Positions 1 to 64,000 of a stretch of DNA of 64,000 nt are shown in pieces. The stretch spans positions 1,955 through 65,954 of the forward strand of contig QJWQ01000080.1 of NCBI GenBank assembly GCA_003235325.1, written 5' to 3'. Source of the stretch: Gammaproteobacteria bacterium. GTDB taxonomy: Bacteria > Pseudomonadota > Gammaproteobacteria > Pseudomonadales > Porticoccaceae. Each line of letters begins with the position of its first letter. The stretch's first letter is position 1. Below the pieces are notes generated by a model. That model saw nothing but the letters and a program-made list of their open reading frames with translations, did not search any database and was not told where the DNA came from. The translations under genes and the position numbers were made by a program.

Positions 1-1441
1 CGCCATCGTAGAGGCGGTAGCAGCTGACGCCGGTGCGTCTAAGCCAGGGTTGCAACTTGCGGTGGTTTTTTTGCAGGCGGTTGGCAAACATCAATGCACC
101 ATCAGACAAGGCAGACGGCCCCGGCGAATCCCGGTCTGCAGAGCCTGTTTGCTCCGCCTCCTTCTCTCTCCGTTCCTGCACCGAGCGCAGGGAGAACAGC
201 AGCAGGTCACTGGGAATCGTGCCATTAAACAGCTTGTACTTTTTATCGCTGCGCAGGCGCAACTCTCCGGCCAGTACCGGGTTGCCGGTAAACACCGCCA
301 GCCGCCAGCCGGGAAATTCGGCCCGGGCCACCTGCCCCAGCGCCCGGTACAGGGGCTTCAGTTCCTCCACCTCGCCCCAGCGCTCGCCGTAGGGCGGGTT
401 GCAGATAATCAGCCCATCGGCAATGGCGGTATGGGTGGGCCGCTTCAGGTCCTGCACCGGTCGGGCGGAAACCCTGACCTGCTGCTCCAGCCCCATGGCG
501 GCGATATTTTGCTGCGCCGCAGTCACCGCCCGGGTGTCCTTGTCGTAGCCGCGCATCTCCGGCAATTGCGTGGCAAGCCCACGCTGTCGCCGTTCCAGGG
601 CCTCATTGACCAGATGCTGCCAAAGGGCTTCATCATGTTGCTTCCAGCAGCGAAAGCCAAAGGACTGGCCACGGGAGCTGCCTGTTTTACCCGGCCTGGT
701 CTGACTGGCAAGCCCCGATCCCAGATTTGCTGAGGGCTGAGGGCTCTCCCGCAAAGCTCCGGCGCGCAACAGACCGGGTGCAATATCCGCGGCCATCATC
801 GCCGCTTCGATCAACAGGGTTCCGCTGCCGCAAAAGGGGTCGATCAGGCCGCCTCCCCGCGCCCGGATTTCCGGCCAGCCAGCCCGCAGCAAGATTGCCG
901 CCGCCAGATTTTCTTTCATGGGCGCCGGCACGGTGGCCACGCGATAGCCCCGCCGGTGCAGGCTTTGACCCGAGAGATCGAGACTGACCACCAGCGATCC
1001 CCTGGCCAGGTGAGCATTGATGCGGATATCAGGGTGGCGCAAATCCACTTCCGGGCGCTGATTTTCCGCCCGGGAGAAACCGTCGACAATGGCGTCCTTG
1101 ACCCGCTGGGCGCCAAAGCGGGTGTGGCGGATATGCTCGCTCTCACCAATAAAGTCCACCGCCAGGGTATCCAGGGCCGTCATATGGGCGGACCAATCGA
1201 TACCGGCAACAGAAACGTAAAGGTCGTCGGCTGTCGATACCCTGAACCTGCCCAGGGGCAGGAAGACCCGGTTAGCCAACCGCGACCAGAGGCAGGCGCG
1301 GTAGGCAAGTTCCAGCGATCCCCGGGCATAAACACCGGCCACCGTCTCCCTGACCGACTCCGCGCCCAGCGTCATTAACTCCTCGGCCAGCAGCGATTCC
1401 AGGCCCCTGGGACAATTGACAAACCATTCACTAGTGGCCAT
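1..1441 (-). CDS. rlmL: 23S rRNA methyltransferase RlmKL (RlmL/YcbY), N-terminal ~480 codons; gene continues beyond the left window edge
   Basis: Not in the ORF track because no stop lies in the window. My minus-strand translation from ATG 1441-1439 gives MATSEWFVNCPRGLESLLAEELMTLGAESVRETVAGVYARGSLELAYRACLW..., then later GGLIDPFCGSGTLLIEAAMMAADIAPG (SAM-MTase motif I), FGFRCWKQHDEALWQ and NPPYGERWG. This is the THUMP + methyltransferase layout of RlmKL. It is divergent from rmf. Confidence 0.88.
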   Translation of the reverse strand, partial: MATSEWFVNCPRGLESLLAEELMTLGAESVRETVAGVYARGSLELAYRACLWSRLANRVFLPLGRFRVSTADDLYVSVAGIDWSAHMTALDTLAVDFIGESEHIRHTRFGAQRVKDAIVDGFSRAENQRPEVDLRHPDIRINAHLARGSLVVSLDLSGQSLHRRGYRVATVPAPMKENLAAAILLRAGWPEIRARGGGLIDPFCGSGTLLIEAAMMAADIAPGLLRAGALRESPQPSANLGSGLASQTRPGKTGSSRGQSFGFRCWKQHDEALWQHLVNEALERRQRGLATQLPEMRGYDKDTRAVTAAQQNIAAMGLEQQVRVSARPVQDLKRPTHTAIADGLIICNPPYGERWGEVEELKPLYRALGQVARAEFPGWRLAVFTGNPVLAGELRLRSDKKYKLFNGTIPSDLLLFSLRSVQERREKEAEQTGSADRDSPGPSALSDGALMFANRLQKNHRKLQPWLRRTGVSCYRLYDG

Positions 1442-1709
1442 CGCGTACTCGGAAACAGGCTGAAATTGATAATTGGGCAGGATTGGTCATTCCCAAATCG
1501 AATTAAAACACTCGGTTTTAATAAAAAGAAAATCTTCGACAGCTAATTTTGGTTTTGTTCAACTGAAGATCCGGCTGCAACCCTAATGAAAACAGTTTCC
1601 GTTAGCAACCAGGTCCAATCCTGGCTCTGGTCACATCAGCCGGCAATAGATCTGTAAATCTCCCAGCCATGCTATTGGCTGCCCAATCACTCAAAAGGAG
1701 CTTTGCCTT

Positions 1710-1916
1710 ATGAGAAGACAAAAACGTGATCTTTCCCACCGCGCATTTATCAAAGGCTATCAAGCCGGATTCACCATGAAAACCAAAAGCAGTTGCCCCT
1801 ACCAGGATGAAACCGACGTCGGTTTTGAATGGCACCGGGGCTGGCGGGAAGGAAGGGAAGATCACTGGGAGGGATTTGACAACCGGGCTTTCCAGCAGAA
1901 AGTATCCTCAATGTAA
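1710..1916 (+). CDS. rmf: ribosome modulation factor
   Basis: The 68-aa product MRRQKRDLSHRAFIKGYQAGF...CPYQ...WHRGWREG parallels E. coli RMF (MKRQKRDRLERAHQRGYQAG..CPYQ..WLGGWREA). AAAGGAG lies 8 nt upstream and the 5' leader is long. Confidence 0.9.
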   Translation: MRRQKRDLSHRAFIKGYQAGFTMKTKSSCPYQDETDVGFEWHRGWREGREDHWEGFDNRAFQQKVSSM

Positions 1917-1970
1917 CCTATACTTGTCTTTGCGGGGGGTAACCCCTACCTCCAGTCTCTAACGAGACTA

Positions 1971-2004
1971 AAAGCGGCGGCGCTGATTGCGACCGCCGCT
2001 TTTG
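1971..2004. terminator. bidirectional rho-independent terminator between convergent rmf and the DUF2288 gene
   Basis: Stem GCGGCGG (1974-1980) pairs with CCGCCGC (1993-1999). It is flanked by AAAA upstream and TTTT downstream. An extra hairpin AGTCTC-TAAC-GAGACT lies just upstream at 1954-1969. Confidence 0.6.
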
Positions 2005-2021
2005 GTTCAGTCCCACCGGCT

Positions 2022-2360
2022 TCACCTGCTGTCATCCCTGCTCGCCTGAACCAGAACCCAGGGTTTGATCACAACCGACCAGACCTCGGCATCAGCCTCG
2101 TACCAGGCAAGGGCCTGAGCATCGCTGACCTGCCCCAGATCGCCAGACTGCAACCAGGATTCGACGGCAGCCCTGTCGTCCCGGGCCATGGCACTGGCGA
2201 CGTCGACCAGATCCAGAGCAGGATCGACGGCAAGTGCCAGTCCGCCGGCAAAGAAACGCTGCAGATCCCGCCAGGCAATTCTACCGGTTTCAGCCAGAAT
2301 CCTGGCTTTATCCAGTTTTGTCAGGTCGTCCAGGGATCGGAACTGCTGGTCATCATTCAT
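2022..2360 (-). CDS. DUF2288-like conserved hypothetical protein
   Basis: 112 aa. The C-terminal ...WYEADAEVWSVVIKPWVLVQ and central RDLQRFFAGGLALAVDPALDLVDVA resemble the DUF2288 family as I remember it. Family recalled from memory, not searched. Confidence 0.55.
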   Translation of the reverse strand: MNDDQQFRSLDDLTKLDKARILAETGRIAWRDLQRFFAGGLALAVDPALDLVDVASAMARDDRAAVESWLQSGDLGQVSDAQALAWYEADAEVWSVVIKPWVLVQASRDDSR

Positions 2361-2391
2361 GGTCGGGGCCGACTTAAAACTCCATTTAACA

Positions 2392-2652
2392 TTAACTATA
2401 GGTAATATAATTCTGTTTTAAATGAATTTTTATTTTTCTATTGAGGGATTTTATCTCCGCTTCCCGTCGACTGGCGCTGCTTCGGCTGTGGCCCGTCTCC
2501 AGAAATACCACGGCCTCGGGGCTTCGACCATTGAAATAGCGGGCGCCGCGTCTGCCCGTGCTGTGCTCACGAAATCGTCGTTGGATGTCCGTGGTAATAC
2601 CGGTGTAGAGGGAACCGTCACTGGCCTCGATCATGTAGACACACCAGTTCAT
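2392..2652 (-). CDS. GIY-YIG nuclease family protein (YhbQ/UPF0213-like)
   Basis: MNWCVYMIEASDGSLYTGITTDIQRRFREH...EIKSLNR shows the GIY..YTG..R..EH motif order. Its ATG (2652-2650) overlaps the sprT stop as ATGA. The ORF-track start at 2679 is probably too far upstream. Confidence 0.8.
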   Translation of the reverse strand: MNWCVYMIEASDGSLYTGITTDIQRRFREHSTGRRGARYFNGRSPEAVVFLETGHSRSSASRREAEIKSLNRKIKIHLKQNYITYS

Positions 2653-3170
2653 CCGCAATATCTCAGGGCACCACCACAACTGCGGCAGTGATAGCGGGCT
2701 CGCCGCTGTTTAATGCGCTTGTGCCGAACGCTGCCCAACTGGTGGCTGCGACAGTCACAGCGATAACTGAATTGCCGGTGCTGGCGCTGGGGAATGCTGT
2801 CCAGGTTGTAGTCGGCGGTACGCCGGGGCTCGGCGCCCAGGGCCTGCATCACCGCCTGCCACTCCCGGCCGTGGGGCCGGGTCCGACCCAGGCCGTATAC
2901 ACGATCCACCAGGTAATGGGCCACCTCGTGAGGCACGGTGTTGGCCAGGCTTTCCTCGTAGTACTTGGCAAAAAGCCAGGGATTGTAGCGGATCACCGCT
3001 TCCGTACCACGAACGCGATACATGCCGGACGAACGGCCGCGAAGGTCGAAAAGCACAGGAATGCTGTCGAAACGGCGCTGAAACAGTTGCTCGCCCCGGT
3101 CAATATAATCCCGGGTTGTGGCGATCACTTCCGCCTCGCGTCGGACGTCAATCGGCTCGATTATTTTCAT
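2649..3170 (-). CDS. sprT: SprT-family zinc metalloprotease
   Basis: 173 aa with HEVAHYLV (HExxH) and a C-terminal Cys-rich ribbon YRCDC...HCRSCGG. Length and layout match E. coli SprT. Confidence 0.85.
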   Translation of the reverse strand: MKIIEPIDVRREAEVIATTRDYIDRGEQLFQRRFDSIPVLFDLRGRSSGMYRVRGTEAVIRYNPWLFAKYYEESLANTVPHEVAHYLVDRVYGLGRTRPHGREWQAVMQALGAEPRRTADYNLDSIPQRQHRQFSYRCDCRSHQLGSVRHKRIKQRRARYHCRSCGGALRYCG

Positions 3171-3255
3171 GGCGGCAGTATATCCCAGGGTTAACGGATC
3201 CTGTCAAAATCCAGCCCATCCGCCGTGTACAGGGCACTGCTGTTACACTGTCGGT

Positions 3256-4074
3256 ATGAACATAGACCTGCATACCCACACCACGGCCTCGGACGGTGCC
3301 CTGTCCCCCGGGGAGTTGATTGCAGCCGCCGTCGAACGGCGAATCCCGATGCTGGCCATCACCGACCATGACAGCATCGCCGCCTTTTCCCAACTGGATT
3401 CAGAAACCGAGTCCCCAAGGCTTATCACCGGCATTGAGCTGTCCACCGTCTGGCGTCGCATGGGCATTCATATTGTCGGCCTCAATTTCCGGCTCGATAG
3501 CCCGGCCATTGGCGAGGCTGTCCGTTGCCAGGACAGGGCCCGCACCGAGCGGGGCGAAAGGATCGCCGAGAAGCTGGAAAAACTCGGTGTTGACAATCCC
3601 CTGGGCGGCGCCATGGCCATCGCCGGCGACAGCACTCTCGGGCGGCCCCACTTCGCCCGGCATATGGTTAATGTCGGCTTTGTTCGCACTGAGGAAGAGG
3701 CTTTCAGGAAATACCTGGGTTCAGGCAAAGGCTGCGATATCAACAACAACTGGGCGTCCCTGCCCCAGGTGGTTTGCTGGATTCGGGAAGCCGGTGGCTC
3801 CGCGGTACTGGCCCATCCCGGCAGATACAACCTGACCCGCACCAGGCTGGCCAGCCTGGTGGAGGAATTTGTGGCCGCCGGCGGCGAGGCGCTGGAAGTG
3901 GTGTCCGGGCGCCAGTTACCGACACAGACCCGGGATTTTGCCCGGCTGGCGACGGCCCATGGCCTGCTCATGTCCTGCGGTTCGGATTTCCACCAGCCCG
4001 GGCAATCCTGGGCACAACTGGGCTGCTACTCGACGCCACCACCGGCGCTGATCCCGGTATGGGATCGCTGGTAA
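3256..4074 (+). CDS. trpH: PHP-domain phosphoesterase (TrpH/YciV, RNase AM-like)
   Basis: MNIDLHTHTTASDGALSP...AITDHDS is the PHP metal-binding signature. I prefer the internal ATG at 3256 over the ORF-track start at 3118, because the N-terminal extension is Cys/Pro-rich junk that overlaps sprT. Confidence 0.85.
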   Translation: MNIDLHTHTTASDGALSPGELIAAAVERRIPMLAITDHDSIAAFSQLDSETESPRLITGIELSTVWRRMGIHIVGLNFRLDSPAIGEAVRCQDRARTERGERIAEKLEKLGVDNPLGGAMAIAGDSTLGRPHFARHMVNVGFVRTEEEAFRKYLGSGKGCDINNNWASLPQVVCWIREAGGSAVLAHPGRYNLTRTRLASLVEEFVAAGGEALEVVSGRQLPTQTRDFARLATAHGLLMSCGSDFHQPGQSWAQLGCYSTPPPALIPVWDRW

Positions 4075-4212
4075 TGCCCTGAAAATATCCGACAAATTGA
4101 TCTAGGTCGGCAAGGCAAATTTACTCGACCGACAAATTCACCCATAATAGGTGAGCAATAGCACTCATGTGACACGCGTCAGGCGGCAAGGCCACTTCAG
4201 ATTATCCCGATA

Positions 4213-4533
4213 GTGAAAAAACCTCCGACAAAAGCCGAAATTCGCCAGCAGCTTCGCAGGGAGGTGCAGAGCTTTCTGCAACGGGGTGGCCATATCGAGG
4301 AAATTCCTCCGGGTGTCAGCGGCCGGGATGATCACAGCATCGTCAAAACTCCGGTTTTCGATACGCCCAAAATGGAGCGCACGCCGGTACCGGAGGTGGT
4401 GGCCAACATCGAGTCCCGTCGCCGGCAAAAAGCCGAAAAGCCTCCGCCCCGAAAAGTTCAGCGCAAACCCCGGGAAAAAGTCATTTACGATGACTTTGGC
4501 GAACCGGTGCGGCGGGTCTGGGTGGAGGATTAA
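4213..4533 (+). CDS. sutA: SutA-like small RNA-polymerase-associated regulator (tentative)
   Basis: 106 aa with a GTG start. The motif FLQRGGHIEEIPPGVSGRD resembles the FL-RGG-(V/I)-EI core that I recall from gammaproteobacterial SutA. The protein is basic and disordered at both ends. Assigned from memory only. Confidence 0.5.
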   Translation: MKKPPTKAEIRQQLRREVQSFLQRGGHIEEIPPGVSGRDDHSIVKTPVFDTPKMERTPVPEVVANIESRRRQKAEKPPPRKVQRKPREKVIYDDFGEPVRRVWVED

Positions 4534-4562
4534 CGGCCGTCAGCTGAAGTCGATGCCTTTCT

Positions 4563-5024
4563 TCAGCCCTGATCCCGGGCCCTCATTTTCTGGCCGAGGT
4601 AACAGCTCGATCCGGCCACCAGAGCGCAGAGAATCATGCCCCAGGCAATATCGACCACCACGACGTTTACCGGCCAGCCGGCCAGCGTCGCCAGGTTGGT
4701 CAGATCATAGGTGGCGTAGGTAAAAAACCCGAACAGTGCGCCCAACTGACTGGCCTTTACCGGCCCCCTGCTTTTTGACGGATTATTATCCGGATTGGTG
4801 CGGGTTCCTGACCCGGTTTCCAGCACCGGCCTCACCGCATAAAAAAGGATGCCACCGATATAGACCGCGTAAAACAGAATCGCCGCCGGCCAGTTGACCT
4901 CGGTCGCCAGCAGGTGGCGCAGGTTGGCCTGGTAGAAATCCACGGCCACCAGGCCCAGCCAGATCATGTCCAGGGCAAAAAAAACAGGGACAGTCAGGAA
5001 ATATAGCCTGGTGTAGAAAGCCAT
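4563..5024 (-). CDS. DUF2177-like integral membrane protein
   Basis: MAFYTRLYFLTVPVFFALDMIWLGLV...FFTYATYDLTNLATLAGWP. It has four predicted TM segments. A hydrophilic insertion (TGSGTRTNPDNNPSKSRGP) sits in the central loop. An alternative start lies at 5048. Confidence 0.6.
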   Translation of the reverse strand: MAFYTRLYFLTVPVFFALDMIWLGLVAVDFYQANLRHLLATEVNWPAAILFYAVYIGGILFYAVRPVLETGSGTRTNPDNNPSKSRGPVKASQLGALFGFFTYATYDLTNLATLAGWPVNVVVVDIAWGMILCALVAGSSCYLGQKMRARDQG

Positions 5025-5261
5025 TGTCAGACTCCCGGCAACGACCATAGATCGAGAATGCCTGTCGCTTTTACGCCCCCGTTAATCCACACTGTATTCC
5101 GCCATTTGCATCATTGAAGTCAACTGTTGTCTCCGATTTCAAATTCTTTGATGCGCTTCCAGCGTTTTGGCATCGTTGGTCGGGTCATTGGAAAATTGTT
5201 TGTATTGCTCGACGCAAGCACCCGGGAGCAGTCAATATAATCGGAGCCGGATTCTCGAAGG

Positions 5262-5876
5262 ATGGGGCAAATGCGCAAAGATATCAATGAATTAATAGCG
5301 GAGATTCGCCACCTTCAACAGCAGCTAGAACACTACTGGGAAGGTTTGAGCGAACAGTTCAATTACCGCCTGCAAGGTCGCAAAGTCCAGTTCGATCGCG
5401 CTGTCGCGGCCCTGCACCAACAGTACCGCGTCGGCCTGCTGCGCTATGTTTTGCACGCCCGGCTAAAGCACCTGCTCACCGCTCCGGTGATTTATGCCAT
5501 GATTTTCCCCATTGCTCTGCTTGATCTCAGCGTTACCCTCTACCAGCACATCTGCTTCAGGGCCTATGGCATCGATCGGGTCAGGCGACAGGACTATATC
5601 GTCATTGACCGCCACCGGCTCGGTTATCTCAATGCCCTGGAAAAGCTGAACTGCGTCTACTGCGGTTACGCCAACGGCCTTATTGCCTATTGCACAGAGA
5701 TTTTTGCCCGTACCGAAAAGTACTGGTGCCCGATAAAGCACGCACGACGAGTCCGGGCGGTCCACTCCCACTATGTCAACTACAGCGAGTACGGCGATGC
5801 GGAGCGCTATCGGGAACAACTGCTCAAACTGCGGAATGAGTTGATAGCCACGGACAAGCCGGACACTCAGCCATAA
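5262..5876 (+). CDS. conserved hypothetical protein (N-terminal coiled coil, one TM segment, Cys-rich C-terminal region)
   Basis: 204 aa with coding-like composition. TM segment LLTAPVIYAMIFPIALLDLSVTLY, then CVYCGYANGLIAYCTEIFARTEKYWCPIKH. No family recognised. Confidence 0.6.
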   Translation: MGQMRKDINELIAEIRHLQQQLEHYWEGLSEQFNYRLQGRKVQFDRAVAALHQQYRVGLLRYVLHARLKHLLTAPVIYAMIFPIALLDLSVTLYQHICFRAYGIDRVRRQDYIVIDRHRLGYLNALEKLNCVYCGYANGLIAYCTEIFARTEKYWCPIKHARRVRAVHSHYVNYSEYGDAERYREQLLKLRNELIATDKPDTQP

Positions 5877-5891
5877 GCGATCCCGGACCGA

Positions 5892-6077
5892 TCAGGTCGT
5901 CTCCACCTTACGGGTGCCGCAACGGCGGCATCGATAGACGGTCACCAGCATGCCCCGCCTGACATCAAACTGCTTGTCCTTGCAGATTTCCCACTTGTGA
6001 TAGCCGTGCTGACACAGTCCAACCGGTCTGGCTCTGGCTTTACGGGTCGGTTTTTTGAAGGGCAGGATTTGAGCCAT
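5892..6077 (-). CDS. small zinc-ribbon-like hypothetical protein
   Basis: 61 aa and basic, with C-x2-H...H-x4-C ... CRRCG. It is the last gene of the minus-strand string 7902->5892. Confidence 0.45.
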   Translation of the reverse strand: MAQILPFKKPTRKARARPVGLCQHGYHKWEICKDKQFDVRRGMLVTVYRCRRCGTRKVETT

Positions 6078-6096
6078 AAGTGTTAACAGGCCCTGG

Positions 6097-6570
6097 TTAC
6101 TGCCAGCGAAGCCGGGTCAGGCGCCAGTCACCATCGTCCAGCAGCCAGTCGCCTTCAAATCTGACGATCCGGCCTGAGTCCGGCAGCAGGCCTTTGCCGC
6201 CAGCCAGTATGGCGGTACCCGCCATCGAAGCGCTCAGGGGGTCATCGGGACTCGACATCACTTGCAACTGGCTTACGGCCACGGTGATTTTCTGGTGACG
6301 CAAAAATAACAGCTGCAGGGTACGCTGGACCAATTGTCGATCCATGGCGCGATAGCCGCCGTACGTGGCATTGTTGCCATCGCTGGTCTCTACCCCCTGA
6401 AAATCTATCGCCAGCAGGTCCAGAACGGCATCGCTGTCATCGTTCTCGATCGCGGCCTGCAGCCTGTCGACATTGTCGCGAATCTGCCGTTCGGTATCGG
6501 CCCTGTCGCAGCCCGCGAGCAGGAGCGCCAACAACAGCCAGGCCGCGATCGCCTGCCGCCGGAATTGCAT
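6097..6570 (-). CDS. lipoprotein, NTF2/SnoaL-like (tentative)
   Basis: MQFRRQAIAAWLLLALLLAGCDRAD is a signal peptide plus lipobox (LAGC). The remainder is an alpha+beta-type sequence ending DWRLTRLRW. The ORF-track start at 6651 would overlap the upstream gene. Confidence 0.6.
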   Translation of the reverse strand: MQFRRQAIAAWLLLALLLAGCDRADTERQIRDNVDRLQAAIENDDSDAVLDLLAIDFQGVETSDGNNATYGGYRAMDRQLVQRTLQLLFLRHQKITVAVSQLQVMSSPDDPLSASMAGTAILAGGKGLLPDSGRIVRFEGDWLLDDGDWRLTRLRWQ

Positions 6571-6613
6571 CCACAATGCGGGCCCGGCTGCGACGACGCC
6601 GGACGAAGCCACA

Positions 6614-7495
6614 TCAATTGCTGACATAGAGGTAGTTCTTGCGGCCACCATCGCAGGCGATCAGATTGGTTCTGAGGCGATTGCAGTTGTTCAGGTCGAT
6701 AGCCGTCGGCGCGGTTACGGCCTCGCTGACGCCAATCCGGCCCTTGTCCTTTTTCAGGTAGGAAAACATGGTTTCCGATCGATCGGCGAAGTCAACTCCC
6801 TTCTCGGTGAGGTCCTGAAACAGGAAGGCAAACTTACCGAATGTCATGGTGGAGCCACCCAGACCAATTTCCAGCATCTTGTCGATATAGCGACGGTAGA
6901 CCTGGCCCAGATAGCTGCGCACCTCGGCCATGCTCGATGCCGAGCCGGAGAAGCTCGGCAGGTCCAGCCGGTTATCAGGGGACAATGCCCCTTCGGCCAG
7001 GTGCTGATTGTTGCGGTTGCCCGTCAGCCGGAAGGTGGTATCCCTGCAGACGATGACATCGCCGGCAAAACGGCAATCCGGCAGATCGGTTGCGTCACTG
7101 TTGCCGATGACGGATACAGCAGGCCCTGTGTCACTGGCCGGAGGACCGCCACTGCCCCGCGGCGGCGCCGGTGCAGCCCGGGATTGATTGCTTTCTGTGG
7201 GCAGGCGATCCGGAACGGCCACCCTGGGACGGGAATCCTGTCGGGGAATTGTAATGCTGATGCCCAGGCGGCTGGCGGGGCGCTTCAGTAACAGGGCCTG
7301 GGTAGTGCCGTCGTTGTTGCGAAACTCGTAAAACCTTGGCAGGGAACCGGATTCGCCCCGGGCCTGCAGTTCACAATAGACCTGTTCAAAATAGGTTTCC
7401 GCCAGGGCAATGCAGAAGTCATCGGCGCGCGTGTCGCTGGCTATCAGCGCTGCCAGAATTGACGAAATCCGGGCAAGTCGACGCAATAAACTCAT
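6614..7495 (-). CDS. secreted Cys-containing hypothetical protein
   Basis: 293 aa with signal peptide MSLLRRLARISSILAALIASDTRA. It has a Pro/Ser/Gly-rich linker and eight Cys residues. Its start overlaps the stop of the DUF1653 gene as ATGA. Confidence 0.65.
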   Translation of the reverse strand: MSLLRRLARISSILAALIASDTRADDFCIALAETYFEQVYCELQARGESGSLPRFYEFRNNDGTTQALLLKRPASRLGISITIPRQDSRPRVAVPDRLPTESNQSRAAPAPPRGSGGPPASDTGPAVSVIGNSDATDLPDCRFAGDVIVCRDTTFRLTGNRNNQHLAEGALSPDNRLDLPSFSGSASSMAEVRSYLGQVYRRYIDKMLEIGLGGSTMTFGKFAFLFQDLTEKGVDFADRSETMFSYLKKDKGRIGVSEAVTAPTAIDLNNCNRLRTNLIACDGGRKNYLYVSN

Positions 7496-7902
7496 TCCTC
7501 ACCTTCCTCCAGTCGCTGGAATCTCGGCAGAGGTTCACCGCCGTGTTCCACGGTTTCAGTAAACATGGCCAGCGGCCGCACCCAGACGCCAAAATCGCCG
7601 TACAGGGCCTGGTAGACTGCCAGCAATTCGCCGGTTTCCGAGTGTCGGGCAGTTCCGAGTACCCGGTAGCGTCTGCCCTTGAAGTGCCGGTAGATACCCG
7701 GTGCCAGCAGGCTGTCGGCAAAAGCTGCCCTGGTATCTGTGCCACCAATGCCGGCTTCGGCAGAACTGTTACCTGCGCCCGGAGCGTTATTTGCTCCCGA
7801 ATCATTTGCTCCAGAATCAACGCCCCTGGTCCCGGCAGCCTTTTTGCCTCTGGCCGGGATCTTGTCTGACCCTTTTTTTGCAGAAATGGATTTTGCGATC
7901 AT
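7492..7902 (-). CDS. DUF1653 domain protein with low-complexity N-terminus
   Basis: The C-terminal half GIYRHFKGRRYRVLGTARHSETGELLAVYQALYGDFGVWVRPLAMF matches the DUF1653 signature (YrHyKG..Y.v...a.HsEt.e..VvY..LYG...WvRP). The N-terminus is Gly/Ala/Ser/Asn-rich. Confidence 0.7.
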   Translation of the reverse strand: MIAKSISAKKGSDKIPARGKKAAGTRGVDSGANDSGANNAPGAGNSSAEAGIGGTDTRAAFADSLLAPGIYRHFKGRRYRVLGTARHSETGELLAVYQALYGDFGVWVRPLAMFTETVEHGGEPLPRFQRLEEGEE

Positions 7903-8079
7903 GGCCGTTCCCCTGCTCCTGGCTCGGCACCGGCTAAGGACGCTTCAGTCACCCACCGATGGAGCCCTGTTTTTATTATGCCGGCGCCCCTGCCGGGGTT
8001 CCGGTTCCCAAGCTGTCTGGCCCGGCTTTGTAAATCACATCCTGCCTGGCAGGCCCTGACAAGAATAGTATGCCGGCGG

Positions 8080-11000
8080 TCAGCCGACAAACAGTCGTGC
8101 ATTGCGAAAAAGGCGCATCCAGCCACCGAATTCCTGCCAGTCATCCGGTCGCCAGGAATTGGTCACGGCCCGAAATACCCGTTCCGGGTGCGGCATCATG
8201 ATGGTTACCCGGCCATCCACAGTGGTCACCCCTGTTATACCCAGGGGCGAACCGTTGGGATTGGCCGGATACGACTCGGCCGGATGCAGGTGGTTGTCTA
8301 TAAACCGCAGGCCCACGGTTCCGCTTTTTTCCAGTCTGGTTATCGCTTCCGGGTGGGCGAATTCAGCCCGGCCCTCGCCGTGAGCGACGGCAATGGGCAG
8401 GTGGGAACCGGCCATACCCGTCAACAGCACGGAGGGGTTTTGCTCGATGCGTACCAGGGAGGTTCTGGCTTCAAACTGTTCGGAAGTATTGCGCACAAAC
8501 CGGGGCCAGAGTTCTGCACCGGGAATCAGTGACTTCAGGTTGGAGACCATCTGGCAGCCGTTACAGATGCCAAGGGTGAAGGTGCCCTGCCGGTGAAAAA
8601 AGGCCTGAAAGACTTCCCTGGCCAGATCGTTGAACAGGATGGTCTTGGCCCAGCCCTCGCCGGCTCCGAGGACATCGCCGTAGGAAAAACCGCCGCAGGC
8701 GACCAGGCCCTGGACATCGGTGAGATCGACCGACCCGGCAAGGATATCGCTCATGTGCACATCCACCGCTTCGAACCCGGCCGAGTGAAAGGCTGCCGCC
8801 ATCTCCACCTGGCTGTTGACACCCTGTTCCCGCAATACTGCAATTCGAGGCCGAGTACCGGTGCTGATCAGCGGAGCCGCCACATCGTCGTCGACATCAA
8901 AGCTGAGGCTGACACTCAGGCCCGGATCGTCGGCGAGGATACCGGCGTATTCCTGTTGGGCACAGTCCGGATTATCCCGCAACGCCTGAATGCGGTAACT
9001 GGTTTCGCTCCAGCACTGCTGCAGTTCAGTGCGGGTCGCGGCATAGATTTCCCTGCCCAGAAAACTGATGACCAGCCGGTCGCCAACCCGGAGCCCGCCG
9101 AGGGCATGAACCTGTTGCTCCAGCCCCGCCTGGACAAACCACTGCATGACAGTGGTGCGGCGTTTGGCCGGCACCTGGATCACAGCGCCCAACTCCTCGG
9201 CGAACAGGATGGCGAAGGGGTTCTTGCCGAGGCCATCCAGAGAGACCTCAAGGCCACAGTGACCGGCAAAGGCCATTTCCGCCAGTGTGGCCAGCAGGCC
9301 GCCATCGGAGCGGTCGTGGTAGGCCAGGATATCCCCCCTGGCCAGCATTCCCTGGATCGCTGCGAAGAAGGCCTTGAGACGGCCGGGATTCTCCACATCC
9401 GGGACTGTCCGGCCCATCTCGCCATAGACCTGGGCCAGGATGGACCCCCCCAGGCGATTTTGCCCGGCGCCGAGATCGATCAGCATCAGCTCCGTTTCCC
9501 CGACATCGGTGCGCAATCGCGGTGTCAGGGTCCTGCGCACATTCCGAACCGGAGCAAAGGCGCTGACTATCAGGGACAGGGGTGCGGTGACGGCCTTGTC
9601 GCCGTCGTCCTCGCGCCAGGCAGTGCGCATGGACATGGAATCCTTGCCCACGGGAATGGCGATTCCCAGGGCCGGACAGAGTTCCATGGCCACGGCCGCC
9701 ACGGTGCGATAGAGCTTTTGATCCTCTCCCCGGTGGCCAGCGGCACACATCCAGTTGGCAGACAGCTTGATATTGGCCAGCGGCCCGATATCACAGCCGG
9801 CGATATTGGTAATGGCCTCGCCGATGGCCATGCGCCCCGATGCAGGCCCGTCCAGCAGCGCCAGTGGTGTGCGCTCACCCATGGCCATGGCCTCGCCGGC
9901 ACTGGAATCGTGGCTGACGACGGTGACGGCACAATCGGCCACCGGCACCTGCCAGGGACCGACCATCTGGTCCCTGGCCACCATCCCGGTGATGCTGCGG
10001 TCGCCGATGGTGATCAGGAACCCCTTGCTGGCGACGGCGGGATGGCGCAACACGCGCTGCGCCGCTTCCTTCAGGGTCAACGCATCCGTGTTGAATTCAC
10101 GACTCGACGGCCGATGACTTTGGGCATCGCGGTGCATTTTTGGCGGCTTGCCAAACAGCACCGACATGGGCAGGTCTACGGCCTTGTCGGCAAAGAAACT
10201 GTCATTGACTTCCAGGTGCTTATCCGCGGTGGCTTCACCCACCACGGCATAGGGACAGCGCTCCCGGGCGCAGATGGCTTCGAACAACGCCAGGTCATCC
10301 GGCCGTACCGCCAGCACATAACGCTCCTGGGCCTCGTTGCACCAGATCTCCAGGGGCGACATGCCCGGTTCGTCATTGGGCACCCTGCGCAATTCAAAGC
10401 TGCCGCCGCAACCGCCATCCTTGACCAGTTCCGGAAAGGCATTGGACAGGCCGCCGGCGCCGACATCGTGGATGAAGGCGATGGGATTGGCCTCCCCCAG
10501 TTGCCAGCAGCGGTCGATCACTTCCTGGCAGCGACGTTCCATTTCCGGGTTCTGTCGCTGTACCGAGGCAAAATCCAGATCCTCGCTGCTGACGCCGGAA
10601 GCCAAGGAGGAGGCGGCGCCGCCTCCCAGGCCGATCAGCATCGCCGGGCCACCCAGGGCGATCAGCTTGCAGCCCGGTTCAAAAGCGGTCTTCTCGATAT
10701 GGGGTTCACGGATATTGCCGTAACCCCCGGCAATCATGATCGGTTTGTGGTAACCCCGGTGTTCCCCGTCAAATTCCTGCTCAAAGGTTCGGAAGTATCC
10801 GCAGAGGTTGGGCCGGCCAAACTCGTTGTTGAAGGCGGCGCCGCCGATGGGTGCCTCGAGCATGATATCCAGGGCGGAGACAATCCGGTCGGGCTTGCCG
10901 TAGTCTTGTTCCCAGGGTTGCTCGAAGCCGGGAACCCTCAGGTTGGATACCGTAAAGCCGGTCAACCCGGCCTTGGGTTTCGAACCCCGGCCAACGGCGC

Positions 11001-11958
11001 CCTCATCGCGAATCTCGCCTCCGGACCCGGTACCGGCCCCGGGAAAAGGCGCAATGGCCGTGGGGTGGTTGTGGGTTTCCACTTTCATCAGAAGATGCAC
11101 CGGTTCCCGATGAAAGCCATAGACATTGGTATCCGGATTCGGAAAAAATCGTCCGGCCACATGGCCTCTGATGACCGCGGCATTGTCCGAATAGGCGGAG
11201 AGCACATCGCCCGGTGACTGCTGATGGGTATGGCGGATCATGGCAAACAGGGATTTGTCCTGCTGTTCACCGTCGAGGGTCCAGGTGGCATTGAATATCT
11301 TGTGGCGACAGTGTTCGGAGTTGGCCTGGGCAAACATCATCAGTTCGACATCGGTGGGGTTGCGCCCCATGTCGATAAAGCTCTGCAGCAGGTAATCGAT
11401 CTCGTCTTCTGCCAGGGCCAGGCCCAGTTCGACATTGGCCTGAACCAGAGCGCCCCGTCCACGGCCGATTATATTGATTACCGACATGGGCGCCGGTTGC
11501 TGGTGACTGAACAGCGCACTGGCCTCAGCCGGGGTATCGAACACGGCTTCCACCATGCGGTCGTAGAGCACGGGTGCCAGCAGTTGCCGCTCCTGCCGGT
11601 GCAGCATGATATCGGTATGCAGGTAGTAGGCGATGCCCCGCTCGATCCGCCGGACCGACTCCAGCCCTGCGTTCCGGGCGATATCCGTGGCCTTGCTGGA
11701 CCAGGGGGAGATGGTTCCCGGTCGCGGCGTCACTAGGAACAGATTGCCATCCTGCACTTCCCTGACCCGCCGGGGACCGTAATCCAGCAGGCTGTTGAGA
11801 ACTCTCATTTGGGCATCGGCCAGTTCGGTCCGGATGTCGACAAAGTGCATGTACTCGGCATAGACCAGCCGGATATCAGGAAATCTTACCTGCAGTGTCG
11901 CCAGCAGTTTTTGTTTTCTGAATTTCGATAGTGCCGGGGTTCCCCGCAGGATAAGCAT
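8080..11958 (-). CDS. purL: phosphoribosylformylglycinamidine synthase (single-chain large PurL)
   Basis: 1292 aa, [19 protein letters not shown]... There are two AIR-synthase-like repeats and a C-terminal glutamine amidotransferase domain (GICNGCQM...HGEG). It is divergent from mltF as in E. coli. Confidence 0.97.
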
Positions 11959-12135
11959 GCAATAAACATCTCTTTTTCAGGGGCTTACGGAAGTGCCGTA
12001 TTGTACTGGAATTCTCCGTATCGAGCAGCACGGAATTGACCCCTGGCCCGGCGGGCCGACCCCGGCAAAGTAGGTGTTGAACCCCTGTGCCAGTCAAATT
12101 AACCTGCCTGCTGATATCGGCATAACGGAGAAGCA

Positions 12136-13590
12136 ATGCGATTAAGGCGGCTGAAGCTGAAAAGGACCACCAGGAGGTTGATTGCCAGTTCTCTGGTTCT
12201 CCTGGTTTTAGTGGTTCTTTCCACAAGCCGCGGCCCCTCCACCCTTGAAACGGTGCTCGCGCGCGGAACACTAAATATAGTCACCCGACCGGGTCCTACC
12301 ACCTACTTCGAGGATGCCAAGGGCGGCAATGGTTTTGACTACCTGCTCGCCCGAGAATTTGCCAGCAGCCTCGGCGTCGACCTGCACGTAACCACCACCA
12401 CCCGCCTGTCCACGCTGTTCCTGCTGGTTGGTGGCCCGAAAGCGGACTTTGCCGCCGCCAATCTGACCATTACCCCTGAACGGCAAAATCACTATCGTTT
12501 TTCCACGTCCTATGCCGATGTGGTCCAGAGCGTGATTTACCGCCGGGGCGAACAACGGCCGAGAGCAGTGGCGGACCTGGTCGGTAAGAATCTGGTGGTG
12601 GTGGCCAACAGCTCCCACGAGGAAAGACTCAGGGAATTGCAGCTTGAACAGCCGGAACTCAAGTGGTACAGCCTCGATCTGGAAATGATCGACCTGATGG
12701 ACATGGTCAACAATGGCGACGCCGATGCCGCCATCGTCGATTCAATCGCCTTTAGCGCCCACCGCAACCTTTACCCCAGGGTCAGGCTGGGCTTTGAAAT
12801 CACCCAACCACAGCAACTGGCATGGGTTTTTCCACTACAGGGTGAAGACAGCCTGATCCAGGCCGCCAACCGGTTTATCGAACAAATGCGACAGGATGGC
12901 AGACTGGAACAGCTCTACCGGCAGTTTTTCGATCAGAAAGTCAGCCTTTCCGCGGGTGGCTCCCAGCTGTTTATCGAAAGGGTCAACACCCGCCTGGCCA
13001 CCTTCGAGGAAATGTTCAGGAAAGTCGCAGAGGAATTGTCCATGGACTGGCACCTGCTGGCGGCCATCGCCTACCAGGAGTCCCACTGGGACCCCAAGGC
13101 GGTCTCACCAACCGGCGTCAGGGGCCTGATGATGTTGACCCGGGATACCGCCCGGGAAATGGGCGTCAAAAATCGAATCGATCCGGAACAGAGCCTTCGG
13201 GGCGGCGCGCTCTACTTCCTGAAAACCCGAGATCGTCTGCCGGCAGACATCACCGACCCGGACCGGACCTGGATGGCGCTCGCCGCCTACAATGTCGGTC
13301 TCGGACATCTGGAAGACGCCAGGGTGTTAACCGATCGCGCCGGCAAGGACCCGGACAAGTGGCAGGAGGTGAGGGAATTTCTGCCGCTGTTGCAACGAAA
13401 AATATACTATTCCACCGTCAGGCACGGCTACGCCCGCGGCCGGGAACCCGTGAATTACGTGGCCAATGTGCGGAAATTCGAGACGATTTTGCAGGCCCAT
13501 TCCGCCGAAAAATCCCGGCAGGAAGTCAAGGAGCCGGACCAACCCGTGCAACCCAGCCAGTGGGATGAGGATTCCATGCTGACCCTCTAG
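12136..13590 (+). CDS. mltF: membrane-bound lytic murein transglycosylase F
   Basis: 484 aa with an N-terminal signal/anchor. It has a periplasmic solute-binding-like domain plus an SLT domain (AIAYQESHWDPKAVSPTGVRGLMMLT...AYNVG). GGAGAA SD. The purL-mltF-tadA order matches E. coli. Confidence 0.93.
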   Translation: MRLRRLKLKRTTRRLIASSLVLLVLVVLSTSRGPSTLETVLARGTLNIVTRPGPTTYFEDAKGGNGFDYLLAREFASSLGVDLHVTTTTRLSTLFLLVGGPKADFAAANLTITPERQNHYRFSTSYADVVQSVIYRRGEQRPRAVADLVGKNLVVVANSSHEERLRELQLEQPELKWYSLDLEMIDLMDMVNNGDADAAIVDSIAFSAHRNLYPRVRLGFEITQPQQLAWVFPLQGEDSLIQAANRFIEQMRQDGRLEQLYRQFFDQKVSLSAGGSQLFIERVNTRLATFEEMFRKVAEELSMDWHLLAAIAYQESHWDPKAVSPTGVRGLMMLTRDTAREMGVKNRIDPEQSLRGGALYFLKTRDRLPADITDPDRTWMALAAYNVGLGHLEDARVLTDRAGKDPDKWQEVREFLPLLQRKIYYSTVRHGYARGREPVNYVANVRKFETILQAHSAEKSRQEVKEPDQPVQPSQWDEDSMLTL

Positions 13591-13627
13591 CCGATACGAA
13601 CCAGGTCTGGACGGGGTCGAGAATCCC

Positions 13628-14185
13628 CTATTTTGCCCGCCTGCTTCGAAAAAATCCGGCAATCCTGGCGCCGCACTCTGCGGCCATGACGCCACCGGTC
13701 CATTCCAGGCGATGGTTGAAAAAGCCCTGATCCAGCACCTGCAGTTGACTGACCACAGCACCGGCCCGGGGCTCGAAGGCACCGAATACCAGGCGTCGGA
13801 TGCGGGCGTGAATCATGGCTCCCAGGCACATGGTGCAGGGTTCAATGGTGACGTAGAGGGTGCAGCCCGGCAGCCGGTAATTTCCGACCCTGGCCGCGGC
13901 TGCTCTGAGCGCCACGATTTCAGCGTGGGCGGTGGGGTCGGACGCTGTGATGGGCTGATTAAAGCCTTCCGCCACAACGGCAGCCAGCAACTCTGCCCCA
14001 TTCTCGCCGGGGCATGTTCCGGTCGCAGGGAATGTTCCGGTTGCAGGAAATGTACCGGTAGAAAGTCCCGACAATTCATCCGGCCTGACCACGAGGGCCC
14101 CCACCGGCACCTCGCCGGCAACTTCAGCCTGTTCAGCCAGTTGCAGGGCCCGGGCCATGTAAAACCTGTCCAATTCCACAATCAC
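13628..14185 (-). CDS. tadA: tRNA adenosine(34) deaminase TadA, with ~30-aa repeat-containing insertion
   Basis: HAEIVALR and PCTMCLGAM (H(C)AE / PCxxC zinc motifs) plus a C-terminal FFRSRR. An extra segment RPDELSGLSTGTFPATGTFPATGTCPGENGAELLAAVV lies between EVPVGALVV and EGFN. Confidence 0.92.
   Translation of the reverse strand: MIVELDRFYMARALQLAEQAEVAGEVPVGALVVRPDELSGLSTGTFPATGTFPATGTCPGENGAELLAAVVAEGFNQPITASDPTAHAEIVALRAAAARVGNYRLPGCTLYVTIEPCTMCLGAMIHARIRRLVFGAFEPRAGAVVSQLQVLDQGFFNHRLEWTGGVMAAECGARIAGFFRSRRAK
14012..14065. repeat. 18-bp tandem repeat x3 inside tadA (in frame)
   Basis: Units gcatgttccggtcgcagg / gaatgttccggttgcagg / aaatgtaccggtagaaag. On the coding (minus) strand they encode TGTFPA-TGTFPA-TGTCPG. 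Confidence 0.9.
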
Positions 14186-14334
14186 GCCGGTTTCACCCCT
14201 CGGACCTGATCTATACTTTTTGTGGGTAGCGATGGATTATCGCCAAATTCCCAGTATGCTATCCAATCGAAAAACAACGGGCAGAATGCAAAATATAATT
14301 GACTCCCGGGAACCCATAACGTCGAGAAGCCGAG

Positions 14335-15045
14335 ATGACCTACTGCGTCGGAATACAACTGGATGATGGCATCATCATGGTGGCCGATACCCGCACCAAT
14401 GCCGGTGTCGACAATATCGCCACCTTCCGCAAGCTTTATCTCTTTCAGAGACCCGGCGAACGGGTATTCATGATATCCACTTCCGGCAACCTGGCCACCT
14501 CGCAACGGGTGCTCAGCATACTCAAGGAGCGAATTGAAATCGACGACGAGGACAACCTGTTCAATGTGCCCAAGATGTTTCATGCGGCAGAACTGATTGG
14601 CAACACCATGACTGATATCGTTGCCAGGCACCAGGCAGCAGCCAAGAGTAGCCGCGTGGACTTCACCAGCCACTTTTTGCTCAGCGGCCAGATTGCCGGC
14701 CAGGAACCGGAGCTGTATCACATCTATGGCGAGGGCAATTTTATTCAGGCTACCCGGGATACGCCTTTTTTCCAGATCGGCGAATCCAAGTACGGCAAGC
14801 CGATTCTGGACCGGGTCATTCGCTGCGAAACACCTCTGAACCAGGCGATGAAATGCGCGTTGATTTCCTTTGATTCCACCATGCACTCCAACCTCTCGGT
14901 GGGTATGCCTCTGGACCTCGCCATTTATCGCAAGGACAGTTTTGAGGTCAAGCTGGAACGCCTCGAAGTCAATGACAGCTATTTTTCCAAGCTTCGCACT
15001 GCCTGGGGCGGCGGTCTGTTGCAGGTATTTGAACAATTGCCCTGA
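14335..15045 (+). CDS. proteasome-type protease, Anbu (ancestral beta subunit) family
   Basis: 236 aa. MTYCVGIQLDDGIIMVADTRTNAGVDNIATFRKL shows Thr2 nucleophile context, D17 and K33 equivalents, and Anbu/COG3484-like length. The antisense 284-aa ORF is rejected. Confidence 0.85.
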   Translation: MTYCVGIQLDDGIIMVADTRTNAGVDNIATFRKLYLFQRPGERVFMISTSGNLATSQRVLSILKERIEIDDEDNLFNVPKMFHAAELIGNTMTDIVARHQAAAKSSRVDFTSHFLLSGQIAGQEPELYHIYGEGNFIQATRDTPFFQIGESKYGKPILDRVIRCETPLNQAMKCALISFDSTMHSNLSVGMPLDLAIYRKDSFEVKLERLEVNDSYFSKLRTAWGGGLLQVFEQLP

Positions 15046-15077
15046 CGGGAGATGAACTCAGGGGCGCAACTCGACGT

Positions 15078-15644
15078 TTATTGCCGAATGCCTTCCAGGT
15101 AGAGATACATTTCCACCAGGTTCGAGGGCGGCAATTTGAAGCCGAAATCCTCGGAGTTGATGGTCGCCGTGCCCTCGAAACCGGCGCGATAGCTGCCCCA
15201 GGGATCGTCCCCCTCGCCCACTGTTTTCGCCAGGATAACGACAGGCCTGGTGGTTCCATGCAGGGTCAGGTTGCCCTCGATGCTGAACTGCCCGTCAGGC
15301 CCGGGCACGACCCGGGTACTGGTAAAGCGGGATTCCGGGTACTTGGCAACATTCAGTCGCTTGTCCCCGCGCAGATGCTTGTCGCGCTCGGCAAGGTTGG
15401 TATCAATACTGGCCGGATCGATTTTTACACTGACACTGGCTCCGGCCAGGTTTGAGGCATCATAGGTGAACGTACCTTCAAACGTCTTGAATTCACCGGT
15501 GATCCAGCTGATCCCCAGGTGCTTGAAGCGGAAATCGATGGAGGCGTGGCCACCCTTGGTGTCGATGACATAGTCGGCCGCCTGAACCGGGCAGCTGAGT
15601 AAAACTGCAGAACAAAGGGCGGCTTTAACATACCGTGAAATCAT
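15078..15644 (-). CDS. yceI: YceI-family periplasmic polyisoprenoid-binding protein
   Basis: Signal peptide, then YVIDTKGGHASIDFRFKHLGISWITGEFKTFEGTF...LTLHGTTRPV, the classic YceI pattern. It is followed by cytochrome b561 as in E. coli yceI-yceJ. Confidence 0.9.
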   Translation of the reverse strand: MISRYVKAALCSAVLLSCPVQAADYVIDTKGGHASIDFRFKHLGISWITGEFKTFEGTFTYDASNLAGASVSVKIDPASIDTNLAERDKHLRGDKRLNVAKYPESRFTSTRVVPGPDGQFSIEGNLTLHGTTRPVVILAKTVGEGDDPWGSYRAGFEGTATINSEDFGFKLPPSNLVEMYLYLEGIRQ

Positions 15645-15655
15645 ATCTGAGCATC

Positions 15656-16216
15656 CTATTCAGCCCGGGATCGGGAAAATCCCAGCATTCGGCGCAATGT
15701 GGCATCCCTGTTCAGGAAATGGTGCTTCAACGCCGCCAGCGTATGTAATGATGCCAGCGCCACCAGTGTAATTGCCAGCAGGTAATGAAGTTCTCCCGCC
15801 ACGTCTTCCTGATGCTGGATACCGGTCAGGGTCGCCGGCACCTGAAACCAGCCAAAGACATCCACTGATCGGCCATCGGCGGTGGTGATCAGGTAACCGG
15901 CCACCGGTACCACTAACATCAGTCCGTACATCAACCAGTGCACCAGCACCGATGTTCTCCGCTCCCAGGCCTTGATACCGGGCACCGGCCCGGGCGGCGG
16001 ATTCAGAATCCGCATCAGCAAACGCAACAGGAGCATCAGGAATACCAGCACGCCAATACCCCTGTGGATATCGGGCGCAGATACGTACCAGGGGTGGTAG
16101 TAATCAAGGTCCACCATCCACAGACCCAGGACGAAAAGCCCGATGATGGCCACGGCCATCAGCCAGTGCAAAACAATGGCAATGAGCCCATAGCTGCTGT
16201 CGGAATTGAGCATCAT
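15656..16216 (-). CDS. cytochrome b561 family protein
   Basis: LIAIVLHWLMAVAIIGLFVLGLWM..., four TM segments with conserved His (HWL, H..G, HWLMYG, H..LA). The start is set at the MM pair; the ORF track extends to 16282. Confidence 0.85.
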   Translation of the reverse strand: MMLNSDSSYGLIAIVLHWLMAVAIIGLFVLGLWMVDLDYYHPWYVSAPDIHRGIGVLVFLMLLLRLLMRILNPPPGPVPGIKAWERRTSVLVHWLMYGLMLVVPVAGYLITTADGRSVDVFGWFQVPATLTGIQHQEDVAGELHYLLAITLVALASLHTLAALKHHFLNRDATLRRMLGFSRSRAE

Positions 16217-16333
16217 GCGGCTTTTTCCAGAGCGAACATGCCCAAAGTTTCTGTCAATGACCTGAAACGGTCTACGCACCATCGGAATGCCATTGTCCTG
16301 TATTTTATTCGGTCGGGTGTACCGTTCTATCCT

Positions 16334-16957
16334 TCAGCCTGCCTCCGGCACCGGTGAACCGGCGCGGTAGGTTGCCTGCAGGTTCTGCTCGATAAACCGC
16401 CAGTTGATCAGATACTCCAGGATATTTTCGATGTAGCGCCCGCGATCATGCTGATAATCAAGGTAGTAGGCATGTTCCCAGACATCGACCACCCAGAGAG
16501 GAATATTGTCATCGGTCATGGGATTGCCGGCATTATGGCTGGTGTCAATGGCCAGGTGACCCTCACGGCTTTCGATCAGCCAGACCCACCCTGATCCGAA
16601 GACCGCATCGGCGGCAGTGGCCAACTGTTCCTTGAAAGCATGAACCGAGCCGAATTGATCGGAGAGAACTTCCTCCAGGGCTGCGGGCGGCTCGCCGCCG
16701 CCCTGGGGAGACAATCCGTTCCAGTAAAAACCGTGATTCCAGGCCTGAGCTGCCAGGTTAAAGACATCGGCATCCCCGGCAGTCAGCACCAACTGATCCA
16801 GGGTCTTGCGCGCATTCGGGCCGGACTTGACGGCGCTGTTCAGGCGGCGCAGGTATTCGCCGTGATGGTTTTGGTAGTGGCAAGCCAGTGTCCGGGCGCT
16901 GACGTGGGGCTCCAGGGCGTCCATCGCATAGGGCAGAGGAGGTAACGTGAATATCAT
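16334..16957 (-). CDS. sodB: Fe-type superoxide dismutase
   Basis: LPPLPYAMDALEPHVS..HH..Y, AQAWNHGFYW and DVWEHAYYLDYQ are Fe/Mn SOD signatures with Fe-type residues. Confidence 0.93.
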   Translation of the reverse strand: MIFTLPPLPYAMDALEPHVSARTLACHYQNHHGEYLRRLNSAVKSGPNARKTLDQLVLTAGDADVFNLAAQAWNHGFYWNGLSPQGGGEPPAALEEVLSDQFGSVHAFKEQLATAADAVFGSGWVWLIESREGHLAIDTSHNAGNPMTDDNIPLWVVDVWEHAYYLDYQHDRGRYIENILEYLINWRFIEQNLQATYRAGSPVPEAG

Positions 16958-17072
16958 GGCTGATCACCGTGTATTGATTGCAAAAGTATACCAAACAGAT
17001 CGACCATTCCCGCAAAACACCAGGGCCATCATGTCTTGTCGCGAGGCGCCGAATGTATTAGACGGCCAGCTA

Positions 17073-18461
17073 CTATTGCGGAGTCTCGTGTGTTTTCCTG
17101 TATTTTTTATCCGCCAGGACAAATAGGCCAAAGCCCAGCAATCCTGCCACCAACGACCCTGCCAGGATTCCCAGCCTGGCCTGTACCAGCAATTCCTGAT
17201 GGCCTTCAAATGCCAGGGCGGCGATAAAGAGCGACATGGTAAAACCGATTCCCGCCAATGTCGCCAGGCCGACAACATGCAGGAAGCGCATATCCTCCGG
17301 CAGACTTGCCAGACCGGAACGCAGGTACAACCAGGCAAAGCCGCTTATACCCATAGCCTTGCCGGCCACCATGCCGAGGGCGATGCCCAGTGTCGCCGGG
17401 GAAAGCAGGCTGTCAACCGGCTCTGCCGGCAGAGCCAGGCCGGCATTCAAAAAGGCGAACAGAGGCAGAATGGTCAGACTGACCGGCTTGTCCAGAACAC
17501 TGCCCCAGTGCTGCAGTGGCGTGGTGGTTTTCAGGGCAATCTGTTCGGCCTGTTCCGTCAGGCGATGCTGGTGATTTTGTTCCAGAATGGATTGATTCGG
17601 GTCGTCAAGCTCCTCAAAGTGATCGATCAAATGGCGCATACGACGTATAAACCAGCTGGTTCCCGCATAGGGCCTGGCAGGCACCGCAAGCGCGGCCATG
17701 ATTCCCGCCGTCGTCGCGTGCACGCCTGATCCCAGAATTAACCACCAGAGCACCAACCCGCCAAGCAGATAAAAGACGGGCCGGCGAATTCCGACCAAAT
17801 TAAAAAAGAACAGCACGACAAGAGTGGTGAAAGCCCAGAGGAGCGCGTGGATATCGATCTGCTCTGAATAAAACAGGCTGATTACCAGGACGGCACCAAG
17901 ATCATCGACGATTGCCAGTGCGGACAATATCAGCACAGCCGAGCGCGGCACTCGAGTACCCATGAGGGCCATGATGCCCAGTGCAAATGCCGTATCAGTG
18001 GCCATGGGAATACCCCAACCCCGCAGGGCAACGGCATCGGTGGCATCGGCAAACACCATGTAAATGGTCGCCGGTACCAGCATGCCGCCTATTGCCATGG
18101 AAATGACCAGGCCTGAATGACGTAAATTACGCAGATCGCCCACCAGCGCTTCACGCTTGATTTCCAGTCCAAGGACAAAGAAAAAAAGCACCATAAATCC
18201 CTCATTAACCCAGTGGTGAAGGGAATAACTGATGCTCCACTCTCCCAGCGCCAGGCTCAGAGGTAACTCGTTAAAGGACTGATAGTGTGAGTGGAAATCC
18301 GAATTGGCCAGAACCAAGGCAAGCACCACCGCAAGTATCAGGACAAATCCGGTTACAGACTGACTGTTAAAAAATATTTCAAAGGGCGTCAGAAGCCTGT
18401 TAAATCCCCGTTCCAGCGGTGCATGCCGGCGTTCATGGCTCTTGATTTCGGAGTGCTGCAA
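17073..18461 (-). CDS. nhaA: Na+/H+ antiporter NhaA
   Basis: 462 aa. HWVNEGFMVLFFFVLGLEIKRE, IPMATDTAFALG and LAIVDDLGAVLVI (the DD pair) are typical of NhaA. Confidence 0.93.
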   Translation of the reverse strand: MQHSEIKSHERRHAPLERGFNRLLTPFEIFFNSQSVTGFVLILAVVLALVLANSDFHSHYQSFNELPLSLALGEWSISYSLHHWVNEGFMVLFFFVLGLEIKREALVGDLRNLRHSGLVISMAIGGMLVPATIYMVFADATDAVALRGWGIPMATDTAFALGIMALMGTRVPRSAVLILSALAIVDDLGAVLVISLFYSEQIDIHALLWAFTTLVVLFFFNLVGIRRPVFYLLGGLVLWWLILGSGVHATTAGIMAALAVPARPYAGTSWFIRRMRHLIDHFEELDDPNQSILEQNHQHRLTEQAEQIALKTTTPLQHWGSVLDKPVSLTILPLFAFLNAGLALPAEPVDSLLSPATLGIALGMVAGKAMGISGFAWLYLRSGLASLPEDMRFLHVVGLATLAGIGFTMSLFIAALAFEGHQELLVQARLGILAGSLVAGLLGFGLFVLADKKYRKTHETPQ

Positions 18462-18966
18462 AATTAATTGAATCCTTTACGCATTGTTACTGCCGCGAAT
18501 TTTAAATTAAAGAATGTGCAAGATTCGGACGTGACTTATTTTAGTCGGGAATCCGGCAGTGACAGGGCGCCACTGTCATGTACGAACTACCAAACCTGCA
18601 ATTAATAAAGACATCAGGCAACGAAGGTATCACGGAATTGTGCATCCGCGCCTCAATGGCCAGGCAATATTACATTGCCGGATAAGCCTGAATTTTAGCA
18701 AGTATCGATGTCACTATAAACCGGACCTTTTAAAAACATAAAAAGATTGAATAATTCTGACTCTCCGCAGTTGCAATCATTTGTAAATCTCAATTTCCAC
18801 TTTCATTGATAAGAACAAATCCGGATATAAATATGGCCACCGTGAATTACCTATTATTCTGCACAAATCGGCAAAATTACAGCGGCCTGAAAGCCACTGA
18901 TGTATTTTCTTTTTCAACATTTTGCGCAATATTTTTTTTGACTATAGTCGATGGTATTGACATTAA

Positions 18967-19020
18967 AAAAAACCAGTCTACGGAAAGAGACCAGAAACCG
19001 GTTCAGGAGCCTGGTTTTTT
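18967..19020. terminator. candidate bidirectional terminator inside an AT-rich non-coding stretch
   Basis: AAAAAACCAG (18967-18976) and CTGGTTTTTT (19011-19020) flank inner stems. On the plus strand AACCGG/CCTGGTT is followed by T6. On the minus strand CTGGTCT/AGACTGG (with G-U pairs) is followed by T8. Confidence 0.4.
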
Positions 19021-19595
19021 AAATTCAAATGCAATTTTTTGGGGACAAATAGTGACGGCGCAAACAGCATATCGGTTTACCACCGGCAAATGGATATGGC
19101 AGATTTTTCGAGCGGATCAGGGATTTTTCTGAGGGCTGGGCACGGGGGAGTTGATTTTCTGGTCGCCAGGGGACAACTGCAAGGCGATTCAGACCGGATT
19201 TTGGAGTTTCAAATTTTTGATCTGTTAGATGGCAAGGGACGGTGGCTGGAGAATGTTTTGCAGAAAGGCTGTGGCGCAGCCTGAAATAAGAGGAGGTCCA
19301 CCTGAATGCTGATGACACCGTGATCGCAACCACTGCCGGGATTGGGCAATGACTGGCGATTTACAACGAAAAACGGCGTCGTACCAGCCTTGACCGGTTC
19401 ACCCCGGATCAGGGGTACTACAACCTATCGTCCGGCCTACCCAAGGCGGCAAAGCCCCATGCAGTCGAATCCACTTAGGAATGAGGATCTACTGCCCAAC
19501 CAATGGGGTCCATCTTACAGATGACCTGTTATTCTCGAAGAGCTGAACTTTATTCGACTGGATCAAGGACCAGCCAGGTCAAATGCGGCACAGCG

Positions 19596-20147
19596 TCAGC
19601 GGTAGAACAGATGGTTACCGACCCGTGCCACCAGTTGCCGGTCCCAGGGTGGCTTCATAGCGACACTATGAAAAAACAGGGCGCCGCCGGTATTGTCCCG
19701 CTCATTCCCGGATAGAACATCAGTGGCAACTCGCTGTGCCGAAGCCCAAAGCTTGCGGTCCCCCGGAGTATCGCTCTTGCCGTCACACCACCAGGAAAAC
19801 TGACAGGGTGGAGTTTCACCGCCCTGATACACGACCGCGCAGGGAGAGTTTGGAAAACGCGGATCGGCGACGCGATTGATGATCACGGAACCCACTGCCT
19901 GCATACCCTTCCGACCCTCCCCCCGCGCCTCCCAATACATGGCCAGGGCAACACAGTGGACGGATTTCGCATCCACGGAGAGCTGGGCCGGTTTGACCTC
20001 GGGGTGGGTACGGGGTGCAAGGGCGAGGCTCGGACTTATGGGAACTGAGACGGGCTCGGGGCTGGTTGCGCAGCCGTGCAGAATGGCGATGAACGCCAGC
20101 CCTGCAGCAATGCCCGCCCTTAACGGTGTAAGTTGCCAGATTCTCAT
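19596..20147 (-). CDS. SleB/Hydrolase_2-family cell-wall hydrolase lipoprotein
   Basis: Lipobox AILHGC, then ALAMYWEARGEGRKGMQAVGSVIINRV...FPNSPCAVVYQ...QFSWWCDG, which is the cell wall hydrolase SleB-type motif. Confidence 0.8.
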   Translation of the reverse strand: MRIWQLTPLRAGIAAGLAFIAILHGCATSPEPVSVPISPSLALAPRTHPEVKPAQLSVDAKSVHCVALAMYWEARGEGRKGMQAVGSVIINRVADPRFPNSPCAVVYQGGETPPCQFSWWCDGKSDTPGDRKLWASAQRVATDVLSGNERDNTGGALFFHSVAMKPPWDRQLVARVGNHLFYR

Positions 20148-20449
20148 GGCTCGGATTCTCCCATAGAGTGAACGCCGCGCGTGCGACCAATGTCACAGGC
20201 GCGAATGGAGGCACCGGCAAGCTGGCACTTGTTTCAGAGAGAACAAATGCACTACCACATTCTTTAGCAACTTTTTTGGTATTTCTGTAACGACCGTTTA
20301 GCAACAGCAGGTTACTGGCGCCGGTAAGCTTATCGTCAACGACTCACACTGATTGAGCATTTGACGTAAAGCACTTCGGTGAACAGTTTTACCTATTTAC
20401 ATGCCCTCGGGATCGTACCCTCTGAATCCGGTAGAGCCCGACGTGAGCC

Positions 20450-20891
20450 GAGACAGTCACGCAGACCCGCAGGGACACCCGGTCGGCGATCATGAGCCAA
20501 GTGCTGGGCATCGTCTAACGCATCGACGCCACACACCTGAGCCAAAAGGTGGGCTTTAGGAAAAACGCCGCCCAGACCGGCGCAGTCACCCTGATCCGGC
20601 GTATTGTCTCTGCGTTCAATCTCAATTCGAACGCGGCCCGATCCACTTGACGTGCACGGATGCACTAACACCTCAGGCGCAGGATGCGCAGGAGCTGCCC
20701 ACATGCTGTTTCTCGACGGAATGTACATCGACGGTGCCGAGGGGGTCATGTTTCGCTGGATCAAGGCGCGGACTAGTGCTGAGCTTACCTATCTGGCGTA
20801 CACCATCGCTCGCGGGGTTGGTCACTTTCTGGAACGGCAAGGCCTGCTGGAACGAGAAGCCCACGATAATGGGCAAAAGGACTATTTATGA
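20450..20891 (+). pseudogene. IS91/IS801 (Y2 rolling-circle) family transposase remnant, internally disrupted and truncated at both ends
   Basis: Frame a: ...SAIMSQVLGIV*RIDATHLSQKVGFRKNAAQTGAVTLIRRIVSAFNLNSN (in-frame TAA at 20516). Frame b (ORF 20604-20891): ...HMLFLDGMYIDGAEGVMFRWIKARTSAELTYLAYTIARGVGHFLERQGLLERE. Together these match the conserved core TGAVTLIQRFGSALNLNIHFHMLFLDGVY...FRWVKAPTSAEL...ERQGLLERD of IS91-family transposases. The N-terminal Zn/HUH part and the C-terminal catalytic Tyr part are missing. Confidence 0.75.
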
Positions 20892-20941
20892 TAAAGGGAA
20901 AAAAGTACAACCTATGTGACCGGAACGGACCCGGATTGAGA

Positions 20942-21018
20942 TGGCGGACCGGACGGGACTCGAACCCGCGACCTCCGGCGTGACAGGCCGGCATTCTAAC
21001 CAGCTGAACTACCGGTCC
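20942..21018 (-). tRNA. tRNA-Asp (anticodon GUC)
   Basis: The reverse complement GGACCGGTAGTTCAGCTGGTTAGAATGCCGGCCTGTCACGCCGGAGGTCGCGGGTTCGAGTCCCGTCCGGTCCGCCA is 77 nt. It has a near-E. coli tRNA-Asp body, anticodon loop CTGTCAC, and an encoded CCA. Confidence 0.95.
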
Positions 21019-21056
21019 GCATGCTTTCTGAACTGAAACAACTCGACTGCTTCGTT

Positions 21057-21183
21057 AGTCTCTTTCTTTAGAGTCTATACTTTTTAAAACTCTATTTTAG
21101 TTAGACTCTCTTCTAATTGGAGTCTCGCTACATGGAGTCTCGACTCTTCAGAGTCTCACCTTTCAATGGTTTGGCAAGAGTCT
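21057..21183. repeat. cluster of GAGTCT(C) heptamer copies (six direct, two inverted) in the tRNA-Val/tRNA-Asp spacer
   Basis: AGTCTC at 21057; GAGTCT at 21071; GAGTCTC at 21120, 21135 and 21151; GAGTCT at 21178. Inverted AGACTC at 21103 and GACTCT at 21142. This gives seven GANTC sites within 21071-21182. Confidence 0.85.
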
Positions 21184-21258
21184 GGTGGGTGGTACAGGGG
21201 TCGAACCTGTGACCTACGGCTTGTAAGGCCGTCGCTCTCCCAACTGAGCTAACCACCC
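21183..21258 (-). tRNA. tRNA-Val (anticodon UAC)
   Basis: The reverse complement GGGTGGTTAGCTCAGTTGGGAGAGCGACGGCCTTACAAGCCGTAGGTCACAGGTTCGACCCCTGTACCACCCACCA is 76 nt. It has anticodon loop CTTACAA and an encoded CCA. Confidence 0.95.
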
Positions 21259-21273
21259 TCGAGAGAGACGCGC

Positions 21274-21301
21274 ATTCTACCGAAATTCATTACCTTGTCA
21301 A
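21274..21301 (-). promoter_or_regulatory. sigma70 promoter of the tRNA-Val/tRNA-Asp operon
   Basis: The minus strand reads TTGACA-aggtaatgaatttcgg(16)-TAGAAT-GCGCGTC. The -35 is perfect, the -10 matches 5/6, and the discriminator is GC-rich and stringent-type. The predicted start is ~8 nt before the tRNA-Val 5' end. Confidence 0.65.
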
Positions 21302-21381
21302 TTGCTTTGACTATACAGACTGGAACGGTCCCTTTACCATAACCACCCGTTTTTGATCCCCCCGGAACACACCTTTTTACA

Positions 21382-21738
21382 ATGGAAATATTCAAGGAAT
21401 TCAGTATTGAGGCCGCTCACCATCTGCCCCATGTACCGGAGGGCCACAAGTGTGCCCGGCTCCACGGTCACTCCTTTCGGGTTACGATCTTTGTCGAGGG
21501 TCCCGTGGGCAATACCAGCGGCTGGGTGATGGATTTTGCCGACATCAAAACTGCCTGCCAACCGGTTGTCGAGGCTCTTGACCACCGCTATCTGAATGAA
21601 ATACCCGGACTGGAAAACCCCACCAGCGAAAATATCGCCCGCTGGATCTGGCGCCGGCTCAAACCCGGGCTGGAGGGCCTCAGCCGGGTGCTGGTAAGGG
21701 AAACCTGCACCAGCGGCTGTGAATACCGGGGTGACTGA
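21382..21738 (+). CDS. queD: 6-carboxy-5,6,7,8-tetrahydropterin synthase
   Basis: 118 aa. MEIFKEFSIEAAHHLPHVPEGHKCARLHGHSFRV...LDHRYLNE shows the QueD/PTPS motifs C-x3-HGH and the catalytic His. Confidence 0.92.
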   Translation: MEIFKEFSIEAAHHLPHVPEGHKCARLHGHSFRVTIFVEGPVGNTSGWVMDFADIKTACQPVVEALDHRYLNEIPGLENPTSENIARWIWRRLKPGLEGLSRVLVRETCTSGCEYRGD

Positions 21739-21790
21739 CAGCGAATAAAACGGCCTTTACGTCGGGACTCGAACCGGCCAATCGGGACGC

Positions 21791-22558
21791 TCAGGATAGC
21801 ACCAGCACTTCACTGCTGGTGTCTTCCATTGCCGCTTCCAGTGGGCCGGTGAATAGCGGCAGCAGGATATCCCTGGGCACCAGGACGATGTCGTACATCG
21901 ATCGCCGCAAAAGATCGGTGACCTCATGCTCCGTCAGTCCTGCCAGGCGCTCGATACAGGCCCTGGCGCCGAGGCCGGCAAAGGCGGCCACCACATCCAT
22001 CGGCACAGGTCCGGCGGCAATCAGCACAACCTCCCTGACCAGGCCATCACTCACCAGGGATTTGCCAACATCAATCGCCCGACTGGCCTGGAGGCCGCGA
22101 TCATATAATATGCCGAGTCGCCTGGACTTTCGGGTCTGCCGGGACGGCACGGTGGCCTGCAACCTGGATCTGCGTTGGCGCGCCGGAAAAAACACGTCCA
22201 TTCCCTCGCGCATCAGGGCTCTGAGGGAGCGATTGGCCGAAGAGGTTTCAAACTGCAGTTGGATCTTTCGGGATGCGGCCAGTTCATCGAACATGCGTCG
22301 CACCTCGGTTGCCAGGGTCTGTTGCAGGCGTATCAGGGAATCCATATAGAATTCCCGCTCCAGTCCGGTTGACAGGACGATTTCCCGGGCAAATGGCAGT
22401 TTGGCCACCTGTTGCAGCCGGGAGTCCTCCAGTATCAGCCCGAACAGGCTGGTATTCAGGTGTTCCGCCATGGCCACCAGCATCTCCAGGGTGGTGCGGC
22501 TGACGCCGTAAATATCAATTGGCACCAGAATGCCGGTTTGCTCTGCCTTGTCAGTCAT
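21791..22558 (-). CDS. hypothetical protein with two USP-like alpha/beta halves, translationally coupled to the Lon-like protease
   Basis: 255 aa starting MTDKAEQTGILVPIDIYGVSRTTLEMLVAMAEH... Both halves follow a beta-alpha pattern like universal stress protein domains, but I see no G-x2-G-x9-G(S/T) ATP motif. The start overlaps the Lon-like stop (ATGACTGA). Confidence 0.65.
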   Translation of the reverse strand: MTDKAEQTGILVPIDIYGVSRTTLEMLVAMAEHLNTSLFGLILEDSRLQQVAKLPFAREIVLSTGLEREFYMDSLIRLQQTLATEVRRMFDELAASRKIQLQFETSSANRSLRALMREGMDVFFPARQRRSRLQATVPSRQTRKSRRLGILYDRGLQASRAIDVGKSLVSDGLVREVVLIAAGPVPMDVVAAFAGLGARACIERLAGLTEHEVTDLLRRSMYDIVLVPRDILLPLFTGPLEAAMEDTSSEVLVLS

Positions 22559-25010
22559 CGCCGTGTTGGCTCTCGTCGCCCTTGCTGTCGTCATCTTTCA
22601 TGGAAAATTTCTTCTGCAGTTCATTGAGACCGCGGACCCGGGTCAGCACCAGGCCATTGAGGCTGTCGGCAGGGTAATTGCCCTCCCGGTCAGCAGTTCC
22701 CGCCTGATAGCCGGTCAGGAGTTCCAAAGCCTGATCGACAGTTGCCACGCTATAAATATGAAACTGGCCCGCCTCGACGGCATCGATGACATCCCGTCGC
22801 AGCATCAGGTGCACCACATTGGCCCGGGGAATGATCACCCCCTGGTCACCACTGAGTCCCCGGGCTCGACAAATATCAAAAAAACCCTCGATTTTGTCGT
22901 TGACGCCACCTATGGCCTGGACCTGACCCAACTGGTTGAGCGACCCGGTAACCGCCAGGGACTGGTTGACCGGCACACCGGTCAGCGCCGACAACAGCGC
23001 CACCAGTTCCGCCACCGAGGCACTGTCGCCCTCGACGCCACCGTAGGACTGCTCAAAAACCAGGGTAGCCGACAGCGGCAATGGCTGGTTGCGGGCATAG
23101 CGACTGGCCAGTAATGAGGAAATGATCATCACCCCCTTCGAGTGGATCTTGCCACCGAGCTTGGCTTCCCTTTCGATATCCAGCACGCCACCGTGACCGA
23201 GCCGGGCGGTGGCCGTGATTCGTGTCGGCCGGCCAAAGGAATAATGGCCCAGCAGGTAAACCGACAGGCCATTGACCTGCGCCACCCGCGAACCGGCGGT
23301 ATCAACCAGCTGAATATCCCGCAGAATGCTCTCGTGGGCTTTTTCACGCAACTGGTCCAGACGGCGAATGGCGGCATCAATGGCCTGCTGCACATGTTCG
23401 GCACGGGTAAGGTTGCCGCCGGACTGCCTGGCCCGGTAATCACTCTCACAGAGCAGATCGCTCAACTGGTCCAGGTGCAGGGACAGTTTTTCGCTGTCCT
23501 CGACACTGCGGGCACAGTACTCGATGACCCTGGCAACCGCACCCGGTTCCAGCGGCTGCAGTTGCTGTCGGCGCTGCAGGGTGGCGATCAACCGGGCAAA
23601 AAAACGGGTATTTTCAGGGCTGCGTTCGGTTTCCTCGGACATGTCCGCGGCCACCTTGAACAGCTGACCGAATTCCGGATCAAACTGCTCCAGCAAATAA
23701 TAGATATAGCGGTCGCCGGTGAGCACCACCTTGATATCCAGGGGCATGGGCTCCGGTTGCAGCTGAGTGGTGCTGGCGAAGCTGAGGAGCTGGTCCAGGG
23801 ATTGAATGCGGATTTCCCTGGCTTTCAGGGTTCGCTTCAGCATATCCCAGGCAAAGGAATTGCTCAGGACCTTGACCACGTCCAGGACCAGATAGCCGCC
23901 ATTGGCCTGGTGCAGGACGCCGGGTTTGATCAGGGTGAAATCCGTTAACAGGGTTCCCATCTGGGAAATATGTTCGACCCTGCCCACCAGGTTGCTGAAG
24001 GTGGGGTTGTCCTCGTAGATGATGGGTGCACGATCCAGTTTTTCATTGCTCACCAGGACATTGACACTGTATTCCGGGAATTCCCGGACCCTGTGTTTCA
24101 TGTTTTCCGGTTCGGAAGATTCGGCAGCGGATTGCCGGAAAGCATCGGCATTTTCGATGACATTGGCCTGAACCGATTTCAGATAATCCAGAACCGACGG
24201 TTCTTCCTGGTAGCGATTATTGAGTTCGGCAAAGAGCTGATCGATGGCCAGCTGACTGAACTCCCTGTTCAGCTTCTTGAATTTTTCCCGGCTCTCCTTT
24301 TTCCACAGGGGAATCTGCCGAATAATGCTCTTTAATTCATCCTTGAGCTCCTCGATAACTGCCAGGGTCTTTTTCTGTTCGGTTTCTTCAAGGGCCTCAA
24401 AGTCGGCAGAGGCCATGATTTCGTTGTCCCGCATCGGCGCCAGGGTATAGCCGCTCGGGGTCTGCAGCAGGGCAATATTCTTGCTTTTGGCTTTCTCCGA
24501 TAATGCCTGAAAGGCGTTTTTTTCCCGTTCCTGATAATTTTCCCCCAGCTCCTGCAGCCGGGCCTGGTACTCATCACTTTGAAACGTGGCGGGAATACTC
24601 ACCAGGAGGTCCTCCACAAACCTGGCCATGTCTGCCTGCAGGCGGTTGCCCATACCCGGCGGCAGGCGCAGAACCCGGGGCTTGTGCGGCGTCTGGAAGT
24701 TATTGACGTAACACCAGTCACTGATCTGGTGTTGGACACCCGCCTCCCTTTCCAGAAAGTCCAGTAGCAGATGGTGCTTGCCAACACCGGTAGACCCCAG
24801 CAAAAAGATGTTGTAACCGTCGTGCTTGATGTCAACCCCGAACCGCAGGGCCTCGAGTGCTCGATCCTGTCCGAATTGGTTGTCCAGTGATTCCAGGTTC
24901 TCGGTGGAGGTGAAATCAAGCAGGGAGGGGTCACAGAAACGGTACAATTGCTCCCTTCGAAGCGAGGCAGGGAGGGTCGCGGATTGCAATTTTTTTATGT
25001 CATTAACCAT
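22551..25010 (-). CDS. Lon-like protease (AAA_32/LonC-like N-region with long helical insertion + Lon_C Ser-Lys protease domain)
   Basis: Contains GYNIFLLGSTGVGKH (P-loop) and ANGGYLVLDVVKVL (Walker-B position). A ~250-aa Glu/Lys-rich helical insertion is present. C-terminal YGGVEGDSASVAELVALLSALTG...GGVNDKIEGF carries the catalytic Ser and Lys. The start at 25010 has a GAGGG SD 7 nt upstream; an alternative start lies at 25058. Confidence 0.88.
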   Translation of the reverse strand: MVNDIKKLQSATLPASLRREQLYRFCDPSLLDFTSTENLESLDNQFGQDRALEALRFGVDIKHDGYNIFLLGSTGVGKHHLLLDFLEREAGVQHQISDWCYVNNFQTPHKPRVLRLPPGMGNRLQADMARFVEDLLVSIPATFQSDEYQARLQELGENYQEREKNAFQALSEKAKSKNIALLQTPSGYTLAPMRDNEIMASADFEALEETEQKKTLAVIEELKDELKSIIRQIPLWKKESREKFKKLNREFSQLAIDQLFAELNNRYQEEPSVLDYLKSVQANVIENADAFRQSAAESSEPENMKHRVREFPEYSVNVLVSNEKLDRAPIIYEDNPTFSNLVGRVEHISQMGTLLTDFTLIKPGVLHQANGGYLVLDVVKVLSNSFAWDMLKRTLKAREIRIQSLDQLLSFASTTQLQPEPMPLDIKVVLTGDRYIYYLLEQFDPEFGQLFKVAADMSEETERSPENTRFFARLIATLQRRQQLQPLEPGAVARVIEYCARSVEDSEKLSLHLDQLSDLLCESDYRARQSGGNLTRAEHVQQAIDAAIRRLDQLREKAHESILRDIQLVDTAGSRVAQVNGLSVYLLGHYSFGRPTRITATARLGHGGVLDIEREAKLGGKIHSKGVMIISSLLASRYARNQPLPLSATLVFEQSYGGVEGDSASVAELVALLSALTGVPVNQSLAVTGSLNQLGQVQAIGGVNDKIEGFFDICRARGLSGDQGVIIPRANVVHLMLRRDVIDAVEAGQFHIYSVATVDQALELLTGYQAGTADREGNYPADSLNGLVLTRVRGLNELQKKFSMKDDDSKGDESQHGDD

Positions 25011-25213
25011 GAAGGTCACCCTCTGTTGCCATTTGCTCTCTGGGGCCCCAGAGCCCATTGGTGTTAACAGACCCTGGTAATTTACCGGGGAAAGTCATGG
25101 ACCACTGACGGCGCAGGTACCGGGAAACTGCAAGGACCGGCCTGCGGCCACGAGAGCTGGTTGCGGTCTCCAGAGACTTTCGCGGCTGGAGTTCGCCGCC
25201 TGGAGTTCCCGGC

Positions 25214-25645
25214 CTAGAGATAGTCCGGAAGGTGCTCCCTGATGGCAGACTCTGACGTCTGGACCAGATTTATGGCCTGTTCGGAAGCAATGACCTCTTT
25301 TGCTGCCGGACTGAGATTTTTACGCAACTGTCCCAGAAACGCCGGTGCCGCCAGCAGGTAAATCCGCTCACAGTCGCGGGAACTGACACCCTGGTTGATC
25401 AGGCCGCCGATTTCACGGGCAAAGCGCTCGGATTCCTCCCTGGTGGCGTCCCGCTCGTGGCCAAAAGTATGGGTGCCGCTGCTGCTGTTAACCACGCGAC
25501 CGACACGATCAGAAACAAGGTCCTGTTCTTTTTCCCTCGAAGAAACGTGGACCCTGCCTTCGAATTCCACGAGTTTTCCATTGGCGGCGGATGTCGAGAA
25601 AAAACGTGTTCGACTGGCGTCTGCTACTATTACCCAGATTTTCAT
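25214..25645 (-). CDS. host-attachment-family protein (release-factor-like, baeRF-type fold as I recall)
   Basis: 143 aa. MKIWVIVADASRTRFF...DRVGRVVNSSSGTHTFGHERDATREESERFAREIGGLI...IYLLAAPAFLGQLRKNL matches the 'protein required for attachment to host cells' family pattern (..FA..va..L..a....fd.L.lvApp..LG.LR..L). Confidence 0.75.
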   Translation of the reverse strand: MKIWVIVADASRTRFFSTSAANGKLVEFEGRVHVSSREKEQDLVSDRVGRVVNSSSGTHTFGHERDATREESERFAREIGGLINQGVSSRDCERIYLLAAPAFLGQLRKNLSPAAKEVIASEQAINLVQTSESAIREHLPDYL

Positions 25646-25734
25646 AGGCCAAACCTCATATCGACTCTGTTTTTTTAATACTAGTTACTCCTGCGGCATT
25701 TGCCATATCCCAGATCAACCGTCGTGAATATTTG

Positions 25735-26019
25735 ATGAAGATCCTCTGCCTGATACTGGATTTCAGCCTCCCCGGGTGCCGGTCGCTGAAGGAAAAGCGC
25801 CGCCGTGTTCGCAAACTCAAGGACCGGTTTGGAGCAACACCCAACATTGCCGTCACCGAAAGCGGTTTTCACGACCAGCCCGACCGCAGCCAGTGGTCTT
25901 TTGTGGTCATAGGCCGGGATTTGCGCCTGATTGATGCCGAATGCCAGAAGATTGAGCTGTACTGTCACAGCTTCGTCGAAGGTTATGTGATCAACAGTCT
26001 CAGGCAGCAACTACTGTGA
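25735..26019 (+). CDS. DUF503 (YlxP-like) protein
   Basis: MKILCLILDFSLPGCRSLKEKRRRVRKLKDRF....AVTESGFHDQ...W matches the DUF503 pattern (L.l.ip.s.SLKeKR.v...l.drl). ATG at 25735; TTG at 25732 is also possible. Confidence 0.8.
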   Translation: MKILCLILDFSLPGCRSLKEKRRRVRKLKDRFGATPNIAVTESGFHDQPDRSQWSFVVIGRDLRLIDAECQKIELYCHSFVEGYVINSLRQQLL

Positions 26020-26552
26020 AGCCGGCAAGAGTCTTTATTGCCCTGCCGATAGGCCAGGATCAGCAGCAGATACTCCGACGCGCAACCAAAAAACTGATGG
26101 AGCTTCCCGTCCGGTGGATCAGGCCGGAAAATTTCCACCTGACCCTGGCCTTTCTCGGCAATTGTGAGCCCCGCACACTGGTGAGGATTCGACATCACCT
26201 CGGCGACATCTCCGCCGCCCCCTTTGGTCTTGGCTTTCGGACCATTGCGCCATTTCCGTCAGCGATGGGACCAATGATTGCCGCCTTACCCGAAACTTCC
26301 GCGACTCTGGCGGCACTGAGGCAGCAGGTGGTGGCACATCTGGCAATGGCCGGGATTGAGCTGGAGACCAGACCCTTTCGCCCCCATGTCAGTCTCGGGC
26401 GGATTGCCCGGGGCCATGTCCGCGAGCAGACGGTTCCAACCCCCATGAGTCTGCAATGGACCCTGGCAGTGGAACATTTTTCGTTGGTGAAAAGTGAGCA
26501 AACCTCCCAGGGCAGCCGCTACGAGACGCTGGCCGTATTTGATTTGAAGTAG
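26016..26552 (+). CDS. thpR: RNA 2',3'-cyclic phosphodiesterase (2H phosphoesterase ThpR/LigT)
   Basis: 178 aa with two H-x-(T/S)-x motifs (FHLTLAFLG and PHVSLGR). The GTG start overlaps the DUF503 stop (GTGA). Confidence 0.85.
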   Translation: MKPARVFIALPIGQDQQQILRRATKKLMELPVRWIRPENFHLTLAFLGNCEPRTLVRIRHHLGDISAAPFGLGFRTIAPFPSAMGPMIAALPETSATLAALRQQVVAHLAMAGIELETRPFRPHVSLGRIARGHVREQTVPTPMSLQWTLAVEHFSLVKSEQTSQGSRYETLAVFDLK

Positions 26553-26661
26553 TCAAAGGCGAGACAGGCACCCGGTTATCAGGGCGGGAACGCAGTTATA
26601 GGTCTTATCTACGGACAGGCGATACAGGATTTTTGCCGCTGACGGTGACGGTCCAGGCGGC

Positions 26662-26721
26662 GACAGTCCTGGCAGTGGCAGTCCTGGCATTGGCAGTTCT
26701 GGCATTGGCAAGGTCCAGCGC
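26662..26721. repeat. 15-bp tandem repeat, ~4 copies, intergenic
   Basis: Units gacagtcctggcagt / ggcagtcctggcatt / ggcagttctggcatt / ggcaaggtccagcgc. It lies between the convergent thpR and the epimerase gene. Confidence 0.85.
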
Positions 26722-26736
26722 GACCGGCCACACAGT

Positions 26737-27651
26737 TCAGCGATTCAGCACCTGACGCAGAGCCGATTCCAGATCCGGATACTGGAAGGTGAAATGGGTT
26801 TGCAGGGCCTTGCGTGGATAGACTTTCTGGCCACTCAGCAACAGTTCCTCTGCCATTTCACCGAAAATCAGTTTCAGCATGAAGGCGGGCGCCGGCAGAA
26901 AAGCGGGGCGTCGCAGCACCTTGCCCAGGGTTTTGGCAAACTCCCGGTTGGTCACCACGCCGGGTGCCGTACCGTTAACCGGCCCGGACATATCCTTGCG
27001 ATTCAGACAGTGCAGAATCATCGCCACCAGGTCGTCCCGGTGGATCCAGGATACCCACTGTTTGCCGGACCCGATGGGACCGCCGAGACCGAACCTGAAC
27101 GGCGGCAGCATCGCCGCCAGGGCGCCGCCGTCGGGACCCAGCACCATACCGGTGCGCACCTTGCTGACCCGGGTCCCCAATGCCTGGAACCGGTCTGCCG
27201 CAGCCTCCCAGGCGGAACAGAGGTCGTGGGAGAAGCCCGGTGCAAAGTCACCCTTTTCGTCGAGAATATTGCTGCCCTGGGCGCCGTAGTAACCGATGGC
27301 CGATCCGTTTACCAGCACCTCGGGCGGTGTCTCTACCCGGGAAAAATAATCAAACAGAATTTCGGTGGTACCGACCCGGCTACTGAAGAACAGCTTTTTC
27401 CTCTCGGAACTCCAGCGTCCGGCGGCCAGGGGCTCACCCGCCAGGTTGACGATCACCTGTACGGCAATATCCGGAGCGAGTTGATCGAGACTGGCAATCA
27501 GTTTCAGGTCGCCGGCCGGCATATCCCGGGCCGACTCCGGATGGCGACTGAGCACGGAAACCCGGTACCCGGCATCCAGCAGGGCGCGACAAAGGGGCCT
27601 GCCGATAAAGCCGGTACCACCGGTGACCAGGGCGATGGGTTTGTCAGGCAC
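26737..27651 (-). CDS. TIGR01777/YfcH-type NAD-dependent epimerase family protein (SDR39U1-like)
   Basis: IALVTGGTGFIGRPLCRAL (Rossmann motif), ...GKQWVSWIHRDD..., and a C-terminal DUF1731-like tail. Confidence 0.85.
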   Translation of the reverse strand: MPDKPIALVTGGTGFIGRPLCRALLDAGYRVSVLSRHPESARDMPAGDLKLIASLDQLAPDIAVQVIVNLAGEPLAAGRWSSERKKLFFSSRVGTTEILFDYFSRVETPPEVLVNGSAIGYYGAQGSNILDEKGDFAPGFSHDLCSAWEAAADRFQALGTRVSKVRTGMVLGPDGGALAAMLPPFRFGLGGPIGSGKQWVSWIHRDDLVAMILHCLNRKDMSGPVNGTAPGVVTNREFAKTLGKVLRRPAFLPAPAFMLKLIFGEMAEELLLSGQKVYPRKALQTHFTFQYPDLESALRQVLNR

Positions 27652-27679
27652 GTCAGAGTCTCCGCATTGTTAACTGGCC

Positions 27680-29549
<1,870 letters not shown>

Positions 29550-29567
29550 CACCGGGTTTTCATTTGC

Positions 29568-30224
29568 CTAACCACAAACGACCCCGGTACCACCGAGACC
29601 ACAATATCCGCCGGGATTCTTGGCCAGGTATTGCTGGTGATAATCTTCAGCGTAGTAAAAAATGCCGCCATCGGCGATTTCCGTGGTGATTTCACCCAGG
29701 TGCTGGTCCCGCAATGCCTTCTGGTACCGGACCCTGCTGGCATCCGCTATCCGGCGCCGGTCTGCATTTTCACAGTAAATCACCGAGCGGTACTGGGTAC
29801 CGACATCATTGCCCTGGCGCATGCCCTGAGTGGGATTGTGGGACTCCCAGAACACCTTTAGCAGGTTGTCAAATGACACCTGGTTCGGGTCGTAGACCAC
29901 AAGAACGACCTCAGCGTGACCGGTTCGGCCGCTGCAGACTTCCTCATAGGAAGGATTGGGGGTGAACCCGCCTGAGTAACCCACCGCCGTGGTGAAGACC
30001 CCGGGCTGTTGCCAGAACCGGCGCTCGGCCCCCCAGAAGCAACCCATGCCCAGGACAATCTGTTCCATGGCGGCGGGAAAAGGGGGTTGCAGCGGATGTC
30101 GATTGACGAAATGCCGGTCTGCCACAGCCATGGCTTTGGCCCGCCCCGGCAGTGCTTCGCCGGGTTCCGGCAGACGGCTTTTAAATGGATTGCCAAAGGC
30201 ATTGGTAAAAGTATTCAGGACCAT
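29568..30224 (-). CDS. msrA: peptide-methionine (S)-S-oxide reductase
   Basis: [19 protein letters not shown] and YHQQYL motifs. Confidence 0.93.
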
Positions 30225-30407
30225 ATCAGATACCTTGTTACTGGGCTTGGAAATGGGGTCAGAATGGAATATTGCCAGTATAGGCGCAATCTGCGCTGTT
30301 TTGCCGGGGAATTGAGGGCCATGGCCCTCCGCCGAATTAGCCCATGCCAGGATTTACATTTGCTACACTGAACCAAGGGTCTACTCAACGCAATCAACAG
30401 GATAGCG

Positions 30408-30893
30408 ATGACATTCACCAGGCACACCACCAGTCAGTTGATCACGGTAACCACCCTGTGGCTACTGTTATCCGGGCATACAGAAGCCCTGATATTGGGT
30501 CTTGGCTTCATTTCCGTGCTGTTGACATGCCTCATGGCAGCGCGGCTGGAGGTTGTCGACCACGAAAGTCAACCCACCGATATCAGCTACCGGCTGCCCG
30601 GCTACTGGTTATGGCTGGCAATGGAAATCGTCAAATCCAACCTGCTTGTCGCCCGTCATATTCTCCGACCAAGCATGAACATCAGCCCGTCCCTGGTTCG
30701 AATTGCCACCGGTTGTCGCTCCGACATCTGCCGCACCATTCTGGCCAATTCCATTACCCTGACGCCGGGAACAGTCGCTCTCAACGTCAAAGAGGATTTT
30801 ATTGAAGTCCATGCGCTGACACGGGAGATCGCTGAACACCTGCAGTCTGGGACCATGTCGGCGCGGGTTCCGGACCGGGGAGAACGAAACTGA
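30408..30893 (+). CDS. mrpE: Mrp/Mnh cation:proton antiporter subunit E
   Basis: 161 aa. LWLLLSG...EIVKSNLLVARHIL...ANSITLTPGTVAL...IEVHAL is the MnhE pattern. Confidence 0.85.
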   Translation: MTFTRHTTSQLITVTTLWLLLSGHTEALILGLGFISVLLTCLMAARLEVVDHESQPTDISYRLPGYWLWLAMEIVKSNLLVARHILRPSMNISPSLVRIATGCRSDICRTILANSITLTPGTVALNVKEDFIEVHALTREIAEHLQSGTMSARVPDRGERN

Positions 30894-31174
30894 TGCTGGC
30901 CGCTACCGCTGTCGCCATACTGGTCATCATGGCCCTGGCACTGGCCCGGGCCTTTGCCGGCCCGACCATCTACGACCGGGTTCTGGCTGTCAATATGTTC
31001 GGCTCCAAGACCGTACTGTTCATCTGTGTTATCAACGGTCTCTCCGGCGGCGGTAATTACCTGGACATCGCCCTGGTCTACGCGCTGATCAATTACATCG
31101 GGGTGATCGCCATGCTGAAATTCTATCGGCCGGATAGGGACGGCGCCGGCTGTGACAGCAGGGCGACGCCATGA
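30893..31174 (+). CDS. mrpF: Mrp antiporter subunit F
   Basis: 93 aa with GPTIYDRVLAVNMFGSKTVL. TGATG junction with mrpE. Confidence 0.85.
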   Translation: MLAATAVAILVIMALALARAFAGPTIYDRVLAVNMFGSKTVLFICVINGLSGGGNYLDIALVYALINYIGVIAMLKFYRPDRDGAGCDSRATP

Positions 31175-31488
31175 CGCTTGTCGACATTGTCAGCGGCATT
31201 TGCCTGGTGGGCGGCTGTGCTTTTGGCATTATCGGCGCCGTCGGGCTGCTGCGCTTTCCCGATTTCTACTCCCGCCTGCACGCGGCGGGTATCACCGATA
31301 CCCTATCCGCGGCACTGATTCTGGTCGGCCTCATGATCCAGGCGCCTTCTTTCACAACCGCGGCAAAACTGCTTCTGGTACTGGTTTTCCTGTTTTTCAC
31401 CTCGCCCACCGCCACCCATGCCCTGGCCAGGGTGGCCTTGCTGGGCGGCTTCCGCCCCCCCGTGACTGATCCCGACCGGCAACCATGA
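31171..31488 (+). CDS. mrpG: Mrp antiporter subunit G
   Basis: 105 aa with GAVGLLRFPDFYSRLHAAGITDTL. ATGA overlap with mrpF. Confidence 0.87.
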   Translation: MTLVDIVSGICLVGGCAFGIIGAVGLLRFPDFYSRLHAAGITDTLSAALILVGLMIQAPSFTTAAKLLLVLVFLFFTSPTATHALARVALLGGFRPPVTDPDRQP

Positions 31489-32075
31489 TTGAACACCTGC
31501 TGGTAGTTGTGCTTCTGGCCTTCCTGGCCGCCACGGCGATTGCCGTCATTCGACTGTCAAACCTTTATGCCGCGGTGATGCTGTTTGGCATCTACAGCCT
31601 GCTTTCGGCCAGCCTGTTCCTGGTTATGGATGCCCCCGACGTGGCATTTACCGAAGCCGCGGTCGGCGCCGGGATCGCCACGGTACTAATGCTGACCACC
31701 CTGTCCCTGGCCAGTGACCGGGAGAATGAAAAGCCGTTGCGAAGGGGCCAGCCCCTAAAACTGGTCGTGGTGGCAGTGACTGGCCTGGCACTGGCCTGGG
31801 GCACCCTTGACCTGCCGGGATACGGTGATCCTGATGCACCCGCCCACTCTCATGTCGCGCCCAGGTATATTGAGGACTCACCCCGGGCTATCGGCATCGA
31901 CAATATGGTCACATCGATTCTGGCCAGCTACCGGGGTTTCGATACCCTGGGCGAGGTGGCCGTGATTTTTACTGCCGGGCTCGGCGTCATGTTGTTGCTG
32001 GGCCGAACAATATCCAGTGGTAGCCGGAGCAAGTCCGGTGGGAGAAAGCACGGTGGGAGCAAGTCCGGTGACTAA
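31485..32075 (+). CDS. DUF4040/MnhB-related membrane protein (MbhD/E-like; corresponds to the C-terminal part of MrpA)
   Basis: 196 aa with three N-terminal TM segments (DUF4040-like), then ...NMVTSILASYRGFDTLGEVAVIF (MnhB-type motif). The C-terminal tail is Ser/Gly/Lys-rich. ATGA overlap with mrpG. Confidence 0.75.
   Translation: MIEHLLVVVLLAFLAATAIAVIRLSNLYAAVMLFGIYSLLSASLFLVMDAPDVAFTEAAVGAGIATVLMLTTLSLASDRENEKPLRRGQPLKLVVVAVTGLALAWGTLDLPGYGDPDAPAHSHVAPRYIEDSPRAIGIDNMVTSILASYRGFDTLGEVAVIFTAGLGVMLLLGRTISSGSRSKSGGRKHGGSKSGD
32026..32070. repeat. 15-bp tandem repeat x3 at the DUF4040-gene/mrpB junction
   Basis: Units ggagcaagtccggtg / ggagaaagcacggtg / ggagcaagtccggtg. They encode the GSKSGG-RKHGG-SKSG tail, and the last unit contains the GTG start proposed for mrpB. 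Confidence 0.85.
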
Positions 32076-32487
32076 TCAACCGGTATTGCGGGTTACCGCC
32101 AAGGTGCTGATCCCGTTGATCATGTTGTTCGCGCTCTACGTCCAGTTTCACGGTGACTTCAGTCCGGGCGGCGGCTTTCAGGCTGGCGTGATTTTTGGCT
32201 CGGCGGTGATTCTTTACGGGCTGGTCTTTGGCGAGCAACGGGCGGCCCGGGCGCTGCCCCCGGGATTGCTGCGCTGGTTGGCCTGTGGCGGTTTGCTCCT
32301 GTACGGCGGAGTCGGCCTGGCTTGCATCGCCAGTGGCGGCGCCTTTCTGGAGTACGGGATACTTACCGAAAACCCCGTCGATGGCCAGCACCTCGGCATC
32401 CTGCTGGTGGAGGTGGGAGTCGGCCTGACCGTGACCTCGGTGATGGTGACCATCTTTTCCGTATTTGCCGGCAGACGCCAAGCCTGA
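32068..32487 (+). CDS. mrpB: Mrp antiporter subunit B
   Basis: VTNQPVLRVTAKVLIPLIMLFALYVQFHGDFSPGGGFQAGVIFGSAVIL is the MnhB pattern (..GH..PGGGFQGG). GTG at 32068 is preferred over the ORF-track start at 32017, which lies inside the previous gene. Confidence 0.85.
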   Translation: MTNQPVLRVTAKVLIPLIMLFALYVQFHGDFSPGGGFQAGVIFGSAVILYGLVFGEQRAARALPPGLLRWLACGGLLLYGGVGLACIASGGAFLEYGILTENPVDGQHLGILLVEVGVGLTVTSVMVTIFSVFAGRRQA

Positions 32488-32495
32488 CAAAGCCC

Positions 32496-32855
32496 ATGGA
32501 CCCGATCTTGTTCGAGCGCTACCCCTACTGGATCGCAATACTGCTGATGATGATCGGCTTCTATACCCTCATCAGTCGCGGCAATCTGATCAAGCAGGTG
32601 GTCGGACTCAATATTTTTCAAACATCCGTCTTCATTCTCTACATCGGCCTCGGCAATGTCGAGGGAGGCGCCGCGCCGATACTGAGGGCTGGAACGGATG
32701 TCTATTCCAATCCCCTGCCCCATGTCCTGATTCTGACCTCCATTGTCGTCGGCATTGCCACCACGGCGCTGGCCCTGGGCCTGGTCGTGCGTATCAGGGA
32801 GGCATACGGCAGCATCGAGGAGGACGAGATTCGGGCCAAGGATGCCGACGGGTGA
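32496..32855 (+). CDS. mrpC: Mrp antiporter subunit C (NuoK-like)
   Basis: MDPILFERYPYWIAILLMMIGFYTLISRGNLIKQVVGLNIFQTSVFILYI..., 119 aa. The upstream part of ORF 32322-32855 is Arg/Gly/Pro junk. Confidence 0.87.
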   Translation: MDPILFERYPYWIAILLMMIGFYTLISRGNLIKQVVGLNIFQTSVFILYIGLGNVEGGAAPILRAGTDVYSNPLPHVLILTSIVVGIATTALALGLVVRIREAYGSIEEDEIRAKDADG

Positions 32856-34333
32856 CCGACCTGAATTCACTGGCGTTACTGGTGGTGATACCGCTGCTGT
32901 CGGCGCCGGTCTGCCTGCTGTTGCCCGGCGAGCGTCTGCCCTGGCTGCTGGCCACGACGGTCACCTGGCTGGTGCTGGTCCTGGCATTGATGCTGTCAGC
33001 CGGGATTCCGGAACAGGGCAGTCTCGATTATGCCATGGGGGGCTGGGCCCCACCCTGGGGTATCGAATACCGCCTTGATGCCTTCAATGGCTTTGTCGCT
33101 ATACTGGTCGCCACCATCGGCGCCCTGGTATTGCCCTATGCCGCGGCCAGTGTCGCCGCCGAGGTGGCGCCTTCGAAGCTACCCGGTTTTTATGCGGCCT
33201 TTCTCCTGCTACTGGCCGGCCTGCTGGGCACCACCATCACCGGCGACATCTTTAATCTGTTCGTCTTCCTGGAAATTTCGTCGCTGTCCTCCTACATCCT
33301 GGTCAGTCTCGCCGATCGCCGCCGGGCGCTGGTATCTGCCTACCAGTACCTGATACTGGGGACCATCGGCGCGACTTTCATACTGATAGGCACCGGCCTT
33401 GCCTACGCCATGACCGGCACCCTGAATATGGCCGACCTGGCTGCCCGCCTGCCGGCGGTAGCTGCTACCAGCACCGTCCATACTGCCTTTGCCTTTATTG
33501 CTATCGGCGTCAGCATCAAGCTGGCGCTGTTTCCCCTGCACCTCTGGTTGCCTAACGCCTATACCGAGGCGCCCTCGGCGGTCGCCGCCTTTCTCGCCGG
33601 CACCGCCACCAAGGTGGCTTTTTATGTGCTGACCCGCTTCATCTTCTCGGTTTTTGGCGCAGTCTTTGTCTTCAAGCTGACGCCGTTCGGCTGGGCCTTT
33701 ACCACCATGGCCCTGGCGGCCATTTGCCTGGGTTCCGTCGCCGCTATTTTCCAGGACAATGTCAAGCGTCTGCTGGCCTGGTCGAGCATAGCCCAGATCG
33801 GTTACACCGTACTGGGCCTGTCCATGGCCACGGTGGCGGGCCTGACCGCCGGGGTATTGCACCTGTTCAATCACGCCCTGATCAAGAGCGCCCTGTTCCT
33901 GGCCGCAGGCTGTATTTTTTACCGGCTCAAATCGGTAGACCTGGTTAGTATCACTGGCCTCGGTCGTCAAATGCCCTGGACCATGTCGGCCTTTACCCTG
34001 GCCGGTCTGAGCCTGATCGGCCTGCCACCCACAGCCGGCTTTATCAGCAAATGGTATCTCCTCACCGCCGCCCTGGAACGGGGCTGGTGGCCGGCGGCGA
34101 TCCTGATCCTGGTGACATCGCTGCTGGCCGCGGTCTACATCTGGCGGGTGGTGGAGTCCGCCTGGTTGAAACCTATTGCGATTGGCCGGGCGCCGGTCAC
34201 GGAAGCGCCACTGTCGATGCTGGTACCCACCTGGGCGCTGGTTTTGGCCAATATCTATTTTGGTCTCGATACCAGTTTTACCACCGGCCTGGCCGGCCGG
34301 GCGGCAGAAACCCTCATAGGCGGTTCCCGGTGA
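32852..34333 (+). CDS. mrpD: MrpD/NuoN-type proton-conducting antiporter-like subunit (copy 1)
   Basis: 493 aa from a GTG that overlaps the mrpC stop (GTGA). Highly hydrophobic, with FLEISSLSSYILVS..., LWLPNAYTEAPSAVAAFLAGTATKV and LLAWSSIAQIGY. Confidence 0.85.
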   Translation: MTDLNSLALLVVIPLLSAPVCLLLPGERLPWLLATTVTWLVLVLALMLSAGIPEQGSLDYAMGGWAPPWGIEYRLDAFNGFVAILVATIGALVLPYAAASVAAEVAPSKLPGFYAAFLLLLAGLLGTTITGDIFNLFVFLEISSLSSYILVSLADRRRALVSAYQYLILGTIGATFILIGTGLAYAMTGTLNMADLAARLPAVAATSTVHTAFAFIAIGVSIKLALFPLHLWLPNAYTEAPSAVAAFLAGTATKVAFYVLTRFIFSVFGAVFVFKLTPFGWAFTTMALAAICLGSVAAIFQDNVKRLLAWSSIAQIGYTVLGLSMATVAGLTAGVLHLFNHALIKSALFLAAGCIFYRLKSVDLVSITGLGRQMPWTMSAFTLAGLSLIGLPPTAGFISKWYLLTAALERGWWPAAILILVTSLLAAVYIWRVVESAWLKPIAIGRAPVTEAPLSMLVPTWALVLANIYFGLDTSFTTGLAGRAAETLIGGSR

Positions 34334-35784
34334 CCAGCGCCACCACACTGACGGCCAGCCTGCTGTTGCCACTGCTGGGTGCAATCCTGGTGGCGGCAAC
34401 GGGTCGCTGGCCCAATATTCGGGAAACCGCCACCCTGTCAACGGCTATCCTGCTCTTTGTTCTGGTCTGCTCCCTTTGGCCGTCGAGATTTGACGGCATC
34501 GATCAAATCGTACTTCTGGAGCCGGTGCCGGGGGGCACACTCGCCCTTCATCTGGAGCCCCTGGGAATGCTGTTCGCCCTGGTGGCCTCGTTTCTGTGGA
34601 TCATCACCTCCCTGTACGCCATCGGTTATATGCGCGCACAGGGCGAATCGAACCAGACCCGTTTCTACACCGCATTTGCCGTTGCCATGGCCGCAACCAT
34701 GGGGGTGGCTTTTGCCGCCAACCTGTTCACCCTGTTTGTTTTCTACGAGATTCTGACGCTGTCCACCTACCCGCTGGTGACCCACAGCGGCACCGAAAAG
34801 GCACGGCGGGCCGGCCGGGTTTACCTGGGCATCCTGCTGACCACCTCCACCCTTTTGCTGCTGCCGGCGGTGATCGCTACCTGGCTTTTTGCCGGCACTC
34901 TCGATTTTAAGGCCGGCGGCATTCTCCAGGGTCGGGTGTCGAACGCAGTGGCGGGGATGTTGCTGTTGTTGTATTTCTTCGGCATCGGCAAATCGGCGGC
35001 AATGCCCTTTCACCGCTGGCTGCCCGCCGCCATGGTGGCACCGACGCCGGTTAGCGCCCTGCTCCATGCGGTGGCGGTGGTCAAGGCGGGTGTATTCTCC
35101 ATGCTCAAAGTGACCACCTATGTCTTCGGCACCGACCTGCTGAGCGGGATCAGCATCAGCCAGTGGTTGATCTATGTCAGCCTGGCCACCATTCTGCTGG
35201 CCTCACTGGTGGCACTGCGTCAGGACAATCTGAAGCGGCGACTGGCCTATTCCACCATCAGTCAGCTGGGCTATATCCTCCTTGCCGGACAGCTGGGTAA
35301 TGCCACGGGGCTGATCGGTGGTGGCCTGCATATCGCCAATCATGCCTTTGGCAAGATAACCCTGTTCCTTGCCGCCGGCGCCATACTGGTAGCGACCCAC
35401 AAGACCGAGGTTTCCGCCATGAGCGGGCTGGGACGGCGAATGCCGCTCACATTCGCCTGTTTTCTGGTGGGCAGTCTCAGCGTCATCGGTCTGCCGCCCC
35501 TGGGCGGATTCTGGAGCAAATGGTACCTGCTGCTGGGCAGTCTGAGGGCGGAGCAGTGGCTGGCGATGCTGGTGTTGATTATCAGTTCCCTGCTCAATGT
35601 CGCCTATCTTCTGCCGGTCTCAGTCCGCGGTTTTTTTTCGGCGCCATTGGCGAGCGGCGATGAGACTTTCAATCCTGTGCCCTGGCCCTGTCGAATTGCC
35701 ATGGCGATTACGGCCTCCGGCTGCATTCTCCTGTTTCTGGCCGCCGGGCCCCTGGTGCGCCTGCTGGAAACCATCGGCCTCTGA
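34330..35784 (+). CDS. MrpD/NuoM-type antiporter-like subunit (copy 2)
   Basis: 484 aa with a GTGA overlap. FYEILTLSTYPLV, HRWLPAAMVAPTPVSALLHAVAVVKAGV and RLAYSTISQLGY. Confidence 0.85.
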   Translation: MTSATTLTASLLLPLLGAILVAATGRWPNIRETATLSTAILLFVLVCSLWPSRFDGIDQIVLLEPVPGGTLALHLEPLGMLFALVASFLWIITSLYAIGYMRAQGESNQTRFYTAFAVAMAATMGVAFAANLFTLFVFYEILTLSTYPLVTHSGTEKARRAGRVYLGILLTTSTLLLLPAVIATWLFAGTLDFKAGGILQGRVSNAVAGMLLLLYFFGIGKSAAMPFHRWLPAAMVAPTPVSALLHAVAVVKAGVFSMLKVTTYVFGTDLLSGISISQWLIYVSLATILLASLVALRQDNLKRRLAYSTISQLGYILLAGQLGNATGLIGGGLHIANHAFGKITLFLAAGAILVATHKTEVSAMSGLGRRMPLTFACFLVGSLSVIGLPPLGGFWSKWYLLLGSLRAEQWLAMLVLIISSLLNVAYLLPVSVRGFFSAPLASGDETFNPVPWPCRIAMAITASGCILLFLAAGPLVRLLETIGL

Positions 35785-35807
35785 GGCCACCGTCACGGAG
35801 CATCCAC

Positions 35808-36092
35808 ATGAGAGCAGATCACAACAACAAGCACCTGTTCGACGATCCTCAACGAGTGAGGAGGTTGCTGCGGTTTTTCTACGGCATCTGCACCCTGTTG
35901 CTGGCCGGTGATATTGTCCTGCACCGTCATGCCGTGCATCCCCTCGAGGCGATACCCATGTTCTATCCGGTCTTCGGTTTTGTCGCCTGTGTGACCCTGG
36001 TATTGGTGGCCAGGCGCTTGCGCACCCTGCTGAAGCGCCCGGAAAATTATTATGGCGCCGGCGACGAGGATGCTGCTGATGAGCCCGGCTGA
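35808..36092 (+). CDS. small two-TM membrane protein embedded in the mrp cluster
   Basis: 94 aa with two hydrophobic helices (FFYGICTLLLAGDIVL; MFYPVFGFVACVTLVLVA) and an acidic tail. Same strand, and its 3' end overlaps the next gene by 14 nt. Confidence 0.5.
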   Translation: MRADHNNKHLFDDPQRVRRLLRFFYGICTLLLAGDIVLHRHAVHPLEAIPMFYPVFGFVACVTLVLVARRLRTLLKRPENYYGAGDEDAADEPG

Positions 36093-37770
36093 ACTACCGC
36101 CCTGGCTATGGTTCTACGCCGCCGCGGTACTGGTCATTCCAGCCCGGGGGCCGGTTCGGGGCCTAATCGCCCTGTCGGCCCCGGTGCTCAGCGCCCTGTT
36201 GCTGACCGGGGTTGAACCCGGCATTTATTTCAATCTCCACATCCTTGATTATGAGTTGATACTGTTCCGGGCCGATCGACTCAGCCTGCTCTTTGTCTAC
36301 CTGTTCCATGTGGCGGCTTTTATCGCCATCCTGTATTCCCTGAGGGTGCGGGATACCCTGCAGCAGACCGCAGGACTGCTCTATGCCGGCAGCGCCATCG
36401 GCGCAGTCCTGGCGGGTGACCTGCTGACCCTGTTCCTGTTCTGGGAGTTGCTGGCCATTACCTCGGTGTTTCTGATCTGGGCCCGCCGCACACCCCGGGC
36501 CATCGCCAGTGGACAGCGCTACCTGATCATTCAGTTGCTTTCCGGACTGCTGCTCCTGGCCGGAGCCCTGTTTCAATGGCACGACACCGGGTCGCTTGCC
36601 TTTGACTATGTGGGACTCGATGGCGCAGCCGGTTGGCTGATATTTCTGGCCTTCGGTATCAAGTGCGGCTTTCCCCTGATGCACAACTGGATCACCGATG
36701 CCTATCCCGAAGCCACCGCCACCGGAGCCGTTTTTCTGGCCGCTTTTACCACCAAGGTCGCCATCTACGCCCTGGCCAGGGGCTTTCCGGGGGAAACGCC
36801 GCTGGTCTACATCGGCGCCCTGATGACCTGCTTTCCCATCTTCTATGCCGTGATCGAAAACGATTTGCGCCGGGTACTGGCCTACAGCATGATCAATCAA
36901 CTCGGTTTCATGGTTTGTGCCATTGGTGTCGGCACCACGCTCGCCCTCAACGGTGCGGTTGCCCACGCCTTTACCGATGTGATTTTCAAGGGCCTGTTGT
37001 TTATGTCCATGGGCGCAGTGCTGCAGATGACCGGGCGCATCAACGGCTCGGAACTGGGTGGGCTCTACAAAACCATGCCCAAAACGGCAACCCTTTGTAT
37101 TGTCGGCGCCGCGTCAATTTCGGCCTTTCCCCTGTTCAGCGGCTTCGTCAGTAAATCGATGATCATGAGCGCGGTATTGCAGGAAAATTACCAGTTGATC
37201 TGGCTGGTGCTGCTGTTCGCCTCCGCCGGTGTCTTTCACCACGCCGGAATCAAGATTCCCTACTTCGCCTTCTTTGCCCGGGATTCCGGTATCAGGACCG
37301 GTGAACCACCCGTCAACATGCTGGCGGCCATGGCAGTCGCCGCCCTTGGCTGCATCAGCATTGGTCTCTATCCGGCACTGTTATATGACCTTTTGCCATG
37401 GCCGCCGGACTACACACCGTACGATGTCAGTCATGTACTAGCGCAGTTGCAACTGCTTTTTTTCTCGGCCCTGGCATTTGTCTGGCTCAACCTTCAGGGT
37501 CTCTATCCCCCGGAACTGCGCGCCATCAACCTCGACGCCGACTGGATCTACCGCCGGCTGGGTCCGGGTCTGGCCAGGGCCATTGTCCGCATTTCAGGAA
37601 ACTGTACTGATGCCATCGCCATCCGGATTCGGCACCTGTGCGGCAGGTGGCTGGCCCTGGGGCAACGCCGGTTCGACAGCGACACCCTGAAAACCCTGCG
37701 TACCACCTCGACCATGCTGATCTGTGTGGCTCTGCTGCTGGTGGTTTTTGTTGTTTTTTCCGGGCCGTGA
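36079..37770 (+). CDS. MrpD/NuoL-type antiporter-like subunit (copy 3) with C-terminal extension
   Basis: 563 aa starting MSPAELPPWLWFYAAAVLVI... FLFWELLAITSVFLIW, HNWITDAYPEATATGAVFLAAFTTKV and VLAYSMINQLGF. The extra C-terminus has an amphipathic stretch and a final TM (MLICVALLLVVFVVF). Confidence 0.85.
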   Translation: MSPAELPPWLWFYAAAVLVIPARGPVRGLIALSAPVLSALLLTGVEPGIYFNLHILDYELILFRADRLSLLFVYLFHVAAFIAILYSLRVRDTLQQTAGLLYAGSAIGAVLAGDLLTLFLFWELLAITSVFLIWARRTPRAIASGQRYLIIQLLSGLLLLAGALFQWHDTGSLAFDYVGLDGAAGWLIFLAFGIKCGFPLMHNWITDAYPEATATGAVFLAAFTTKVAIYALARGFPGETPLVYIGALMTCFPIFYAVIENDLRRVLAYSMINQLGFMVCAIGVGTTLALNGAVAHAFTDVIFKGLLFMSMGAVLQMTGRINGSELGGLYKTMPKTATLCIVGAASISAFPLFSGFVSKSMIMSAVLQENYQLIWLVLLFASAGVFHHAGIKIPYFAFFARDSGIRTGEPPVNMLAAMAVAALGCISIGLYPALLYDLLPWPPDYTPYDVSHVLAQLQLLFFSALAFVWLNLQGLYPPELRAINLDADWIYRRLGPGLARAIVRISGNCTDAIAIRIRHLCGRWLALGQRRFDSDTLKTLRTTSTMLICVALLLVVFVVFSGP

Positions 37771-37913
37771 AACGCCACCGGAGGTGTGAATTCTGCCTGT
37801 CGTGACACACCGTTGTCAGGGACCCGGCCAAACCGTTGTCGACAGGGTGCCCGGCACTGCGACTACTGTGCTTAAATGCAATTGCGACCGGACTTTTTTA
37901 CAGGTGCAAGACG

Positions 37914-39551
37914 TTGGGATTTGAACCCTGGAAATTACTGGCAGGGCTGGGCCTGTTCCTCTTCGGCATGCTCCAGCTGGAACTGTCCCTCAAGGGGCTG
38001 GGCACGGCAACCTTTCGCCACATGTTGAGGGACCGAACCCGAACACCGTTGCAGGGAGTCATTGTCGGCACCCTGAGCACCGCCTTCCTGCAGAGCAGTT
38101 CGCTGGTGGGCCTTATCACCCTGGCCTTCGTCGGCGCCGGTATTCTGGAATTGAAAAATGCCCTGGGTATTATTTTTGGTGCCAACCTGGGCACCACCTT
38201 TACCGGCTGGCTGGTGGCCACCATCGGTTTCAAACTCAGCCTCGAGGCCTATGCCCTGCCCCTGTTGGCCGTGGGCACCCTGGGCAAGGTTTTCATGAAA
38301 GAGGACAGCCGCCCCTGGCTGCTGATTACCCTGGTCCTGGGCCTGGGACTGCTTTTGCTCGGCCTGGAATACATGAAATCCAGCATGCATTTTTTGCAGG
38401 AAAATGTCGGCACCGACAGCTTCAGGGATTACCACGTGGCGGTATACCTGCTTGGCGGCATCATTTTTACTGCCCTGATCCAGTCCAGTTCCGCCACCAT
38501 GCTCATCGTCCTCACCGCTGTCCACAGCGGTGTCATACCCCTGGTCACGGCTGCCTACATCGTCATTGGCGCCAACCTGGGCACCACCATCACCATGCTG
38601 ATGGGCGCCCTCCGCGGCAGTGCCGACAAACGCCGGGTGGCCCTGTCCCATTTTCTGTTCAATCTGGTGGCCGGCATCGTTGCCCTGCTGCTGCTGACAC
38701 CCCTGCTGCACCTGATCACCGATACCCTGGAGATCACCGACCCGACTTATTCACTGGTGGCATTTCACTCCCTGATCAACCTGATCGGAATCCTGATTTT
38801 CCTGCCGGTGGTCAATCCCTTTGCCCGGTTCCTGAAGCACCGTTTCAGTGAGGATACCGGGGGCGGTGCCCGGTTTGTCAGGCGAGTGCCGGTGGAGGTG
38901 CTGGACAGCGCCAGCAAAGCCATCAGCCAGGATGTCGGCCGCCTGATCGACAAAGTGCTGGTCCTCAACTTGCGCACCCTGAAAATTCGCGCCGAAGAGC
39001 AACTGCATGGCTTCGCCGCCGAAGCCGTCTACCTGGAAATCGCGGCCCAGACGCCGACCTACGACCAGCAGTACGCTGATATCAAGAAAACCGAGGAAGA
39101 CATCCTCACCTATGCCTACAAGCTGATGGCCGCCAAATCCGATGAGGAAAAAAGCGCCCGCATCACCCAATTACTCAACGGCGCCAGAAATGCGGTCTAC
39201 AGCGCCAAGAGCCTGAAAGACATTCGCCAGGACCTGATCGAACTGCGCATGTTTTCCGACAACCAGGAAATCGCCGATGGCCTTCGCCACGGCAGCCGGC
39301 TGTTTTATCGGCACCTGCTGGAGCTGAAAGAGAAAACCGAAGCGGTACTGGTTGACGAAAAATCTGCGGCACTAAAAGAGGAAATCCAGAACACCCACCA
39401 GGAATTGCATGACCTTATCTATCGCTACATTCAGCGGGGTACCCAGGGCATCGCCTCCTCGTCCCTGTTGAATATCAACCGGGAACTGATGATATCCCAT
39501 GAATCATTGTTGTCGGCGACACTGAACACTCTCAACGACGGATCCAGCTGA
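37914..39551 (+). CDS. Na/Pi cotransporter family protein with PhoU-like C-terminal domain
   Basis: LAGLGLFLFGMLQLE..., FLQSSSLVGLITLAFVGAG, and GANLGTT twice (inverted repeat topology). The C-terminal domain is helical. I prefer TTG 37914, with an AGGTG SD 7 nt upstream; the ORF-track start 37836 (TTG) is an alternative. Confidence 0.85.
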   Translation: MGFEPWKLLAGLGLFLFGMLQLELSLKGLGTATFRHMLRDRTRTPLQGVIVGTLSTAFLQSSSLVGLITLAFVGAGILELKNALGIIFGANLGTTFTGWLVATIGFKLSLEAYALPLLAVGTLGKVFMKEDSRPWLLITLVLGLGLLLLGLEYMKSSMHFLQENVGTDSFRDYHVAVYLLGGIIFTALIQSSSATMLIVLTAVHSGVIPLVTAAYIVIGANLGTTITMLMGALRGSADKRRVALSHFLFNLVAGIVALLLLTPLLHLITDTLEITDPTYSLVAFHSLINLIGILIFLPVVNPFARFLKHRFSEDTGGGARFVRRVPVEVLDSASKAISQDVGRLIDKVLVLNLRTLKIRAEEQLHGFAAEAVYLEIAAQTPTYDQQYADIKKTEEDILTYAYKLMAAKSDEEKSARITQLLNGARNAVYSAKSLKDIRQDLIELRMFSDNQEIADGLRHGSRLFYRHLLELKEKTEAVLVDEKSAALKEEIQNTHQELHDLIYRYIQRGTQGIASSSLLNINRELMISHESLLSATLNTLNDGSS

Positions 39552-39717
39552 GGTCAGCGGTAACGACTCAATGCAATAACATCTCGGCTTTTTGTTTTCG
39601 CTGCAGGCCCTGAAGGGATTCCCGAACGGTCAATGTCCATCACTGGACAAGGCAAAACAGAGCGTATATTCTTCCGGATGCCTCACAATCCCCACTTATA
39701 ATTACTACCAGAATATC

Positions 39718-42700
39718 ATGATAAATTTCTCAAAAAACCAGCTATACCTGGTTATTTTTATTATTACTTTGTTTATTTCGTCTGACGCCTTTTCAAAGAA
39801 CCTGATGGAATCAGATGACGAATCCGGCGGCAAAAAAGACAGGATACCCCAGCCAGTCCTGGCACTGCCCGACAACGCCGGAGAACTGGACAGGTCTCTG
39901 GCACAGATCATTAAAGCCCTGGGTATAAAGGACGAGCCGGTAACCTCCCCGGCGGTTACAGAACCCCGGGGACCGTTGTTTGAACTGGGCAAGCAACTGT
40001 TCTTCAGTAAATCCATGAGCGAACAGCTCGATGTCGCCTGTGCCTCCTGTCACCATCCCGATCTCGCCGGTGGTGATGCCCTGTCACTGTCGGTGGGGGT
40101 CGATGCCGTTAATCCCGATCTCCTCGGGCCGGGCCGGGTTCACGATGGCGACCGCAGCAAGGATCCCCTGACTGATGGCGGACCCAATGTGCCCCGCAAT
40201 GCGCCGACCATTTTCAATCTGCATATCTACGATCGGGTGCAGTTCTGGGATGGCCGGGTTGAAGTGGTCGGTGCAAGTGGCGCTGCCCACGGCATGGGCC
40301 TGTCAATTCGCACACCGGACAGCCTGCGCAAGATGCCCGACCCCTCCGCCGGCACCAACCTGACGGTGGCCCAGGCGCGATTCCCCATTACTTCCGGCAA
40401 TGAAATGTTTGGACACGGGGCCGGCGCAATGACCAACGAGGACAAGCGGCGCTTGCTGGAAAAACGGTTTCAGGGTAGTGACTCGGCCACCCATAAACTG
40501 CCTTTCAATCACTGGTTGCCCCTGTTCCAGGCGGCATTCGACGATGAACGCCAGGATCCCATCCAGGTGGTGACCATGGACCGCATCAGTGAAGCCCTCT
40601 CCCATTATCAGCGCTCCCTGTTTTTTGTAGACAACCCCTGGTCAAAGTACCTCTCGGGTGACGAATCGGCCATTTCCGAGGAGGCCAAAAAGGGCGCCCT
40701 GCTCTTTTACAGTTCCCTTGAACAGGGCGGATATGCCTGCAATGCCTGTCATACCGGCAACCGGTTTACCGACGAGGGTTTTTACAATATCGCCATGCCC
40801 CAGTTCGGCCGGGGCAAGGATCGCGCCGGTTTCGACCTGGGCCGCATGCTGGAGAGTTCCGACCCCAACGACCGCTACGCCTTCAGGACCCCGACACTGC
40901 TCAATGTCGCCGAGACCGGCCCCTGGGGCCATACCGGTGCCTTTCGCTCCCTGAAGGATGTGATTCGGCACCATATGGATACTGAAACCTCCCTGGTGGC
41001 CTTTGACTACAGCCTGCAGAACAACCCCCAGTTCAAGGGGATCAAGACCGACAGGGAAAAATTCTTCAACCGCAGCCTGGAAACCCTGGCTGACCTGAAA
41101 CAGTCCGAAGAATGGCAGCTACTGCCAAAATGGAAATACAACGAGAGGGATGCAGACCTGATCGAGGCCTTCCTGCGGACCCTGACCGACCCCTGTATCA
41201 CCGAAAAACGATGTCTGGCCAACTGGATTCCGAAACAGGGTGATCAGGGGCCGGATGGCCAGTTACTGCACGCGGTATTCTCAACCTTTGACGATCAGCC
41301 CATCACCTATCAGCCACCCCTGGAACAAAAATCGCTACAGTCCGCCGGGGGGCCGGCGTCCGGCAAAACCTGGTTTACCGATGCCACCGCAGAGGCCGGA
41401 CTCGACTACCACCTGGCCGATGCCGGCAACGGCGACGAGCAGCACCGGGTTTCCGGGGGGGTCGCCGTCGACGATTACGACAACGACGGCTGGCCTGACC
41501 TGTTTTTCAGCCATTCGGTTGTGCCGGGCAAGCTGTTCCGCAACCAGCATGACGGCACCTTCAGGGAGACCACGAACGAGGCACTGGGCCATCTGCTGAG
41601 TCAGCAATTCGGCGCCCTCTTCTTCGACTACGACAACGACCAGGACAAGGACCTGCTGCTGGTGGAGGACAATATTCACGACAACTTCTTCCGTGTCTAT
41701 GAAAATCAGGGGGACGGACATATGCTCCCCGACCCGCTCAAGGGCGGCATTCGTTTTTCCCGATTTACCCACAGTCTGTCGGCCGGCGACTACGACGGCG
41801 ATGGCGACCTGGACCTCTACGCCGCCCACTGGGGATTTACCCTGCTTGATATATACAACGAGTACCTGTGGCGCAATGAGGGCAATGGGACATTCACTGA
41901 CAACAGCAAGATCCTGCCGCCGACCCGGGTTTCGCCGAAAACCGACACTTTGCAACTGAACTTCACCCCGATCTTTGCCGACATTGACGGCGATAACGAT
42001 CCCGACATGCTGCTGGCGGGTGATTTCACCACCAGCCAGATTCTGATCAATGACGGCGGCAACGCCTTTATCGACAAAACCACCCCGGTCATATCCGATG
42101 AAAACGGCATGGGCGCCGCCGTCGGCGATTTCGATAACGACGGCGACCTGGACTGGTTTGTCACCTCCATCTGGAATCCTATCGAAACCAAGGCGTACAT
42201 TGGTGGCGAGACCGGCAACCGTCTCTACCGCAATGATGGTACCGGCAATTTTACCGACGTTACCGATGAAGCTGATGTCCGCAAGGGCTACTGGGGCTGG
42301 GGCGCCTGTTTCGCCGATTTTAACAATGACGGCTGGCTGGATATTTTTCACACCAATGGCATGACCAGCAAGAACGTCGCCAACGAGGCCACTTTTGCCC
42401 AGTTTATTCACGACCCCAGCAGGCTCTATATCAACAACCACGACGGAACCTTTACCGAACGTGGTGTTGAACTGGGCCTGAATCATACTGACCAGGGCCG
42501 CGGGGTCAGCTGTTTTGACTATGACCGGGACGGCGATCTCGATATTCTTATCGGCCACAGCGGCGCCCCCCCCAGGCTCTACAAGAACAACAATGCCGAC
42601 GGCAATAATTTTCTCAGTATCACACTGCGGCAACCCGGCAATAATCCGGAGGCCGTCGGCGCCAAGATCTACGCCACCACCGGCAAGCTGACCCAGTATC

Positions 42701-42897
42701 GGGAATTGCGCATGGGCTCCAACTACCTGTCCAATGATCCGATCCTGGCCCATTTCGGCCTGGGGCATAAGAAGCGGGTCGACCGGCTGCGAATCGTCTG
42801 GCCTGACGGCAGTGAACAGGTGAAGAAAAGAGTAAAGGCCAATCAGCATCTGGTTATTGAAAAGACCACGAGCCAAATGGCTCAGATTCGTCAATGA
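39718..42897 (+). CDS. fusion protein: secreted di-haem cytochrome c peroxidase (CCP/MauG family) + FG-GAP/VCBS repeats + ASPIC/UnbV domain
   Basis: 1059 aa from ATG 39718 with signal peptide MINFSKNQLYLVIFIITLFISSDAFS. CxxCH motifs lie at 40039-40053 (CASCH) and 40738-40752 (CNACH), with RNAPTIFN...WDGR and FRTPTLLNVAETGPWGHTG in between. Six D-x-D-x-DG-x-D repeats follow (DYDNDGWPDLFF, DYDGDGDLDLY, DIDGDNDPDMLL, DFDNDGDLDWFV, DFNNDGWLDIFH, DYDRDGDLDILI). The C-terminus reads ...AVGAKIYATTGKLTQYRELRMGSNYLSNDPILAHFGLG...VDRLRIVWPDG (UnbV/ASPIC). Confidence 0.88.
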   Translation: MINFSKNQLYLVIFIITLFISSDAFSKNLMESDDESGGKKDRIPQPVLALPDNAGELDRSLAQIIKALGIKDEPVTSPAVTEPRGPLFELGKQLFFSKSMSEQLDVACASCHHPDLAGGDALSLSVGVDAVNPDLLGPGRVHDGDRSKDPLTDGGPNVPRNAPTIFNLHIYDRVQFWDGRVEVVGASGAAHGMGLSIRTPDSLRKMPDPSAGTNLTVAQARFPITSGNEMFGHGAGAMTNEDKRRLLEKRFQGSDSATHKLPFNHWLPLFQAAFDDERQDPIQVVTMDRISEALSHYQRSLFFVDNPWSKYLSGDESAISEEAKKGALLFYSSLEQGGYACNACHTGNRFTDEGFYNIAMPQFGRGKDRAGFDLGRMLESSDPNDRYAFRTPTLLNVAETGPWGHTGAFRSLKDVIRHHMDTETSLVAFDYSLQNNPQFKGIKTDREKFFNRSLETLADLKQSEEWQLLPKWKYNERDADLIEAFLRTLTDPCITEKRCLANWIPKQGDQGPDGQLLHAVFSTFDDQPITYQPPLEQKSLQSAGGPASGKTWFTDATAEAGLDYHLADAGNGDEQHRVSGGVAVDDYDNDGWPDLFFSHSVVPGKLFRNQHDGTFRETTNEALGHLLSQQFGALFFDYDNDQDKDLLLVEDNIHDNFFRVYENQGDGHMLPDPLKGGIRFSRFTHSLSAGDYDGDGDLDLYAAHWGFTLLDIYNEYLWRNEGNGTFTDNSKILPPTRVSPKTDTLQLNFTPIFADIDGDNDPDMLLAGDFTTSQILINDGGNAFIDKTTPVISDENGMGAAVGDFDNDGDLDWFVTSIWNPIETKAYIGGETGNRLYRNDGTGNFTDVTDEADVRKGYWGWGACFADFNNDGWLDIFHTNGMTSKNVANEATFAQFIHDPSRLYINNHDGTFTERGVELGLNHTDQGRGVSCFDYDRDGDLDILIGHSGAPPRLYKNNNADGNNFLSITLRQPGNNPEAVGAKIYATTGKLTQYRELRMGSNYLSNDPILAHFGLGHKKRVDRLRIVWPDGSEQVKKRVKANQHLVIEKTTSQMAQIRQ

Positions 42898-42950
42898 TCA
42901 GTGATGACAACCCGGGATTGTCGACACTAACTTCACAATTGCCTGATTCA

Positions 42951-42972
42951 GGGGCCTTCGTGGCCCCTTTTG
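42951..42972 (+). terminator. rho-independent terminator after the CCP fusion gene
   Basis: GGGGCC-ttcgt-GGCCCC followed by TTTT, 53 nt after the stop codon. Confidence 0.75.
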
Positions 42973-43346
42973 GGTTCAGGGTCATTAACAGCAATGATCG
43001 CCGGGCCTATCCGGTGTTCGCCCGAAACGTTGCTTGGGCACAGAGTCCGTATCCTCGCAACAATGGGCGTTCCGCTTTGGCGGGCTCAACTCTAACCCTG
43101 TGGTCAACATAAAAGATGTTGCGCTTGAAACCTGTTGAACACCGGATCGTTTCTTAAGGTGTCCGGGAAAAACTTAAAGCAGGCATAACCCGTTGCTTTT
43201 ATTCAGAGGTGAGCAAAGGGCGCCGTATGCTGTGCAACACCGATTCGTCGCCGTAACGTGCCATCCATTGATCTCGCTCAATTGCCGGGCAACGGATTGC
43301 AGCTAGGCTTTGCAGGATTGCAGGGCAATCTGTCGAAACCCGGTAC

Positions 43347-43516
43347 TATTAACCCGGCAATTAAACAGGCTTCCTGCCTATTTAGTTGCGCGCCCTTAAA
43401 ATACTGGCGGAACTGTGCGAAGTTCCTTGTATTTTAAGGGCTTGCATTGGCCTGCGGCCAATGGCGGCACGTCCATGTGTCGCATTAACCCTGCATAAAA
43501 GCTTGCCGGGTTAATA
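43347..43516. repeat. inverted-repeat-bounded nested-hairpin element (MITE-like or structured RNA)
   Basis: A perfect 14-bp inverted repeat, TATTAACCCGGCAA (43347-43360) and TTGCCGGGTTAATA (43503-43516), bounds the element. Inside it, GCCCTTAAAATAC (43392-43404) pairs with GTATTTTAAGGGC (43429-43441), and that stem contains GGAACT/AGTTCC (43409-14 / 43421-26). CATTGGCC-tgc-GGCCAATG follows at 43445-43463. Confidence 0.8.
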
Positions 43517-43731
43517 ACTGGTGTAAGAAGTGTTTACAGCCCCTGAGAACCGGTGAACAGCAACGTGAGCACCATTAAAAGGAGATCGGAAAAACCGGAA
43601 CTGCCACACGCATTTCAGCGCTGGCGCGGCGATCCGGCCATTGCCTCATGCCGGTTCCGGGGCGTAAGGTTGGTGGTGTTGAAAGTAATGCGGTTAAACC
43701 GTCCTATTCGCTACCGGGAAAATGATTTGCC

Positions 43732-44205
43732 ATGAATTTCGATAACGCCCTACTCAGCCTGGATAACCCGGTCTTTCAAACCTATGTGCTGGCAGCCGGC
43801 ATCATGATCCTCAAATTGATGCTTCAGCCCTGGATGACCGTGGTGCGCATGATGAAAGTGGGCGCCGGATTTCGCAGCCCCGAGGATGCCAAGAAAAGCC
43901 CACTCAATCCCAAACCGGTCGCCGGGCAACTCGAAGTCAACGAGTACGTTGACCGCTCTCGACGTCTCAATCTGAATGACCTGGAAAGCATTCCGGGCTT
44001 TCTCGCTGCCGGCCTGCTGTTTGTCCTGGTGGATCCCCCCCTGCTGCTCGCACAGATACTGATTTGGGCCTACGTTGTCGCCCGGGCCGCACATTTTGTC
44101 GCCTACGTGACTGCGCAATTACACGATGTCCGGGCGTTCTGCTGGACTTGGAGTTCCCTGTCGGTGATCGCCATGAGCATTTATGTGCTGATGCAGGCGG
44201 TGTAG
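43732..44205 (+). CDS. MAPEG family protein, MGST1-like
   Basis: 157 aa. ...RSRRLNLNDLESIPGFLAAGLLFVL...ARAAHFVAY resembles the microsomal GST-1 motif (RAHLNDLENIIPFL...ARIYHTIAY). Four TM segments. Confidence 0.8.
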   Translation: MNFDNALLSLDNPVFQTYVLAAGIMILKLMLQPWMTVVRMMKVGAGFRSPEDAKKSPLNPKPVAGQLEVNEYVDRSRRLNLNDLESIPGFLAAGLLFVLVDPPLLLAQILIWAYVVARAAHFVAYVTAQLHDVRAFCWTWSSLSVIAMSIYVLMQAV

Positions 44206-44266
44206 ACCCGGAAACGGGGCTGACTGACGCTACTTAAGCAGACCAACTTTTTCGGGCGTTATATCA

Positions 44267-44824
44267 ATGAACAGCCAGTTCAAACTGTACGAATACGGCA
44301 TTGATGGCCAGGACATCATTCGTCGCGTGTCAAAGCATTGGCTGTCATTTGCCCGGGAAAACAACTCCTCTCACCTGACCACCGACGCCGTTCTCGGCCA
44401 TCCGTTGTGGGATTTTATTACGGGCCCGGAGGCACGACATCTGTATGGCCTGCTGTTTGACAAAGTGCGCAGGGACCAGCAGGCGATCACCATTCCTTTT
44501 CGATGTGATGCTCCCGACCGCCGTCGTTATATGCAACTGACCATTTTGCCGGGGGAAAAGGGTTCCCTGGACTTCAGATCGGAACTGCTTCGAGAAGAAC
44601 TTCGGCCTCGGGTCGCCCTGTTCGACTCCACCCTGTCCCGAACCAATGACTTCCTCAACATGTGCGCCTGGTGCAAGCGAGTGGAAACTGAAGATACCCA
44701 GTGGCTGGAGGCGGAAGACGCAATCGAGCGCCTTGACCTCTTTGGCCGAGGCCGGCTGCCTAACATCAGCCACGGCCTCTGTGGCGATTGCCGGGTGGGC
44801 CTGGAGGCCCTGTTGCAGTCCTGA
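44267..44824 (+). CDS. PAS-like hypothetical protein with C-terminal Cys4 motif
   Basis: 185 aa. The N-terminal ~120 aa look PAS-like (GHPLWDFITGPEARHLY...ITIPFRCDAP..RRYMQLTILP). The C-terminus is MCAWCKRV-x27-ISHGLCGDC. Confidence 0.6.
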   Translation: MNSQFKLYEYGIDGQDIIRRVSKHWLSFARENNSSHLTTDAVLGHPLWDFITGPEARHLYGLLFDKVRRDQQAITIPFRCDAPDRRRYMQLTILPGEKGSLDFRSELLREELRPRVALFDSTLSRTNDFLNMCAWCKRVETEDTQWLEAEDAIERLDLFGRGRLPNISHGLCGDCRVGLEALLQS

Positions 44825-44956
44825 CTGGTTCGCCATTACCCTCGACAGGGGTGAACCGCAAGACCTGCGAGCCCCGGTCGTGGTTCGACCTGTCACAGCT
44901 TGCCCAGGTCGTCGGGTTATATCGGCGTTACAGACCAACCCTGTGCTGCGAGCTGA

Positions 44957-47026
44957 CTACGCGCTTTTGCTTGTCAGGAGGCGAACAGCTCCGGGTCGAA
45001 ACCGTTTCAGGCGGCGACGCTGCTGTCGAAGCCTGTCCTCCTCAAGGTTATCAACGCTACCGGCGTAACGAACTCGCTCAAAAAAACGACTGAAATTTTC
45101 AATTTGTTCCCGGTCAGCAGGAAATCGCGCCGACGCCCTGGCCGCAAAGTCACGGGGGCCCTCTCCGGTGTTGCGACCAAGCCCCGCCTTTTCCAGTTTT
45201 CGGCAAAATTCCAGGTACAGTTGTTCCAGGGGGCTGCGTGGATTGCCGGCACGCCGCCACCACAACAGCAACAATACCGGCAACAGGGCCAGGAAACCGG
45301 CAATCAGGATAAACAGGCCAATGCGAACGGGATCAACCGCTCCCAGCATTCGGGACAGCAGGCCTTCCTGCACGCCGTCGTAGCGCAGTACCCAGCGGGT
45401 CCAGAGATAATCCAGGTAATCCAGTTGCAGCCGCAACCGGTTGAGCCAGGGAATATCCCGAAAACGGTGCAGTGAAAAAGGGTTATCGGCCAGAAACTCT
45501 TCCTCACCGGCCAACGTTTCCGCCATACCGAATTCAATTCGCTCGGGGGCCACCGCGGCAGTGGGATCAAATTCCACCCAGCCCTGCCCCTCCAGCCAGA
45601 CCTCCGCCCAGGCATGGGCGTCGTACTGGCGTACTGTCAGGTAATCCTGCTCGGGGTTGTACTCGCCGCCCTGGTAGCCCACCACCACCCGTGCGGGAAT
45701 ACCGGCCGCCCGCATAAAAAAGACAAAACTGCTGGCGAAATGCTCGCAGAAACCCCGTTTGCTCTGCCAGAGAAATTCATCGACGCTGTGCCTGCCCAGG
45801 GCCGGGGGCTCAAGGGTATAGGTAAACTCGCGCCTGAAGAGGGCCATGAGACGCCGCATCAAGGCCTCGTTATCAGGCTCCTCAGCGCGCCACTCCGCGG
45901 CCAGACGACGGGTTTCCGGATTGAATTCCGGTGGCAACCGGGTCTCGACAAAATGCCTGATGCTTGGCAACGCATCCAGGTCCCGGGGGCTGTCTGGCAT
46001 AAAGCGTGCGCGATACTCCCGCTTGCCGGTGACCGGGACCCGGTTGACGAGGCTGTGGTCCCGGGCCAGGCCAACCCCCTCGGTGAGGGGTTGCGAGGGT
46101 GTCAGGGCGTACAGCCATTGATTCTGGGTCGGTTCCAGGATGACGCTGTAATCCAGGGAAGCCGCTGAACGGGGAATATCGCCGCGCCAGCTGCCGTCCG
46201 GCTGTCCATACCATTGCACCAGGTTGCCAGCGTAACCCCAGGGCACTGCCTGCCGCCAGGCTCGGCCGTCGAAGTCGGAAAGCACCAGGCCACGCCAGTA
46301 GAGTTGCCGTTTGGGCGGCATGGGGCCGGCAAACGTCACACGAAACGCTGTCGCCGCCGAACGGCCGAGCCGGGTGAAGTCCCCCGGTGACATGCTGTCA
46401 CTGACGCCGGTGGTGGCCGAATCCCGCTGGCTGGGAACCGACCAGAGGGGTGCAAAGCGGGGCATCACCAGAAACAGCACCAGCATCAGGGGAATTGCCT
46501 GAAGCAGGATCGCCGCTGCTGTTTTCAGGGACCCGAGTTCGACAAAGGCAGAGTGCTTCGTTGTCTCCGCGGTCTGGTGCAGTCCCGCCAGACCGGCGGT
46601 GACCAGAAGCAGGCCCACCAGGATATACGAGGTCACGGCGATGGACTGGTCGAAAAGGCAGAGGGTAATGGCGACAAAATAGCCCAGGTATACCAGTACC
46701 AGTGCATCCCGGGGGCGATGCATCTCCAGCAGCTTCAGTGAATAACCGCTGACCAGCAACGCCACCATGGGTTCCAGTCCGACGAGCAAACCGTAGGAAA
46801 GCAGAAGCCCGCCAATGCAGAGTGCCAGCAGTGCCACCTTGATCCAGATACCCGGGAACCCCCAGCAGCCCCGGTAAACCTGGATGCGCCAGCCGATGGC
46901 GACGATGGCACCCGCCGTAATCCATGGCGGCAGATGTCCCACATGGGGTATGACTACCCCGACAAAGGCGATCAGCAGCCACAACAGGCCACTGCGGGGA
47001 ATCTGCCAGGCTGGCTGTATGGTCAT
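44957..47026 (-). CDS. tgpA: transglutaminase TgpA-type membrane protein (DUF3488 + transglutaminase core)
   Basis: 689 aa with six N-terminal TM segments. Catalytic triad context is KRGFCEHFASSFVFFMRAAGIPARVVVGY...DAHAWAEVW...WVEFDPT. ATGA overlap with the DUF58 gene. Confidence 0.88.
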   Translation of the reverse strand: MTIQPAWQIPRSGLLWLLIAFVGVVIPHVGHLPPWITAGAIVAIGWRIQVYRGCWGFPGIWIKVALLALCIGGLLLSYGLLVGLEPMVALLVSGYSLKLLEMHRPRDALVLVYLGYFVAITLCLFDQSIAVTSYILVGLLLVTAGLAGLHQTAETTKHSAFVELGSLKTAAAILLQAIPLMLVLFLVMPRFAPLWSVPSQRDSATTGVSDSMSPGDFTRLGRSAATAFRVTFAGPMPPKRQLYWRGLVLSDFDGRAWRQAVPWGYAGNLVQWYGQPDGSWRGDIPRSAASLDYSVILEPTQNQWLYALTPSQPLTEGVGLARDHSLVNRVPVTGKREYRARFMPDSPRDLDALPSIRHFVETRLPPEFNPETRRLAAEWRAEEPDNEALMRRLMALFRREFTYTLEPPALGRHSVDEFLWQSKRGFCEHFASSFVFFMRAAGIPARVVVGYQGGEYNPEQDYLTVRQYDAHAWAEVWLEGQGWVEFDPTAAVAPERIEFGMAETLAGEEEFLADNPFSLHRFRDIPWLNRLRLQLDYLDYLWTRWVLRYDGVQEGLLSRMLGAVDPVRIGLFILIAGFLALLPVLLLLWWRRAGNPRSPLEQLYLEFCRKLEKAGLGRNTGEGPRDFAARASARFPADREQIENFSRFFERVRYAGSVDNLEEDRLRQQRRRLKRFRPGAVRLLTSKSA

Positions 47027-48003
47027 GGCGCAGGCGTCAGTTCAAACAGGGCCAAGTGTCGCAGAATACGGTCCCGGTGACCCTCGCCCCGGGAAGGCTG
47101 TACCTGGATTCCCGGCAATTTCAAGCCGTAGCTGGTGTCGTTTCGGGACAATACCAGCAGCCAGCCACAGAGGCGCGACAGCCTGGCCTCCCGGTCCATA
47201 CCGGGAAATGCGTCCCAGTCGAGCCAGACCCGGTTGTCCACCGCGTCCGTGTAATGCTTGGTGAGCATGCCCTGCCCCCGGGCATACTGTTTCCAGGCGA
47301 TGTGGCGCAGGGATTCACCGGGACGGTAACTGCCCAGCCCTGAAAAATCGTCGCTGCCACCCGCGACTTCCAGCACGCCTTCGCCCAGCGCCGGACGGGA
47401 CTGCTGTGGCGGCGAGGCCGCCAGGGGTTTCGGGTAGACCAGACCCTGCAAAGTCGGTTTGACATGGGTCCAGACCCGCAGCAGGCCGAGGGGATAGGTG
47501 CTGTCGATGACCAGGCGGCCGGGGTCAAGCCAGCCCCGGCGTCTGGCCGGCACGTACAAACGGACATCGGCGGTCAGGGTGTCGGCCATGGCAACCATTA
47601 CCGGCCGGGCGCCCGGGTAGTACAGCCGAATGCTGTCCCGGAAACGCCGGCCCTGTTGGGCCAGACGCACGGTCACCTGCGCCCGGTCACCGGCAAAGGC
47701 CGGTTGTGCATCCAGGACGCTGACCTCGACACCGGACAGGTTGGCAAAGGTGTGCAGAATGGTGACGACAAACACCGAGGACAGCAGGAAGGTAAAGGCG
47801 AAGATCAGGTTGTTCTGGTAATTGATGGCCAGCAACCAGAGCAGCAGCAACACCAGGCCAAAAGCAAAACCGGCGACAGTGGGGAAAATAAACAGCTTGC
47901 GACTGTCGAGCCTGACTGTTTTCTGGCCTGGCAGGCGTCGCTCCAGGAGGCCCTCGTAGAATTGTTGCCAGCGACGTCGCCAGCCGCTGCCGGCCGCCAT
48001 CAA
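47023..48003 (-). CDS. DUF58 domain protein (MoxR-associated)
   Basis: 326 aa with two N-terminal TM segments and ...DDFSGLGSYRPGESLRHIAWK (the DUF58 motif D.f.glR.Y.pGD..r.I.Wk). Positioned between moxR and tgpA. Confidence 0.82.
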   Translation of the reverse strand: MMAAGSGWRRRWQQFYEGLLERRLPGQKTVRLDSRKLFIFPTVAGFAFGLVLLLLWLLAINYQNNLIFAFTFLLSSVFVVTILHTFANLSGVEVSVLDAQPAFAGDRAQVTVRLAQQGRRFRDSIRLYYPGARPVMVAMADTLTADVRLYVPARRRGWLDPGRLVIDSTYPLGLLRVWTHVKPTLQGLVYPKPLAASPPQQSRPALGEGVLEVAGGSDDFSGLGSYRPGESLRHIAWKQYARGQGMLTKHYTDAVDNRVWLDWDAFPGMDREARLSRLCGWLLVLSRNDTSYGLKLPGIQVQPSRGEGHRDRILRHLALFELTPAP

Positions 48004-48021
48004 CGGACCCGGGTCATGGAA

Positions 48022-48957
48022 TCAGAGAATGTCCACCGCATGCAGCACCTGTTCCACCAGAGCACCGCTGCGCTGCACCACATCACTGGCGCCTTGCAGA
48101 CGATGCCCGGCCACGGCGGGGAAAACCGCCTGGATGTCCTCGGGAATGACATAGTGCCTGGCGTGCATCATGGCCCAGGCCCTGGCGCAGTCCAGTACCG
48201 CCAGCGCGCCCCGGGGCGACAACCCCAGTTCAAACTGATGTTCACTGCGGGTGTATTGCACCAGGCGCTGCAGGTAATCGACCACCGCCTCGGAGGCCTG
48301 GACCTTACTCGCTGCCCGTTGCAGCAGGTCCAGTTGTTCCCCCTGAACGCAGGGACGCAAGCGGGCCAGTTGCAGCCGGGGATCAGCGCCCATCAGCATT
48401 CGCCGCTCCGAGGCCGGGTCCGGATAACCAATGCTGATGCGCATGGTAAAACGATCCAGTTGAGATTCCGGCAGGGGGAAGGTTCCGGTGGAAGTGGCCG
48501 GATTCTGGGTGGCAATGACAAAAAATGGCTTCGGCAGCGGCCGGGTTTCGCTCTCGACGGTGACCTGTCCTTCTGCCATGGCCTCCAGCAGGGCGCTCTG
48601 GGTCTTGGGGGTGGTGCGGTTGATTTCATCCGCCAGCACCAACTGGCTGAAGATGGGACCGGGATGAAAGACAAACGCACCACTGGCCTGCTCGTACACC
48701 GAGATACCGATGATGTCCGCCGGCAGCAGATCGCTGGTGAACTGGATGCGGCTGTAACTCAACCCCAGTGCCCGGGCCAGTGCCTGTGCCAGGGTGGTCT
48801 TGCCCATCCCCGGCAGGTCCTCGATCAGCAGGTGGCCCCTGGCCAGCAGACAGGCCATGGCAAGGCGGATTTCCTGTTCCTTGCCCATGAGCAGACCGGC
48901 CACGGTCTCGACGACCGCGTCCACCAGCTTTTGCCGGTTAGCGACTGGCGCGTTCAA
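48022..48957 (-). CDS. MoxR-family AAA+ ATPase
   Basis: GHLLIEDLPGMGKTTLAQALA (Walker A) and LLADEINRTTPKTQSALLEAM (Walker B/sensor). The TTG start overlaps the metZ stop (TTGA). Confidence 0.9.
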   Translation of the reverse strand: MNAPVANRQKLVDAVVETVAGLLMGKEQEIRLAMACLLARGHLLIEDLPGMGKTTLAQALARALGLSYSRIQFTSDLLPADIIGISVYEQASGAFVFHPGPIFSQLVLADEINRTTPKTQSALLEAMAEGQVTVESETRPLPKPFFVIATQNPATSTGTFPLPESQLDRFTMRISIGYPDPASERRMLMGADPRLQLARLRPCVQGEQLDLLQRAASKVQASEAVVDYLQRLVQYTRSEHQFELGLSPRGALAVLDCARAWAMMHARHYVIPEDIQAVFPAVAGHRLQGASDVVQRSGALVEQVLHAVDIL

Positions 48958-50168
48958 ATCCGGGTCAGTCCCCGCGCCAGGTCGGCCTTGATATCCTCGA
49001 TGTCCTCCAGACCCACCGCAACCCGCACCAGGTTTTCGGTGATGCCGGCCTGATTCCGCTCTTCGTCGGTCAGGCGACCGTGGGTAGTGGTCGCCGGATG
49101 AACAATGGTGGTTTTGACGTCGCCGAGATTGGCAGTGAGGGACAGAATGCGGGTACTGTCAATCAGGGTCCAGGCCTGTTGCCGGCCGCCTCGGACCCGA
49201 AACGACAGCACGCCACCAAAGGCCCGCTGCTGGCGGGCGGCCAGTTCGTGACCGGGGTGAGTCGGCAGGCCACCGTAGAAAACCCTGTCGACAGCGGGCT
49301 GTTGCTGCAGCCACAGGGCCAGTTCCATGGCGTTGGCGGAGTGGGCCTCCATGCGCAGCCGCAGGGTTTCCAGTCCCTTCAGAAACACCCAGGCATTGAA
49401 CGGGCTCATGGTGGGACCGGCGGAGCGAATAAAACCCAGCACCTCTTCCATCTGCTGCTGACGACCCAGCGCCACGCCGCCCAGGCAGCGACCCTGGCCG
49501 TCCAGATACTTGGTGGCCGAGTGAATGATGATATCAGCTCCCAGGTCCAGGGGTTTTTGCAGGGCCGGGGTACAGAAACAGTTGTCCACCACCAGCAGGG
49601 CCTGGTGCCGGTGCGCCAGCTCCGCCAGCCGGGCAATATCCGCCACCTCGCCCAGTGGATTCGACGGGGTTTCCAGAAACAGCAGACGGGTTTCGGCGCA
49701 AATCGCCTGGCGCCAGGCATCGAATTCGGTGACCGGCACAAAATCCGCCCTGATGCCCAGCTTTGACAGGTACTTGTTGAACAGCACCCGGGTGGTGCCA
49801 AAGACATCCCGGGAACAGACCACGTGGTCCCCGGCCTGCAACAGGGCAATACAGGTACTCAGAATGGCGGCCATGCCTGAAGCCGTGGCCACCGCCTGCT
49901 CCGCGCCCTCAAGAGCAGCGATGCGCTCCTCGAACATGCGCACCGTGGGATTGGTATAGCGGGAATAGACATTGCCGGGCTGGGCGCCACTGAACCGGTC
50001 AGCCGCCTCTGCCGCATTGGCAAAGACATAACTGGAGGTGGGGAAGATGGCCTCGGCGTGCTCTCCTTCGGCGCTGCGGCGCTGGCCGGCGCGGATCGCC
50101 AGGGTATCGAGCCCGGCATGGGCCAGGGGATCCCCCTGAAAGTCGTCGTCCTGTTCAAGGTCAACCAT
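48954..50168 (-). CDS. metZ: O-succinylhomoserine sulfhydrylase
   Basis: Cys/Met-metabolism PLP enzyme (HSATKYLDGQG with the Lys). The N-terminus ...LDTLAIRAGQRRSAEGEHAEAIFPTSSYVF is MetZ-like, and it lies immediately after purF as in Pseudomonas. The start at 50168 is preferred; the ORF track gives 50228, which overlaps purF. Confidence 0.85.
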   Translation of the reverse strand: MVDLEQDDDFQGDPLAHAGLDTLAIRAGQRRSAEGEHAEAIFPTSSYVFANAAEAADRFSGAQPGNVYSRYTNPTVRMFEERIAALEGAEQAVATASGMAAILSTCIALLQAGDHVVCSRDVFGTTRVLFNKYLSKLGIRADFVPVTEFDAWRQAICAETRLLFLETPSNPLGEVADIARLAELAHRHQALLVVDNCFCTPALQKPLDLGADIIIHSATKYLDGQGRCLGGVALGRQQQMEEVLGFIRSAGPTMSPFNAWVFLKGLETLRLRMEAHSANAMELALWLQQQPAVDRVFYGGLPTHPGHELAARQQRAFGGVLSFRVRGGRQQAWTLIDSTRILSLTANLGDVKTTIVHPATTTHGRLTDEERNQAGITENLVRVAVGLEDIEDIKADLARGLTRI

Positions 50169-50196
50169 GAAAACGTCCTCGCTGGCTGCCGATTCG

Positions 50197-51726
50197 CTAG
50201 AGACCGGAACTGGAATTGTGCAGACCAATCACCACCTGGGTGCAACTGGCTTCCTTTTCCTTTTTCTTCTTGGCGAGATCGGAGCGATTGGCGGCCAGCC
50301 GATCCAGGTAAGCCTGGTCGACGTCACCGGTAATATAGTTGCCGTCAAAAACCGCGCAATCAAAGTGCTCGATCGACGGATTGCCGTCCCGGGCCGTGGC
50401 AATCAGGTCATCCAGATCCTGGTAGATCAGCCAGTCGGCGCCGATGATCTCCGCGACCTCCTCCTCGGTGTGGCCGTGGGCAATCAGTTCGTTGGCGGCG
50501 GGCATGTCGATGCCGTAGACATTGGGAAAGCGCACCGGCGGCGCCGCCGATGCCATGTAGACCTTGGCGGCGCCGGCATCCCGGGCCATCTGAATGATCT
50601 CCCTGGAGGTGGTGCCGCGAACGATGGAATCATCCACCAGTAATACATTTTTACCCTGGAATTCCAGCTTGACCGGATTCAGTTTTTGCCGGACGGACTT
50701 ACGCCTCTGCTTTTGCCCGGGCATGATAAAGGTGCGACCGATGTAGCGGTTCTTCATAAAGCCTTCGCGGAACTTGATGCCCAACTCGGAGGCGATGGAC
50801 TGGGCCGCCACCCGGCTGGTATCGGGCACCGGAATGACCACGTCGATATCATTATCCGGTATCAGGCGCTGGATCTTGGCCGCCAGGCGCTCACCCATAC
50901 GCAGACGGCACTTGTAGACGGAGATGTCATCAATAATGGAATCGGGGCGGGCAAAATAGACATGCTCAAAAATACAGGGACTGAGATCGGGAGCATCGGC
51001 GCATTGCTCGGTATGCAGCACGCCGTCAGTGTCGATGTAGATGCACTCCCCCGGCGCCACATCCCGTTCCAACGTAAACCCCAGCACATCCAGGGCGACA
51101 CTCTCGGATGCCACCATGTATTCCAGTCCACGCTTCGTTTTCCGGCTGCCGTAGATCAAGGGCCGGATACCGTGGGGATCCCGGAAAGCGAACAGGCCAT
51201 AACTGGCGATCATGCCGATGGCGACGTAGGCGCCCTTACAGCGACGGTGTACCCGGCGAATGGCGGCAAAAATATCACTGGGTTCCGGCTTCAACTTGCC
51301 CTGCTGGTGCAATTCGTGGGCGAAGACGTTGAGCAGCACCTCGGAATCGGAATCGGTGTTGACGTGGCGCAGATCCGAGCGGAAAAGGTGATCCATCAGT
51401 TCGTCGGTATTGGTCAGATTGCCATTGTGGGCCATGCAGATGCCATAGGGCGAATTGACATAAAACGGCTGGGCCAGGGCCGGTCCGGAACTGCCGGCAG
51501 TGGGATAGCGCACATGGGCAATGCCTATCCTGCCGGGAAGCCGCTTCATATGTCGATTGTGAAATACGTCCCTGACCAACCCGACATCCTTGCGCTGGTG
51601 CAGGCGCCCCTCGTTGCAGGTCATGATACCGGCGGCATCCTGTCCCCGGTGCTGCAACATGGTCAATGCATCGTATAACTGCAAATTGACATCTGTCTTG
51701 CCGACAATTCCCGCAACACCACACAT
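50197..51726 (-). CDS. purF: amidophosphoribosyltransferase
   Basis: MCGVAGIVG (Cys1 Ntn nucleophile), with a PRTase motif [13 protein letters not shown]. Confidence 0.96.
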
Positions 51727-51739
51727 AGATTGGATACCC

Positions 51740-52234
51740 TTAAAACAGTTCTGTGAAAAACCCGGTTACCTGTGTCGCAACATCCCTTGCCCAACTCTCG
51801 AATTCCAGAAATCGGGGTATCAACCTCGATTCGTGCCACCAGAGATCCTTTTCCACCGGAACAATGGATGGCAACAGGATCAAAATGGCCATAACGATGA
51901 TCAACCCCCGGACAGCGCCAAACAACATCCCCAGCAGTCGGTCGGTGCCGCTGAGACCGGTGGCCTGCACCAGTTTACCCAACAGGTAGTTGACCAATCC
52001 TCCCACCAGCAGCACTGCGATAAACAATGTGATCCAGGCCGCCATGTAACGAATCGAGGGAGTGGAGATGAGATTGATATACCAGACTGCCAGTTTTTCG
52101 TGAAACAGCATGGCCAGGACAAAGGCCGCTACCCACACTGCCAACGACATCGCTTCGCGGACAAAGCCCCTGACAACGCTGATGACGACGGAGACACCTA
52201 GAATGGCTAATATTGACCAATCGGCCCAGTTCAT
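51740..52234 (-). CDS. cvpA: colicin V production protein CvpA
   Basis: [28 protein letters not shown]..., four TM segments, upstream of purF as in E. coli and Pseudomonas. The ORF-track start at 52306 is probably too long. Confidence 0.88.
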
Positions 52235-52341
52235 TATTTGAGCTGCCAGCTCCGAATGCAGGGAACCGGGGATTCTAGCAGAAATCGCCAATTCTGTAGT
52301 TGCCAAATTCCGCCACCTGACCGGCGTTCACTGCATGTCAA

Positions 52342-52929
52342 TCAGGGTTCAAACCGTCGTACCAGGGAATTGACGCCGTATTTCCGATCGACCGCCTTTT
52401 TGTCTGCGAGGCTGTTGCTCTTGAGCACATCGGGGCCGATAAAGACCCGGTACATTGGTTTGCCGCCAGACTGGCCGGCGCGGAGATAGGCCTTGTGTTC
52501 ATCCGCGATCAGATTTTCGACAAGACTCTCAGCCTTACTGCGATCTCGAAAACTACCCACCTGCAGCACCCAGGCCTCGGGTATACCCTTCTCAGTGAGC
52601 CTGGGCGGCACGGGGGTGACGGCGACCTCGGCCCCGGTCTCCGAAAATTCTGACGGCGATGACAATTCATCTGTAGGCGACTCCTGTTCCGGTGGCGACT
52701 CCTGTTCCGGCGGTACAAAAGCGGTGTCAAAAGACTTGGGTGGCTCCAGGTCCGGCGGTCTCACCGGTTGAGGGATTTCAACCGGCGCAATTTCAGGTTG
52801 CCGAGGTATCAGGGTTCGTGTATTCACCACCCTTGGATCTTCAAATTCGAAGACCATGGGCAGAAAAATGACGGCGAGTGCGATCAGCACGACTGCGCCA
52901 ACAATTCGTTGTTTTAAGCCATCATTCAT
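52342..52929 (-). CDS. dedD: SPOR-domain cell-division protein DedD
   Basis: [27 protein letters not shown], a Pro/Glu-rich linker with PPEQES x2, and a C-terminal SPOR domain (WVLQVGSFRDRSKAESLVENL...YRVFIGP). Confidence 0.85.
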   Translation of the reverse strand: MNDGLKQRIVGAVVLIALAVIFLPMVFEFEDPRVVNTRTLIPRQPEIAPVEIPQPVRPPDLEPPKSFDTAFVPPEQESPPEQESPTDELSSPSEFSETGAEVAVTPVPPRLTEKGIPEAWVLQVGSFRDRSKAESLVENLIADEHKAYLRAGQSGGKPMYRVFIGPDVLKSNSLADKKAVDRKYGVNSLVRRFEP

Positions 52930-54214
52930 TCTGAAAAAAATCCGGGGAGATTAACGCCAGGGCTTGACCCGCTGTAATGAAAGAGCCGCAAACGACAATA
53001 AGGTCATTGGGGCTCGAACTGGCGACTGCCCCTCGAAGAGCTGCTCCGATATCTGAAAAGGTAAATGCTTTGCCGCCGGCATTGTACACCATCGCCGACA
53101 GTTGATCAGCAGGCAGGGCCCGGTCCTGAGCGGGCAGATTGCCCAGGTACCAGCCGTCTGCAACAGACTGCAGCGGTTCGATGAATCCGGCAACATCCTT
53201 GTCCTTCATCATCGCGGCAACCACGTGACAACGCCCTGCTGCTTCCTGTTTCAGCCTGGATGTCAGATACCGGGCCGCTGCGGGATTGTGTGCAACATCG
53301 ACAATGACCTGTCGATCCAGATAGGTCAGTTTCTGATAGCGACCGGCCAATTGCACCTTGGCGAAAGCGTCCTGAACCGTCGCCGGGTTCGGGGAGATTC
53401 CGGCTGCAAGCAATGCCTGCACCGCAGCCAGCGCGGAATAAATCGGGATTTTTGGCCAGCCCAGATTGGCAAATGCCGCCGGACTGCCGTCCCGCCGGCG
53501 ACAGACCAGATCAAGAAGGGCAGGGTCTGCAGACCGGATCAACCTGAAATCCCGCTCCAGATACAGGCAAGGCACGGACGATTGTTGCAGGTAATCCTGC
53601 AACATTACCGGCGGGTCGGGTTCTGCACAGACCAGAGGCCGTCCGGGCCGGGCTATACCCGCCTTTTCCAGGGCAATCCTGCCCCTGTCAGTACCCAGCC
53701 ACTCGGTATGATCGAGGTCGATACTGGTGATGACAGCAACATCCGGGTCGACAATATTGACCGCGTCCAGTCGACCACCGAGCCCCACCTCCAGCACCGC
53801 CACATCCACGCCACTCTGTTGCATCAGCAACAGGGCGGCGAGAGCATTGAATTCGAAGTAGGTGAGACTGGTATCACCCCTCACCTGTTCAATGGCGGCA
53901 AAGGCCAGACAGAGGGCTTCATCTTCGGCGGCAACTCCCTGAATCCTGATTCTTTCATTAAAGGCCAGCAGGTGTGGCGAGGTAAAACAGCCGACATGAT
54001 ATCCCGACTGAATCAACAGGTATTCGAGCATGGCAACACAGGAGCCCTTACCGTTGGTGCCGGCAACAGTAATGGTCAGAGGCGCGGGTTTCAGAGCATC
54101 GAGGCGGGTGGCGACTGAAGCCACGCGCTCGAGCCCAAGATCAATTTTTACCGGATGACGCTTTTCGAGCAGTTCTAGCCAGGTTTCAAGAGGGAGTTTG
54201 TTCATCTTCCCCAA
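52922..54214 (-). CDS. folC: bifunctional folylpolyglutamate synthase/dihydrofolate synthase
   Basis: [12 protein letters not shown]-loop and a Mur-ligase-type layout. It sits between accD and dedD. Confidence 0.93.
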
Positions 54215-55145
54215 GCGGCAGGGGCTGATCCTCTATCTCGGTCTGGGATTCGGCTTCAGCGACAGCCGGGGTCTCGGTAATCGCCTCAGCCAGGGGCGTG
54301 GAGGTGATACTGCTTAACAACCGGGCCACGGTGTCGCGAAGGTCATGGCGGCTGACGATCATATCGACCGCACCGTGTTTCAGCAGGAATTCACTGCGCT
54401 GGAAACCTTCAGGCAACTTCTGGCGAATGGTCTGTTCAATGACATTGGGGCCGGCAAAGCCTGCGCGGGCACCGGGTTCGGCAATATGGATATCACCGAG
54501 CATGGCCAGACTGGCTGTGACGCCGCCATAAACCGGATCGGTGAACACGGATATATATGGCACCCCTTCCCGTTTCATCCTCTCCAGGATGGCACTGGTC
54601 TTGGCCATCTGCATCAGGGAAATCAGGGCTTCCTGCATTCGAGCGCCGCCGGTAGCAGGAAAACAGATATAGGGTATCCGCTGTTCCAGGGCAGTGGCAG
54701 CGGCACGGGTAAATCGCTCGCCAACAGCATACCCCATGGAACCCCCATTGAAGGCGAATTCAAAGGCTGATGCCACCACGGGCATGCCTTTTAACGTGCC
54801 CTGCATGGCAATCAGAGCATCTTTTTCTCCGGTCGCTTTCTGGGCTTCCGCCAGCCGGTCCTTGTATTTTTTGGTGTCCTTGAATTTGAGGCGATCGACT
54901 GGCAAGACCTCGGTAGCCAGTTCACTTCTACCCTCCTTGTCGAGAAAGATATCAAGTCGGCGGCGTGCGCCAATTCGCAGGTGATGATCACACTTGGGAC
55001 AGACATCCAGATTTTTTTCCAGTTCGGGACGATAAAGAGGCGCACTGCATTTTGCGCACTTTTTCCACAGTCCTTCCGGGACATTCGAAGACCTTTGTTT
55101 TTTTTGTGTGCCGGGTCCCTTTCGAATCCGCTCTAACCAGCTCAT
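54186..55145 (-). CDS. accD: acetyl-CoA carboxylase carboxyltransferase beta subunit
   Basis: MSWLERI..., an N-terminal zinc ribbon CAKCSAPLY...CPKCDHH, and the carboxyltransferase core GGSMG...GGARMQE. Confidence 0.95.
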
Positions 55146-55241
55146 AAGCTAATCCCAATTTTCTGTTTATTTTTTCCACTTAAACAGTGGCTGAATCAGG
55201 AGCCAATGCTACACGCAAATGTTACACAGTCAAAGACCGTA

Positions 55242-55862
55242 TCAGGCATTCTTCACCGCGTGAATAAAGGATCTAATGAGTTCCGGATCCTTTATCCCGG
55301 GTTGCCGCTCGACCCCGCCGCTGACATCGACGGCATAGGGACGAACCCGACGAACCGCTTCGGCGACGGTATCCGGGGTCAGGCCACCGGCCAGAATAAC
55401 GGGTTTTGGCATGGCTGCCGGCAATCTGTCCCAATCAAATGACACACCCGTGCCGCCATATTTTTCCGCATGCCAGGTATCAAACAGGAATCCGCAGGCT
55501 CCGGGAAAAGCCGCCATGGCCCGTATCGGATCGGTGTCGGTGCGCATGCGTATGGCCTTGATCCATGGCCGGCTAAAACTGTCACAGAATTCAGCCGTCT
55601 CGTCTCCGTGAAACTGCAACAGATCCGGTCGAATCTGGCTGATAATCTGTTCCACTGCTGAAGGCAGCGGATTGACCATCAGGGCAACTTTGGTGACAAA
55701 GGGGCCGACGGCGCTGGCGATGGTCGAGGCCACTGGGAAATCAACGCACCTGGGGCTGGGCGGGTAAAACACCAGCCCAATGGCATCAGCACCGGCTTCC
55801 GCCGCCACCTCAGCGTCCTCGACACGGGTGATCCCGCAAATCTTGATTCTGGTACAGGTCAC
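55242..55862 (-). CDS. trpF: phosphoribosylanthranilate isomerase
   Basis: RIKICGITRVEDA...AGADAIGLVF...LQFHGDE...ILAGGL... The GTG start at 55862 has a G-rich SD. The ORF-track start at 55952 would overlap truA. Confidence 0.88.
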   Translation of the reverse strand: MTCTRIKICGITRVEDAEVAAEAGADAIGLVFYPPSPRCVDFPVASTIASAVGPFVTKVALMVNPLPSAVEQIISQIRPDLLQFHGDETAEFCDSFSRPWIKAIRMRTDTDPIRAMAAFPGACGFLFDTWHAEKYGGTGVSFDWDRLPAAMPKPVILAGGLTPDTVAEAVRRVRPYAVDVSGGVERQPGIKDPELIRSFIHAVKNA

Positions 55863-55884
55863 TCGACCCCCCGTGCTGGCAATT

Positions 55885-56766
55885 TTACCGGTCAGCAATA
55901 CGCAACGGTTCCGCAACCAATGCCGGACCCGGTGGCAGTTCCGGTATCGCAAAACAGGACGGGTAACTCACGCCCACCAGAAACAGGCCATTGGCTGGTG
56001 CGGTTACTGTACCCCTGGTGCGATCCCGGGCCACTACCAGGGATTGGAGCCAGGAAAAACTTTTGTCACCGGTACCGATAGCGATCAGTGCACCGGCAAT
56101 GTTGCGAACCATATGATGTAAAAAGGCGTTTGCCCTGATTTCCAAGAGTACCAGATTATCCCGCCGCCAGAGACTGATATAGTCGACGCGTCTGAAAGGA
56201 GTAAGGGACTGGCAGCCGGCAGCCCTGAAGGAAGAAAAATCCAGTTCACCCAGCAGCAGGTTCGCCGCCCTCTGCATCCCCTGCTCGTCAAGATGCCGCT
56301 TTTCCCAGGTCAGCCATCGGTGAAAAATGGCCGGGCGCTGCGGGCTGTTACTGATGAGGTAGCGATAGGTTCTCGCCGTGGCGCTAAATCGGGCGTGGAA
56401 GCGGTCTGGCACCTGGCCCGCCCAGTGCAGCCTGATTTCCGGAGGCAGGTTGGCGTTGGCTCCAAGCAGCCAGTTATCCGGTCTCCGTTGGGCCCGGGTG
56501 TCAAAATGGATAACCTGATTGGTGGCGTGGACGCCGGTGTCAGTGCGTCCGGCACAGGCGACTTCAACCGGTTCGTCCGCCACCCGGGAAAGGGCGCGTT
56601 CCACTTGCGACTGGATACCGGGACTGTGGGTCTGGCGTTGCCAGCCGCAATAGGCACTGCCGTCGTATTCAATTACCGCAGCGACACGGGAAGTACCTTC
56701 CGGCAGCGTTCGGTCATCCGGCACAAGGCAGTTGCGGCTGTATTGCCAGGATGTCGCCGCGCTCAT
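55885..56766 (-). CDS. truA: tRNA pseudouridine(38-40) synthase
   Basis: IEYDGSAYCGWQRQ...AGRTDTGVHA (catalytic Asp)...FHHMVRNI. Confidence 0.93.
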   Translation of the reverse strand: MSAATSWQYSRNCLVPDDRTLPEGTSRVAAVIEYDGSAYCGWQRQTHSPGIQSQVERALSRVADEPVEVACAGRTDTGVHATNQVIHFDTRAQRRPDNWLLGANANLPPEIRLHWAGQVPDRFHARFSATARTYRYLISNSPQRPAIFHRWLTWEKRHLDEQGMQRAANLLLGELDFSSFRAAGCQSLTPFRRVDYISLWRRDNLVLLEIRANAFLHHMVRNIAGALIAIGTGDKSFSWLQSLVVARDRTRGTVTAPANGLFLVGVSYPSCFAIPELPPGPALVAEPLRIADR

Positions 56767-56796
56767 TCAGCTCCGGATTGACAGCTTATACCGGCC

Positions 56797-59484
56797 CTAG
56801 CTGATAGCTTCCAGCAATCCGCGAGCCTTGTCCTTCTGCTCATCGCTTCCCGATTCCACCACTTCAGACAGGATCTCCTTGGCACCGGATGGATCGCCCA
56901 TGTCAATATAGGCCTGAGCCAGCTCCAGTTGGGTTTCCACTTCGTTGGCATCTCCCAGCAGATCGAATTCATCGTTCAGATCGAAATCGGAATCCTCGAT
57001 ATCGAGAGCCAGTTCTTCCAGTGATTCATTTTCTTCCTTTATGCCGTCCGCATCGTCATCGGAATCCGCTGTCTCTTCCCCGTCAGTTTCGGCAACTTCT
57101 TCAGTTAACGCCGTCGGCGCACTGGTCGATGTTTCATCGAGGCTTTCAAATTCATCCAGGTCCGAGACCAGGTCGTGTTCCGTCAGCTGCGCCTCAAGAT
57201 CCGAGGTGGCGGAATCAAGTCTGTCTTCAGACTCGTCACCGGAATCCAGGGAAATCTCATCGAGATTAAGATCGAGATCAAAGTCCAGGTCATCGCCGGC
57301 AGTCTCAGACTCCCTCTCTGTCCTGATTTGACTCGGATCGCTCTCGTCAGCGGTGGCCAGAGCACCTGGCTCATCCGTTGTCTGTTCCTCTTCAATATCT
57401 GCCTGGTCGGCTTCAGAACCGGCGTCAACCGAACCGGCCGGCTGCACAATCTCATCATCAAATTCTGACAGTTCATCCGTTTCGTCCAGGCCAGCCAGAT
57501 TGGACTCGCCTCGAGACTCGGGAATATCCCTGTCAGAATATGATTCCGGGTCATCCAGGTCCTGTTCATCCGTGTCGACAGGATTTTCGGAAAGTCCCAG
57601 TCGCAATTCTTGAGCACGATTGCTCATGGACGGAATTTGGAAAGCAAGGAGCCTGGGCAGGTGTTTTTCAAAGGCGGCGGCATCGTCACCGGCGGCGTAG
57701 ACTTCGAGCAGTTTCAGATGTAACTCAGCCTTCTCCGGATACCTTTCGATTGCATCCAGCAGTACTTCCTTCGCCTCATCGTAATTACCGAGAGACAGAT
57801 AGATTTCCGCCTCACCGGCCGGGTCCACCTCTTCCTCGTCACTGAGCTCCAGATCGGGGACACTGTATTTTTCGTCGATTTCAAACAGGTTATCATCGGC
57901 ATTCAGAGCAATGCTTTCTACAGAATCAAGAGCTTCCTCCTCTTCCTCAGCAAACAGATCGGGTTCGATAGCTTCAGTTAGAAGGGTGTCCGCCAATATT
58001 TCGGTATCTTCTTCCTCCGTTTTTGAACCCCGCAGCACTTTGAAGACTATGAGGACCACCAAAAGCGCAAGTCCGGCAAGGATGTAGTAGAGATAATCCG
58101 TAACCCGATCAAGTATGCCTTGCTGTTTGGGGGGGGATGTAACCCTGGCAACGGCGGCAGGTTTTTTATCAGTTGTCTTGGCAACTTCTGTCTGGGTAGC
58201 TTCGGGTGAAATGCTCTTTCCGATTGCTGGCGTGCTGTCAGCGCCGGCCGTGGCAGCTTCACCTTGGGCAAGTTCAGATTCAGCAGTATCTGAGGCAGCA
58301 ATGGGCGCCAAGGATTCGGCTTGCAGGTTCTCCACGGTATCGGCCTGATCACCGCCAATAGCCAACTGGGCAGCGCGCATTTCATTACTGCGCAGTTCCA
58401 GCAGGCGCTGCATTGTATTCAGCTGATCCTCGAGGTTTGAAAGGCGCTGCTTGAGTTCTGAATTTTCCCGCTGGGTCCGATCCAGTTCTTCCTGGACAAT
58501 GGCTATCTCGTTTCTGATAGCGTCATTACCGCCGCTGCCACTGGTTGAACCGGAAACTGCTCTGCCGATGTTGCCTTCCGTATCTTCCGTCACGGCAGAA
58601 AGCCGCAATCTGCCTTCCTCGGCGGCACCCGCATCCGGAATTTGCTGTTCCCGACCGGATGCACTCAATTGGGCGGCGGTCTCCCTGGCTGACTCGGACT
58701 CCGGGCCGGACTGGCTGCGAATATCATTCACAGCCTGTTGGTGATCCGTCGCCTTGATATCGTTGTAGGTTGGCAGGCGCAGTACATGGCCGCGTTTCAG
58801 CAGATTGATGTTACCGTTGATAAATGCATCGGGATTCAGGTCCTGAACCGCCATCATCCGCTGTTGAATTGACGTATTTCTTGAAGGGATTTTACGGGCA
58901 ATGTTCCACAGGTTATCTCCGGCCTGTACCTGATACTGCTCGCCGGGTTGAAACTGGCTGCCGCGACTGGCCTTACCGGTTCCACTCGATGCAGATGCCT
59001 TTTGCTTCTGTGCAGAGGCCGGAGCTGCTACCGGGTTTCTGGTTGGCGTCGCGGCTGACGGCTTTCCCTGGATTTGTTCTCCGGAAAAAACGGGCAGATC
59101 CAGCAGGACCGTATATTCTCTCAGCAGGCGTCCGGAAGCCCACTGTACCTCGATCAGAAAATCCAGATAGGGTTCCCTGACCGGATTGGTGGACTTGACT
59201 CGAATGACGGGACCACCGGAAGCGTGCAGATCGAGACTGAAATTCAGGCCGGTGAGAATAAACTCCCGATCGACACCCGCACGTTCAAATTCCTGCGCCG
59301 ACGCCAGGCCGGCTAGTATTTCCTGTTCATTCAAATCACCGAGATTCAGAAGTTTGATTTCTGCATCAAAAGGCTCATTTAATGCAGAATTGAGCTTGAT
59401 CTCTCCCAGGCCGACAGCGGAAGCCCAACTCGAGAAAATGAAGGCACCTATACCTGCCGCATGGGTAAAATTGCGCAAAGCCAT
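56797..59484 (-). CDS. fimV: FimV-family protein (LysM, TM segment, highly acidic region, C-terminal FimV TPR-like motif)
   Basis: 895 aa with a signal peptide and LysM (YQVQAGDNLWNIARKI). TM segment YYILAGLALLVVLIVF, long Asp/Glu-rich tracts, and a C-terminal ...TQLELAQAYIDMGDPSGAKEILSEVV. It sits between truA and asd as in P. aeruginosa. Confidence 0.88.
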   Translation of the reverse strand: MALRNFTHAAGIGAFIFSSWASAVGLGEIKLNSALNEPFDAEIKLLNLGDLNEQEILAGLASAQEFERAGVDREFILTGLNFSLDLHASGGPVIRVKSTNPVREPYLDFLIEVQWASGRLLREYTVLLDLPVFSGEQIQGKPSAATPTRNPVAAPASAQKQKASASSGTGKASRGSQFQPGEQYQVQAGDNLWNIARKIPSRNTSIQQRMMAVQDLNPDAFINGNINLLKRGHVLRLPTYNDIKATDHQQAVNDIRSQSGPESESARETAAQLSASGREQQIPDAGAAEEGRLRLSAVTEDTEGNIGRAVSGSTSGSGGNDAIRNEIAIVQEELDRTQRENSELKQRLSNLEDQLNTMQRLLELRSNEMRAAQLAIGGDQADTVENLQAESLAPIAASDTAESELAQGEAATAGADSTPAIGKSISPEATQTEVAKTTDKKPAAVARVTSPPKQQGILDRVTDYLYYILAGLALLVVLIVFKVLRGSKTEEEDTEILADTLLTEAIEPDLFAEEEEEALDSVESIALNADDNLFEIDEKYSVPDLELSDEEEVDPAGEAEIYLSLGNYDEAKEVLLDAIERYPEKAELHLKLLEVYAAGDDAAAFEKHLPRLLAFQIPSMSNRAQELRLGLSENPVDTDEQDLDDPESYSDRDIPESRGESNLAGLDETDELSEFDDEIVQPAGSVDAGSEADQADIEEEQTTDEPGALATADESDPSQIRTERESETAGDDLDFDLDLNLDEISLDSGDESEDRLDSATSDLEAQLTEHDLVSDLDEFESLDETSTSAPTALTEEVAETDGEETADSDDDADGIKEENESLEELALDIEDSDFDLNDEFDLLGDANEVETQLELAQAYIDMGDPSGAKEILSEVVESGSDEQKDKARGLLEAIS

Positions 59485-60012
59485 AACCTGTTCCCTATTT
59501 AGTTGCCATCGGGTATTTCACAATGACCCGAATCGCCCTCTTCTGAAGAATCAACAGCAAATTGCCGCGCCAAGTTTCTATTACAAATAGATTTATGGCA
59601 ACTGCCTCAGCCGGAATCGCCCGTACGATAAATCAGAAACCTTATGAAGAACTTGATCAGCCGCACAAATCAACAGCTTAGCCGTGAAGTTTACAGAACC
59701 ATTACCGTTGGCAATAAAACTGTCACCGAAAATAGACTTTGTCGCAGATCCCATATAACTGAAACGAATAATTTTCATCAAATTAATAACAATAATTTTT
59801 GAGCTCAATAGCCGGTCCTGAACCTGTTCAGCCGGGGCGTACTCGGCCCCGTATTGGCTCCCACCAGACAAGCCCCGCAATTGAGTTTCAAGCGCTGGAA
59901 ACAAAAATTGCTGCAGGAAGATGCTTTGACTGACAGAAACCGGAGGACTACGATCCTTACCACTCTCTGTCTGCAAGACCAGACCCGACATTCACAATTC
60001 CGCGACAGCCGT

Positions 60013-61137
60013 CTATCCTGCCTGGGTTTCCAACAAAATCCGCAGGATGCGTCGAAGCGGTTCGGCGGCGCCCCAGAGCAACTGGTCGCCAACGGTAAAT
60101 GCAGACAGGTATTCCGGTCCTATATTCATTTTACGCAAACGGCCGACTGGAATATGCATTTTGCCAGTGACTGCAGCCGGCGTCAGTTGTGCCAGACTTT
60201 GTTCACGGGTGTTATCTACCACCTGCACCCAGTCGTTGCTCCCGGCAATGATTTGCTGAATCTCGCCGAGGGGCACGTCGCCGGTCAGCTTCAGGGTAAT
60301 TGCCTGGCTGTGGCAGCGCATTGACCCCACCCTGACGCAAATCCCATCAATCGGCACCGGCTGCTTTTCGGAACCCAGTATCTTGTTGGTCTCCGCCTGC
60401 CCCTTCCATTCCTCCTTACTCTGGCCATTTTCCAGTTGAACATCAATCCAGGGTAGCAGGCTGCCGGCCAGCGGATGGCCGAAATTGTCCACGGGAAAAG
60501 TATTGCTGCGCTGGGTTGCAGCCACCTTGCGGTCAATATCTAGTATCGCTGATGCGGGATTTTCCAGGTCGGCAGCGACACTTTGGTGAATCGCCCCCAT
60601 CTGGGCAATCAATTCCCGCATATTCTGGGCGCCGGCACCCGACGCGGCCTGATAGGTCATGACCGTTGCCCATTGCACCAGGCCGGCCTCAAACAGGCCG
60701 CCGAGGGCCATTAACATCAGGCTGACGGTACAGTTGCCACCGATATAATTTTTTACCCCCGCATGCAAACCCCTGTCAATGACCGCGCGGTTGACCGGGT
60801 CCAGAACGATCAGGGCATCTTCTTTCATTCGCAACGCCGATGCGGCGTCGATCCAGTAACCGTCCCACCCCGCTTGCCTCAACGCCGGGTATACAGCCCT
60901 GGTGTAATCGCCACCCTGGCAGGTGACAATGATATCCATGGACTTTAGGGATTCGATATTGTTGGCGTCCCGAAGCGGTGGTGTTTCAGCGCCGACATTC
61001 GGACCGGGGCGACCCACCTGTGAGGTGCTGAAAAATACCGGCTCGATATCCCGGAAATCGTTCTCAGCCAGCATACGCTCCATAAGAACGGAGCCGACCA
61101 TGCCACGCCAACCAATAAAAGCGACTGATTTCATCAT
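60013..61137 (-). CDS. asd: aspartate-semialdehyde dehydrogenase
   Basis: [18 protein letters not shown]..., [13 protein letters not shown] (active-site Cys), 374 aa. Confidence 0.95.
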
Positions 61138-61196
61138 AATTTTTCCTGGGACAGTAATTTCTGTCCGGTCACTTGCCTTCCGCTTACCTACTTAAC

Positions 61197-61238
61197 CTTG
61201 CTATTACTTGCTTGCTATTACTTGCTTGCATTTACTTG
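61197..61238. repeat. 14-bp tandem repeat x3 in the leuD-asd spacer
   Basis: Units cttgctattacttg / cttgctattacttg / cttgcatttacttg. The last unit overlaps the leuD stop codon (61232-61234). Confidence 0.88.
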
Positions 61239-61879
61239 ATAGCGCCATAGAGCCAGGGATAAGTTCGACTGTGTGCTGTCTCAAACTGCCTGATCAATTC
61301 GGCATTCTTCAGGGTGAGGCCAATTTCATCGAGCCCCTCGAGCAGGCAATGCTTGCGAAAACCATCGATTTCAAAGGCAATCGTGTCACCGTTGGGCCGG
61401 GTAATAACCTGCGCCTCCAGGTCCACGGCGAGGGCATAGCCCTCCTCGGCTTCCACGTCGACAAACAACTGGTCCACAGCCGTCTTGTCGAGAACGATCG
61501 GCAGGAGGCCGTTTTTGAAACAGTTGTTGTAGAAGATATCGGCATAACTCGGGGCGATAATTACCCGAAAACCGTAATCATCCAGGGCCCAGGGCGCGTG
61601 TTCACGACTGGAGCCGCAGCCGAAATTTTCCCGGGCCAATAACACCGAGGCATTGCGGTAGCGATCCCGGTTAAGGGCAAAATCCGGGTTCAGGGTGCGT
61701 TCGGACAATGGCTTTCCGTACCAGCCCTGATCGAGGTAACGCATTTCGTCAAACAGGTAGGGACCAAATCCTGACCTGTTGATGGCCTTGAGGAATTGCT
61801 TCGGGATGATCATGTCCGTGTCGACATTGGCCAGATCGATCGGTGCCACCAGGCCCTGATGTTTTACAAATGCTTTCAT
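61232..61879 (-). CDS. leuD: 3-isopropylmalate dehydratase small subunit
   Basis: 215 aa with [15 protein letters not shown]. It follows leuC. Confidence 0.95.
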
Positions 61880-61889
61880 TTCTATCTCC

Positions 61890-63311
61890 TCAGGCCAGCT
61901 TGCGCACGTCGGTGATGTGGCCGGTAACTGCAGCAGCCACGGCCATGGCCGGGCTCATAAGATGGGTTCTGCCACCGGCACCCTGACGGCCTTCAAAATT
62001 GCGATTGGATGTTGAGGCGCAATGTTCGCCCCGCCCCAGAACGTCCGAATTCATGGCCAGACACATGGAGCAACCGGGTTCGCGCCATTCCATTCCCGCC
62101 TCGATGAATATCCTGTCGAGACCTTCGCTCTCGGCCTGGGCCTTGACCATCTGCGAACCCGGCACGACCAGCACCTGTTTCACGGATTCGGCTTTCTTGC
62201 GACCCCGGGCGACGGCGGCCGCCGCCCGCAGATCCTCGATTCGGGAATTGGTACAGGAACCGATGAAGACCTTGTCGATCATGATATCGGTAATATTCAT
62301 GCCGCCCTGAAGCCCCATATAATCCAGCGCCCGCTGGTAGCCTTTCTGCTTGACGGGGTTGCCCGAATCTTCCGGCCGGGGCACAACGCTGTTGACCGGC
62401 GCCACCATCTCCGGCGACGTGCCCCAACTGACGAAGGGATCAATAGCTGCGGCATCCAGTTCCACCACCGCATCAAAAACCGCATCACTGTCTGTGCGCA
62501 GGGTCTGCCAGTAGGCTTCCGCCCGATCCCACATGGCACCTGTAGGGGCAAAACGGCTGCCCCTGATATAGTCGATGGTTTTCTGATCTACTCCCACCAG
62601 CCCAACCCGGGCGCCGGCTTCAATAGCCATATTGCAAATAGTCATCCTGCCTTCAATGGACAGGGCCTCGATGGTGCTGCCGCCAAACTCGATAGCGTAG
62701 CCGTTGCCGCCTGCAGTACCTATTTTGCCGATGATGGCCAGAATGACATCCTTGGCAGTGACACCGGGACCCAATTGGCCATCAACCCTGACCAGCATAT
62801 TTTTCATTTTGCTGGTAACCAGACACTGGGTTGCCAGCACGTGTTCCACCTCGGAGGTACCAATGCCGTGAGCCAGGCAACCGAAAGCGCCATGGGTCGC
62901 GGTGTGAGAATCGCCACAGACCACCGTCGTTCCCGGCAGAGTCACTCCCAGTTCCGGGCCGATCACGTGGACCACACCCTGCCCCATCTCGTTGACATGA
63001 AATTCCTTGATACCAAATTCATCGCAGTTGTCATCCAGGGTCTGCACCTGAATTCGGGAGGTATCGTCAATAATGGTGGCCACCCCACCTTTCCGCTCCT
63101 CCGCATTGGTGGGCACATTGTGGTCCGGCGTGGCAACCGTGGTATCGGTTCGCCAGGGCTTGCGGCCGCTGAGACGCAGTCCTTCGAATGCCTGGGGCGA
63201 GGTAACCTCGTGGATGATATGCCGGTCTATGTAAAGCAGTGCGGTGCCGTCTTGACGAGACTCCACCAGATGAGAGTCCCATAATTTGTCGTACAGGGTT
63301 TGTCCGGCCAT
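61890..63311 (-). CDS. leuC: 3-isopropylmalate dehydratase large subunit
   Basis: 473 aa. [26 protein letters not shown] and CSMCLAMN are aconitase-family Fe-S ligand motifs. Confidence 0.96.
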
Positions 63312-63335
63312 GTTGCCTCCAGGGTTAAGTTGACG

Positions 63336-63345
63336 AGAATATTCT
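63336..63345. promoter_or_regulatory. palindrome AGAATATTCT in the AT-rich leuC/LysR divergent promoter region (possible LysR-type operator)
   Basis: A perfect 10-bp palindrome. A related AGGAATATTTTAGAATAATCC lies at ~63398-63418. The 111-bp divergent spacer is very AT-rich. Confidence 0.25.
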
Positions 63346-63422
63346 AGGCAAGCAATACAAATAAAACAAATTCATATTTTTTATAATTTGGATTCCATTT
63401 AGGAATATTTTAGAATAATCCG

Positions 63423-64000
63423 ATGGATACCCAACTTCTGGAAGCATTTCTGAGCGTGGCTGAGACCGGATCGTTTTCCGGTGCCGCCGACAAAATGCAC
63501 CTGACCCAACCGGCAATCAGCAAACGGATCGCACAACTGGAATCCGACCTGGGAAACCGGCTGTTCGATCGTATATCTCGAACCGTCAACCTTACTGAAG
63601 CAGGGCAGGCCCTGCTGCCCCGAGCCGAAAGTATTCTGCGTCTGATCCAGGAGACCCGCCAGGCAATTCAGGACCTGTCAGGACAGATTGCCGGCGATTT
63701 GCGACTCGCCATCAGCCACCACATCGGCCTGCACCGACTGCCACCGGTCCTGAAAACTTTTGCCAGCGAACACCCCGGAGTAGCCGTAAATGTCGACTTC
63801 ATGGATTCGGAGGTAGCTTACGACGCCATTCTCCATGGCAAGTTCGAGGTGGCGGTAATAACCCTGGCACCCGATGACCATCCAGGGATCCTGGCGACCA
63901 CGATCTGGGAGGACCCTCTGATTCCGGTAGTCGCCGGGGATCATCCCCTGGCACAGTTCCCCGTCACCAGCCTTGGGGAGTTTTGCCGATACTCGGCAAT
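63423..64000 (+). CDS. LysR-family transcriptional regulator, N-terminal ~192 codons; continues past the right window edge
   Basis: Not in the ORF track because no stop lies in the window. My translation from ATG 63423 gives MDTQLLEAFLSVAETGSFSGAADKMHLTQPAISKRIAQLESDLGNRLFDRISRTVNLTEAGQALLPRAE..., a canonical LysR wHTH. It is divergent from leuCD. Confidence 0.88.
   Translation, partial: MDTQLLEAFLSVAETGSFSGAADKMHLTQPAISKRIAQLESDLGNRLFDRISRTVNLTEAGQALLPRAESILRLIQETRQAIQDLSGQIAGDLRLAISHHIGLHRLPPVLKTFASEHPGVAVNVDFMDSEVAYDAILHGKFEVAVITLAPDDHPGILATTIWEDPLIPVVAGDHPLAQFPVTSLGEFCRYSA

Follow-up and report, generated by a model that had tools for sequence, protein, structure and literature searches.

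The window analyzed here, a 64,000-nucleotide stretch of a gammaproteobacterial contig, carries on its minus strand three consecutive genes that are predicted to encode a 143-aa Host_attach/baeRF family 12 protein (25214 to 25645), an 819-aa LonC-type Lon-like protease (22551 to 25010), and a divergent 255-aa tandem universal stress protein (USP; 21791 to 22558). The first two are separated by a 203-nt spacer (25011 to 25213, minus strand), and the last two overlap at ATGACTGA, where direct reading places the USP ATG at 22558 to 22556 and the LonC TGA at 22553 to 22551. Across a divergent intergenic region of 89 bp (25646 to 25734), the plus strand carries a DUF503 (YlxP-like) gene (25732 to 26019, or from 25735; Pfam DUF503, 2.2e-18), joined by a GTGA overlap at 26016 to 26019, also read from the letters, to a gene for a ThpR/LigT RNA 2',3'-cyclic phosphodiesterase (26016 to 26552; TIGR02258, 2.8e-33; LigT_PEase, 6.8e-18). 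The LonC open reading frame (ORF) has its first ATG at 25058, giving 835 aa, and an ATG at 25010, giving 819 aa; alignment of homologues favors the latter. For the USP ORF, the start lies at 22594 (267 aa) or 22558 (255 aa). The stop codon of queD (21738; PTPS match of the product, 1.6e-37) lies 52 nt away from the USP stop at 21791, followed by tRNA-Val (21183 to 21258), tRNA-Asp (20942 to 21018), and a putative IS91 remnant, an ORF at 20604 to 20891 that had no Pfam match at E<=1e-3; with respect to the operon, all of these are local context only. ORF calls and direct reading thus recovered all of the genes, overlaps, and distances listed in a preliminary description of this locus.

By its sequence, the 819-aa product is a LonC-type, ATP-independent Lon-like protease/chaperone. 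It matches the Pfam domains AAA_32 (1.7e-53), LonB_AAA-LID, LonC_helical, and Lon_C, and its nearest relative in the PDB is MtaLonC/TTC1975 (4fwd; E, 2.5e-95). In the AAA-like module, both Walker A (GSTGVGKH) and Walker B (GYLVLDV) are degenerate and resemble those of MtaLonC (motifs compared with PMC3391209), and the Ser-Lys dyad is complete (GDSAS and NDKIEG). MtaLonC is not an active ATPase, restricts its proteolysis to unfolded substrates, and adopts a chaperone form upon heating (PMC3391209, PMC13069640). AAA_32, the LID, and Lon_C are common to the LonC subfamily (MtaLonC of Meiothermus taiwanensis and TTC1975 of Thermus thermophilus; PDB 4FWD, 7EUY, and 8K8V), as are the degenerate Walker A (G..GKH), a Walker B without the catalytic Glu, and the complete dyad; however, the protease of the window is ~90 to 120 residues longer, with the LonC_helical N-terminal region, and has a translationally coupled tandem USP and a baeRF12 gene, neither of which accompanies the Thermus and Meiothermus genes. 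Since no USP neighbor was found for these experimentally studied genes, LonC biochemistry may transfer incompletely to the present clade.

The 255-aa protein itself gave no match in Pfam, NCBIfam, or PADLOC. The best Foldseek matches of its AF2 model (pLDDT, 84.6; pTM, 0.81) were the tandem USP TTHA0350 (3ab8; E, 1.8e-8) and UspE (4wy2), and 9 of the 10 distant LonC-coupled orthologues scanned matched Pfam Usp, 8 of them above the cutoff (E, 6e-6 to 6e-22) and one slightly under it; the tenth (L029) gave none. The modeled protein is a divergent tandem USP, and its two-domain USP-like identity, proposed earlier, is borne out by these two lines of evidence. Like TTHA0350, UspE, and Rv2623, it has two USP-like alpha/beta domains per chain; unlike them, it falls under Pfam detection, lacks the ATP-binding segment of domain 1, and bears the signature GL.[VL]ED..L....LP...E, which is 80 to 98% conserved and specific to LonC-coupled USPs rather than a generic USP motif. 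A G-2x-G-9x-G(S/T)-like motif was retained in 13 of 74 LonC-coupled USPs scanned, mostly from Chloroflexota.

The 143-aa protein matches Pfam Host_attach (1.3e-35) and baeRF_family12 (4.3e-28). With its AF2 model (pLDDT, 77.9), Foldseek ranked Balon Msmeg1130 first (8v9j_z; E, 2.6e-6; TMq, 0.63), followed by aRF1, eRF1, and Pelota; together with the baeRF_family12 match, this corroborates the release-factor fold that had been noted for the host-attachment family. On the basis of the model, the protein is a single-domain, stand-alone homologue of the middle (peptidyl-transferase-center-binding) domain of aeRF1/Balon. GGQ is absent, a loop histidine (His59) is invariant in the Host_attach alignment, and the basic helix following the loop (RFAR) is conserved across the family; residues 38 to 63, the catalytic-loop region, have a pLDDT of <50 and are predicted to be disordered. 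Stand-alone baeRF-1 families have been predicted to be noncatalytic A-site binders, and Burroughs and Aravind interpreted conserved basic residues in the post-loop helix as pointing to rRNA binding (PMC6514570). The hibernation factor Balon, which is aeRF1-like and encoded in stress operons, touches the peptidyl-transferase center with its middle domain (PMC10901736). In the Balon/baeRF-1 clade (P. urativorans Balon, Msmeg1130, and Rv2629), the middle domain is the closest structural match of the 143-aa protein, and Balon likewise lacks GGQ and comes from stress-type operons (PMC10901736). However, the 143-aa protein corresponds to the middle domain alone, the decoding-center (N) and EF-Tu-binding (C) domains being absent, belongs to Pfam family 12 (Host_attach) rather than to the three-domain families, and has as its operon partner a protease, not RaiA/HPF. 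Eukaryotic RQC, in which the aeRF1-like Vms1/ANKZF1 works with Cdc48 and the proteasome, likewise links a release-factor fold genetically to proteolytic machinery of the AAA type but offers an analogy only: the 143-aa protein has neither a GGQ nor a GxxQ loop, ATPase activity is not expected of LonC, and the likeness may not extend to action on stalled large subunits.

Gene neighborhoods were compared in 80 LonC loci from genomes, with the window and its relative L008 counted apart, and in an independent scan of 80 metagenome loci found starting from Host_attach. A two-gene cassette of LonC and tandem USP was present in 64 of the 80 genome loci at LonC identities of 48 to 66%; these loci had unrelated flanks and came from Gamma-, Alpha-, and Betaproteobacteria, Chloroflexota, and Acidobacteriota. 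Overlap between the end of LonC and the USP start was seen in 54 of 70 loci (median gap, -4 nt), so both proteins would be made together and, judging from gene coupling alone, most likely act as one complex. No USP gene was seen in the other 16 genome loci, 3 of them on contigs ending early. Host_attach lay immediately upstream of LonC in 6 of the 80 genome loci, in addition to the window and L008, and LonC lay immediately downstream of Host_attach in 21 of the 80 metagenome loci, at gaps of -4 to 141 nt and, once, 587 nt. LonC was by far the commonest Host_attach neighbor in the metagenome loci, PCMT being second (7 loci), and about three-quarters of the sampled related Host_attach genes do not adjoin LonC. 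Because two independent scans show the adjacency, the Host_attach-LonC link is real but limited to a gammaproteobacterial clade; the scans and the LonC tree also confirm that the linkage of the three genes reaches past close relatives. At the level of sequence comparison, these data show that the Host_attach gene joined the cassette directly upstream in that clade and then stayed, even after USP loss. Within the literature open to search, the LonC-USP and baeRF12-LonC links appear to be undescribed, and the earlier statement that no system of such composition had been described agrees with our search.

The spacer between Host_attach and LonC contains a tandem repeat of a 14-nt unit (CGGCTGGAGTTCGC/CGCCTGGAGTTCCC) at 25183 to 25210, as previously noticed, and a GAGGG Shine-Dalgarno element precedes the LonC ATG. 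The palindrome reported in it exists as an inverted repeat but has just 5-bp arms with a 2-nt gap, and the designation of the spacer as structured does not hold, since its fold is not significant (z = -1.72). Neither a terminator-like site nor an Rfam match was found in the 203 nt. In L008, a relative with 63 to 81% identity, the spacer is 95 nt and cannot be aligned to that of the window; as aligned, the 203-nt spacer is not a conserved element. Its length makes an internal promoter possible. In the divergent region, the half-site TTGATCTGGGATAT (25705 to 25718, minus strand) sits where related loci have FNR/Anr-type boxes, although it is degenerate and matches only 6 of 10 positions. In the related loci, the boxes lie 67 to 85 nt upstream of Host_attach; matches of at least 8/10 occurred upstream of the gene in 19 of 82 loci (3.6 +/- 2 in shuffles) and matches of at least 9/10 in 6 of 82 (0.24 +/- 0.47 in shuffles). 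Microoxia induces the Bradyrhizobium Host_attach genes bll4645, which lies beside the USP gene bll4644, and bll5315 (PMC6515984).

We tentatively favor a model in which the minus-strand genes form a three-gene operon for proteostasis and translation silencing under stress or low energy, built on the widespread LonC-USP cassette. The operon would be induced by oxygen or energy limitation, as suggested by the FNR/Anr-type boxes in related loci, or by other proteotoxic stress. The mini-Balon could then bind the ribosomal A site or the peptidyl-transferase-center side of the large subunit and, catalyzing no peptide release, park or silence ribosomes; this would require a lone M domain to bind without the anchoring N and C domains of Balon and aeRF1. 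LonC would clear unfolded or damaged proteins at no ATP cost, and the non-ATP-binding USP partner may gate or tune it.

It is conceivable, but unlikely, that Host_attach is unrelated to ribosomes and instead works specifically with LonC, as its adaptor, anti-adaptor, or favored substrate, which would make the operon a purely proteolytic regulatory switch. Operonic coupling to LonC is close, including ATGA-type overlaps in three loci (L103, L111, and L115), the disorder predicted at residues 38 to 63 is of the segment type that LonC degrades (PMC3391209), and the protein is without the domains that anchor aeRF1 and Balon to the ribosome. However, the rRNA-binding sign of the basic helix and the invariant loop histidine are retained, the closest structural matches are ribosome-bound factors, and most Host_attach members occur without LonC, so the family must possess a LonC-independent activity.

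Somewhat less likely still, Host_attach and LonC could be long-lived syntenic neighbors that are uncoupled, LonC-USP being the sole functional unit. Every Host_attach-linked locus falls inside one large clade of the LonC tree, for which a single ancestral juxtaposition could suffice, and the window spacer is long. In opposition to this, the adjacency persists down to a LonC identity of ~50% while both flanks vary, same-strand gaps are often only -4 to 73 nt, and in one sub-clade Host_attach is kept where the USP gene has been lost.

The preliminary description proposed that all five genes may form a single surveillance module responding to stalled ribosomes and ribotoxin-cleaved tRNA/rRNA; in such a system, ThpR would heal 2',3'-cyclic phosphate ends, and stalled complexes would be cleared by the protease together with the release-factor-like protein. 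The release-factor fold is in favor of this model, as are the 89-bp region common to both gene sets, the occasional proximity of the RNA ligase RtcB to Balon genes (PMC10901736), and the divergent DUF503-ThpR pair adjoining the operon in the window, L008, L018, and L094. These four are, however, the only such loci: the pair was missing from 79 of 80 genome loci (present in L018) and 79 of 80 metagenome loci (present in L094, on a truncated contig). They lie in or near one LonC sub-clade whose sister lineages lack the pair, which fits eroding synteny, and Host_attach-ThpR proximity otherwise occurred only in the pncC-thpR-recA region (L106, L114, and L117). PADLOC found no nuclease, ligase, toxin, or defense component. 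The five-gene RNA-damage module is therefore improbable and not the best reading of the locus; DUF503-ThpR looks like a separate, translationally coupled pair that shares the divergent region through local synteny, not system membership. Of the earlier proposal, the folds, the three-gene linkage, and the lack of a described counterpart are supported, while the single module and a tie to ribotoxins or phage defense are not.

An antiphage or abortive-infection system with a Lon-like protease, such as BrxL in BREX, is very improbable: defense systems do include such proteases, and tRNA genes and the putative IS remnant lie ~0.5 to 1 kb off, but PADLOC models fit none of the five proteins outside the shared Lon_C protease domain (marginal BrxL match, E 0.002), BREX genes are absent, architecture and context differ, relatives keep queD synteny, and LonC is highly conserved (63 to 81% identity among five aligned sequences) with a broadly vertical tree, unlike fast-moving defense genes. 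The recurrent neighbors of the operon loci belong to stress response and proteostasis (HSP20, DnaK/DnaJ, USP, and PCMT), not to RNA repair or defense, and in >150 loci the flanking genes have housekeeping or stress functions rather than forming defense islands. Near the cassette elsewhere lie genes for HSP20, DnaK/DnaJ-like proteins, canonical tandem USPs, and ECF sigma factors.

The three minus-strand genes of the operon encode a 143-aa Host_attach/baeRF family 12 protein (25645-25214), an 819-aa LonC protease (22551 to the ATG at 25010, a start common to homologues) and a 255-aa protein (22558-21791); on the plus strand lie DUF503 (25732/25735-26019) and the RNA 2',3'-cyclic phosphodiesterase ThpR (26016-26552). 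An ORF check placed all five where the preliminary description had them, and reading of the sequence confirmed its two overlaps: the 255-aa ORF begins with an ATG within the final LonC codons (ATGACTGA), and DUF503 and ThpR share GTGA. The flanks were likewise as it had described, with 52 nt between the end of queD and the 255-aa gene and with tRNA-Val and tRNA-Asp 0.5 to 0.8 kb from the operon. All components belong to known families (LonC, baeRF family 12, USP, DUF503, and ThpR).

The 819-aa protein contains AAA_32, LonB_AAA-LID, LonC_helical, and Lon_C domains (Lon_C, 3.5e-09; Pfam), and among solved structures MtaLonC/TTC1975 is closest to it (E 2.5e-95). Its Ser-Lys dyad is intact: GDSAS and NDKIEG are invariant in the homologue alignment and align to the dyad region of MtaLonC. 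The ATPase motifs are degenerate in both proteins, with a Walker A of GSTGVGKH in the window versus GPPSLGKHE in MtaLonC and a Walker B, devoid of Glu, of GYLVLDV versus GYLILDA. On these motifs, we assign the protein to the LonC subfamily (MEROPS S16, ATP-independent Lon-like). The degenerate Walker A (GKH) and the Glu-less Walker B account for the lack of ATPase activity in MtaLonC (PMC3391209); this lack, together with degradation of unfolded substrates only, is known only for MtaLonC and TTC1975 (PMC3391209). When heated, LonC turns into a chaperone (PMC3391209, PMC13069640), and its physiological role has been stated to be unknown (PMC3391209).

The 255-aa protein had no match in Pfam, NCBIfam, or PADLOC, and an alignment profile of its family gave only a weak USP match against PDB sequences (E 0.18), so fold comparison was required. 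The predicted model (pLDDT 84.6, pTM 0.81) matched the tandem USPs TTHA0350 (3ab8) and UspE (4wy2) in Foldseek. Pfam Usp (PF00582) was scanned in 10 distant orthologues and scored above the cut-off in 8 (E 6e-6 to 6e-22), just below it in 1, and not at all in 1. The two-domain, USP-like character originally proposed for this protein thus holds, and the model identifies it as a divergent tandem USP with two alpha/beta domains. A motif scan found the ATP-binding motif G-2x-G-9x-G(S/T) in 13 of 74 relatives, and it was absent from the window protein and from the whole gammaproteobacterial clade; in the alignment, the ATP-binding segment of the first domain is deleted. The motif is kept at about residue 128 in orthologues that are mostly from Chloroflexota (loci L026, L034, L038, L046, L047, L053, L057, L060, L072, L084, and L087). 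The USP partner may therefore sense nucleotides in some lineages and not in others.

In a first survey, the 255-aa family comprised 31 clusters, and the neighbourhoods of six members were inspected. Only one of these, L008, a locus of 63% identity in the same metagenome, carried the full five-gene arrangement together with queD; the other five (36 to 41% identity) kept only LonC and the USP, overlapping. A LonC alignment scan limited to one genome per species, with neighbours searched by home-made HMMs, yielded 80 loci at 48 to 66% identity from Gamma-, Alpha-, and Betaproteobacteria, Chloroflexota, and Acidobacteriota. The USP gene lay directly downstream of LonC in 64 of these, and its start overlapped the LonC stop in 54 of 70 loci (median gap, -4 nt). 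The LonC-coupled USPs carry a signature of their own, GL.[VL]ED..L....LP...E, and the flanks of the loci are otherwise unrelated. The adjacency, the overlap, the unrelated flanks, and the signature together establish LonC and the USP as a cassette that is conserved and coupled in translation. Outside Deinococcota, most LonC genes are thus translationally coupled to a dedicated tandem USP, which provides a candidate partner for LonC and a candidate function for one USP lineage. One cultivable carrier, Parahaliea mediterranea, has LonC and the USP alone.

The experimentally studied LonC genes differ from that of the window in having neither a USP nor a Host_attach partner. In neither Meiothermus (L174) nor Thermus (L175) does a USP accompany LonC; the gene that follows encodes an S41 peptidase or, in convergent orientation, a penicillin amidase. 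These neighbourhoods rule out an initial idea that the tandem USP TTHA0350 adjoins the Thermus LonC gene TTC1975; the idea was wrong because the studied LonC genes lack both partners.

The link between Host_attach and LonC is narrower. Of the 80 genome loci, 6 have Host_attach immediately upstream of LonC, as do the window and L008. A further, independent scan for Host_attach, which covered 80 metagenome loci at 31 to 46% identity, found LonC directly downstream in 21, with gaps of -4 to 141 nt and one of 587 nt; LonC was by far the commonest neighbour, followed by PCMT (7 loci). Among the eight Host_attach-LonC metagenome loci with at least 1 kb of sequence beyond LonC, none had a USP after it. 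When the LonC tree was rooted with the proteins of Thermus and Meiothermus, all Host_attach-linked loci fell within one large gammaproteobacterial clade, inside which a sub-clade has kept Host_attach and lost the USP. On these data, the link is real and long-lived but clade-restricted. The three-gene part of the preliminary interpretation is therefore upheld, as nested conservation, whereas its extension to five genes and RNA damage is not. The linkage itself invites another reading, in which the 143-aa protein is an adaptor or a substrate of LonC; this is the main rival to the ribosome-directed role discussed below, and we consider it unlikely.

The 143-aa protein matched both Host_attach (PF10116; 1.3e-35, 123.4 bits versus a cut-off of 26.7) and baeRF_family12 (PF18856; 4.3e-28, 99.1 bits versus a cut-off of 27.7) over its full length. 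Among PDB structures, Msmeg1130, the Balon hibernation factor of mycobacteria, matched its AlphaFold model (pLDDT 77.9) best (E 2.6e-6, TMq 0.63), ahead of aRF1, eRF1, and Pelota; these Foldseek matches, Balon included, had a probability of 1.0 and TMq of 0.52 to 0.65. Pfam and Foldseek thus bear out the release-factor fold that had been proposed for this family, specifically the RNase H-like fold of the aeRF1 middle domain. According to Pfam, the model, and Foldseek, the 143 residues cover the middle (M) domain alone, unlike Balon, a three-domain aeRF1 with an N domain at the decoding centre, an M domain, and a C domain that binds EF-Tu. Catalytic release factors (aeRF1, Vms1) carry GGQ or Gln in the catalytic loop; in contrast, the equivalent loop of the window protein, predicted to be disordered in the model, reads NSSSGTHTFGHE and has no GGQ. 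In family alignments, the Gln is not conserved and His59 is invariant. In hibernating ribosomes, the middle domain of Balon touches the peptidyl-transferase centre (PMC10901736), and for baeRF-1 proteins standing alone, A-site binding without catalysis has been predicted (PMC6514570).

Elsewhere, the LonC-USP cassette lies beside genes for HSP20, DnaK/DnaJ-like proteins, a canonical tandem USP, and ECF sigma factors, and distant Host_attach genes adjoin a tandem USP (L093), PCMT, or relA/spoT. FNR/Anr-type boxes (TTGATnnnnATCAA) occur 67 to 85 nt upstream of Host_attach, with or without LonC following. Matches of at least 8/10 were found at 19 of 82 loci versus 3.6 +/- 2 in shuffles, and matches of at least 9/10 at 6 loci versus 0.24. 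Scans of the regions upstream of the operons for sigma-32, sigma-54, and sigma-70 consensus sequences gave no enrichment over shuffles. At the homologous position in the window (25705-25718, minus strand), there is a half-site only, TTGATCTGGGATAT; the window and L008 keep just TTGATCTGG and a degenerate right half of the box. The LonC operon, the FNR-type boxes, and the PCMT and USP neighbours point the uncharacterised Host_attach/baeRF family 12 toward low-oxygen or stationary-phase physiology.

Several individual loci add to this picture. FNR-like boxes were seen at L124/L135, L157, L028, L021, L029, L031, L137, L025, and L112. In L093 (5162-6438), Host_attach is preceded, 15 nt upstream, by a canonical tandem USP of 274 aa (PF00582), and there is no LonC. 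This pair parallels bll4644/bll4645 of Bradyrhizobium, where microoxia induces two Host_attach genes, bll5315 and bll4645, the latter adjoining the USP gene bll4644 (PMC6515984). USP and Host_attach may thus be linked independently of LonC. The PCMT neighbours (protein-L-isoaspartate O-methyltransferase; Pfam 2e-68), found at L121, L124, L128, L135, L152, L157, and L158, represent a further protein-damage and stationary-phase function near Host_attach. By eye, we recognised a RelA/SpoT-type gene downstream of the Host_attach or LonC unit, in convergent orientation, in L101 and L108 and, from N-terminal motifs, DnaK-like and DnaJ-like genes flanking LonC in L056, L063, and L090, where LonC has no USP.

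Our preferred reading, held tentatively and at slightly less than even confidence, is that the operon serves energy-poor or proteotoxic conditions. In that setting, the 143-aa protein, as a putative mini-Balon, would silence or park ribosomes, while LonC, tuned by its USP partner, would clear unfolded proteins. We class the locus as a stress operon with an aeRF1-like factor, here in a protease-linked, minimal version, and it makes the silencing of ribosomes by an isolated aeRF1 middle domain directly testable. A more elaborate scheme, which we regard as decidedly improbable, would make baeRF12-LonC(-USP) the bacterial equivalent of ribosome-associated quality control, operating independently of ATP. 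Here, docked in the A site or at the peptidyl-transferase centre of stalled or idle ribosomes, the mini release-factor-like protein would recruit the LonC chamber; when energy is limiting, the chamber would then degrade ribosomal proteins or nascent chains, and the USP subunit would serve as a stress-sensing gate. In the literature searched, the supplementary neighbourhoods of Burroughs and Aravind 2019 aside, we found neither a LonC-USP nor a baeRF12-LonC operon described, in keeping with the earlier statement that no system of this composition is known.

The proposal that all five genes form one response to RNA damage is very improbable, since its RNA-repair half, DUF503-ThpR, is not conserved with the rest, and we have removed this tempting but unsupported "RNA-damage surveillance" annotation. 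ThpR itself is secure (TIGR02258, 115.3 bits versus an equivalog cut-off of 65.7). Beside LonC, the DUF503-ThpR pair was found only in L018 among the 80 genome loci, and in the window and L008; among the 80 Host_attach metagenome loci, DUF503 occurred once (L094), arranged as in the window. ThpR near Host_attach in three further metagenome loci (L106, L114, and L117) belongs instead to a PilZ-pncC-thpR-recA region. Against PADLOC-DB 2.0, the only match was BrxL, on the Lon_C domain (E 0.002), with none for the other four proteins; none of the known anti-phage defence models fits.

DUF503 and ThpR form an overlapping same-strand pair in the window (25732-26552), L008 (283-1097), and L018 (4968-5791), and the overlap is kept in all three loci with both ends visible. 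This hints that DUF503 works with the RNA 2',3'-cyclic phosphodiesterase; a literature search on DUF503/YlxP found no link to ThpR.

The 203-nt spacer between Host_attach and LonC had been described as structured and repeat-bearing. The 14-nt tandem repeat is present, but the structure was not borne out (fold z -1.72, not significant). With no conservation in L008, the closest relative, and no Rfam match, a structured or conserved RNA was rejected, and the spacer showed no terminator-like site. A second imperfect direct repeat, TACCGGGGAAAGTCATGGACC / TACCGGGAAACTGCAAGGACC, lies at 25083-25138 with 35-nt spacing and is not conserved in L008. The short ORF at 20604-20891, previously called an IS91 remnant, had no Pfam match and looks like a transposase tail. 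GC content falls to 0.44 beside the tRNA-Asp/Val pair (18001-19000 and 20393-20900), and this low-GC stretch and the transposase-like ORF may be what is left of an integrated element unrelated to the operon.
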